Assembly (NCBI GenBank): GCA_018663245.1
Contig: JABJEI010000012.1
Coordinates: forward strand, 9,122-73,121
Origin: a bacterium
GTDB taxonomy: Bacteria; Babelota; Babeliae; Babelales; JABJEI01
Direction of reading: 5' to 3'
Length of the DNA stretch: 64,000 bases
Below, piece after piece: positions 1 through 64,000 of the stretch (positions are counted from its first letter, which is position 1; each line of letters begins with the position of its first letter). A program made the translations under genes and the position numbers. The notes below the pieces were generated by a model. That model worked only from the letters and a program-made list of their open reading frames with translations, did not search any database and had not been told where the DNA came from.

Positions 1-1
1 C

Positions 2-1603
2 ATGAACAAAACCCAACAGCAAATAGGTACCCTGATTTCGGGGTCATTAGCTGAAGGATTTGTAATGCGACTGGGCAGTACAGTCGAGCTTGAACAGATT
101 AAAACCGGCAAATTTGTTGTTGTGCGCGGACGATCCCATACATTTTTTTCTATCATCACCGATCTAAAAATCGAGATCGCAAGAGCCGAAGTTGCTCAAT
201 TCCCTCCCGCACAAAACTCTCTGCTTGCAAATGTCTTACAAGAGTACGACATGTTTGCAAGTGCTTTTTTACGGCCAATGCTAATGCTGTCCGACTCCGG
301 CCAACGAATGCCTGTCAAAACTATACCGCCACATTTTTCCCCCGTGTATGAAGCAAGTCATGATGACATTGCTACAGTATTTGGAGACGAAAAACTGGAC
401 AATACAAAGTACTTTTCTATCGGAAACCCTCTTGACATGGATGCTCCGGTTTGCATAAATCTGGACAAACTTACCGAGCGTAGCAATGGTATTTTTGGCA
501 AAACAGGAACGGGTAAAACATTCATCACTCGCTTAATACTTGCAGGCCTTATTAAAAGTGAAAAAGCAGTTAATCTGGTTTTTGATATGCATAGCGAATA
601 CGGTTTACAAGCCCGTCAGGAAGGAACCGAAAAAGCTTTTGTTAAGGGACTAAAGACTTTATTCCCTAGCAAAGTTGCTATTTTTTCTTTAGACGCAGTC
701 TCTACACGCAGACGAGGCTCATCACCCGATGTCACCATCGAATTAACCTACGACTCAATAAGCGTAGAAGATGTTCTTGGGCTACAAAACGAGCTTAATC
801 TCCATGCAACTGCCGTTGAGGCAGCCTACCTGATCGTTGCTAAGCACAGAAAAAACTGGTTAAAGGCCTTACTTGATTGTGATGGAGACCTTAAAGATTT
901 TGCCCAATCTGTTGGAGCTCATCCAGAATCAATAGCAGCCCTGTATCGCAAACTTAAACGTATTGAACGACTACCGTTCTTCACAAAAAATCATACAAGT
1001 AATGTTGTAGATCAGATGATTGAGTATATTGATCGCGGTATACACGTCATTGTTGAATTTGGTAACTACACATCCAGTTTTTGCTACTTACTAATTGCCA
1101 ACATGATTACGCGCAAACTCCACACCGCCTACATCGCCAAGACCGAAAAATTCCTCGGATCGCAAGACAAACGTGATGAACCTCGAAAACTTTTAATCAC
1201 CATCGAAGAGGCTCACAAGTTTCTTAATCCAACAGCGGCTAAGCAGACTATTTTTGGCATAATTGCACGCGAAATGCGTAAATATTACGTCTCATTGCTG
1301 GTGGTTGATCAACGCCCATCAGGGATTGATGCTGAAGTACTTTCGCAAATTGGCACCAAATTTATCGCTCAACTCAATGATGATAATGACATTCAAGCTG
1401 CGCTGACCGGAGTTAGTGGAGCCCAACAACTCAAAACGGTTTTGAGCACACTTGATTCCAAAAAACAGGCGTTGGTTCTGGGACATGCTATTGCTATGCC
1501 TGTCGTCATTAAAACACGAGAATACGATCAAAAATTTTATTCGGCCATGGCACCAATCACTGCCTCCACTTCAACAAAAAAACTCGTAGAAGAGCTATTC
1601 TAA
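2..1603 (+). CDS. HerA/FtsK-family ATPase (DUF87, N-terminal HAS-barrel-like)
   Basis: Walker A GKTGTGKT, Walker B LITIEEAH, IAREMRKY and DQRPS motifs typical of HerA-like helicases. Confidence 0.85.
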   Translation: MNKTQQQIGTLISGSLAEGFVMRLGSTVELEQIKTGKFVVVRGRSHTFFSIITDLKIEIARAEVAQFPPAQNSLLANVLQEYDMFASAFLRPMLMLSDSGQRMPVKTIPPHFSPVYEASHDDIATVFGDEKLDNTKYFSIGNPLDMDAPVCINLDKLTERSNGIFGKTGTGKTFITRLILAGLIKSEKAVNLVFDMHSEYGLQARQEGTEKAFVKGLKTLFPSKVAIFSLDAVSTRRRGSSPDVTIELTYDSISVEDVLGLQNELNLHATAVEAAYLIVAKHRKNWLKALLDCDGDLKDFAQSVGAHPESIAALYRKLKRIERLPFFTKNHTSNVVDQMIEYIDRGIHVIVEFGNYTSSFCYLLIANMITRKLHTAYIAKTEKFLGSQDKRDEPRKLLITIEEAHKFLNPTAAKQTIFGIIAREMRKYYVSLLVVDQRPSGIDAEVLSQIGTKFIAQLNDDNDIQAALTGVSGAQQLKTVLSTLDSKKQALVLGHAIAMPVVIKTREYDQKFYSAMAPITASTSTKKLVEELF

Positions 1604-1629
1604 AAGACGCAATCCGTCCTTTAAATCCT

Positions 1630-2118
1630 TTGCCCGAAGTCTCAGCGTAGTTCGTAGAACGTAGACGGACCAGTTGCGGCGTAGCTCAAAGAGCGAAGAT
1701 GAATCAAGCTAACTTTCATGCTTTGTTTTTTTACAAGCAAATATCTAAAACTTTTTGCGAGGGGTTGCCCACCCAACCCCTCGCGGACAAAGGTGCCGGG
1801 GGGACCCCTGGACTCCGACGTGCGTAACTTGAAACCTCGAGCTAACGCTCTGCAGTTTCTTCAACAGAGCGCACTCAACTGAGTTCTTTTTTATAGAATT
1901 ACTACTTGCTTAGAAGACAAGTTTTGAATAGGAAAGTTACTATCTATTTTGCCTGGCCTGCAAAGCCTAGAACTCGATAAATGAAGTTATTTTTAAACGA
2001 TTACCGCTGTTGCGACGCCCAAAAATAAACATTACCTTGCCTGCCCGGCCAAGCTTTACGCGAAGCCTGGGTCATCCTCGTGTATACGGGGATCCAGTCT
2101 TTCAATAGCTCATTTAAA
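1630..2118 (+). repeat. Composite intergenic palindromic element (locus R1)
   Basis: 1740-1868 and 2020-2118 match the reverse complement of 36178-36496; 1643-1665 matches 48593-48615; 1933-1968 matches rc of 13558-13591. Confidence 0.85.
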
Positions 2119-2155
2119 AAAACATGAAAAACCATTTTTAAGAATTTTATTAACG

Positions 2156-3334
2156 TTACCGAATACCAATAACATTTGCCATGTTAAATATCGGCAAATA
2201 GACGGCTATCATGAATAGCGCTATCAAAGCACCAAGCACCAAAACAACAATCGGCTGTACAAATGCAGTAAGCCTCTCTAGCGACAGTTTGATACGATCA
2301 TGGTAGTCAGATGCCAAAAGACCCAACTGAAGAGCTAACGTGCCCGATTCTTGACCAACAACAATCATGGCCAAAGACTCAGCTGCAAAAAGGCGCGAAT
2401 AACGTGCACCGACAACATCCAATGCCTCTCCCCCGTCCACTGCATCAACAACCTCGGACAGCTGCTCACGTACCGCAAGCCAAGTTGTTCCACTGTTTGC
2501 AATACGCATGGCCTGACTCAGCGGTATACCCGCTTCTAGCGCTAACGACGTTGCCCTAAAAAACGAAGCAACCTGTGAGTTTCTAATAATTGCCCCACCT
2601 GGCAAACGCAGTAACAAGCGTTGTACCCACGACGGCAAAGACCAACGAATAACAAGGCGAAACAGAGAATACCCGAGTAAGACTAGGGCAACCAAAGCTA
2701 TAATACCTTGACGACTAATTATAAAATGATTCAATGCAAACAAAGCACTTGTGGCCGGAGTTAGCACAACATTACCAAGAGCAAACACCTGCTCAAACTG
2801 AGGGACAACAATTACAAGCAAAAGAAGTACAATGCACATAAAAAAAACAAGCGTTATCAAGGGCCCTCTCAAAGCATTGCGCAACTGCTGTTTAAACGAC
2901 TCACGCAAGGCCAATGTTTTTGCTGTACCCTGCAGCGCCTTTACTAGCTGACTCGACTTATTGCCAGCATGTAAAAGTGGATATGAAGCAGCTGTAGGCA
3001 TTACTTTAATGAGCGAATCAAACAACGATGACCCTCGGGTAACCTCAAGAGCTATCGACTCAACCATGTCCCGCTCGTAACGATTACCCACACGCTTTGA
3101 TAACACATTCAGCGCATCAACAAGCCGTAATCCACGCTCAAGCATAACGGCCAAGAGAGCAAAAAATTGACTGTCATCGACTCGTACAGGCGGTAAAAAA
3201 ATTGTACGCCAAGCTGTCCGCAAACGGCAATCTCTTATCCCACGCCCCTCAAGCAACTGCTGGCACAGATCTCTGTCGGCAGCATAAACACAGCCGCGAC
3301 GACGGCCGTCACCTTTCCAAACAAAATAAGGCAC
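2156..3334 (-). CDS. pilC: Type II secretion/type IV pilus inner-membrane platform protein (PilC/GspF family)
   Basis: Two T2SSF repeats (GLRLVDAL; AGIPLSQAM..VGQESGTL), C-terminal AVYLPIFNM; GTG start. Confidence 0.85.
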   Translation of the reverse strand: MPYFVWKGDGRRRGCVYAADRDLCQQLLEGRGIRDCRLRTAWRTIFLPPVRVDDSQFFALLAVMLERGLRLVDALNVLSKRVGNRYERDMVESIALEVTRGSSLFDSLIKVMPTAASYPLLHAGNKSSQLVKALQGTAKTLALRESFKQQLRNALRGPLITLVFFMCIVLLLLVIVVPQFEQVFALGNVVLTPATSALFALNHFIISRQGIIALVALVLLGYSLFRLVIRWSLPSWVQRLLLRLPGGAIIRNSQVASFFRATSLALEAGIPLSQAMRIANSGTTWLAVREQLSEVVDAVDGGEALDVVGARYSRLFAAESLAMIVVGQESGTLALQLGLLASDYHDRIKLSLERLTAFVQPIVVLVLGALIALFMIAVYLPIFNMANVIGIR

Positions 3335-3378
3335 AACTACTCCTTGCTTTATAAACTGCTCTTAATTTTTTTATTTAA

Positions 3379-3666
3379 TTACATGAGTGACATCTGCTTA
3401 CTAAATCCTAGCTTCTCGTACAACTGCTCAATCGTTATACTTGCCTCGATCCGTATAAGTTTTTTGCGTGAAGTGCGACCCTGCACAATACGAACGCAAT
3501 CACGAGTAAACCCAAGCAATTTAGCCAGAAATTTGCATAGCTCATCGTTAGCCTTTCCTCGCTCTGGAGGACTCTTTAAAAAACATTTTAAAAGACCCGA
3601 CGCTTCCAAAACAAGATTCTGGCGACCGGACGAAGGCATAACCTTAATCTCGACGGTCAGTGCCAT
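3379..3666 (-). CDS. DUF167/YggU family protein
   Basis: VMPSS..SPPERGKANDEL..GRTSRKK signature. Confidence 0.9.
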   Translation of the reverse strand: MALTVEIKVMPSSGRQNLVLEASGLLKCFLKSPPERGKANDELCKFLAKLLGFTRDCVRIVQGRTSRKKLIRIEASITIEQLYEKLGFSKQMSLM

Positions 3667-3772
3667 ATCTTCCTCCCAACAAATATCGATAAATAATTAT
3701 GTAGTTTTGTGATGTTGGCACAAAATCAGAAATAGTTTATCCTGATAGGGTACCGACAACAAAGGGTACGAT

Positions 3773-3863
3773 GGAGAGATGGCTGAGCGGTCTAAAGCGC
3801 TTGCCTGCTAAGCAAGAGACTCAGAAATGGGTCACGAGGGTTCGAATCCCTCTCTCTCCGCCA
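3773..3863 (+). tRNA. tRNA-Ser(GCT)
   Basis: GGAGAGA acceptor stem, anticodon arm CTTGC-CT GCT AA-GCAAG, long variable arm, GGTTCGAATCC, encoded CCA. Confidence 0.97.
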
Positions 3864-3939
3864 TTTTCCGCGTAAAGCTTAGATATGGCAGACTATCTTT
3901 AACAATGATGGTTTTTTGTTTAGACTATAGAATAATAAT

Positions 3940-4016
3940 GCGCCCATAGCTCAATTGGATAGAGCATCAGACTACGAATCTGAAGGTTAGAGGTTCGACT
4001 CCTCTTGGGCGTGCCA
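3940..4016 (+). tRNA. tRNA-Arg(ACG)
   Basis: Cloverleaf, anticodon arm TCAGA-CT ACG AA-TCTGA, GGTTCGACTCC, CCA. Confidence 0.97.
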
Positions 4017-4070
4017 TTCCCCTTCACTAAAAATTTCGCGTTTATCTTGGCTTATAAATAACTATCAAAG

Positions 4071-4826
4071 CTACTTACGGTTCCACCAACCTTTAATCTT
4101 GCTCCACTTATTAATAATTTTATCTTTTATTGATTCTTCTGTTGGTTCTTCTTTTATTTGCTTGGTAACTTTTATGTTATCTAACTTGATTTTACGATCA
4201 GAAAGATACTTTACAATCTCATAAAGCTCATCTTCTGTAAGGTCCAGTACAACCCATCCATAACCGTCATCATCAATACAACCATCTACATAAATTTTTT
4301 CTACACCGTTGTCACCATAAATCACATCAATCTGTTTTGTAGTTGCTCCGTACCGCTTCAGCAAATACCGTCTCAACTGGTTCAAAGCAAACAGGTCGAT
4401 ATGCTCTTGTGCAATATTTTTTCTGACTTTTCTCCAGAACAGTTTTTTATTCGACGTTTTATTAAAATCTTTTTTCAACTTACCTAGATTATTAAGAAGC
4501 TTAAACAGATATGTATGCTCATTCTGTGCCGCCCATCCACGTGCTGTAACACCGTAAGCATCCTTTATACCAAAATCAGCACCATGTTTGATGAAAAGTT
4601 TAACCATATTCATACGGCCAAGTTTTGCAGCCGCATGAAGAGGTGTAGTTTTGTTTGAAGCCTCAGCATTAACACTAACACCGGCATAAATAAGACGTTT
4701 AGCCTCATCAACATCACCACGATATACAGTCTTGTGTAATTTAACGACACCCTGCTTTTTATTGTCATTTGAAGCTTGCATTGCAACAACTACAAACAAA
4801 ATAAATGCCACTCTTTTTATCTTCAT
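4071..4826 (-). CDS. Secreted ankyrin-repeat protein
   Basis: Signal peptide; ankyrin motifs TPLHAAAKLG..LFIKHGAD. Confidence 0.85.
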   Translation of the reverse strand: MKIKRVAFILFVVVAMQASNDNKKQGVVKLHKTVYRGDVDEAKRLIYAGVSVNAEASNKTTPLHAAAKLGRMNMVKLFIKHGADFGIKDAYGVTARGWAAQNEHTYLFKLLNNLGKLKKDFNKTSNKKLFWRKVRKNIAQEHIDLFALNQLRRYLLKRYGATTKQIDVIYGDNGVEKIYVDGCIDDDGYGWVVLDLTEDELYEIVKYLSDRKIKLDNIKVTKQIKEEPTEESIKDKIINKWSKIKGWWNRK

Positions 4827-4995
4827 AATCTCTTCCTTTTCATAATACTTTTGTATCTATTTCTAGGATGACAGAATTGAATGGTCGCCCTATCACATTA
4901 GACCAAATAACCATCATTGCTAGAGCAAAAAAATGGAGACCGAATGGTAAACTACCAAACGATCTCCAAGATTATTCTATAAGTTTTGTTTTACG

Positions 4996-6903
4996 TTAAT
5001 AACGTGCAATATGCTCTGGAATTCCTACACCAAACTGTTCAGTAGTGCTTCCACCTTTTTTTAATGATCTTAGATTCCAAGCATGATCGTTTATAGCTCT
5101 TCCGTAGGGCTTGTAGCCCCTATTCTTGGCAAAAGCATAAAAAGCTTGAATGCGCTTTGACAGCTCTGTAGCCTTTGAAGCACTCCAGTCTTTGTCCCAA
5201 ATAAATGACATGTCATTTACGGTTGGTGATAGCTTTCCAAGAAGCATTTTTAGCGACCGAGCTAATATTTTACCACTCTTAAACAAAGAAAGATGGCCAA
5301 TGTTCAGATTGGGATAAACCTTATCAATGGCAACACGATTCATTGCAAACAAGTTGTTAATAAATAGTTCTACATCATCCTGTGGTATATCTTTTCTGCT
5401 TCTTATCTTTTGCCAGAATAACGCTTTACTTGCCCCATCCGAAAGCTGATCAAATTCTTTTCTCAGAATATCAAGATTGGTTAAAAGCTTTATTGATTCT
5501 ACACTGTTAGACTGCTTAGCTGATTCCAAATAAGTAAATCCGTAATCAGGATTAATAATAGGATCAGCGCCATTTTGTATACAAAGCCTTGCAAGCTCAA
5601 CTTCATCACTCTCTATAAGCCATTCAAGTAAAGTTGCAAACTGTCCTTTGACGTTAGGATCAGCGCCATTTTGCAATAAAAGCTTTATGGAAGCCAGATC
5701 TCTATTTGCCATAGCAAATGAAAGCGCGCTAGATCCATCATCATTCTTTACATTAATGAAATCTTTGAAACAAAATAACAAATCTGTTTTTTCTTTCTCT
5801 CTAGCAGCGCTGATTAAACGTTTAACTATGTCTACATTGTTCTTATATGAAGCTTCCATAAGAATGGTTGAACCATCATTAGAAACAGCACTTATATCAG
5901 CACCATCTTGTATAAACAGATTTACAAGTTCCATGTTTTCTTTACTTACAGCAAAATAAAGTGGCGAGAATCCATATCGATCCTTTACGCCCAAATCAGC
6001 TCCATGCTCCATGAAAAGCTTAACTAACTCTTTATAATTTTCATTGATACATTTTGTGAACGGAGTATTACCATAACTATCTTTTCTATTTACGTCAGCG
6101 CCATTTTCAACAAGAAGCTTCACCATTTCTTTTGCTTTAGAGCCCAGCGACACGGCCACACTTAACAACGTCCCGTAACCAGATTTAATCTTGGAATTTA
6201 CACTTGCACCTTTTTTTATGAGCAATCGCGCAATATCTATTGTGTTATGATAAACAGCATAAGCCAATGGCGTAAGGCCAGAGTCATCGATGCCATTTAT
6301 AAAAGAATCAAAATCAAACTTTTTATTTATCATGGCCTGCTTATAAACAAAATCTAGAAGTAGCGTAATAATCATTGGATTTTTTCTTATAACAGCTATA
6401 TGTAGCAAATTATTATTAATGAAACCTTCAAGATCAAAGGCCTTATCCTCTTTAGCTCGTTTACTAGCGACCTCAATTATAAACTTTATTACACTTAGAT
6501 TATCACTCTTTACGGCATACATTAGCGGAGATCGACCAGTTCTATTTGTGTTACTAATATCTGCACCTGCCAAAACAAGAAGTCGTGCAACATCTAAATG
6601 TTTTCCCCACAAAGCAGTGACAAGCGGAGTATCATCATTATTATCTTTAGCATCAATAAAGTCTTCTAATAATCTAAACGTCTCATCTGTTTCGGCTCGT
6701 TTGCGTGCAGTATCAATCAAAAGCTTTGTTTTATCTACAAGACCTTGCCGCGCTGCATGATTAAGATTTGTTTGACCAGCATAATCTTTTGTATACATAT
6801 TCCTTAACCAAGCATCATCTTCATCATTTGCCCTAACCGAGAAAGCTGTAATCAGAAGTGCAGCTAATAATAGCCTTGGTAGTATTTTTTTTATCTTCAT
6901 CAT
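4996..6903 (-). CDS. Secreted ankyrin-repeat protein with FIWDK C-terminal domain (frame stays open upstream to 7158)
   Basis: Many ankyrin repeats (TPLVTA, SPLMYA, TPLAYA, SPLYFA); signal peptide MKIKKILPRLLLAALL preceded by AAGGA RBS supports a start at 6903/6900. Confidence 0.85.
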   Translation of the reverse strand: MMKIKKILPRLLLAALLITAFSVRANDEDDAWLRNMYTKDYAGQTNLNHAARQGLVDKTKLLIDTARKRAETDETFRLLEDFIDAKDNNDDTPLVTALWGKHLDVARLLVLAGADISNTNRTGRSPLMYAVKSDNLSVIKFIIEVASKRAKEDKAFDLEGFINNNLLHIAVIRKNPMIITLLLDFVYKQAMINKKFDFDSFINGIDDSGLTPLAYAVYHNTIDIARLLIKKGASVNSKIKSGYGTLLSVAVSLGSKAKEMVKLLVENGADVNRKDSYGNTPFTKCINENYKELVKLFMEHGADLGVKDRYGFSPLYFAVSKENMELVNLFIQDGADISAVSNDGSTILMEASYKNNVDIVKRLISAAREKEKTDLLFCFKDFINVKNDDGSSALSFAMANRDLASIKLLLQNGADPNVKGQFATLLEWLIESDEVELARLCIQNGADPIINPDYGFTYLESAKQSNSVESIKLLTNLDILRKEFDQLSDGASKALFWQKIRSRKDIPQDDVELFINNLFAMNRVAIDKVYPNLNIGHLSLFKSGKILARSLKMLLGKLSPTVNDMSFIWDKDWSASKATELSKRIQAFYAFAKNRGYKPYGRAINDHAWNLRSLKKGGSTTEQFGVGIPEHIARY

Positions 6904-6989
6904 TGCATCCTTATTTATAATATTTTTGTATCTATTATTAGGATGACAGAATTGAATAAAAAATGTCAATAGAGATGAAAAAACAAGTT

Positions 6990-7158
6990 GCATAAGAAAA
7001 ACAAGACCATGTCCATTACTTTTAGTTCCACGTATAGCGTCAATTATTTTATTTCCTACACTCTTGATCGATTTGTCGATGCTAAAGTCCCACCCATGGC
7101 ATGTAGTTGCGATTAGCAGAGCCATCGCAACGGTTAGTAATATTGAAAGCTTTTTCAT
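6990..7158 (-). pseudogene. 5' fragment paralogous to 7544..7930, in frame with the downstream ankyrin gene
   Basis: MKKLSILLTVAMALLIA..NGHGLV vs MKKLSILLTVVTALLIA..HGNGLV. Confidence 0.55.
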
Positions 7159-7277
7159 AATAAAACGCCTAAGTTTAATAAAGCGTATTTATTGTGCATG
7201 CACCACAGCGATGCATTACTTATCTCTTTTAACACAACCGAATGGAATCGCAAATAGCAATAGTTTGGCTATTTTGT
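7107..7277. repeat. ~170-bp direct repeat copy 1 (upstream region + signal peptide)
   Basis: Colinear, highly similar to 7879-8049. Confidence 0.9.
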
Positions 7278-7481
7278 GTTATGGTATTTTTTATGTTCTC
7301 AAAACGGGCATTCACTGGAAGGCTTTGCCAAGATATTTTGGAGCATAAAGTATAGATCATGGAAAGTTTATGAGGTGAATTCTTACGCTTGTTTTTAAAC
7401 AAATATGTGACTTGACAAGCGATTTTTACTTATCAAAAAAAATCAACACTGTATTTGATATTCAATTGATTCAAATCATGC

Positions 7482-7519
7482 AAAAGCCCCGAACGGATTA
7501 ACTCCGCTCAGGGCTTTTT
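7482..7519. terminator. Intrinsic terminator-like hairpin downstream of 7544..7930
   Basis: AAAAGCCC...GGGCTTTT with A/T tracts. Confidence 0.55.
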
Positions 7520-7543
7520 AATTGTTAGAGGTAAATTCGTTTT

Positions 7544-7930
7544 TTACTTGGAGTAATATTTATTATGTAAATTAATTGCATCATTTGCCCATTTATAACA
7601 CTGTTCCTTAAGCTTCTTATCTGATTTCTTTTCACAAGAATCGCACCAGCCAGTGAAGTGTGCTTTGGCTGTATAAGACTTAGGAGTCGGTCTTCCACCT
7701 GGAAATCTAGGTACTGTATAGAAAGGCCCTTTTGTCTGCTTTGCAGCCGAAGAACATTTTTGATAAGTCGTGAGCTTACGAGCCACAACAAGACCATTTC
7801 CATGTCTTCTAGTTACCTGGAAGTCGTGACCTCTTTTAGATTTAATGATGTTTATGAGAGACAAAGCCTGGGCTGAATTTGCGATTAGCAAAGCAGTCAC
7901 AACGGTTAGTAGTATTGAAAGCTTTTTCAT
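7544..7930 (-). CDS. Small secreted basic protein with 4 Cys
   Basis: Signal peptide ending AQA; GGAG RBS; downstream terminator. Confidence 0.75.
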   Translation of the reverse strand: MKKLSILLTVVTALLIANSAQALSLINIIKSKRGHDFQVTRRHGNGLVVARKLTTYQKCSSAAKQTKGPFYTVPRFPGGRPTPKSYTAKAHFTGWCDSCEKKSDKKLKEQCYKWANDAINLHNKYYSK

Positions 7931-8049
7931 AATAAAACTCCTAAGTTTAATAAAGCTTATTTATTGTTCATACACCATAGCGATGCATTACTTATCTCTT
8001 TTAGCATAACCTAACAGAATTGCAAATAGCAATAATTTGACTGTTTTGT
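7879..8049. repeat. ~170-bp direct repeat copy 2
   Basis: Colinear, highly similar to 7107-7277. Confidence 0.9.
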
Positions 8050-8308
8050 AATGAAGCTAATTAAGTTAGGGCCGCAAAAAGCGCTGTTTATAGTAAAAAA
8101 AGGGGATAAAATTGCTTTTATCCCTGCGACAAGTCGTAGAAGCAATAAAGTTTTGGCGATCATAAAAGCCCCAACATCAATGTATTATTGAAAGAACTTT
8201 TGAATCATACATTGATGGTATAGTTCATTAAAAATCTTATAAAGCAAATTCAAAATATATCATCTTGGCATGCTCTCATTTGCCGACCACGCCAAGATTG
8301 CCAGGTTG

Positions 8309-8518
8309 TCATAAATTTATTATACAAGATTTAAGTTTAAAACCATCGATCATAGTTGAGTAATGCGTAGCAAAAAGACGCGCGGTCTCACGTAGCGAAG
8401 ACAAAACAGTTGGCGTAAGCGCAAAGGCTTTAACCTGCTCTTTTGCGGCCTCAATTCTCATCAACAACTGCGCAATTTCAGGCGTTATCGTATAAATTGG
8501 TTTAAAATTTGTCGACAT
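8309..8518 (-). pseudogene. Truncated Fic-family protein (N-terminus only)
   Basis: FKPIYTITP..LRETARLFATHYSTMIDG resembles the Fic N-terminal STxIEG region; no HPFxDGNGR core; strong GGGGGAG RBS. Confidence 0.7.
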
Positions 8519-8593
8519 AAACTCCCCCTTCTATTATCAGCTTGTATATAATAATTATACCGATAACGTGCCGATAAATTTTTCTGGTTAGAT

Positions 8594-9049
8594 CTACGAT
8601 CGCTCGTATGTTCCCATCAATACAATCTTATCAAGAATGTGCCCTTTAAGAGCATCCATGAGCTTATGATGATCGGTCATCTTGTCCAAGTCGAGCCGAT
8701 CAACATTCAAAGCATACAGAGTAAAGTAGTATCGATGTGATCCATGTCTCTGTGGCGGCATCGGCCCACCGTACCCATATTTTGGCCAGCTATTTAGTCC
8801 CTGATTAAGCCTACTGTCCTCATGCAAAATACCTTCAGGCAATCGACTGCCTTGAATATTCCATGCAACCCAATGGACCCAATCACCTGCTGGAGCATCA
8901 GGGTCAACACAGGTCAAAGCAAAACTTTTGCTGCCCTCTGGTGCATTTTTCCAAGTAAGCTCAGGCGAAAGGTCAAGCCCTTCCCCAGTATTGCGCCGTG
9001 CAATTGTCCCGCCCTGTTCAAAGGCCGTGCTAGACAAAACAAAAGTCAT
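8594..9049 (-). CDS. YbhB/YbcL PEBP (Raf kinase inhibitor-like) protein
   Basis: DPDAP..WVHWV..GYGGPMPP..HRYYFTLYAL. Confidence 0.95.
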   Translation of the reverse strand: MTFVLSSTAFEQGGTIARRNTGEGLDLSPELTWKNAPEGSKSFALTCVDPDAPAGDWVHWVAWNIQGSRLPEGILHEDSRLNQGLNSWPKYGYGGPMPPQRHGSHRYYFTLYALNVDRLDLDKMTDHHKLMDALKGHILDKIVLMGTYERS

Positions 9050-9118
9050 TTATTTTTCCTTTTACATACTGTTGATTGGGCGCACTACACACCCAACCAT
9101 ACTAGATCTAATATTTAT

Positions 9119-9739
9119 CTAAGAACGATCATCGGCATCATCGTTCTTACCCTGCAAAGATGAATTAGCCAAGCCTAAATTATCATCTTTTTTCGATTGA
9201 TCTGAATCAGACTCTTCAGGTTTTTTATAAACGGGCTCTGGTTTCTCTAGTTTTTGCGAGCGATTGATATCAGCCTCTTGCTGAGTATCTATCGAATCAT
9301 CTTTTGACTCTTTGTTGAACTCTTTTTTAGGCTCTGCCTTAGGCTCCTTTTTGGACTCAACAGGCACAACAACTTGTACGAGATCCGGTTCTGAAACCTG
9401 ACGAGCTGGTTCTTCCTGCTTTAACGGCACTGGTTCGGGGCGTACAGGCTCTGGCGAAGCTTTATGCGGAGACGGGTCCATCGCAGGACGATCAAAAGCC
9501 TTTTCCTGAGCCGGCTTATATACGGGTTCTTCCTTCTTTGCCGGTTCTGGCTGAACCTCTTTTACCACAGGCTCAGCTTTTTGTGGCTGATTATACGAAC
9601 CATGCACAAACGGGTTCGAATCATTACCACTAGAATTGCGCACCTCTCGCTCTTTTTTACTAGACAAAAAAAATGCACCAATTCCTACGGCTGCAACAAC
9701 AATCAATAAAACAGTAATCATTGGGCTTAGTATGGCCAT
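9119..9739 (-). CDS. Membrane-anchored Pro/Glu/Lys-rich hypothetical protein
   Basis: N-terminal TM helix followed by low-complexity EP/K tail. Confidence 0.75.
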   Translation of the reverse strand: MAILSPMITVLLIVVAAVGIGAFFLSSKKEREVRNSSGNDSNPFVHGSYNQPQKAEPVVKEVQPEPAKKEEPVYKPAQEKAFDRPAMDPSPHKASPEPVRPEPVPLKQEEPARQVSEPDLVQVVVPVESKKEPKAEPKKEFNKESKDDSIDTQQEADINRSQKLEKPEPVYKKPEESDSDQSKKDDNLGLANSSLQGKNDDADDRS

Positions 9740-9891
9740 TAGCGATACCCTTCCTTTAAGCTATGACTTAATTATAACACTCCTCAAGTTGTGCGTATCA
9801 TACAAAAATGACCAGTTTTGGTAAACAGAACACAATCTTGATTGCATAGAAGTACCGTTAAGGTTAAGCTACGAAGTAGAAATACTTGTCC

Positions 9892-9983
9892 GGAGAGATG
9901 GCTGAGTGGTCGAAAGCGGCGGTCTTGAAAACCGTTATCTCGTGAAAGCGGGATCGAGGGTTCGAATCCCTCTCTCTCCTCCA
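9892..9983 (+). tRNA. tRNA-Ser(TGA)
   Basis: Anticodon arm GCGGT-CT TGA AA-ACCGT, long variable arm, GGTTCGAATCC, CCA. Confidence 0.96.
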
Positions 9984-9984
9984 T

Positions 9985-10050
9985 TCTTCGCATAAAGCTT
10001 CGAATGCATGTCCTTCGTAGTTTTAACGGAGTAGGAGCAGGCCATTCGCC
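9985..10050 (+). repeat. Palindromic hairpin units directly after tRNA-Ser
   Basis: TGCATGTCCTTCGTAGTTTTAACGGAGTAGGAGC resembles 48429-48462. Confidence 0.65.
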
Positions 10051-10203
10051 GTCGCACGTAAACGTGCTATGACGCGATACTAAAAAAAACAGATCCAATT
10101 CCTTGAACAAAATTGACCCCGTACCCGAAAAATTGTTACTTGTGTTCTAACTTAATAGAACCAGTTATTATTTTAATTTTTCAATTAATTAGGAACCTCC
10201 ACA

Positions 10204-10737
10204 ATGTTTAATAAAAACCTTTTACAACGACTATGGTCTCCATACGTTGTTGGCTTATGCCTTGGTGTTCTCTCATGGATAACATTTGGATTAATGGGCC
10301 ACATGCTAGGCACATCGACAACATTTGTCCGCATAGCCGCAGCTTTTTGGTCAATTTTTAGTCCATCACACTTTGCCAATTCAATTTATTACCGCCGACA
10401 CCTGGCAAATAATTCCTGGATCAACTGGCAGTTCGCTCTGATAATTGGACTATTTATTGGCTCTTATCTGGCAAAAAAACTATCTGGCTCAAAAGAAGTC
10501 GTATACGTACCAAAATTATGGAAAAAAGCATTTGGAAGCAGTTTTGCCCTAAGGGCCATAGCAGCCTTTATTGGTGGCGTTTTTGTTATGTTTGGTGCAA
10601 GATTTGCCGGTGGATGTGCTTCAGGGCATGGCCTCTCTGGAAGCATGCAATTAGCACTTTCTGGGTGGCTGTTTATGATGGGGCTCTTCATCGTAGGCAT
10701 ACCAACAGCGCTATTACTCTACAAACGATCAAATTAA
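10204..10737 (+). CDS. YeeE/YedE family sulfur-compound transporter, subunit 1
   Basis: WSPYVVG..FGARFAGGCASGHGLSG. Confidence 0.9.
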   Translation: MFNKNLLQRLWSPYVVGLCLGVLSWITFGLMGHMLGTSTTFVRIAAAFWSIFSPSHFANSIYYRRHLANNSWINWQFALIIGLFIGSYLAKKLSGSKEVVYVPKLWKKAFGSSFALRAIAAFIGGVFVMFGARFAGGCASGHGLSGSMQLALSGWLFMMGLFIVGIPTALLLYKRSN

Positions 10738-10750
10738 TAAGGATAGATTC

Positions 10751-11314
10751 ATGAATACAGCTTTATTATCATCTAATCTACAGTTATCTACAGGCCTCTT
10801 AACCGGCATAGTCTTTGGCTTTTTACTCCAAAAAGGTCGACTGACCAGTTTTGATGTAATTGTAGGCCAACTAATTTTCAAAAACTTCACAATGATGAAG
10901 GTTATGTTAACCGCAATTATGGTTGGAAGTATCGGCATTTATGGATTAATAGCCTTTAATCCTGCTTATACAACCATGATCTCATCAACAACACTTATGG
11001 CCGCTTTTCTTGGTGGTAGCATTTTCGCAATTGGTATGGCAACTCTTGGTTACTGTCCAGGAACAGCAATGGCTGCTTTGGGAGATGGTCGTAGAGACGT
11101 TATTTTTGGCCTATTGGGAATGGTTTTTGGTGCAGGAATCTACGCAGAACTTTTCCCTTTTATCACTAAACAGATAAAATCTACAGATTTTATGAACCAA
11201 GAAACATTGGCTACCATAACCGGTATCTCTCCTTGGATCTTCATCGCAGGATTTGTAATTATTTTTGGCATCGGTTTTTACATGCTAGAGCGATACCTAC
11301 CCAAAAACAAATAA
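10751..11314 (+). CDS. YeeE/YedE family sulfur-compound transporter, subunit 2
   Basis: GIVFGFLLQKG..LGYCPGT. Confidence 0.9.
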   Translation: MNTALLSSNLQLSTGLLTGIVFGFLLQKGRLTSFDVIVGQLIFKNFTMMKVMLTAIMVGSIGIYGLIAFNPAYTTMISSTTLMAAFLGGSIFAIGMATLGYCPGTAMAALGDGRRDVIFGLLGMVFGAGIYAELFPFITKQIKSTDFMNQETLATITGISPWIFIAGFVIIFGIGFYMLERYLPKNK

Positions 11315-11334
11315 GCTGTAATTAGTAGTTACGT

Positions 11335-11622
11335 TTAGTTTTGACGCTCAAGGGCCCGGTCAGACCAGTTCCACCATTTGAGAAGTTGTGAGTCATGTTG
11401 ATCATTAGATGCGAAGTAAATTGCACATCGATAAACATACAAAAGACATCGGTCAATGCGCACTCCCTGGATAGCACACGAACGCTCGTACAACTCTTCA
11501 GCGTCATGACCACGCAAATCACTTACCTCTTTGATGCCAAGCAACCACAGATCATGGGCAATAGATGGGCCTACGCCAGGTATAACTTGAAGTTGTTTCC
11601 ATGGTTTTTGTGCCTGCGTCAA
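11335..11622 (-). CDS. Helix-hairpin-helix protein (Cdd1/mitomycin-resistance-like)
   Basis: LQVIPGVGPSIA..DRCLLYVYRCAIYFA..KWWNW. Confidence 0.85.
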   Translation of the reverse strand: MTQAQKPWKQLQVIPGVGPSIAHDLWLLGIKEVSDLRGHDAEELYERSCAIQGVRIDRCLLYVYRCAIYFASNDQHDSQLLKWWNWSDRALERQN

Positions 11623-11770
11623 TAGAATATCCTTAAAGTAAAAATAGATGAATTATTGTATCACAGCTTAGAGTACAAGGCCGTTATATCTTGATTTTTG
11701 TGGCCAGTCAACTAATATTATTGGATGGTGAATTAGATACAAGTTTCATCAATATAGAAAGGTCTAAATA

Positions 11771-12403
11771 ATGTTTGGTTCACTTTTTTTGAGTGGCGTA
11801 CGAATCGGTTTAACCGTCGCTGTACCAATCGGTCCAGTTGCAGTACTATGCATGCGCACCGCAATGTCTCAGGGAATAATTGCCGGCTTAACGTTTATGG
11901 TAGGTACAGTGTTCGCAGACAGCACATATGCCGCTATCGGTGCATTTGGACTAACTAGCATAAGCGGGTTTTTGATGGCCTACCAGCATGTTTTAGGAAC
12001 TGTTGGTGGTATTATTCTTATTATGATCGGCATTGGAAGTTTACGAACTAAACCCCACGTCGAACTCCGAGGAGCACCCTTAGCTAAAGGGCTTGGAAGC
12101 ATATTCTTTCAGTCAGTTATTTTCACCTTCTCATGCCCTTCAACAATTGTGCTTTTTTCTTCACAATTTGCGACGGCACAACAAATTTTCACCACACCAG
12201 GAATGGAAGCAAATGTCGCTTTAATCAGCGGTGTTGCAGCCAGCGTTGCTGCATGGTTTACACTTGTAGTCCTGACCGTAAACTTCATTAGAACTCGTAT
12301 TGACGATAGCTTACGTAAGCTTAACATCCTTTCTGGCCTAGTCATTGGCGCTCTAGGAATTAAATTTGTCTATACACACCTGATGATTATTTTGTTCAGC
12401 TAA
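11771..12403 (+). CDS. LysE family translocator
   Basis: GLTVAVPIGPVAVLC..ADSTY, multiple TM helices. Confidence 0.9.
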   Translation: MFGSLFLSGVRIGLTVAVPIGPVAVLCMRTAMSQGIIAGLTFMVGTVFADSTYAAIGAFGLTSISGFLMAYQHVLGTVGGIILIMIGIGSLRTKPHVELRGAPLAKGLGSIFFQSVIFTFSCPSTIVLFSSQFATAQQIFTTPGMEANVALISGVAASVAAWFTLVVLTVNFIRTRIDDSLRKLNILSGLVIGALGIKFVYTHLMIILFS

Positions 12404-12409
12404 CTTCAA

Positions 12410-12530
12410 TCATCCAGGGATGACAAGCAAGTCATTCCTGTGCTAGCTTGGCTACTAAGAAACAATATTAAAAATATTAGCCTGCATCTCCTTCGTAGCC
12501 TCTGGCAAAGAAGGGCCGGGCAAAGCCATA
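12410..12530 (+). repeat. Degenerate palindromic element modules
   Basis: GGGATGAC..GTCATTCC and GCCTGCATCTCCTTCGTAGCCTCTGGCAAAGAAGGG resemble the other loci. Confidence 0.55.
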
Positions 12531-12549
12531 GACCAAGACCGGAGAAAAA

Positions 12550-13224
12550 ATGAGCCAATCAAACTACAAGTTGCTGTTAATGGGAGCGCTACTTTTCGCC
12601 CTACCTGCATGCCTAAAAGATAAATCAAACAAATCTAGCAAAAAAAATGAAAAAGCGAGTGTTTCTAGAACAAAAAACGCCGAATACTTGTCACGAGGCA
12701 AAGTAAGCGATTTTGACGAGAGAATCAAAAAGTTTGTTTACAAAACAGATCAAGAATTTGATGATTCTGATGCCAGCGTAGCTGGATCTTACAGTACTGC
12801 AGGTACAAATAACCAGCTAAACTGGCAATCTATAAAAAACGACCCCGAGCACCACGTTCTAACCGTTCAGTTTGATTTTGACAAGTACCACGTAACAGCA
12901 GCTAAACATGCAAAGCTTGAAGAAAACATAGTAGACATCAAGCGCAAACTCGCCGATGGCAAAACAGTCGTAGTTGAGGGTCACGCTTGTGATTCTGCTG
13001 GCTCCAAAGTTTATAACATGGCTCTTTCAGAAAAACGCGCTCACGCCATTGCAGACCATTTGATTGCATCTGGCATTCCAGCAGCCCATCTTAAAATTGT
13101 TGGCCGCGGCTCAGAACTGCTTATTATTGAACCAGATCCTGCTCGTACGCCAAAACAAGAGCGTATAGCTCAAGGTCCCAACAGACGCGTTGAAATATAC
13201 GCTATAGATAAAACAACTTCATAA
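12550..13224 (+). CDS. OmpA-family peptidoglycan-binding lipoprotein (Pal-like)
   Basis: Lipobox-like LPAC; FDFDK, VEGHACD..YNMALSEKRA, NRRVE. Confidence 0.9.
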   Translation: MSQSNYKLLLMGALLFALPACLKDKSNKSSKKNEKASVSRTKNAEYLSRGKVSDFDERIKKFVYKTDQEFDDSDASVAGSYSTAGTNNQLNWQSIKNDPEHHVLTVQFDFDKYHVTAAKHAKLEENIVDIKRKLADGKTVVVEGHACDSAGSKVYNMALSEKRAHAIADHLIASGIPAAHLKIVGRGSELLIIEPDPARTPKQERIAQGPNRRVEIYAIDKTTS

Positions 13225-13233
13225 AAAACTAAT

Positions 13234-13265
13234 TTGTTGAGGGCCTTGTATTAGGCCCTCAACAA
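13234..13265. terminator. 13-bp perfect hairpin after the OmpA gene
   Basis: TTGTTGAGGGCCT-TGTATT-AGGCCCTCAACAA. Confidence 0.6.
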
Positions 13266-13309
13266 GCCCTCTTTTTCTACCTTCTTCATCTAATTTTCTA
13301 AGCAAAGCT

Positions 13310-13595
13310 AGAAGCGCACTCAACTGAATTATTTTCATAGAGCAACAAACATCATCCCAGTTTGGAAAAAACTCCTTGTCATTCCCGGCTTTGAACGGGG
13401 ATCCAGGACTAGAAATAACATCCTTAAAATATGAAACTTTGTAGTAATCATTTGTAAAACACAACAATAAAAAATTATGTAACTTCCCTAGCTTTCAAAT
13501 GAGCGACTTAAAGACTGGATCCCCGTTCAAAGCCGGGGATGACCCTTCTTCGCCCAAGGCTTCGCAGGCCAGGCAAAATAGATAGCACTTCACAT
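13310..13595. repeat. REPIN-like doublet (locus R2)
   Basis: Inverted arms GTCATYCCCGGCTTTGAACGGGGATCCAG at 13378-13406 and 13515-13543; same architecture as 40688-40850. Confidence 0.9.
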
Positions 13596-13684
13596 AACCC
13601 TACCTTTACTCGCCAAGCCTGCGCTCTATGAGCTCCACCCGTCAAACCCTCCAACACAAAAGCCGACAAGAAAAAACCCTGAAA

Positions 13685-13713
13685 TTGACCGTCAAGCATG
13701 TAAATGTTATACT
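13685..13713 (+). promoter_or_regulatory. Sigma70-type promoter
   Basis: TTGACC-17 bp-TATACT with TG extended -10, upstream of GAGG RBS and ATG 13745. Confidence 0.55.
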
Positions 13714-13744
13714 ATTTGTATAATATTTAGAGGTATAATGAATT

Positions 13745-14020
13745 ATGAAAAATCTACTTTTATGCGCACTAACTGTGTGCACTTTATCATCTATGAGCGG
13801 CTCCCCGCTCCCTGATCTGTTTATCACAGCACAACAAAATCAAACATTGGCAGAAGTTGTACGACCAGAGGCTGAGCAAATATGCTTTAATAGTAACTGT
13901 CTTACCCGTCCTAAACTTGTAAGCGAACTAGTAAACCTCAGGCGGCTTTACGATATGTCACAATCTGATCTAATCGACCTAATCGATGAATTGATAAAAA
14001 AATTACGTCGAGCTCGATAA
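13745..14020 (+). CDS. Small secreted hypothetical protein
   Basis: Promoter, RBS, signal peptide. Confidence 0.7.
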   Translation: MKNLLLCALTVCTLSSMSGSPLPDLFITAQQNQTLAEVVRPEAEQICFNSNCLTRPKLVSELVNLRRLYDMSQSDLIDLIDELIKKLRRAR

Positions 14021-14131
14021 ACTACTTACTTAAAGCCCCAACACCACTCTTGACATAAACTTATTTCTACATAACATGATAAATGTCATGTAGAAACACA
14101 ATACTAAAAACATACGGTCAACAGAGTTAAT

Positions 14132-14980
14132 ATGAACAAACAACTGTCAACGCTACTACTCATAGCAGCATTAAGCTACACTCCACTAAATCAGGCACTT
14201 TCTTGGCCAAATCTAAAAGAGATTGTTATTCGAAGGCTTGAATGTGAAAACACTGAAAAAGAAAAAAAAGACTGCAAAATTGTGGGCAAATACTTTCAAC
14301 GCTTTAATAAACTATTCAATCTAGGCGAAAATGATATTAAATTTAGAGGCGTCTCTAAGGTCCCTAAAGGTTTTGTTATAATAAAGAAAAACAATATCGT
14401 AGAAAGCAATTTCCATATAAAAAACATTGCTGAAGCAATAGCCAGAAAGCACAATAAAGGTGAAAGCCCTTATCCCAAGTCTAAACTAAAAATCTATCCT
14501 GATGATGAGATTTATCTGAACTATTTTTGCGCTCAACACAAAATATCTTTAGCCACTTTAATAGTAAATAAACAAGAAGGAAGCCGCAAATTATGGTTCT
14601 CCTTTATGCGCTCTGTCGGTATAGCAACTGTCCCATTTTTAGCTTTAAAAAAACTTGGTATAAATCATATCCTGAATGGACTTGTTAGTTTTTTGACGGG
14701 AGCATATGCAGACAGTTTTATTTTGAATAACGAATATGACCGGAGAAAGAAGCGGTTGGAATTGGCGTTAGCAAAATGCACAAAACCAGAACTTGAAGCC
14801 TTGCACTGCACCTCTGTTAAATGGATCGAAATAATCAATAAAATAAACACGGATTCAAAGCATAGTATCAAAACTTTCATAATGGACAAAATAAACACGC
14901 GCTCAAAGCCTAGTATCAAACGTTTCATCATAGAAAGAGATTTAAGCCAAGAAGAGCTTAACCGTCGCCTCAAAAAATAA
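14132..14980 (+). CDS. Secreted/membrane hypothetical protein
   Basis: Signal peptide ending NQA; two internal hydrophobic segments. Confidence 0.75.
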   Translation: MNKQLSTLLLIAALSYTPLNQALSWPNLKEIVIRRLECENTEKEKKDCKIVGKYFQRFNKLFNLGENDIKFRGVSKVPKGFVIIKKNNIVESNFHIKNIAEAIARKHNKGESPYPKSKLKIYPDDEIYLNYFCAQHKISLATLIVNKQEGSRKLWFSFMRSVGIATVPFLALKKLGINHILNGLVSFLTGAYADSFILNNEYDRRKKRLELALAKCTKPELEALHCTSVKWIEIINKINTDSKHSIKTFIMDKINTRSKPSIKRFIIERDLSQEELNRRLKK

Positions 14981-15006
14981 AACGACCTCACAAAATTGTT
15001 ACGAAA

Positions 15007-15053
15007 AAGCCTAGGATACCAGATTCGCTACAAGCGTTTGGTATTCTAGGCTT
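15007..15053. terminator. Hairpin between convergent genes
   Basis: AAGCCTAGGATACCAG...TTGGTATTCTAGGCTT. Confidence 0.55.
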
Positions 15054-15083
15054 AATATTGAAAGCTACGTCGAGCTCAGTAAG

Positions 15084-16493
15084 CTACTTACCGATACAGA
15101 ATTCTTTAAAAATAGCATCCATTCCCGCTTCTGAAATTGACCGTCCCGTAACCTGGGCAATGGTTTGCGCTGCATCCTGTAGATGGTACGAGAGAAGCTC
15201 GTACTGAATAGGTTCTTGTAAATGCTCTTGAAGTATAGACTCAAGTTGACCGTCCAGCGTATCAAGTAGCTCCATCTGTCGCTTGTTCAAAAGGAACGGC
15301 GACTCACAGCTCTCCATTAACTTACTAATCGACAGGTCCAGACAATCCAACAGATCATTTAGACCTTGACCGTTAATGCTAGAAACATCAACTACCTTAG
15401 AGTCCAACTCTTCTGGTAACTCAAACAGTTGATCTGAATCAACTTTGCTGCGTACAAAAATAATTTTGTGTGAATAATTTGTAAAAAGGTCACAATAGAC
15501 TTCTTTGATAGAACCCGATAATTTTTTGGCTCCATCAACAACTAACACTATCAGGTCTGCTCGCGCAGCCTCAGCAAAAGAACGTTCAATTCCCCGCTGC
15601 TCAATAATATCGTCAGTCACTCGTACACCAGCAGTATCAACCAGCGTCCAAAAAACGCCGCTCCTGTTAAGACCTGCCTCGATAGTATCACGCGTGGTTC
15701 CTGCAACACTTGTCACAATTGCTCGCTCCTTTGCAAGCAGCCGATTAAAAAGAGACGACTTACCAGCATTAACTGCACCAACAATAGCTATACGTACGCC
15801 TTCGCGCACCTGCTGTTGGCCCTCAAAGCCTACACGAATCGTAGTTATTTTTTTGTGTACAGCAACAACAAAATTCCGTATTTCTTGAGCAAAAGTAACA
15901 GATTCATCATCAAGAAACTCTAGGCTTGCTTGGCAAAATGCCAATGCCTTTATTATATCTTTTTCTAAATTTGTAACCCACGAAGAAAGACTGCCCGAAA
16001 GCTGTGCAAGTGATTTTTTGAGCGCAATTTGGGTATTAGCACGAATAAGCTCGTTGATTGCCTCGGCCTGAACTAGGTCGATTTTTTTATTAAGAAATGC
16101 ACGCTTGCTGAACTCACCTTCCTGCGCAGAGCGAGCTCCACAGGCGATTAATCTAGCAACGATACGCTCAATTAAAAACGGATTATTATGACAGGTAATT
16201 TCAACAGTATCTTGACCAGTAAAAGTGCGCGGAGCGCGCATCAACAGAAAAAGTACTTGGTCTAAGTGAGTGCCATCAGCGTCGACAACCCATCCATAGT
16301 GAATAGTGTGAGAAGACGCATCTATAAGCAAGGTTTTATCGGCAATTTTGGCAGCACGCTGAACAACTGAAATTGCATCATGCCCAGAAATTCTGAGCAA
16401 CGCGATAGCACCAGCTCCCTGCGGAGTACACTGCGCAACAACGGCAGTTTCATCCGTTCCCAGAAATTGACCTTTTTTTATACCTTGCCTCAT
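15084..16493 (-). CDS. mnmE: tRNA modification GTPase MnmE
   Basis: APRTFTGQD, GAVNAGKSS, GTTRD, DTAG, C-terminal FCIGK. Confidence 0.97.
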   Translation of the reverse strand: MRQGIKKGQFLGTDETAVVAQCTPQGAGAIALLRISGHDAISVVQRAAKIADKTLLIDASSHTIHYGWVVDADGTHLDQVLFLLMRAPRTFTGQDTVEITCHNNPFLIERIVARLIACGARSAQEGEFSKRAFLNKKIDLVQAEAINELIRANTQIALKKSLAQLSGSLSSWVTNLEKDIIKALAFCQASLEFLDDESVTFAQEIRNFVVAVHKKITTIRVGFEGQQQVREGVRIAIVGAVNAGKSSLFNRLLAKERAIVTSVAGTTRDTIEAGLNRSGVFWTLVDTAGVRVTDDIIEQRGIERSFAEAARADLIVLVVDGAKKLSGSIKEVYCDLFTNYSHKIIFVRSKVDSDQLFELPEELDSKVVDVSSINGQGLNDLLDCLDLSISKLMESCESPFLLNKRQMELLDTLDGQLESILQEHLQEPIQYELLSYHLQDAAQTIAQVTGRSISEAGMDAIFKEFCIGK

Positions 16494-17152
16494 GAACCCT
16501 TGGAACTGAGAACAACCTTAAAGCCGCGCAATTTTTTGCGAGTCGCACGACGTAATGCCTGCATAGTCAATGTTGCAAACCCAGCAAACAAACGTCTTTC
16601 TCTGTCAGAATCATCCAACAATGGCTGCTCCATGACAACCTTGAGATAGTAACGCGAAGGCTGAATAGAAAATTTGGTTGCATTGCCAGACATCGCCTGA
16701 AGCGCTTGAGAAATCCATTCACGGACTACTTCAACCATATCCGGAGTCCACAAAACCTCGTTTACATCGTTTTGCTTTGTAGCCTCTCTGGGCTTAAGCT
16801 CACGTTGCTGTCTTACAACAGGCGTTTCAGCTACTTTTGGTTCAACTTTTTTGCTTGGTGCAGCTTGAGATGGCTGACTTGTTGTACGTAAACTTGGGCG
16901 TTGTGTAGTTTTTGCTGGTCTAACTGGAGCTGCTTGCGTACGACGCTTTTGCGCACGTCTCGGTTGCTCTTTGGCCTTTGGCTTGTCATCAAAATATACG
17001 ACTATCTTAGCCGGCTCGCTATTAAAACCGAGAAAGCCAGACTTACCTTCTTCCATTACACAAACACGGAACTCTGCCGGTTTATTTGCTTTGCGCCAAC
17101 CTGCATCAACCGCTTTGGCTACGCTGGAGGCTTCTTGCACTACAGATTTCAT
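16490..17152 (-). CDS. jag: Jag/EloR-like protein (Jag_N domain, degenerate KH, no R3H)
   Basis: EEGKSGFLGF Jag_N motif; overlaps mnmE start (ATGA). Confidence 0.75.
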   Translation of the reverse strand: MKSVVQEASSVAKAVDAGWRKANKPAEFRVCVMEEGKSGFLGFNSEPAKIVVYFDDKPKAKEQPRRAQKRRTQAAPVRPAKTTQRPSLRTTSQPSQAAPSKKVEPKVAETPVVRQQRELKPREATKQNDVNEVLWTPDMVEVVREWISQALQAMSGNATKFSIQPSRYYLKVVMEQPLLDDSDRERRLFAGFATLTMQALRRATRKKLRGFKVVLSSKGS

Positions 17153-17431
17153 AGTGTAACAACCTTTCCTAAAAATTTTCCCATTGCAATAGTCGGCCGA
17201 ACGGCCGCGACAAGGGCATTAAAATAATTGTACCAGACAATCAGTAAATCTTGAAAAAATAAGACTAATGTTGAATGGCTAACGAACTTGAATAAAGTCT
17301 AAAGTGAATGACATAGTCCATGATTAAAAGCTTCTAATCGAGGCATAAACAAATCATTATGCTCAAGATTAACCTGCTCATACTACGCTAAAACTACAAA
17401 GGAAATGCATTCCTTGCTTATATGCGAAGAA

Positions 17432-17507
17432 TGGAGTGGGAAACGGGATTCGAACCCGCGACCTTTGCCATGGCAAGGCAACGCTCTACCAACTGAGCTA
17501 TTCCCAC
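17432..17507 (-). tRNA. tRNA-Gly(GCC)
   Basis: rc: GTGGGAATAGCTCAGTTGGTAGAGC..TTGCC-TT GCC AT-GGCAA..GGTTCGAATCCC..TCCA. Confidence 0.96.
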
Positions 17508-17664
17508 ACAGTAAGTTCTCCAATACAGTTTACGAGCAAGGGGTAGTTTGTCAAACTAAGGTCCAATTACTAGCTACAGCTCTTAGTAAAACAAAGGCTC
17601 AATTAGTATATTAAGCTGCATAAATACCAAAATCATAAATTTTCCATTCAAAAGGAGTGCTTTA

Positions 17665-18771
17665 ATGATTCGCGAACTTTTTACATGCTTGATGATAGTA
17701 ATAGCATCTATTACAACTCCACAAAAAAAAACTTCTCTCAACGTTTATGGTGATTTTGCCTTGAAAGCATACGGTGATAACTACATATTGTGGCAAAATA
17801 ATCTACGATCTTTTATTAAATTGCCAAAACCTTACGACAAGAAGAGCTGCTGGAATTCACTAAAGCCAATTGGCTACTCTCGTGAACATAAAACTTTATG
17901 GCTAAAGTTTAACCACAAAGCAAGTTTACAGGAATTCAATAGCACACTACCACTTGCGGCCATCGCATGCATGCACCTTAAAAAAAACAATGAATGGGAG
18001 CCTTACACCAATTCTTCAAATCCAAAAAAACTTGGGGTGATTCAAGTACCAGCACAACATCACAGCCACTTAGACTCTAAATGTAGACGTTACGCATTCA
18101 TTGCTCCGGCACCAAAAAATAGCTCTGAACATTACGATACAACTTTATTTTCTGTAATAGAATTCGACCCAAAGCAGCACCTTATACAACAAACTAAGCT
18201 CATTAAGTACGACGATCCATACCATTCAGTTAGTTCCATATCATTAAAGGACCAAATTTTGGTCTTACTTAGCAAACGCTACAACGATAAAAATCAGTAT
18301 GCACACCTGTTTACATGCCATGAAGACTCAATTCAATTTGAAGCAAGCCACTGGCTTGACAATTACCCAAGCAGAGAACCATTTGTTGCAATGGCAACCC
18401 CAAATTTAGACGCTAAATACCCTAGGATATGTCTTTACAAAAACGAAAAAAGAGAAGACCGCCCAACCCAAATCTCGCTAAAACTTGATCACACAAGTCC
18501 CGTTATTGAAGAACTACCCCAGATAACAAAGAACGCAAAAATAAAAACAATTTTACAAAACTTCCCACACGCACGTAAGCGTGCAATAAGTAACTGCTAT
18601 GCTGCAAAACTGCGCAATCTCACTGCCAATACTACAGGCAATACTTGCGATTCAAGTCACGCTTCATGGTTAAAGAAAAACAAAATAATAAACATCAAAA
18701 AGAAAACCTTTAACTACCTAAAAAGCCCAATCATACTCAAAGAAATAGTGCTTAGCGCCACAAAAAATTAA
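17665..18771 (+). CDS. Secreted hypothetical protein
   Basis: AGGAG RBS, N-terminal hydrophobic segment, 368-aa ORF. Confidence 0.7.
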   Translation: MIRELFTCLMIVIASITTPQKKTSLNVYGDFALKAYGDNYILWQNNLRSFIKLPKPYDKKSCWNSLKPIGYSREHKTLWLKFNHKASLQEFNSTLPLAAIACMHLKKNNEWEPYTNSSNPKKLGVIQVPAQHHSHLDSKCRRYAFIAPAPKNSSEHYDTTLFSVIEFDPKQHLIQQTKLIKYDDPYHSVSSISLKDQILVLLSKRYNDKNQYAHLFTCHEDSIQFEASHWLDNYPSREPFVAMATPNLDAKYPRICLYKNEKREDRPTQISLKLDHTSPVIEELPQITKNAKIKTILQNFPHARKRAISNCYAAKLRNLTANTTGNTCDSSHASWLKKNKIINIKKKTFNYLKSPIILKEIVLSATKN

Positions 18772-18817
18772 AAACAATAACAAGCGAAAGTCCAAAGTTT
18801 GTGGTATAATAAGGCAC

Positions 18818-20464
18818 ATGAATAATCAAATTAAAAAAATAAAATACATTGTCGTAACCGGTGGTGTGATCTCAGGCATCGGAAAAGGAATCGCAGCTGC
18901 ATCCATTGGAAGCTTGCTATGCGATACTTTTAAAGTTGTACCGGTCAAATGTGACGGCTATCTCAATACCGACCCCGGAACCATGAATCCTATCGAGCAT
19001 GGCGAGGTTTTTGTGCTTGATGATGGTGGCGAAGTCGACATGGACTTTGGTCACTACGAGCGCTTCCTCAACATATCGGCTAAGGCCAACTGGAACCTCA
19101 CAATGGGCAAGGTGTTCAAGCAGATTCTTGATCGTGAACGCCGTGGTGATTTTTTGGGCAAGACGGTTCAATTTGTTCCTCATGTAACCCAAGAAATCAA
19201 AGATTGGATACAGGGAATAGCCAACAACGAACAGCCTGATGTAATGCTTATTGAAGTTGGTGGAACGGTCGGAGACCTTGAAAACCAATTTTATCTCGAG
19301 GCAATCAGACAGCTTGGTCGCGAAGTTGGCCGCCAAAATATGCTCCATGTACACCTAACTTACGTACCTATTCCAAGTGGCGTTGGTGAACAAAAAACCA
19401 AACCCACTCAAATGTCGGTAAGACTTCTTAACGAAAAAGGAATCGAACCGGACATTATCATTGGACGTTGTTCAGAATTTTTGACCCCCACAGTTAAAGC
19501 AAAAATAGCCTCATACTGCAACGTTAACCCTGATTCAGTTATCTCAGGTATAGATGTTGACTGTATTTACGAGGTTCCCCTTGTTTTTGCCAAAGAAGGA
19601 ATTGCTAAAGCAATATCCAGTCGTCTTGACCTAAAAATCAACGAGCCTTCACCAGAATGGCGCTCGTGGGTAAAAACGCTAAAAGATAATCGCAAAAATA
19701 TTGATCGATCAATTACCATAGCCTTATGCGGAAAGTACACCGCACTCGAAGACTCTTACGCATCGATCATTGAAGCCCTACAACACTGCCAAGCAACAAT
19801 CGACTGCAACATTAACCTAAGATGGATCGAAACAACCAGCATAGAATCGAACAAAGGTGCTCCAACTCGCCTCATGGAAGGCGTACATGGTATCATCGTG
19901 CCTGGCGGATTTGGAACTCGTGGAACTGAAGGTAAAATTGAGATAATTAATTATGCTCGTAAGCACAAGATTCCTTTCTTGGGAATATGCTACGGCATGC
20001 AGCTAGCAGTAATCGAATTTGCTCGTAACGTCTGCGGTCTAACCGACGCTAACACAAACGAAGTCGCAGAAGATGGCACAAAGCTTGAGCATCCTGTTGT
20101 CGCCATTCTACCTAGCCAGCAAGGAGTTACCGATAAAGGTGGCACTATGCGTCTGGGCGGGCACAACGTAGCAATCACACCCGGTACCAAAGCCTACGAC
20201 CTGTTTGATGAGCAATCAACTGTTAGAAGACGATTCCGTCACCGCTACGAGATTAATCCGGCCTATATTGCAAAACTTGAGTCTGCTGGGTTATTATTTT
20301 CTGGTAAGACACCTGACGGGAGTATCATGCAGATGGTTGAGTTGCCAGATCACCCTTACTTTGTGGCAAGCCAATTCCACCCTGAGCTGACTAGCTCATT
20401 GCATAAACCGTCGCCCATGTTTGCTGGACTTATCAAAGCCGCACTAAAATTTAAGCAGGCATAA
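18818..20464 (+). CDS. pyrG: CTP synthase
   Basis: TGGVISGIGKG, DPGTMNP..HGEVFV, GICYGMQ, RHRYE, QFHPE. Confidence 0.98.
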   Translation: MNNQIKKIKYIVVTGGVISGIGKGIAAASIGSLLCDTFKVVPVKCDGYLNTDPGTMNPIEHGEVFVLDDGGEVDMDFGHYERFLNISAKANWNLTMGKVFKQILDRERRGDFLGKTVQFVPHVTQEIKDWIQGIANNEQPDVMLIEVGGTVGDLENQFYLEAIRQLGREVGRQNMLHVHLTYVPIPSGVGEQKTKPTQMSVRLLNEKGIEPDIIIGRCSEFLTPTVKAKIASYCNVNPDSVISGIDVDCIYEVPLVFAKEGIAKAISSRLDLKINEPSPEWRSWVKTLKDNRKNIDRSITIALCGKYTALEDSYASIIEALQHCQATIDCNINLRWIETTSIESNKGAPTRLMEGVHGIIVPGGFGTRGTEGKIEIINYARKHKIPFLGICYGMQLAVIEFARNVCGLTDANTNEVAEDGTKLEHPVVAILPSQQGVTDKGGTMRLGGHNVAITPGTKAYDLFDEQSTVRRRFRHRYEINPAYIAKLESAGLLFSGKTPDGSIMQMVELPDHPYFVASQFHPELTSSLHKPSPMFAGLIKAALKFKQA

Positions 20465-20491
20465 TTAACTAAAAATGGGACAAGGTTAAGA

Positions 20492-20887
20492 ATGATTAAA
20501 ATTCATGTGCCTTTTTATTTTTTAATATCTCTGCTTCTTTTTGCGCCTCTGCAAGGCGTCAGCCCAACAAAATTCACAGAAATTTCTGATTCTAAAGCAT
20601 TAAAAATAATGGAAACTATAGCAACCCAGGTTTTGGCTCTGAGAAAAGGTCGCTTTGGCAACGTCATCGCAATTGAAAACCAAATGAGCAAATTACTTTT
20701 ATATACAAGCAAAAATGTAGAAAAACGTACAGCAACTCATTGTAGTATATATTCAGACCTGGATAAATTAAAAATTCCAAAACAGTTTCCTGACTTAATA
20801 AAGCTACAAAATGCTGCACGCTATAATCACCTTGTACTATTTAACCGTTTTGAGTCTGCTGACCTGAAAATGCGGCGTAATGAATAA
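20492..20887 (+). CDS. Secreted hypothetical protein (paralog of 20880..21398)
   Basis: Signal peptide; shared ISD..A..I, KR...H...Y.DLD, AR.N....F..FE. Confidence 0.7.
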   Translation: MIKIHVPFYFLISLLLFAPLQGVSPTKFTEISDSKALKIMETIATQVLALRKGRFGNVIAIENQMSKLLLYTSKNVEKRTATHCSIYSDLDKLKIPKQFPDLIKLQNAARYNHLVLFNRFESADLKMRRNE

Positions 20888-21398
20888 AAAACTCTCCATG
20901 CAAACTCTATTTAGTCTTTTAGTGGCCATATCTGTTTTTGCATCAATGCAAACAATCGGTCCCACATACGACCATAAAAACAACTTGTCCATCTCTGACT
21001 ACCAAGCGCAAGAACTTATCGAATACATAAAAAGTGATGTAACAGAGATAACTTTTGCACAACCCCATGCCAAGGATTTGCACTATCAAATCTTAAGCCA
21101 AAACCCTTTCACGATAAGACAAAACCTTAAAAAGCTACGTGCGTATGAATGTAGAAATAAGAAAAAGCGAGCATCCGTACATAGAAAATTATACCTAGAT
21201 CTTGATAGCTGCATACAAACGCTCAATCAATCAGACAGAAGATGGGATCTATTAAAAAGTAATATTTTAATGGCACGCCATAATCAGTTACAGATTTTTG
21301 AAACTTTTGAATTCATTAACCAAAAAACAGTGTCTAATCAAAACCTCACAACGACAACTCGATCAAATGTAAGTAGACTGATACGCACACAACTTTAA
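20880..21398 (+). CDS. Secreted hypothetical protein (paralog of 20492..20887)
   Basis: Signal peptide; same shared motifs; overlapping start. Confidence 0.7.
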   Translation: MNKKLSMQTLFSLLVAISVFASMQTIGPTYDHKNNLSISDYQAQELIEYIKSDVTEITFAQPHAKDLHYQILSQNPFTIRQNLKKLRAYECRNKKKRASVHRKLYLDLDSCIQTLNQSDRRWDLLKSNILMARHNQLQIFETFEFINQKTVSNQNLTTTTRSNVSRLIRTQL

Positions 21399-21427
21399 AA
21401 AAGTAATCAACCAGTGATTAGGATGGC

Positions 21428-22027
21428 ATGATTAGTTATCTTGAAGGTACAGTATCGCACTCTGAGCATGACAATATTACCGTTCTGGTGAATGGCGTTG
21501 GGTACCGAGTCGGCATTGCCCAACCACACGGTTATGGCACACAACAACCTATCAAGATATTTATACATACTCACTGGCACCAAGATAACGGCCCCGCACT
21601 CTTTGGCTTTAAGCAACTTGAAGAAAAAAAACTGTTTGAGTCGCTCATTAGCTGCTCAGGAATTGGCCCCAAAATGGCCTTAGGTGTTCTTTCTGAATTC
21701 GCCCCTGCCGCTTGTATTGAGCTAGTTCAGGCAGGTGACGTCAAAGCGCTAAGCCGAGTAAGCGGAATTGGAGCCAAAAAAGCAGAGCACATCATCGTAC
21801 AACTGCGACCAAAAGTTGCCAAACTTCTGGACTCAGGCCTCGCCTTTGCAGGAGACGCCAACCTCAAAAACATTCGCCAACTGGGCCAGGTACTTACCTC
21901 TCTCAACTATTCACGCCAAGAGATCTTGGGCGCTACGCAGTACGTTCAAGAAGAATTTAGAGAAACGCAGGCAACCTTTGATATCCTCATGCGCAAAGCC
22001 CTTGCCTACCTCGCACACAAAATTTAA
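21428..22027 (+). CDS. ruvA: Holliday junction branch migration protein RuvA
   Basis: MISYLEG..VNGVGY..LFGF, HhH SGIGPKMA and SGIGAKKA. Confidence 0.95.
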   Translation: MISYLEGTVSHSEHDNITVLVNGVGYRVGIAQPHGYGTQQPIKIFIHTHWHQDNGPALFGFKQLEEKKLFESLISCSGIGPKMALGVLSEFAPAACIELVQAGDVKALSRVSGIGAKKAEHIIVQLRPKVAKLLDSGLAFAGDANLKNIRQLGQVLTSLNYSRQEILGATQYVQEEFRETQATFDILMRKALAYLAHKI

Positions 22028-22030
22028 TTT

Positions 22031-22165
22031 TGCTTCAAACAGTTCTGCTAATAATGAAGACTTTTAGAAACTTTCTTTGTACGCAACTTTCCGATTGCCC
22101 CTGCATGCCCTTCGTAGCTTTAGCAAAGTAGGGTCAGCCCCGGCCTTAAAAGAGGATCCAGGACT
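22031..22165 (+). repeat. Composite palindromic element (locus R3)
   Basis: GCTTCAAACAGTTCTGCTAATAATGAA..TAGAAACTT shared with 48508-48549 and rc 36335-36374; hairpin unit 22098-22133; degenerate GTCAGCCCCGG..GGATCCAG arm. Confidence 0.85.
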
Positions 22166-22307
22166 CAAAACCTTCACCCCTACGACCTTATTTAAGCTCT
22201 ATCCGCATTACGCTCTAGCTTAACCTATACGAGGCTACACCACGATTTAGCCCAATTCGCAAATATAAGCCCATTTTACCATACATTAGCCATATAAGTA
22301 TTTCTTA

Positions 22308-22335
22308 TTGACATTATTTTAATTACTGATAGAAT
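22308..22335 (+). promoter_or_regulatory. Sigma70-type promoter
   Basis: TTGACA-16 bp-TAGAAT with TG extended -10. Confidence 0.5.
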
Positions 22336-22372
22336 AAAGAATGACAATAGGAGCATTAAATGGGATGTAAAA

Positions 22373-24364
22373 ATGAATATAAAAAACTTACTTTCAAAGC
22401 TCTTACTCGCTGCAACCTTGCTCACAGCCATATCGTCGCAAGCTGCGGTACAGATAGTTGATAATAGCGTAGTAATTGATGGCGTAAAGATCACCTCACA
22501 TAACATCACAGATATACACAACTCTAGTCTTTATGGCACTTTACAAGCATACCCTGCCCATACTAAGCAGCTAATCTCATGTGTCACCAAAGACAATATC
22601 ATAAATATTGACTACTTTATTATCTCAAAAATTATACAAGCAGGCCCAGCTTATACTAAACAGCTCATCTCGTGTATAACCAAAGATAATATCTCAAAAA
22701 TACCTTGGTATGTTATTACGGATATCATCAACAAATACCCTTATTGTGCTAAGCAGCTTGCCTCACACATTAATAAAGATAATTTCAAGTCTATAAGTTT
22801 CTACATTATTGGTAGTATTCTCATATTGGAGCCAGCCTCCGCTAAACGGCTCGCCTCATACATCACCAGAGACAATATTACAGAAATACAAAGCCCTATA
22901 CTCTTAGAGATTGTCAAAGCATACCCAGCTTGCGCTCAACAACTCGCATCATACATTACTAAAGACAACTTCAAGTCTATAAGTGCCCCCATTAAAGGAA
23001 GCACAAATTCAACAATTTGTAGCATTCTCAGATTTAAGCCAGCCTTCGCTAAACAGCTCGCCTCATACATAACCAGAGACAATATCTCAAAAATACCTTG
23101 GTATGTTATTTCGGATATCATCGTAAGATACCCTTATTGTGCTAGAAGGCTCGCCTCGTGCATTACTAAAGACAACATTGCTGAACTAAACAACCAAGTG
23201 ATATCTCATATATATAAATATTTATCGCCAACAGAGCAAAAGATTCTCATTAAAACTATCGAACAGGCCTACCCAAGGCTACATGAACAAGCAACACGTC
23301 TAGAAAACTATATCTTTAGCAACTGTGACAGCCCGCTTTGGGCTCTTAAAAATGCATGCCTGTCTAAAACAGGACAAAGCGAACAACACTACAAAAAGCA
23401 CCCCGGCAACCCACTATTAAATATGCACGGTCAATCATTTAAAAAAATCTGCCTACCAACACCTGTTAGGCTTATGCTGATCAATCTCGTACGTAAAGAA
23501 CGGACTGAACAAAGCAAGGGCCGATACACCCTAATCCATTCACAAAAAAATAGCTGGACGTTGCGCTCCGACATTTTTAAGGGATTGATTGAACTAATTA
23601 TAAAACAACCTATCGGCAACTATCACTTCCTACGATTCAAAGCTGATGATTGTACACACCACACGTTTAGCATGCCACTAAATCAACTCGATCATCCAGA
23701 CGAAGATCATATGATATTTATGAACCATGCTTTGCATGGAAACACAGATCAATCAGGTGAGTCATCTTTTAGCTATTTTGTTCGCAATAAAAACTGCCAA
23801 GATAACCACAGACCCCTGAAGGAACTGTTTGCCAGTTTTGGTATGAGCCATTATTACAAAAAATATAAAACTGGCTTTGAACGGCTAGAAAAAATGACCA
23901 ATGAGAGTAACTATGGATCACTTCTGCTGTTCTCATTCACGCCAAAGTTACTCAAAAAGTCAACTCACGTATCAGCACCAGAAGGCTACAAACGAACAGT
24001 CTATGTCAACTGGCACGAAACTGACAACATCATCACGATTATGGATGCACTTCGCAACAATGCCAATCAAGTAACAGATGATAACCACCTTCAATACTTC
24101 GCCATTCTTAATGACCTAGAAGATGGGTTGCTAAACCCTTGGAACAAGGGCGTGCGAATGTACACCTACTGCCCCGCACAAACAGCAAAATATAGACGAC
24201 TTCTAAGAAAGCTATTTCAAAATATCGCAAAAGATATTGCTGCTAACAATGACGACCTGAGTACCGCACACAAGGCCATACTCAAACTATATCCCTGGAA
24301 GCAACCAAACCGATTTAAAAAAATAATATCACAATCAATACACTATTTGCGCAGCAAGCTTTAA
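22373..24364 (+). CDS. Secreted protein with ~7.5 copies of a 31-aa repeat and a conserved C-terminal domain
   Basis: Signal peptide; repeat ITKDNI.....I..I....P..AKQLAS; C-terminal half homologous to 24552..26189. Confidence 0.85.
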   Translation: MNIKNLLSKLLLAATLLTAISSQAAVQIVDNSVVIDGVKITSHNITDIHNSSLYGTLQAYPAHTKQLISCVTKDNIINIDYFIISKIIQAGPAYTKQLISCITKDNISKIPWYVITDIINKYPYCAKQLASHINKDNFKSISFYIIGSILILEPASAKRLASYITRDNITEIQSPILLEIVKAYPACAQQLASYITKDNFKSISAPIKGSTNSTICSILRFKPAFAKQLASYITRDNISKIPWYVISDIIVRYPYCARRLASCITKDNIAELNNQVISHIYKYLSPTEQKILIKTIEQAYPRLHEQATRLENYIFSNCDSPLWALKNACLSKTGQSEQHYKKHPGNPLLNMHGQSFKKICLPTPVRLMLINLVRKERTEQSKGRYTLIHSQKNSWTLRSDIFKGLIELIIKQPIGNYHFLRFKADDCTHHTFSMPLNQLDHPDEDHMIFMNHALHGNTDQSGESSFSYFVRNKNCQDNHRPLKELFASFGMSHYYKKYKTGFERLEKMTNESNYGSLLLFSFTPKLLKKSTHVSAPEGYKRTVYVNWHETDNIITIMDALRNNANQVTDDNHLQYFAILNDLEDGLLNPWNKGVRMYTYCPAQTAKYRRLLRKLFQNIAKDIAANNDDLSTAHKAILKLYPWKQPNRFKKIISQSIHYLRSKL

Positions 24365-24551
24365 ATAAGCGTCAAACAATACCCATCCAGATTCGTTCTT
24401 CAAATTAAGCCCTGACTCTACCTGTTTTCATACTACCCACGCACAATTACAAATCATTTCAGATAGGCGATCTTCTGCTTTTATTTACTTTTTTATTATT
24501 TGTGATAGTTTAAATAGTAATAACATTGATAGTCCAATTTGGGGGTACTTC

Positions 24552-26189
24552 ATGATTGTTCATAAAAAAATTCTAGCTTATAGCCTGTTTTTCTTAGGTT
24601 TACTGGGTGTCCAACAGACACTTCTTGGAGACTTCTGGGTATCTAATGGCCACTTATTCTCTGACTTTATAAACGTCACATCCGATAATATTTTGGATCT
24701 TACAGATTCATGTGATGATGTTCCCAACGCTGTTTGCGCACAATACCTGACTCGATGTATAACCTCAGACAATATCTCTGATCTATCACGAAGTACATAC
24801 ATAATAGAACATATACTAGAAGTAGATCCTGACTGCGCTCAACAACTTACCCGATGCATAACTCTAGAAAACATCACTGAGATTAATAGCAATATTCTTT
24901 CCGAAATTATCAAACAAGACCCTGATTGCTCCAAACAACTTACCCAATTCATAACCCTAGAAAATATCACTGAAATTAATAGCGATATTGTTTCCGAAAT
25001 ATTAAAAGCTGATCCAACAAGTTCAGCCCAATTTATGGTCAAAAACATTAAAGAGCTGCCAAGCGAAGTAATCATTGCTGCCTGTACGGCCCTAACACCG
25101 ATAGCCAGGACAATTGTCACCAGGGCCATTCAACAGGCATGTCAAGACGCTCCTAAGTGCGAATCTATCATGGAGAACGCCATTCACAACTTCTCTCTCA
25201 ATAAATTAGCTCAGCATTTTGGGTATACACCCTGCTCTGCAACCAACACACCCTACAATCAACTTAGTGAGCAACATTTCAGTAAAAACATACTCAACTC
25301 TAGCGAAAATCAACTGACCGAATCACCTATTCCGCTACCAGTTAAATTGACGTTGATCCAGCTTATACGCAAAGAACGGACTGAACAAAGCAAAGGCCGC
25401 TATACCCTGCTACATGCACAAAAAACTGGCTGGACCCTGCGTGCAGATATTTTTAAACGATTGATTGAACTCGTTTCTGGGCGATCAATAGGTGACTACC
25501 ACTGCCTGCGCTTCCGAGCAGCTGATTGCACACACCACTCATTTGATGTTCCCTGTAAAGACTTTGACTCTCCCGACCAAGACCACCTGATTTTTATGAA
25601 TCATGCCCTGTTCGGCAACTCAGACTATTGGCGCGGCGAATCCTCCCTAGCTTACTTTTTAAACAACGCAAATGTATGTAGTGACTGCAAGCCTCTCAAA
25701 GAGTTGTTTAGCGAGTTCGGTCTTGATAATCATTACGATAAATACAAAGAACGTTTTGATCAGTTAGATACCATGCTTCAAAGCGATTTTGGATCTCTTT
25801 TACTGTTTTCGTTCACACCTGAGCAACTAAACAAATCTGTATACATATCACACCCGTGTGGCTACAAACGAACTGCAATTATAAGTGGATGTGAGACAAA
25901 CTGCGTTAGCGAACTTCTAGACACACTACGAACCGATGCAAATCGGGTACTTGATGACAACCATCTTGTCTACTGCGGAATTCTAAATGACCGAGAAGAT
26001 GGATTGTTGAACCCATGGAATCTTGGCATGCGGACCTACACATTCTGCCCAGCACAAACAGCCGCATATCGACAGCTTATGGATGATACTTTCAATGATA
26101 TTGCGCGTGATATTATTATCAAACAAACCTACATGCACACAGCGCACCAAGCTGCACAACAACTCTACCCGTTTGCATGCTTCGCTTAA
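24552..26189 (+). CDS. Secreted 31-aa-repeat protein, paralog of 22373..24364
   Basis: Repeats ITLENITEINS.I.SEI....P; shared RKERTEQSKGRYTL.H, DCTHH, IFMNHAL.GN, GESS, DGLLNPWN. Confidence 0.85.
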   Translation: MIVHKKILAYSLFFLGLLGVQQTLLGDFWVSNGHLFSDFINVTSDNILDLTDSCDDVPNAVCAQYLTRCITSDNISDLSRSTYIIEHILEVDPDCAQQLTRCITLENITEINSNILSEIIKQDPDCSKQLTQFITLENITEINSDIVSEILKADPTSSAQFMVKNIKELPSEVIIAACTALTPIARTIVTRAIQQACQDAPKCESIMENAIHNFSLNKLAQHFGYTPCSATNTPYNQLSEQHFSKNILNSSENQLTESPIPLPVKLTLIQLIRKERTEQSKGRYTLLHAQKTGWTLRADIFKRLIELVSGRSIGDYHCLRFRAADCTHHSFDVPCKDFDSPDQDHLIFMNHALFGNSDYWRGESSLAYFLNNANVCSDCKPLKELFSEFGLDNHYDKYKERFDQLDTMLQSDFGSLLLFSFTPEQLNKSVYISHPCGYKRTAIISGCETNCVSELLDTLRTDANRVLDDNHLVYCGILNDREDGLLNPWNLGMRTYTFCPAQTAAYRQLMDDTFNDIARDIIIKQTYMHTAHQAAQQLYPFACFA

Positions 26190-26396
26190 ATACATAAAAT
26201 CATAGCGTCTAGCACAATCTTGGAGATCTCTGGTAAATATAAGCCGGAGGTCTCCTTCTTTTTTGCTATGGAGCCACTCCTGGCCAAATAGTCTAAAAAA
26301 CTACTTGTATCTAAAATAAAAACAAAAAATTACACAATTCTTCGTACACTTTGGTATAATTGAGCCATATTATAAACGAAGCTCAAGGTAGGCGAC

Positions 26397-27053
26397 ATGC
26401 TCAATAAATTATTTTATAAAACAACTTTGCTTATCTTAGCTGCACTAACAACGATTGTTGTACATACCGGCCCAGAAGAAAATGCGGCCCTACTTAAAGC
26501 TGCTTCCGACGATTTTAGCCTAAAAGGTGTAAAAAAAGCCCTCTCAGATGGCGCCGATATAAATGCTACAGACGAATACAACCGAACAGCACTACAGATA
26601 AGTTTATATCGACACAGTCTCAAAATTCAAACAGATAGCGCGCTAGAAATTGCTCAATGCCTCATCAAAAATGGCGCCAAAATTGACACCATGAACAAAT
26701 GGGGTTGGCCACCACTTGATGAATACCAAAAACCTCAAGTTCTACAAAAAAATGATGTGGATAAATGTAATAAATTGCTACAAGCGGTTAGAAATGGAAA
26801 TCTTGCAAAAAGCCAGCTTTTGATCAAAGCCGGAATAGATTCAAACTCCAAAGATAAAAATAGCGGCGATACTCTGCTTCACATCGCTGCAGAAAATGGC
26901 GATTCACAGCTGGTCAGCTACCTACTAAACCACGGTGCAAAAAACACAACTAATGCTAAAGGTTGGCTGCCATTTGAAAGAGCTGTTTTAAACGGTCACC
27001 GCACAACAGGTAACATTATTCTACAGTACAGGCCACTAAAAACAGACTCTTAG
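26397..27053 (+). CDS. Secreted ankyrin-repeat protein
   Basis: GADINATDEYNRTALQ, SGDTLLHIAAENG. Confidence 0.85.
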   Translation: MLNKLFYKTTLLILAALTTIVVHTGPEENAALLKAASDDFSLKGVKKALSDGADINATDEYNRTALQISLYRHSLKIQTDSALEIAQCLIKNGAKIDTMNKWGWPPLDEYQKPQVLQKNDVDKCNKLLQAVRNGNLAKSQLLIKAGIDSNSKDKNSGDTLLHIAAENGDSQLVSYLLNHGAKNTTNAKGWLPFERAVLNGHRTTGNIILQYRPLKTDS

Positions 27054-29269
27054 CCTGTTGCTTGCTGCTTACTAAGCTCATTGTGTACAACCAAAGACAC
27101 ATTGCGTATACGGTAGCGTTCAAAGCCAAGCTCAATGATCTTGTCGATCATGTCCATTGGGCGCATACCAACCTCAGCCGATTGATGGAATAAACAGGTA
27201 GCAGGCGTAAGAGCCGGAAGCGTGTTAATTTCTAAAATAACAATTCGCTCTTTGCCTGTTGGGCTCAGCTCAGCTGTCTGGTAAAAACAATCGACACGCG
27301 AATATCCTGAAGCTTGAATAGCCTTAAATACATCTGCGGCAATCTGTTGAACCAATTTTGTCGCACCTTCAGAAAGTGGTGCAGGGGTCAGATTTTTGCC
27401 TTGCCCGGGTAAAAACTTCTCCTTCATTGTCAAGAAGTCTGATTCGGCAAACGTTTGGGTTGGAGGCAACACTCTAACAGTATCATTACCTAGCACACCA
27501 ACCGAAAGCTCCATACCAACAATACACTCTTCAACCAAAGCTATTCGACCATGGAGATGAATATCGCTCAACGCTTTTTCAAGATCTTTTTTATTGCTCG
27601 CTTTGCCAAGCATCACACTACAACCATCATTGTGAGGCTTAACAATAACTGGCCACCCAAGCTCGGCTTCTACCCGTTGTAAGGTATCTTCTTTTTGCTT
27701 TGCCCAGTCCTGAGCGGTTACGATAAATCCCTTTGGAACCTCAAAGCCTCGAGCTCGTAAAAACCTGTTTGTCTTGTACTTATCCATGCACAATGAACTT
27801 GCCAATATTCCTGGCCCATTGTAAGGAAGGCCCATCATCTCAAGCATTCCTTGTACGGAACCATCCTCGCCCTTGCCACCATGCAGTCCAATAAAAACAA
27901 AGTCACATAATGTTGGTAGATCAGCCCACTTTATCTGCATGTCAGGCTCAAGAAAGGCCTCAATTTCAGGTGTTGCATTTTTTACCAATAACGCCTGATT
28001 AATTTTGTGCGGATTAAAGTTACTATCAACAAAAATAGGCACCGCTTGGTACTTATTGGGTGATAATTTATAGACAACGTTGCGACCAGAGTCTAACGAA
28101 ACTTCTCGCTCGCTGGAATTGCCGCCCATCAAAACAGCTACCCTAATCTTGCTACCTGCGACTTTACGATCGTTCATAGGTTCCCCATTCTTGGTTAACA
28201 TTCCCAAGGCATTCAGATCTGTTTTGATTATGTGATTAATAAAATCGGAATGGCTCATCCCACGTTGAGCTGCCTGTAAAAAAGTAAAACTTGAAGGTGT
28301 CATACCTGATAATGTATTCGGGTCAATTACAACAACTCGCCCATCTTTTGTCAAAAAACCATCCACGCGAGCCATGGTCTCTAGTTCTAGCGCACGAGCG
28401 GTTGCAATGCTTACGTCTTGAATACGCGTAATATCTTTGTCAGAGCAACGAGCCGGTGTAAATTTTGTTCCACAACCAGGCATATACTTCTGATCATAAT
28501 CATACATACTACCGTTGTCCTGAGTTACAATCTCAGTTGCTGACAAGGCTACCCAATCATCACCCTGATCATTACGCATAAGAATAGAAGAAAACTCCAT
28601 ACCTTCCAACATCTGTTCAACAACAACCGATTGCCGCATTCGTGGATCAATTCTGTGCGCCTGCAGAATAGCCTTGTGTAAATCTTGTATAGAATTAGTA
28701 ATCTTCACACCAAAACTTGAACCCTCGCTCGAAGGCTTTACCACCAGCGGGAAGTCTAGGTCGTAATCATCAAGCAGCGCTTGTAGTGAAGCCTCATCAT
28801 CCTCAATGCACTTAATCTGTACGCAATCAAGATCTAGCCCCCGAGGGACCTGTATTCCGGCATCCGAGAGAATTTTTTTCTGAAAAATCTTGTCCATAGA
28901 AATAGCACTGGTATACACACCTGAGCCAACGTAGGGTATTCCTAGAACCTCCAACATACCTTGAACCGTTCCATCTTCGGCCCAGCGCCCATGCATTGCT
29001 ATGTAAACGTAATCAACTAACGCCTTCAGGTCATCCCAAACTATCGGGGCTTCCTGCTCAGCAAGTCTATCCTGGAAATCGCTAATCTTACCGCGATGTA
29101 AAAACTGCCAAGGAAGGCAATAAAGAGCTCCGCCTTGCTGCTGAAAAATAGGAACAATCTCATACAGCGAAGTATCGATATGGTCACAAATTGTTCGCCC
29201 AGAATTGAAAGACACTTCCCGCTCCAACGATCGACCACCCATGAGAACGCCGATGCGAAGTTTAGACAT
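27050..29269 (-). CDS. ddl: Tandem (double-domain) D-alanine--D-alanine ligase
   Basis: Two full Ddl units: GGRSLEREVS/HGRWAEDG/SEGSS/DPNTLSG and GGNSSEREVS/HGGKGEDG/NDGCS/EINTLPA; likely start MSKLRIG. Confidence 0.9.
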   Translation of the reverse strand: MSKLRIGVLMGGRSLEREVSFNSGRTICDHIDTSLYEIVPIFQQQGGALYCLPWQFLHRGKISDFQDRLAEQEAPIVWDDLKALVDYVYIAMHGRWAEDGTVQGMLEVLGIPYVGSGVYTSAISMDKIFQKKILSDAGIQVPRGLDLDCVQIKCIEDDEASLQALLDDYDLDFPLVVKPSSEGSSFGVKITNSIQDLHKAILQAHRIDPRMRQSVVVEQMLEGMEFSSILMRNDQGDDWVALSATEIVTQDNGSMYDYDQKYMPGCGTKFTPARCSDKDITRIQDVSIATARALELETMARVDGFLTKDGRVVVIDPNTLSGMTPSSFTFLQAAQRGMSHSDFINHIIKTDLNALGMLTKNGEPMNDRKVAGSKIRVAVLMGGNSSEREVSLDSGRNVVYKLSPNKYQAVPIFVDSNFNPHKINQALLVKNATPEIEAFLEPDMQIKWADLPTLCDFVFIGLHGGKGEDGSVQGMLEMMGLPYNGPGILASSLCMDKYKTNRFLRARGFEVPKGFIVTAQDWAKQKEDTLQRVEAELGWPVIVKPHNDGCSVMLGKASNKKDLEKALSDIHLHGRIALVEECIVGMELSVGVLGNDTVRVLPPTQTFAESDFLTMKEKFLPGQGKNLTPAPLSEGATKLVQQIAADVFKAIQASGYSRVDCFYQTAELSPTGKERIVILEINTLPALTPATCLFHQSAEVGMRPMDMIDKIIELGFERYRIRNVSLVVHNELSKQQATG

Positions 29270-29386
29270 GTTTAACCTTTTTTGCACAGCCAAGATGCGC
29301 TTTCTGTCCATTTACGCGTGGTGTGCTGTTCACGTAAGGACCGTGAACCTAAGTGTATTCATACTCAGATAGGCTGTAAAGCCAGG

Positions 29387-38023: not shown

Positions 38024-40507
38024 ATGCAGGACATAAAAAAACTACTATTGCTTGTACCTCTAATGCTATGCCAATACTCATCAGCAAAAGATCATGACAT
38101 CTCTGTAAAAGAGGCCGTCACAAGGCAAGCAACTACACAGCAATCAGATCATGTAGACAAAAAAGATGAGTATCAAACTCCTCCTGGCCTTACGCCACTA
38201 TACATAAACAAAATCGAAATCGAAGGCACGACAAACGTATCGCACCTTGCAATACGCAACCGAATTCCTTACCGTACGGGCGACAAATTCGACCCTGCAA
38301 AAACACGCACTCTAATTAAAAATCTTTATAGTCTAGGTGACTTTAGCCAAATAAAAATAGTTGGCCAAGCTGTTGGTCATGATAAAATCAACCTGATAGT
38401 AAAGCTAACTTCAGACAAAATTAAGGTCGAAAAGTTTGTTTACAAAGGCAACAAAAGCCTCACAGAGGCAACCATCAACAAGAATCAACATTTTGATGGT
38501 ATTAAGACAATCAGCGACAAAGAACTTAATCTACTTATACGTAAGCTGAAAAAAGAATATCGAGAGCTAAACTTCCATAATCCAGAAATAACTGCGGCCA
38601 TGGAAGTGAAAGACAACCGAGCAACGGTTACTTTTGACATTATCGAAGGCATACGCTCATACATTAAAAAGGTGCGCTTTACCGGCAATAAACACCTGAC
38701 AAGCAAGCTTCTACGAGGCAAAATATTTACACGTGAAGACTGGATTCTTGGCTTCACTAACGGTGCAGGTTCATACAAACCTGAAGCTGTAGAAATGGAT
38801 CGACACATCATAGAGAATGTCTACCAAAGCAGTGGCTACATGAACGCACGCGTGACTGAAGCCAAAATTGATATTGATCCAAAAACAAAACAGATCAATG
38901 TCACATTCGACATCGATGAGGGCAATCGTTTTACCGTCAGTAAAATAAGCGCCCCTGGCAACGACCTCAAAAGTGAAGAAGAGCTTCTTAACCGTATACC
39001 AATTCATGTCGGCAACTATTACTCAAAAGAGGCCATCCGAGATGCGATGGAACGACTACGAATAGTCTGGGGCGAGTTTGGTTACATTTACGCCGACATA
39101 AATCCTATTGTTATTCCTAATCCAGAGACTAAAACCGTCAGCATCACTCTACAAAGTGAGCTTGGCCAAAAGATGCGCCTCAAAAGAATCAACATCAAGG
39201 GCAACAAAAAGACCCGCGACAAGGTTATACGCCGCAAGGTGACCATGTACGAGGGAGAAACTATCACAACGCAAAAAATGGAGCGCTCCAAGGAACGTAT
39301 TCACGCCCTAGGCTACTTTGACATGAATCAAGGTGTATCGTGGCGTATACGCAGGATTTCTGATGGTATGGCCGATCTTGACCTGAACCTCAAAGAGGTC
39401 AAAACAGGTAAGTTTAATATTTCTGCCGGTTTTGGTGGGTCACCAAAAGATATAACCTCAACCATAAAATCTCTGTACGTTAACGGAATGGTCGCCGAAA
39501 GTAACCTGTTTGGTTCAGGAATCAACGTCGCTGCAAACGGTGGCCTTGGTAAAGAACAACGACATCTTTCACTAAGCGTTTCCGATCCATGGCTCCTTGA
39601 CCGCCCAATGAGCGGAACGGCAGAATTTTATCACCGTAATTCATCGTATGATGAAATTCATAGCACGACAAAACAACCGGATGAAAAACTAACCGGTCTA
39701 AATCTAAGTCTTGGCTACATCGCTCCATCACTCGGGTACACACAAGTAAACGGACAACTTTGTGTTGAGCGAATAGATTATAAAGATGCTCCACTTTCAT
39801 CACTTTCTGGAACAGACGCCATCTACAAAAGTCTTTATCAGACCTTGCTTGATCGCCGGTTCAAGAAAGGTGATACTCTAAGCCTGTCCGGCACACTAAG
39901 CCAGGATTTGCGCAACCATCCGATGCATCCAAGCCGTGGTTACCATTGGCATCTGACATCACGAATAGCATTGCCAGTCACCAAAAACTCATTCAAGTTT
40001 GTAAAATGTGAAGGAATGGCAGTTTGGTATACACCACTGATTAATGAATATGACCTGATTTTTGCAATGCGCGCCTTTGGTGGTATTACAGTTCCATACT
40101 CTAACTCAAATTTACCCTACCGTGAGCTGTACCACATCGGCGGACCTGCAAGTGTGCGTGGCTACGTGTTTGGGCAAGTTGGTCCATCCGCATTTAACGA
40201 TTCGCTAGGTGCAAAAAAAGCATTCTACATCAACAACGAACTACAGTTCAGAATAACCCAAGACATGAACATGCGTGGCGTTATCTTCTATGATGGTGGT
40301 GCCGGTTGGGATACTCCTGATGCATCTGTCTTGCCTGAAAGCGTATTAAAAAACAATCGCTTCAGCTATCGTCACTCAGTTGGATTTGGTATTCGCCTTG
40401 AACGACCAACACCGGTCAAAATTGATTGGGGCTTTAAGCTTAACCGCAACAAGAAACGTGGCGAAAAGGTAAGTGAAGTTAACTTCACGGCTCTAGGTAC
40501 TTTCTAA
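38024..40507 (+). CDS. bamA: Outer membrane protein assembly factor BamA
   Basis: POTRA repeats, GNKKTRDKVIRR, IGGPASVRGY, C-terminal F. Confidence 0.95.
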   Translation: MQDIKKLLLLVPLMLCQYSSAKDHDISVKEAVTRQATTQQSDHVDKKDEYQTPPGLTPLYINKIEIEGTTNVSHLAIRNRIPYRTGDKFDPAKTRTLIKNLYSLGDFSQIKIVGQAVGHDKINLIVKLTSDKIKVEKFVYKGNKSLTEATINKNQHFDGIKTISDKELNLLIRKLKKEYRELNFHNPEITAAMEVKDNRATVTFDIIEGIRSYIKKVRFTGNKHLTSKLLRGKIFTREDWILGFTNGAGSYKPEAVEMDRHIIENVYQSSGYMNARVTEAKIDIDPKTKQINVTFDIDEGNRFTVSKISAPGNDLKSEEELLNRIPIHVGNYYSKEAIRDAMERLRIVWGEFGYIYADINPIVIPNPETKTVSITLQSELGQKMRLKRINIKGNKKTRDKVIRRKVTMYEGETITTQKMERSKERIHALGYFDMNQGVSWRIRRISDGMADLDLNLKEVKTGKFNISAGFGGSPKDITSTIKSLYVNGMVAESNLFGSGINVAANGGLGKEQRHLSLSVSDPWLLDRPMSGTAEFYHRNSSYDEIHSTTKQPDEKLTGLNLSLGYIAPSLGYTQVNGQLCVERIDYKDAPLSSLSGTDAIYKSLYQTLLDRRFKKGDTLSLSGTLSQDLRNHPMHPSRGYHWHLTSRIALPVTKNSFKFVKCEGMAVWYTPLINEYDLIFAMRAFGGITVPYSNSNLPYRELYHIGGPASVRGYVFGQVGPSAFNDSLGAKKAFYINNELQFRITQDMNMRGVIFYDGGAGWDTPDASVLPESVLKNNRFSYRHSVGFGIRLERPTPVKIDWGFKLNRNKKRGEKVSEVNFTALGTF

Positions 40508-40649
40508 TACTTGAATTTTTTGCGATCCGTACGCCGAAACAGGGGAGTTGCTTCCCTTGTCTCGGCGCCGTTTCAGCAAAGACGAATTAGCCAAGTAAGG
40601 CCCTATCAAGTACTACCTCCCAATCTAAATAACCCTCCCATCTTGCCTA

Positions 40650-40852
40650 TTGCCTCTGCATGCCCTTCGTAGCTTTAGCGAAGTAGGGTCATCCCCGGCT
40701 TTGAACGGGGATCCAGTCTTTCAGTAGCTCATTTTATAAATTGGGTTATGTAGACGTTTTGATGATTTTATTTTGTAGATTAACTATGCAATCCTATTTT
40801 ACGGATGTTATTTCTAGTTCTGGATCCCCGTTCAAAGCCGGGGATGACAAGG
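40650..40852. repeat. REPIN-like doublet (locus R5)
   Basis: Perfect inverted arms GTCATCCCCGGCTTTGAACGGGGATCCAG at 40688-40716 and 40820-40848, plus hairpin unit 40653-40688. Confidence 0.9.
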
Positions 40853-40953
40853 AAAAAAAGCTTTATAAGTTACAGGCTAAAGTGGATACAACTCTATACT
40901 AAATGATCACCTCCCTGGTAGCATAATTTTGTTACCAGGAGGATTCAAAAATA

Positions 40954-41241
40954 ATGAAGCGCACTCAAAGAAGCCTGTCATTTATGGTAATTTTTGTTGC
41001 TGCCCAAATCTTTTTTATTTTTTTCCATCTTTTTTATCAAAGCATAAAAATAAAAGGTAACTACAAAAATCAGCGCTTAACTGAGCAGCTAAAACAGCTC
41101 CATTTAAATATTGACCAACTACAACAAAAACTAGCCGCCCACAAAGATCTAAAAAAAGTAAAAGGCTATGCAACAAATAAATTAAAGATGAAGTCACTAA
41201 AAGTTGGCGACATGTCCAAGGTTCCTGACAATGCAGGCTAG
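40954..41241 (+). CDS. ftsL: FtsL-like cell division protein
   Basis: TM helix + coiled coil + A..KLKM, immediately upstream of a class B PBP. Confidence 0.65.
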   Translation: MKRTQRSLSFMVIFVAAQIFFIFFHLFYQSIKIKGNYKNQRLTEQLKQLHLNIDQLQQKLAAHKDLKKVKGYATNKLKMKSLKVGDMSKVPDNAG

Positions 41242-42898
41242 ACAGTACAAAATTCGCTCAGCCTTGCTCTTTGTTGGATTATTTTTAGTATACGCCAGCC
41301 TAACATTACGGCTTGTTCACCTGCACACCTACGGCCGCAAGCGACTTCTAGACTATGCCGACAGTCAGTACAACGTCACGCTCACAACATACCCCGAACG
41401 TGCGCACATTCTTGACCGCAACAGACATCGACTAGTAACCAACAAAAAAAGCTCTACTGCATTCATCATCCCCTCCAAAATTGAACAGCCAGACAAGCTC
41501 AACTTGATACTAAAAAAACATTTTCCTGTTGCGTACAAACGGTTACAAAAAGCCAACAAAAAATCATGCCACTTCATTTATGTTGCTAGACGATTAACAA
41601 GCCAACAGCTAAACATTCTCGAACAAGCACAATGCCCGGACATTCATTATCTGCAAGAACCAAGTCGCTTTTGCCACCATCCATCAGCCGGCTCCATTGT
41701 CGGGTTGGTAGACATCGACGGCAAAGGTGTGTGCGGAATTGAGTGGGCGCGTAACAAGCAGCTTGCCGGAAGCCCAACAACAAAGATCTTGCAAAAAGAT
41801 GCACGTTCCCGCAATTACTACTTTAAAGAACTTGAGAGCATCGAGGGCAAAGCACCTGACCCTGTCTACCTAACCATAGACAGCCAAGTACAATTTTTGG
41901 TTCAAGAAGAGCTAGAAGCAGCAGCAAGTAAGTGGAAAGCTGAATTGGCTATGGCCGTTGTTATGGATCCAAAAACCGGCGAAATCATTGCCATGGCCCA
42001 AAACCCAACCTTTGACCCAAACAATACACGAACCTTGAATATCGGACAGACCAAGCATACCGTTATCAGCGACGCCTACGAACTAGGCTCTGTTGTTAAA
42101 ATATTTGTCGCATTAGCCGCGCTTGAAGAAGAACTTGTAACCCCTGATGAACCAATAAACTGTCAATTTACTGAGGAAGGACGAGTTCACGGCCGCCCCG
42201 TAAATACCTGGCGAGCTGATGGGATTATTCCTTTTTCAGAAGTTATTCAGGCCTCCAACAACATTGGAACCGTTATCGTTGCATTCCGTTTAGGAAAACA
42301 TCTTTACGATCATTACAAGCGACTTGGATTCTCACAACCAACCGGCATAGAGCTTCCCGGTCAACAGGTAGGGTTTGTCACAGCACCCGAACGCTGGTCT
42401 AAGCAATCGTTGGTGTCATTAGCCTTTGGATATGAAATTAGATCGTCACTACTGCAACTTGCACGGGCATTCTCACTTTTCATCAACGGTGGCAAGTTGA
42501 TTAAGCCACACGTAATTCAAAATGACAGTCTGATGATGAGCAACCTTGCACAGCCACAGCTGTACAGTAATCGCGCTTTACAACAGATGCGACAAATTTT
42601 GCGGCAAACAATCGAGTCTGGAACAGCTCGTAGGGGAAGAATAACCGGATACACAGTCATGGGTAAAACGGGAACGGCAAATCTTGTGGTTAACAAAAAG
42701 TACAGTCAAGAGCATAACATCTACACATTCACAGGAAGCATTGAACAAGGTGATTATGCCAGAGTAATTGTAGTAAGTATAAAGAATATTGTTGACAACA
42801 AAGAACATCTTTTTGCATCAACAGTAGCGGTGCCACTGTTCAGATCCATCGCCGAAAAATTAGTTGTTCATGATCGAATAGTTTCTCACAAGGCATAA
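41231..42898 (+). CDS. ftsI: Class B penicillin-binding protein (FtsI/PBP3-like)
   Basis: RAHILDRN, GIE, LTIDSQVQ, SVVK (SxxK), SNN (SxN), KTG. Confidence 0.9.
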   Translation: MQARQYKIRSALLFVGLFLVYASLTLRLVHLHTYGRKRLLDYADSQYNVTLTTYPERAHILDRNRHRLVTNKKSSTAFIIPSKIEQPDKLNLILKKHFPVAYKRLQKANKKSCHFIYVARRLTSQQLNILEQAQCPDIHYLQEPSRFCHHPSAGSIVGLVDIDGKGVCGIEWARNKQLAGSPTTKILQKDARSRNYYFKELESIEGKAPDPVYLTIDSQVQFLVQEELEAAASKWKAELAMAVVMDPKTGEIIAMAQNPTFDPNNTRTLNIGQTKHTVISDAYELGSVVKIFVALAALEEELVTPDEPINCQFTEEGRVHGRPVNTWRADGIIPFSEVIQASNNIGTVIVAFRLGKHLYDHYKRLGFSQPTGIELPGQQVGFVTAPERWSKQSLVSLAFGYEIRSSLLQLARAFSLFINGGKLIKPHVIQNDSLMMSNLAQPQLYSNRALQQMRQILRQTIESGTARRGRITGYTVMGKTGTANLVVNKKYSQEHNIYTFTGSIEQGDYARVIVVSIKNIVDNKEHLFASTVAVPLFRSIAEKLVVHDRIVSHKA

Positions 42899-42930
42899 AA
42901 AAAAGGGCGACCCCAACGGGATCGCCCTTT
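42897..42930. terminator. Bidirectional terminator
   Basis: AAAAAAAGGGCGA-CCCCAACGGGA-TCGCCCTTT between convergent genes. Confidence 0.7.
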
Positions 42931-42954
42931 AAACGTGTAATTCAGCGAACTGAA

Positions 42955-43464
42955 TTATGCAAGTTTTTTATGGCTGTCGTGTCGCTTGAAAATCTTGCCG
43001 AAAGGCTTAGCTACTGTTTTAGCAGCTGATTTTGTTGCTTTCCATGCACTTTTAGCAACGTTGCCGATACCAGAGTAAGCACCGAAACGGTAACCAACGT
43101 AACCGATTCCAGCAGCTGCAGCAGTTACGCCAACAGTTGTTAGAGGGTTTTCTTTTGCCCATGAGTAACCATCTTTAGCGCCATTCCATGACCAGTTTGC
43201 TACAGACTTGGTTGTATCCCAAGACTTAACAGCAACTTTTTTACCAGCGCCATAAACGGAAGTAGTAACTTTTTTACCAGCGCCATATACGGAAGAACCG
43301 ACATACTTAACAGCACCAGTAGTAGCATTAGCACTTGTGGCAACAGCTTTGTAAACAGCGTTATCTTCGCTGTAACCAACTTTAGGACTATCAACAACAG
43401 CACCACTATTAGAAATGGCACCTGCCATGACTGCTAGAAGCAGACCAACTTTAATTTTTTGCAT
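42955..43464 (-). CDS. Exported protein with 11-aa amphipathic repeats and a hydrophobic anchor
   Basis: Start MQKIKVG after AAGGA; SVYGAGKKV duplicated; ENP + hydrophobic stretch. Confidence 0.8.
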   Translation of the reverse strand: MQKIKVGLLLAVMAGAISNSGAVVDSPKVGYSEDNAVYKAVATSANATTGAVKYVGSSVYGAGKKVTTSVYGAGKKVAVKSWDTTKSVANWSWNGAKDGYSWAKENPLTTVGVTAAAAGIGYVGYRFGAYSGIGNVAKSAWKATKSAAKTVAKPFGKIFKRHDSHKKLA

Positions 43465-43729
43465 AACGTAAGATTCCTTTCTATACGTTGCTTGAACATA
43501 AATAATCAAAAAACCAGTGATTTCAAATCTAGATACATTGCAAGGTGTAATTATCTTAAAAGACGACATTACACGCTAACAGTGCAAAAACAGAATACAT
43601 GAACTAAAAGAAAACTGCAAATGCAACTGATGCTTTTTGAAGAACAGTAGATCTTTTCTATGGGTACAATAATGTGTTACAACAATGGTCGACGTGTGTC
43701 ACATGCTACCAAAGGTCAAGGATATATTG

Positions 43730-45139
43730 ATGAGGCAACAACAGATATTGTTTTGTTTAGCGCTAATTACCCTTACCATGCCTATGCATGCGAGACGCTT
43801 AACATCGCTCAGCCAATCGTTTTTGTTTACACGGCCAGCTTACGACAATCTAGGCGCCAGAGAAGCTTTATGGGACCAAGCTAGCTACGGGGCCCAAGAA
43901 ACCTGTCTGAATGGCATACAAGCAAGTGCATTTGCAACCCAAAGCATTAGTTCATCGCAAGATGGCCAATACTTCATGTTTGATAAAAAGAATAAGCTGA
44001 TTGTCGGTGGTAGCGATCACGCAGATCGTGATGTACTATTAACATGGCTTGATAGCAGCAGTACCGAAACTGGCTTTAGAGAATTTATCGAGATCAAGCC
44101 CAAAACAAAGCAGTACGGAGCAATGCTCCAGCTACACCACTGCCTTGGCCAGCACACCTCGTTTAAACTGTTTAAGCGTCTATGGTTAGAAATGAGCGCA
44201 CCATTCACCATTACAAAAAACGATTTACAGCTAACAGCCTCACAAACGCTTACCGACCTATTCAATCGCGCAGACTTAACAGCAGCTAAGCTAAGCCCTA
44301 CAGAACGATCAAAGACAAACATTGCCGAAGTTATCGTACAGCTCGGCACGTCATTCATAAATAACGATAATTTTTTGTTGTCAACTCGCACTGGAGTTGG
44401 AATACCGACTGCAGGCAGCCCCGACTCAACCTACACCTTCAACCCTGTTATGGGACCAAACGGTCACTTTTCTCTAATATCAAACATCAACGCACAGCTA
44501 CCACTAACCAAAGATGACGCCAATGGCTTTGTTGGAATAGTAGGTGCGGTGCAACAGCGATATTACTTGCCCAACAAGCAGTACCGCGTTCTTGACCTTG
44601 ACGAGAAACCATGGAGTCGATACCTACAGTTCCGTAAAGAAGGCGAAACTGCGACCGTACCGGGAGTTAAAATACTCAATCAGTACGTAACAGTCGACCC
44701 ATACAATCACATCGACCTGTATGCAGGGATGCGCTTTAAGCGTGGCGGAGCTCAAATGGACCTTGGTTATAATTTGTGGGTTCACCCAACCGAGCAGATT
44801 ACGCTAGCCAAAGACGGTAACGATACTTTCACACCCGACTTCACCCTGTACGGAATAGCAGGCTCAACCAGTGCTAAATCTGCTAGTGCTAGTACTATCA
44901 AAACACTGGCAATCGATGACACCGGCGGCTTCATCGTACTCAAAGAAGCCGACATTGACTTGGCCTCAGGGGCATCTCAGGGTACATCGCTTCACCGTAT
45001 CAGCGCTTCAATTGGCGCAAAGGGCAAACATAAAGATACAGCCGGATTTGGCATGATATCTATTTTTTATGAAGCACCGTACAACTGGGCAAATTTCCAT
45101 CAATGGGGAGCGTGGTTCAAAATGGGTGTAACTTGGTAA
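43730..45139 (+). CDS. Probable outer-membrane beta-barrel protein
   Basis: Signal ending MHA; alternating aromatic strands; C-terminal WGAWFKMGVTW. Confidence 0.7.
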   Translation: MRQQQILFCLALITLTMPMHARRLTSLSQSFLFTRPAYDNLGAREALWDQASYGAQETCLNGIQASAFATQSISSSQDGQYFMFDKKNKLIVGGSDHADRDVLLTWLDSSSTETGFREFIEIKPKTKQYGAMLQLHHCLGQHTSFKLFKRLWLEMSAPFTITKNDLQLTASQTLTDLFNRADLTAAKLSPTERSKTNIAEVIVQLGTSFINNDNFLLSTRTGVGIPTAGSPDSTYTFNPVMGPNGHFSLISNINAQLPLTKDDANGFVGIVGAVQQRYYLPNKQYRVLDLDEKPWSRYLQFRKEGETATVPGVKILNQYVTVDPYNHIDLYAGMRFKRGGAQMDLGYNLWVHPTEQITLAKDGNDTFTPDFTLYGIAGSTSAKSASASTIKTLAIDDTGGFIVLKEADIDLASGASQGTSLHRISASIGAKGKHKDTAGFGMISIFYEAPYNWANFHQWGAWFKMGVTW

Positions 45140-45232
45140 AAAGATATGATAACTAAACTTTTTTAGCCTAAAACCACAAAGAAAGGGCACAATGACATAG
45201 GGGGAATCAAAGCTTAAACAGGGGACAGATTC

Positions 45233-46039
45233 GTGATGGGACACATCAATAAGGCCTTTCGTGCCTTTACATTTTTTTTATCAATTTTTGCATTTTTGCA
45301 CACACACTCAATGTATAAAAGCACCTCAAGGTTGCTTCAAATTGATCTTCAGCAGTACTTTTGCGAAAAACGCTATCAACGCAAAGATCTCAAAAAAAAT
45401 TTACGGGCTAAAAGTCGACAACAAAAAGAACTACGCAAACTTCAACATCAAACCGCTCGGCTAGCTCGCATACAAAATCTTCAAAATATACAAAAAAATG
45501 TTAACTCATTGCCACAAAAATTAACCGGTACGGGGTTCACTTTAAGCAATGATCGTAAAAGTATTTGTGCTCCTAGAAGAGCAATACAAAAAGGATACGA
45601 TTACTTCAAAGAGAATCCTCTTTGCTATCATGATAATTCAAAAATCATTGTCGATCTAGAGCATGTTTTTGGATTTGCATGGAAGAATGACTGTATTCAT
45701 GGCGGACATTTTGACCCACAAAATCGCCTTAAAAAAGCAGCTGTTCTTAAAACAACAAATGAACAAGCAAATCCAAACCAGGCCTACACAGCTCAAGCAG
45801 AATTGCCAGGCATAACGCGGTCATGCAAAAAAAGCTTTTTCCCGCCGACCTGGAGACCAGAACAGGTATGCAGTAGCCTGAAAGGAGCTCTAAAAAACCC
45901 TATCAATGAAATTAAACGAGAAAAATCTGCCCTGGTAATTGCAGGCAAAGATCTCGTAAGCAATCTGAAACTTATTATTTACGCCAACAAGAAAGATTGC
46001 GGACAACTCAACATAGTCAGTTTTTTCCCAAATGTTTAG
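45233..46039 (+). CDS. Secreted protein with C-terminal bacterial EndoU nuclease domain
   Basis: LEHVFG..IHGGH..KKSFFPPTW..IVSFFP pattern of EndoU toxins. Confidence 0.75.
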   Translation: MMGHINKAFRAFTFFLSIFAFLHTHSMYKSTSRLLQIDLQQYFCEKRYQRKDLKKNLRAKSRQQKELRKLQHQTARLARIQNLQNIQKNVNSLPQKLTGTGFTLSNDRKSICAPRRAIQKGYDYFKENPLCYHDNSKIIVDLEHVFGFAWKNDCIHGGHFDPQNRLKKAAVLKTTNEQANPNQAYTAQAELPGITRSCKKSFFPPTWRPEQVCSSLKGALKNPINEIKREKSALVIAGKDLVSNLKLIIYANKKDCGQLNIVSFFPNV

Positions 46040-46240
46040 CCTGAACAAGTACTAGCAAAAAGCTAATTATCGCTTACAAAATCAATCGATAAAGGCCATA
46101 CGCAAATCACACAACAATAAGGCCGGCACCGACCCACAGATCATTTGCTTTTATTTTAATAAAATATTGCAATTGGAATATTAAATCTGTTACCCTGATA
46201 ATATAAGAAGGAAGTAAAACTTCATGAATCGGGGGATAAT

Positions 46241-46552
46241 ATGAAGAAAATAATTAACATACTAAGCGCTATGCTTGTAATTCTATCTACAGGAATAGCT
46301 TGCGCCGGTATTGCAATAACGAATAAATGTAATGAAATGATAACCGTCAGTGCATTACGCAACAGGCGTATTGTCGCCCACAAAATGGGTGCCAATAAAT
46401 ACTGCACAATGGACGAAACACCCAACCACATATCAGTTAGAGTACAGGGTGCAGATATCAGCTTTAAGCCAAAGTCTGGCTGCATTTACATAGCAAGCTG
46501 CGGCAGCAATGGACCTCGCATAACCCGAGTGAATCGCGTCAACAGTAATTAA
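46241..46552 (+). CDS. Small secreted hypothetical protein
   Basis: GGGGGA RBS, signal peptide, 4 Cys in the mature part. Confidence 0.65.
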   Translation: MKKIINILSAMLVILSTGIACAGIAITNKCNEMITVSALRNRRIVAHKMGANKYCTMDETPNHISVRVQGADISFKPKSGCIYIASCGSNGPRITRVNRVNSN

Positions 46553-47787
46553 GTCCAAGCAGAAGACAATTTAAGCAACTTACAGCGCTTGATATGCGCC
46601 AGATGCTTACCCCACTTGTCTAGCAACCAGATTGGACGCCGCTTACTACAAGCAGTCAGTAAATCTTTGTAAGTTTCTATACCCTCAAACATTCTGTTAA
46701 GCGGCAACTCATGCACCAATCCATACCCTCCACCGTAACCACGAGCCTCGATAAGTAGGCCTTTTTTTGCATTACTAACCGCAACAACATGCCCCGGAAA
46801 CCAAATTAAATCCCCATCATCAACAACCTGTCCCCGTTTTATCGGTTTCATGAATTTAGCCAATGTTGTCGAAGTCTCAAAGAAGTATGGCAAACCGGCC
46901 ATCTGTGTAGCCATCAACACCATATTTGAGCAATCAAGGCCCATTTTAGGCGAATGTGTTGCCTGCTCACGGTGATAATAAAAGTTACATAATCCTGGCT
47001 CACCCGGAAGTTTTGAAAATGCCTCTTTGGTACAGCGCACATCAGGGCTACGACCGCTCCAGACATACGGTATAAAGCCGTCATCATTACGGCACCAAGA
47101 ACGAATAATTCCCAAAAAATCACTAATTCGCCTAGTAATAGACTTAGCCTGAACGTCACTTGCCTTGATCAAATTTTCGGTTGGTATATCGACATTCAAC
47201 ACTTTGCTACAAAGGCTATCCAGCATCCAAACCCCCGTTGTCCGCGCATCGCGCCTACCATCGCACATAAATCTAACTCCCGCACACAGCAACCGACCAT
47301 CCGGCGATTGCCAAGATTTACCCAGGGTTACCAAATTATCTGGGCACAGAGTACTTGCATCATTAAACGATACTGCCGGCGGCAAATTAGCAAGATTAAT
47401 CCCCCGCTTATCTAAGGTCTCAAGTGGCACAATGCTCGACTTATTTACCCAATATTTAGATGCTGTATACCCCTTTTTGCGTTTTTTTAGTGATGCACTC
47501 TCGATAGCGACAAATGCATAATCTTCACGCATTTTTACCACCGTTACAATCTCATTAAATAGCAGCTGATGCCCTCGAGAACAGCGACGAGCATGATCGG
47601 CAAAACAAATCGGACCGTTCGTATGGAACGCCAACTTACCCGGCCATTTTGGAATAAAACCTGTATGCATGTCAGCAACTGGCACACAGCAAATAGCTTG
47701 ATATGGTTTGCCCTTCTTAAAAGCATTGCCATGCCAACAGCCAGCTACAAAAATAAAAAAACAAAAAGTAGATAGTAAACGTTTCAT
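46549..47787 (-). CDS. NlpC/P60 family peptidoglycan peptidase (YkfC-like)
   Basis: IPYVWSG..GLDCS..GDLIWFPGHV; N-terminal SH3-like QLLFNEIVTV. Confidence 0.8.
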   Translation of the reverse strand: MKRLLSTFCFFIFVAGCWHGNAFKKGKPYQAICCVPVADMHTGFIPKWPGKLAFHTNGPICFADHARRCSRGHQLLFNEIVTVVKMREDYAFVAIESASLKKRKKGYTASKYWVNKSSIVPLETLDKRGINLANLPPAVSFNDASTLCPDNLVTLGKSWQSPDGRLLCAGVRFMCDGRRDARTTGVWMLDSLCSKVLNVDIPTENLIKASDVQAKSITRRISDFLGIIRSWCRNDDGFIPYVWSGRSPDVRCTKEAFSKLPGEPGLCNFYYHREQATHSPKMGLDCSNMVLMATQMAGLPYFFETSTTLAKFMKPIKRGQVVDDGDLIWFPGHVVAVSNAKKGLLIEARGYGGGYGLVHELPLNRMFEGIETYKDLLTACSKRRPIWLLDKWGKHLAHIKRCKLLKLSSAWT

Positions 47788-47974
47788 GACAAGCGTCCCC
47801 CTTAATAAAATCCCTTACCCCCAGACTATCCAAGCAGAGACCTTAATCACAAGAGACCATCAGTTCAAAAATGAAACCTCAAAAGAAAGTTAAAATGCAC
47901 AAATTATTGATATTCTATTTTGAAATTTATTAAACTTAATATGATAAGAAACAACAATAAAAAAGGAATTCGTC

Positions 47975-48412
47975 ATGAAAAGGCTACATAAAATTCTTAT
48001 AATTCTGCTTACCATTGCACCTTTGGTCAAAGCGCGCCTTGTAAATTTCCGCAATAACTCAGACAACAACAGCACGGCAAGGTTGACCGCCACAGATCTA
48101 ACCAAAAACAAAAAATACACAATGCAGCCAAAAGCGATCTCACCATTGATGAACATTAGACCGTCAGACCTGCTAGTTGTTAAGCACGATCGCATCCCAG
48201 GGACACACTACATTCAAATCACAAAGGGCTCCTTACCAATCACAATTAATGCCAGCACGGCTATGCGCTTAACCGGACACAATCAACGTCAACGAGTAAA
48301 GAAACATGGGAAATTTATCCACCACACAAGCTCATACAGGACCATACAGACAGCATCTAAGCACCTGACTTACCCCATCAAAGAGTTGGAGTTTGTTGCG
48401 ACGACAAACTAA
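47975..48412 (+). CDS. Secreted hypothetical protein
   Basis: AAGGA RBS, signal ending VKA. Confidence 0.7.
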   Translation: MKRLHKILIILLTIAPLVKARLVNFRNNSDNNSTARLTATDLTKNKKYTMQPKAISPLMNIRPSDLLVVKHDRIPGTHYIQITKGSLPITINASTAMRLTGHNQRQRVKKHGKFIHHTSSYRTIQTASKHLTYPIKELEFVATTN

Positions 48413-48422
48413 TAAACAATCC

Positions 48423-58678: not shown

Positions 58679-59332
58679 ATGATCAAAATTTACCCCTCAC
58701 TTATCGACGCAGATCTTTTGAATCTGGCAGACCAGATAGACCTCTTAGAGCCGCATAGCGACGGATTCCATCTTGATGTTATGGATTTCCACTTTGTCCC
58801 TAATCTTACCTGGGGACCATCCATGATCAATGCAATTGCGCGCCATGCCACCAAACAGCTTTGTGTTCACCTGATGGTTAACAACCCAGAGATTTACCCT
58901 GAACGCCTAAACTTGCGAAATGGGGACATTGTCTCATTCCACTACGCAAGTACCAACTTCCACAAGCAAATAATTAACGACATAATTGAGCGCAATTGGA
59001 TTCCAAGCATTGCTCTGGGGCCATCAACGCCGGTCGATGCTATCAAAAGAATGATACCGCTAGTCCCACACATAACCGTTATGACGGTAGAGCAAGGGTT
59101 CTCTGGACAGCAGTTTTTACCAGAGGCTCTAAACAAAGTAAATAAAATAAAAGAAGTTGCTGCATCGTACGGTCACAGCCTTGTTGTATCAGTCGATGGA
59201 GGCGTTAACGCCTCAAACATACAGTCGGTTAACCAAAGCGGCGTTGATCAAGTAGCAGTTGCAAGCGCTATCTTCAAGACTGATAACCCCGTACTTGCCA
59301 TAAAAGAACTTCGTAAACTTGCAGGAACCTAA
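58679..59332 (+). CDS. rpe: Ribulose-phosphate 3-epimerase
   Basis: HLDVMD.HFVPNLT, VHLMV, MTV..GFSGQ, VDGGV. Confidence 0.95.
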   Translation: MIKIYPSLIDADLLNLADQIDLLEPHSDGFHLDVMDFHFVPNLTWGPSMINAIARHATKQLCVHLMVNNPEIYPERLNLRNGDIVSFHYASTNFHKQIINDIIERNWIPSIALGPSTPVDAIKRMIPLVPHITVMTVEQGFSGQQFLPEALNKVNKIKEVAASYGHSLVVSVDGGVNASNIQSVNQSGVDQVAVASAIFKTDNPVLAIKELRKLAGT

Positions 59333-59335
59333 AAA

Positions 59336-59412
59336 TGGTACGCCCGGCAGGATTTGAACCTGCGACCTACAGATTAGAAGTCTGTTGCTCTATCCAACTG
59401 AGCTACGGGCGC
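59336..59412 (-). tRNA. tRNA-Arg(TCT)
   Basis: rc: GCGCCCGTAGCTCAGTTGGATAGAGC..ACAGA-CT TCT AA-TCTGT..GGTTCAAATCC..ACCA. Confidence 0.96.
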
Positions 59413-59566
59413 GCAATTTTGTAACCACCATTGCTTTTTTAGCTTATCACAAGGGCTAGCCTCAGACAATGAACCAAAGCTAACTAATATTTGCAAAAAC
59501 AGCTGACAAAGGATAGCCTTGAGCAAATATAAAGCAAAAAGCTGATGCTATGCAAAGGGCTTATAA

Positions 59567-60058
59567 ATGAACAAAAAAAAGCTTTTTGATCTGCTTGATT
59601 CACTAAAAATTGAGCACTCAACAATCGAACATGAGCCAGTATTTACCGTTGAGCAATCTAATGGCATTGAACTGAAAATACCTGGCGGACACACAAAAAA
59701 TCTCTTTTTAAAAGATGACAAAAAACAGTTTTGGCTACTTTCAACACTGCAAGATACAAAAATTAACCTCAAACGACTTTCCAAGCAGCTTAATGCTAAA
59801 AATCTACGTTTTGCTCAGCCCGACCTACTGCGTCAGCACCTAGGCATTGAGCCCGGTTCGGTAACCTGGTTTGCATTAATCAACAACACAGACAAAACAG
59901 TCGAGGGAGTGCTTGACAAGCGCCTATTCGAGCATGATGTTGTCGGGTTCCATCCATTACAAAACAACGCAACTACACTTGTAGAACCTAGCGCCCTGCT
60001 CACTTTTGCAAATTCTGTAGGCACAAAACACCGTATTTTTGACTTCACAGCCGAATAA
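59567..60058 (+). CDS. YbaK/ProX (PrdX-like) aminoacyl-tRNA editing protein
   Basis: EHEPVFTVE, TKNLFLKD, LGIEPGSVT, FHPLQN. Confidence 0.9.
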   Translation: MNKKKLFDLLDSLKIEHSTIEHEPVFTVEQSNGIELKIPGGHTKNLFLKDDKKQFWLLSTLQDTKINLKRLSKQLNAKNLRFAQPDLLRQHLGIEPGSVTWFALINNTDKTVEGVLDKRLFEHDVVGFHPLQNNATTLVEPSALLTFANSVGTKHRIFDFTAE

Positions 60059-60233
60059 CAAATCCACAGTCGCCCTTCATTTGCAATAATCCGTACAAAA
60101 AAACTTTCTGTATTTACGTCGCAGCCATTAAGCGAAGTAGAATCCTAAAATAAACTCTTGTTTTTTGTATCAAATATTTACTAATATAAATAATAAGATA
60201 CAAAGGTAAAAATTATATTGCACAGGAAGAAGT

Positions 60234-63182
60234 ATGCGATTAACCTATTTTTTGGCATTTATTGCCACCTTTATACCCATGCTTTGCCTGGCAACTCTGG
60301 GCGACGGATCAAGCAACTCCGATCCATTGTCTCCTAATGAAGACAAATCAGCGTTTACAAAAGTAAAACATGACAACAGTTCAAAGATTGAATCTTGTAT
60401 CTACAATGACTCGCCGCTCACTCAGCCGAGAAATTCGGATAACGACGAGATCATGCTATTTGCCTCCGATGATGAAGACAGCATAAACAATGATTATGAC
60501 ACCGACTCTGACGTATACACTCCCTTTTCAAAAGAAGAAAGCCAAGAGTTGCAACAGCTAAACAAGGATTCCAATCAAACAAATGATTTGGTAAAAAAAG
60601 CTAACGCAGATCTTGCACTAGGCAACAAGTACATGGCATCAAACAAAGGTAAACTTGCATATGCTCACCTCACAGTCGCAGCCGAACAAAATGCAGACAA
60701 AAATGCATCGATAAATGCTCACTTTTCTTTGGGGGAGTTACATCAATCAGACATACAATTTTATGGAGCCGACCTCAATAAAGCAATTGAACACTTTAAA
60801 AAAGCGTATAACAAAAGCTTAAACCCAAAACTTTGCGCCTATATAGACTGCAGCTTAGGCGCAATATACGAAGAATTTTTAGACCTTGATCAAGCAATTA
60901 AGCACTACGACTTATCGGCTAGGCAAAACGTTGATGTCGACATACAAGCTATAGCCACTCTTAGGCTTGGATACCTATACCAAAGGGCAATTATAGATGG
61001 TAAACCCGCATACGAACAGGCATTACAATGCTTTAAAAGGGCATTCGAACAAAATGACAGTAAAACAGTCCAAATTGAAGCCTGCTTTGAACTAGCCCAG
61101 ATGTATGACCTTGGTCATGGAACAGAGCAAAATGCTAAAAAAGCACACTATTATTACGGTATCTTTGTACAACATGGCGAAGATAAAGAAAAAAAAATAC
61201 TAGCACAAGCACGAATGGATTTTCTGCTTGGAAACAATTTCTACAGATCAAGAAAACCTTGCTTTAGCAAGGCTAGATTGCACTATCAAAAGGCATTTGA
61301 TCTTAGCCCAGAAATTATGGTCAAAGTAAAGGCTAGTTTGATGATGGCCGAAATGCAATTTACGGCCTACAACAGACTAAAACAACTAGCACTCAATAGG
61401 CCTGAAATGTATCCCAAAGAGTTCATTAATACCTACACAAACTATCATCAAGCCGGCGCACCAATCGACCAACTATCTAACAAGCCAGATATCACTAAAG
61501 CACACAGAAGCTGTGTCCTTGAATTTATAATACCAAAGACAATAAATAACTCCCGATCAGACTTCCCATACATTAATCGCATGTACGATAATTATCTTAA
61601 GGCAGCCTACAATAGCACTGATCAAAACTTATACTATCAAACGCTATTAAAAGTTGGCCAACTATACAAGCAAGGCATCGGACTAAAAAACAGCTTCGAC
61701 AGCCGTGCCATTAATCCCTTAGAAGAAGTTGCAAAGCAAACCTTTAACCAAGAAATTCAAACTCTAGCTCAAAAAACATTGGGTGACTTATACAATTTCA
61801 ATCCTGACACAATTAAGCGAGATTATAAAAAAACACTGAAGTACTACAATAAGGCCATAGCAAACAGCCCAACACCAATAATCAAAGCCAAATTGCTTGC
61901 ACGGCTGGGCGAGTTTTTTATATGCAAAGAACCTAGAAAATCAGTTGGTGTCCCTGATGACGACTACAAAAAAGCCATAGATTACAACACTAAGGCGGCT
62001 CAACAGACGGATGACATACCATCACAAGCCTCTGGAATGCTATACCTGGGTCTTATAAACAAAAACGGATGGGGGCTAAAAAAACCCAATATCAACCAAG
62101 CTTTAACATGGTTTAAAGGTACAATAAAGCTAGGTAATTCAAAGTTTCTAGACGAAGCTCTCTTTGAAAGTGCCGTTCTATATCAGAATAAAAAAGAGTA
62201 CAAAAAGGCTATAAATCATTATCAAACAATAATAAATAGAACGCATTTGAATGATTACAAGATTACTGCACAGTTCAATTTGGGTCTCATGTATTCTCTT
62301 GGAGAAGGCCTGGAAGAACCTGATTTAGAACAGGCAATATTCTATTTTACACGAGCTTGCCAACAAAATTATTTACCAAACATACGGCATAGCTCTTACG
62401 TAAAGCTAATTGAAATTCACCTACAAAGGGAAAATTTCTCCTTAGCAATTTCAAATTTAGCACTAGCACTTATTTCCAGCTCTGCCTATAAACAACATGA
62501 ACTACGCCCACTTCTAAAAGCAGTACCACTCCAGTATTGGAACATAGCCCTACAGCCCGACGCCCGAGACGCCGTAACCAAAGCTATTAACAGCGATGAA
62601 ATAATCAAAAGTTTTTATAAAGACAATGAAACGGCAACCCTTGAGCGCGCATTACAAAACCTTGACGGGTTGGCAAACATGGCCCATGGAAAGCCTCTTT
62701 CGGTCTCCTCAGGAGGCTCAAAAGCACTAATACATTCAAGAGCAATGGTCGATTCAAAAACAAAACATGAGCTGATAAGTATATTAAAATTAGATTTAGA
62801 TAAAGTTCCGGACAAACTTGATATATTTCTAAAAAACAACAAATCATACATCGGCCAAAAGGCTATAGAAGGGCTCAAACGCGTGGTAACAGCACTGATC
62901 GAGCGACGGAAAAAATTAAACTTTTTCCTCAGTAACCAGATAACCAAAAATAACGTTTTTAAGGCCATGCAGCGATTTATACAACTTAAAATAAACAATA
63001 ACAAACAACAATATGACAGCCTTGGCACCTTCATCTGGGAAGATTTTGCATTAGAACACAGAGTTATGAAATTAATGATTGAACAAAGCGAATTCAATAG
63101 GTGGAGAATAAGTAGACTACAAAGTCAATCTCAAGCCTATGCATCCTCATCCAACTCAAAAATAAAGAAACAGTATGATTAA
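60234..63182 (+). CDS. Large secreted Sel1-like/TPR repeat protein
   Basis: AQFNLGLMYSLGEG..DLEQAIFYF and related repeats; acidic linker after the signal. Confidence 0.85.
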   Translation: MRLTYFLAFIATFIPMLCLATLGDGSSNSDPLSPNEDKSAFTKVKHDNSSKIESCIYNDSPLTQPRNSDNDEIMLFASDDEDSINNDYDTDSDVYTPFSKEESQELQQLNKDSNQTNDLVKKANADLALGNKYMASNKGKLAYAHLTVAAEQNADKNASINAHFSLGELHQSDIQFYGADLNKAIEHFKKAYNKSLNPKLCAYIDCSLGAIYEEFLDLDQAIKHYDLSARQNVDVDIQAIATLRLGYLYQRAIIDGKPAYEQALQCFKRAFEQNDSKTVQIEACFELAQMYDLGHGTEQNAKKAHYYYGIFVQHGEDKEKKILAQARMDFLLGNNFYRSRKPCFSKARLHYQKAFDLSPEIMVKVKASLMMAEMQFTAYNRLKQLALNRPEMYPKEFINTYTNYHQAGAPIDQLSNKPDITKAHRSCVLEFIIPKTINNSRSDFPYINRMYDNYLKAAYNSTDQNLYYQTLLKVGQLYKQGIGLKNSFDSRAINPLEEVAKQTFNQEIQTLAQKTLGDLYNFNPDTIKRDYKKTLKYYNKAIANSPTPIIKAKLLARLGEFFICKEPRKSVGVPDDDYKKAIDYNTKAAQQTDDIPSQASGMLYLGLINKNGWGLKKPNINQALTWFKGTIKLGNSKFLDEALFESAVLYQNKKEYKKAINHYQTIINRTHLNDYKITAQFNLGLMYSLGEGLEEPDLEQAIFYFTRACQQNYLPNIRHSSYVKLIEIHLQRENFSLAISNLALALISSSAYKQHELRPLLKAVPLQYWNIALQPDARDAVTKAINSDEIIKSFYKDNETATLERALQNLDGLANMAHGKPLSVSSGGSKALIHSRAMVDSKTKHELISILKLDLDKVPDKLDIFLKNNKSYIGQKAIEGLKRVVTALIERRKKLNFFLSNQITKNNVFKAMQRFIQLKINNNKQQYDSLGTFIWEDFALEHRVMKLMIEQSEFNRWRISRLQSQSQAYASSSNSKIKKQYD

Positions 63183-64000
63183 GCGTTTACTTTTAACCAC
63201 CTTAGCCGCTCTAGGACTTATCACAGGAGGTAATGCTATGGAGCGCAAAGCTCAAGTCTCAAACCCTACGAACATCCCTACCAAAGACAGGCCCGAAGGT
63301 GATCTTGCATTCCGAATGGTATCAAGCAGCCTTCAAAATAGCAGTGTACCAAAAGCCTTTATCCGTGAAGCCTTTACCCATGATGGGATTAAAAAACATT
63401 CGGAAATTTCTGAACGATTCGATCGCCCCTATGAAAAAAAATCTTGGGAAGATTATCGTAAAATATTTGTAAAAGAATCTCATATAAAATCTGGAATCGA
63501 GTTTCACAAAGAGAACAAAGAACTCATTAACAATGTAGCCGAAGAATACAGAGTTGACCCATTTATTGTCATTACCATTGCTGGAATTGAAAGTAATTAC
63601 GGCGTTCACCATTCTCAATTTTCGGTATTTAACTCCTTATACACTCAGATACACGAAATGCCGAAACGGTCGAAATGGGCAGCTAATGAACTTGCTGAAT
63701 TTTTAAAATATTGCTTTATCAATCAACAGGATCCCCATAGAATTGGAGGATCTTATGCAGGAGCCTTTGGATTTGGACAATTCATCCCATCCAGCTTCAA
63801 TCGTTATTCAGTCGACTTTAATGAAGATGGCATCAAAGAGCCTTACGGTTGGCCCGATGTTTTGGGCAGCATTGCAAATTATTTAATAAAAAATGGATAC
63901 AATGCAAACAGTAGAAATTATGAACGGGATGGTGACATTTGGAAATCCATTTATGCTTACAACCACGCCGACAATTATGTAATGGCCGTGTTAGAGCTGA
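63175..64000 (+). CDS. mltB: Lytic murein transglycosylase B family (3' end beyond window; absent from the ORF track)
   Basis: My translation from ATG 63175: MIKRLLLTT..IAGIESNYG..GSYAGAFGFGQFIPSSF..SIANYL..YAYNHADNY, open to the window end. Confidence 0.9.
   Translation, partial: MIKRLLLTTLAALGLITGGNAMERKAQVSNPTNIPTKDRPEGDLAFRMVSSSLQNSSVPKAFIREAFTHDGIKKHSEISERFDRPYEKKSWEDYRKIFVKESHIKSGIEFHKENKELINNVAEEYRVDPFIVITIAGIESNYGVHHSQFSVFNSLYTQIHEMPKRSKWAANELAEFLKYCFINQQDPHRIGGSYAGAFGFGQFIPSSFNRYSVDFNEDGIKEPYGWPDVLGSIANYLIKNGYNANSRNYERDGDIWKSIYAYNHADNYVMAVLEL

What the first reader, a model, noticed from the sequence alone, without database searches (positions are those of the whole stretch)
1740..1880. 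Multi-hairpin module with compensatory base changes between two copies
Seen: 1740-1868 and rc 36360-36496 share GCGAGGGGTTG-CyCACC-CAACCCCTCGC. The next two stems differ in sequence but keep pairing: CCGGGG..CCCTGG vs CCAAAGG-AAAA-CCTTTGG, and GAAAC..GAGC-TAAC-GCTC..GTTTC vs GCAACC..AAGC-TAAC-GCTT..GGTTGC, both followed by TTCAA. Partial copies of the 3' part lie at 22031-22075 and 48488-48549. Inference: structure rather than sequence is conserved, pointing to an unannotated structured RNA or ssDNA element. Both full copies lie in gaps at gene 3' ends.
Basis: partly seen in the sequence, partly recalled or inferred. Interest (0 to 1): 0.7.

Follow-up and report, generated by a model that had tools for sequence, protein, structure and literature searches.

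The report
Pseudoknotted single-strand DNA repeat arms
This hairpin module is one arm of a mobile, two-armed repeat found between genes in about a third of the Babeliales bacterial genomes searched; its knotted fold is kept by matching base changes, and it likely works as folded single-stranded DNA rather than RNA, through an enzyme not yet identified.

Summary
Observation confirmed. The genome holds 20 copies of the first hairpin plus linker. It also holds in 69 of 77 relatives found by a model blind to it (shuffle maximum 51). A second model hits 53 of 151 Babeliales genomes. Close copies face tail-to-tail in 49 of 51 pairs, whatever the gene orientation. One 665-nt pair is absent between the same genes in two congeners. 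Three signatures point to the opposite strand as ssDNA: GNA triloops, wobble asymmetry, and mirror covariation fitting a purine-motif triplex. These are weak in the window's own copies, which are solo arms. No Rfam match. No partner gene found (Y1, Ssn, TnpB, RT tested). Verdict: a new REP-dimer/MITE-like family with a tertiary fold. The scan noted this unit before, on another piece of this genome and in two other genomes, as probable RNA or foldback; the strand and DNA evidence is new here.

The parts
1751..1883 (+). Solo arm.
   Evidence: Model matches: R2 72 bits; R3 49.6 bits on the minus strand. No opposite arm nearby in the window at E<=0.01.
1757..1784 (+). P1: 11-bp stem with 6-nt loop (1768-1773)
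1770..1795 (+). Pseudoknot: loop bases 1770-1773 pair with 1792-1795 across a 7-nt linker (1785-1791)
   Evidence: 4/4 Watson-Crick here; 19 of 20 genome copies; 69 of 77 relatives
1796..1811 (+). P2 hairpin, directly after the pseudoknot strand
1820..1874 (+). P3: long irregular hairpin with the TTCAA bulge; the apical loop reads G-T-T-A on the opposite strand
36349..36485 (-). Full arm, copy 2 (B-type third domain): P1 36452-36479, pseudoknot 36463-36466 with 36441-36444, P2 36423-36440. Solo arm.
   Evidence: R2 80.9 bits; R3 59.7 bits on the plus strand
22030..22084 (+). Partial copy: 3' half of a B-type third domain, right after the ruvA stop
   Evidence: 96% identity to copy 2; neighbour
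48488..48549 (+). Partial copy: B-type third domain from its apical hairpin onward, joined to a small palindromic module
   Evidence: 94% identity
13313..13335 (+). Short remnant of the A-type 3' tail
   Evidence: 91% over 23 nt, E 0.011
2071..2097 (+). Ssn-related-motif-like palindrome in the same mosaic gap; a separate repeat family
   Evidence: 53 such matches in the genome
36196..36222 (-). Ssn-related-motif-like palindrome beside copy 2; a separate repeat family

Best explanation
Shown: multi-copy and intergenic; covarying stems plus a 4-bp pseudoknot; arms paired tail-to-tail regardless of gene direction; present or absent between the same genes in congeners. Inferred: when the DNA is transiently single-stranded, each strand would fold one arm, read 5' to 3' as P3, P2, pseudoknot strand, linker, P1, so P1 faces the flank. 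In many relatives the linker would fold back on P1 as a short purine-motif triplex. A nicking enzyme (HUH or GIY-YIG type by analogy) would bind this fold and start copying or recombination. Only correctly folded variants would spread, which would explain compensatory changes among copies in one genome. The window's copies are solo arms in mosaic gaps, with a decayed triplex feature.
For: Pseudoknot: 19 of 20 own copies, five loop types. It holds in 69 of 77 distinct hits of a model with no pseudoknot, nine Watson-Crick types, shuffle mean 41, maximum 51. Twelve pattern hits in other phyla all lack the extended stem and a full pseudoknot. Pairs: 49 tail-to-tail, 2 tandem, 0 head-to-head among 185 hits in 10 genomes; 17 convergent, 25 tandem, 11 divergent and 8 undetermined gene contexts. 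Empty site: a 665-nt gap with a pair in G222; the same genes abut in G223 and overlap in G225, with no model hit. P2 triloops read GNA on the opposite strand in 56 of 70 sequences against 2, or 17 against 2 of 31 genome-by-loop types. Own-genome P3 loops read G..A on that strand in 13 of 16. Triplex-type mirror: 30 of 60 sequences have 4 or more consecutive G.G, A.A or T.A triads; shuffle mean 11.7, maximum 21. Purine-motif triplexes are stated not to form in RNA (PMC4666352). GNA/GNNA mini-hairpins are much more stable as DNA (PMC13037366).
Against: No mobilising gene found. Y1_Tnp, TnpB, RT and DUF559 are not found in G000, which is 85.6% complete. No genome-level link to Y1 (20 shared of 53 and 54; p 0.73) and only a weak one to Ssn-like GIY-YIG (30 shared; p 0.09). 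An arm lies near 1 of 30 Y1 loci and 1 of 30 GIY-YIG loci. No target duplication or sharp end could be defined. In G000 the triplex mirror is 0-3 triads, and only 2 inverted pairs occur among 20 copies. P3 shows no strand bias (12 against 11). A review says evidence on RNA in purine-motif triplexes is mixed (PMC7583470). Shuffles ignore kinship. One clean empty site only.
Confidence: 0.6

Rival explanations
1. The arm is a structured RNA on the reader's strand, either a small RNA or a 3' trailer that shields mRNAs from exonucleases, and it spreads through an RNA intermediate or by recombination.
For: An 11-bp stem, 2-nt loop, 4-bp stem and A-rich 7-nt linker resemble an RNA H-type pseudoknot (recalled, not from a call). 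G000 copies lie in 8 convergent gaps of 13 classifiable, against 29 of 115 long gaps. A TATACT-like hexamer precedes several copies.
Against: Pairs occur in divergent and tandem gaps, where one or both arms are antisense to the neighbours. Triloop and wobble signatures favour the other strand. No RT was found in G000. No Rfam match.
Confidence: 0.2
2. The arm is a host-useful ssDNA signal, such as a primase or restart site or a polymerase barrier, retained by selection on each copy and moved only by incidental recombination.
For: GNA mini-hairpins mark phage G4 and ssiA priming sites and N4 promoters (PMC13037366). The P2 hairpin with its 5' flank occurs alone in 4 viral contigs. Isolated BoxC/PIT triplex elements block DNA polymerase in vitro (PMC4666352).
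Against: Absent at E<=0.001 from 98 of 151 genomes of the order, with 1 to 25 or more hits elsewhere. Positions are not conserved among congeners. The same paper reports no in vivo effect for PIT elements.
Confidence: 0.12
3. The arm is a passenger of Ssn-nuclease-driven mosaic gaps: SsnA cuts at neighbouring motifs, and repair copies adjacent sequence, including this module.
For: G000 encodes an SsnA-like GIY-YIG protein flanked by the motif and has 53 motif matches. An ssnA-like fragment (read by eye) abuts an arm in L047 and L058. A- and B-type halves recombine freely.
Against: Passive copying does not explain the maintained pseudoknot or the strict tail-to-tail pairing. An arm lies near only 1 of 30 GIY-YIG loci. 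23 of 53 arm-bearing genomes gave no hit with this query.
Confidence: 0.08

Closest known systems
REP dimers / REPINs / BIMEs with RAYT or TIRYT transposases (PMC3733652, passages read)
   Same: Intergenic and multi-copy; inverted dimers that are often heterodimers with variable spacers; singletons can be remnants of dimers; mosaic clusters.
   Different: Arms are about 115-145 nt with three helical domains and a covarying pseudoknot, not 20-40-nt hairpins. No GTAG or CGTC tag is conserved in the 67-nt core. No Y1 link.
BoxC / PIT / TM intrastrand triplex repeats (PMC4666352; abstract, outline and passages read)
   Same: Class I order (third strand, purine strand, pyrimidine strand) with G.G-C and A/T.A-T triads; repeats tied to unstable loci.
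   Different: Here the run is only 4-6 triads, is seen in half of the sequences, covaries in sequence, and is embedded in a pseudoknot. That paper's main text has no mention of pseudoknots.
Ssn-related motifs (NTS/dRS3) and SsnA (PMC11893778; abstract and section 7 read)
   Same: ssDNA hairpin repeats; co-resident in the same gaps; an ssnA-like gene is present in G000.
   Different: Different sequence and a far larger fold; arms do not flank ssn genes (1 of 30).
Bacterial MITEs (Correia, ERIC, RUP; features recalled, not from a call)
   Same: Non-autonomous, inverted ends, empty and filled sites.
   Different: Arms of a pair often differ in sequence while sharing the fold. No target duplication or DDE transposase link was found; IS elements between arms look like later insertions.
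DUF1874, ARRPOF, GEBRO and PAGEV motifs proposed as possible ssDNA (PMC5737381, passages read; supplement unreadable)
   Same: Covarying multi-stem motifs that may be DNA. The paper calls an ssDNA more complex than a hairpin rare.
   Different: No Rfam match to them; not in cassette arrays; no meaningful plasmid match.

Membership tests
REP/REPIN (RAYT-mobilised) | Short 20-40-nt hairpin with GTAG or CGTC tag | tested here: not met
   Arms are 115-145 nt; no such tag conserved in the 60-sequence core alignment; outer flanks printed show none in common.
REP/REPIN (RAYT-mobilised) | Inverted dimers in intergenic space | tested here: met
   49 of 51 close pairs are inverted.
REP/REPIN (RAYT-mobilised) | Y1 tyrosine transposase flanked by the repeat | tested here: not met
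   None in G000; arm near 1 of 30 best Y1 loci and 0 of 5 further ones; no co-occurrence. Not all Y1 loci were checked.
IS200/IS605 ends or omega RNA | Element ends at TCAA; tnpA, tnpB or iscB present; Rfam match | tested here: not met
   Conserved pairing continues past TTCAA; no Y1 or TnpB in G000; the RRXRR search had no positive control; no Rfam hit.
MITE | Empty and filled orthologous sites | tested here: met
   G222 against G223 and G225; one locus.
MITE | Sharp terminal inverted repeats with target-site duplication | tested here: inconclusive
   Outer ends are fuzzy, with partial duplications; congeners are too distant to map the junction.
Ssn-related motif | SRM consensus, flanking ssn genes | tested here: not met
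   Separate repeat in the same gaps; 1 of 30 GIY-YIG loci carries an arm.
Intrastrand purine-motif triplex (class I) | Third strand 5' of the purine arm with G.G-C and A/T.A-T triads | tested here: inconclusive
   Significant in relatives (30 of 60); 0-3 triads in G000 copies.
Intrastrand purine-motif triplex (class I) | Triplex formation shown physically | not testable with these tools
   Needs DMS N7 protection, NMR or CD.
Rfam RNA families | Match to a covariance model | tested here: not met
   Window at gathering: tRNAs only. One copy at E<=10: four chance hits far below gathering. 20 relatives' loci at E<=0.5: four weak hits, none on the listed arm.

The most novel reading that the evidence does not exclude
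Babeliales carry a natural single-stranded-DNA tertiary fold (GNA-capped hairpin, pseudoknot and purine-motif triplex in about 65 nt) that is the recognition end of a mobile element moved by an undescribed ssDNA enzyme. It would be a genomic DNA fold with RNA-like tertiary covariation and a lead to a new programmable-by-structure nuclease or recombinase.
Probability: 0.35. Interest if true: 0.8.

Novelty: new variant of a known kind. Interest (0 to 1): 0.6.

Why it matters
Known bacterial ssDNA signals are mostly simple hairpins, and PMC5737381 calls more complex ones rare. A family with order-wide covariation for a pseudoknot, and partly for a triplex, gives a directly testable 65-nt DNA fold. 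It also gives bait for finding the enzyme, as simpler repeats did for RAYT and Ssn. It warns that covarying 'RNA' motifs in repeats may be DNA on the other strand. And it accounts for part of the non-coding DNA in reduced Babeliales genomes.

Tried and rejected
Sequence-level searches miss the family: 0 of 60 relatives by BLAST, 0 of 260 by pattern, 0 viral contigs with two patterns, no phage match, and only five chance plasmid matches. The metagenome scan gave 21 loci, which all appear to be assemblies of this same organism, so they are not independent support.

Outside Babeliales, nothing real was found in those searched. R2: 1 of 151 in the phylum of G265, lacking the pseudoknot; 0 of 101; 0 of 151 Clostridia; 1 weak unexamined hit among 5 genomes. 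R3: 12 of 151 Clostridia at E<=0.01, which by eye are chance matches in genes; 0 of 151 in the phylum of G268.

Partner gene: no recurring neighbour in 66 and 80 flanking proteins (the 80 were chosen from 303 candidates) or by all-against-all clustering of 3053 frames from 154 loci. Long-spaced pairs hold IS4-, IS110- or IS5-like transposases or ordinary genes (the IS110 and IS5 labels are my reading of the translations).

Expression: one metatranscriptome holds the organism at low depth, and its contigs do not cover 1681-1960. This is no evidence either way. The second window copy could not be examined.

An IS608-style guide/cleavage pairing around TTCAA did not covary in relatives (inspection). 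The pseudoknot figures are circular, because 57 of its 60 rows were chosen for a perfect pseudoknot; I rely. The convergent-gap p-value used a mis-tally and is not used; the count is 8 of 13. R-scape was not available. Literature: 'Dependentiae' with 'palindromic repeat' listed 4 unrelated papers; 'Babeliales', 'intergenic', 'repeat' found none; two searches found no description of this fold.

Full report
Setting. The window lies in a 0.90-Mb, 85.6% complete genome, rich in ankyrin genes. Named records that carry the element are titled Babeliales or Dependentiae where a taxon is given, and an earlier scan note places this genome in that phylum.

Observation. Every motif quoted is at the stated place. 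Both copies fold better than shuffles on either strand. A pattern for the first hairpin plus linker finds 20 copies genome-wide, in gaps between crudely called genes; two overlap only short frames inside repeat mosaics. The third domain has two subtypes, which occur with several front-half subtypes. On 16 near-full copies, 96.1% of cells pair and 16 of 38 pairs change on both sides; slid controls give 26-49%.

Pseudoknot. The last four bases of the 6-nt P1 loop are complementary to the four bases just before P2 in 19 of 20 copies, in five versions. Model R1 contains no pseudoknot and found matches in 26 of 150 other genomes of the order. Among 77 distinct non-G000 hits, 69 pair at all four positions, 67 purely Watson-Crick, in nine versions; shuffling partners gives a mean of 41 and a maximum of 51. 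By eye, four of the 8 misses are alignment slips. A pattern scan of GTDB gave 54 loci; the 12 from other phyla all lack the extended stem and a full pseudoknot. Kin are not independent, so these are not p-values.

Distribution. R2, trained on those hits, matches 53 of 151 genomes including G000, in 13 of 20 other families. About half of those genomes supplied training rows, and only 25 candidates per genome were scored. No real match appeared in the samples of other groups. Rfam gave nothing.

Two-armed unit. Among 185 hits at E<=1e-5 in 10 genomes, neighbours within 1 kb are tail-to-tail in 49 of 51 cases and never head-to-head; 98 of the 185 are in such pairs. Of 61 pairs with flanks, 17 lie between convergent genes, 25 between tandem genes, 11 between divergent genes, and 8 are undetermined. 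The pairing therefore belongs to the element and is not one trailer per gene. Partners often differ in sequence, most arms in relatives carry a small extra hairpin outside P1, and outer ends are fuzzy with partial duplications. In G222 a pair fills a 665-nt gap. The same two genes abut in G223 and overlap in G225, G224 has another frame there, and R2 finds nothing in those loci. A second test in another genus showed no arm, but the neighbouring gene differed. In G000 most arms are solo: two inverted pairs and one tandem pair among 20 copies, plus one inverted pair in another assembly (L047).

Strand and polymer. P2 gives 7 against 4 and P3 12 against 11. G000's P3 loops read G..A there in 13 of 16. 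GNA and GNNA mini-hairpins are exceptionally stable as DNA, and a corresponding RNA tetraloop is much less so (PMC13037366, passages). (c) On that strand the linker mirrors the purine arm of P1, G opposite G and A or T opposite A. Runs of 4 or more occur in 30 of 60 sequences with a 2-nt turn, against a shuffle mean of 11.7 and maximum of 21. The flank of P2 shows a weaker version, 2.55 against 2.07 (first pass). This is the class I purine-motif arrangement, which PMC4666352 says cannot form in RNA (passages); a review calls the evidence mixed (PMC7583470, passages). Earlier scan titles mentioning a triple helix in Clostridia repeats came before this test. DNA folding energies do not separate the strands.

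Enzyme. G000 yields no Y1, TnpB, RT or DUF559 match, but has an SsnA-like GIY-YIG gene beside its own motif (PMC11893778, abstract and section 7). Over the same 151 genomes, arms overlap Y1 in 20 (19 expected) and Ssn-like genes in 30 (25 expected; p 0.09). Arms lie near 1 of 30 loci of each. Flanking genes are unrelated housekeeping or unknown genes. The mobiliser remains inferred.

Mechanism. Shown: copy number, fold conservation, inverted pairing, one gain or loss. Inferred: folding as ssDNA on the opposite strand, with each strand of a pair presenting one folded arm whose P1 end faces the flank; recognition by an enzyme in trans; and selection for the fold through its own spread. I put this at 0.6, structured RNA at 0.2, host ssDNA signal at 0.12 and Ssn passenger at 0.08.

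Comparison. It works like REP dimers or a MITE (PMC3733652, passages), but fails REP membership on size, tag and transposase. It shares the triad pattern of BoxC/TM repeats but adds a pseudoknot. I found no description in print; the supplement of PMC5737381 could not be read and might bear on this. The scan itself noted the unit on another piece of this genome and in two other genomes. Verdict: real; a new variant of a known kind; interest 0.6.

Noticed in passing
L065:1441-1779 (G000 contig C4): Intact 95-aa SsnA-like GIY-YIG gene with inverted Ssn-type motifs beside it; 53 motif matches genome-wide.
   Followed up: partly
L047:2860-3075; L058:370-520: Degraded 3' half of an ssnA-like gene (read by eye) next to an arm in other assemblies of this organism; not in G000's assembly.
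   Followed up: partly
L061:2230-2420 against G000 C10: The mosaic gap differs between assemblies of the same organism: small modules are present or absent while the arm is nearly identical.
   Followed up: partly
window 1639-1699, 2045-2071, 22095-22139, 40650-40694, 48422-48595: Small GNA-loop palindromic modules, which elsewhere in the genome interrupt arms, for example C19 and C17.
   Followed up: no
L388-L391:601-620: The P2 hairpin with its 5' flank occurs alone, without P1, in four viral contigs; L389 and L390 have a second similar hairpin just upstream.
   Followed up: partly
L261-L264: In G136 a near-identical 462-aa IS4-family transposase lies between the two arms at four loci, suggesting that this IS targets the spacer.
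   Followed up: partly
L093:1754-2394: A Fic/Doc gene and a small upstream gene, probably its antitoxin, lie between two same-strand arms in G180.
   Followed up: no
G000 C14, C15, C20, C25 (L030, L032, L033, L037, L038): A G-run/C-run hairpin overlapping the upstream gene's stop precedes several arms by 70-180 nt.
   Followed up: no
window 22373-26189 and 29387-33577: Paralogous repeat-protein genes without Pfam match for those scanned.
   Followed up: no
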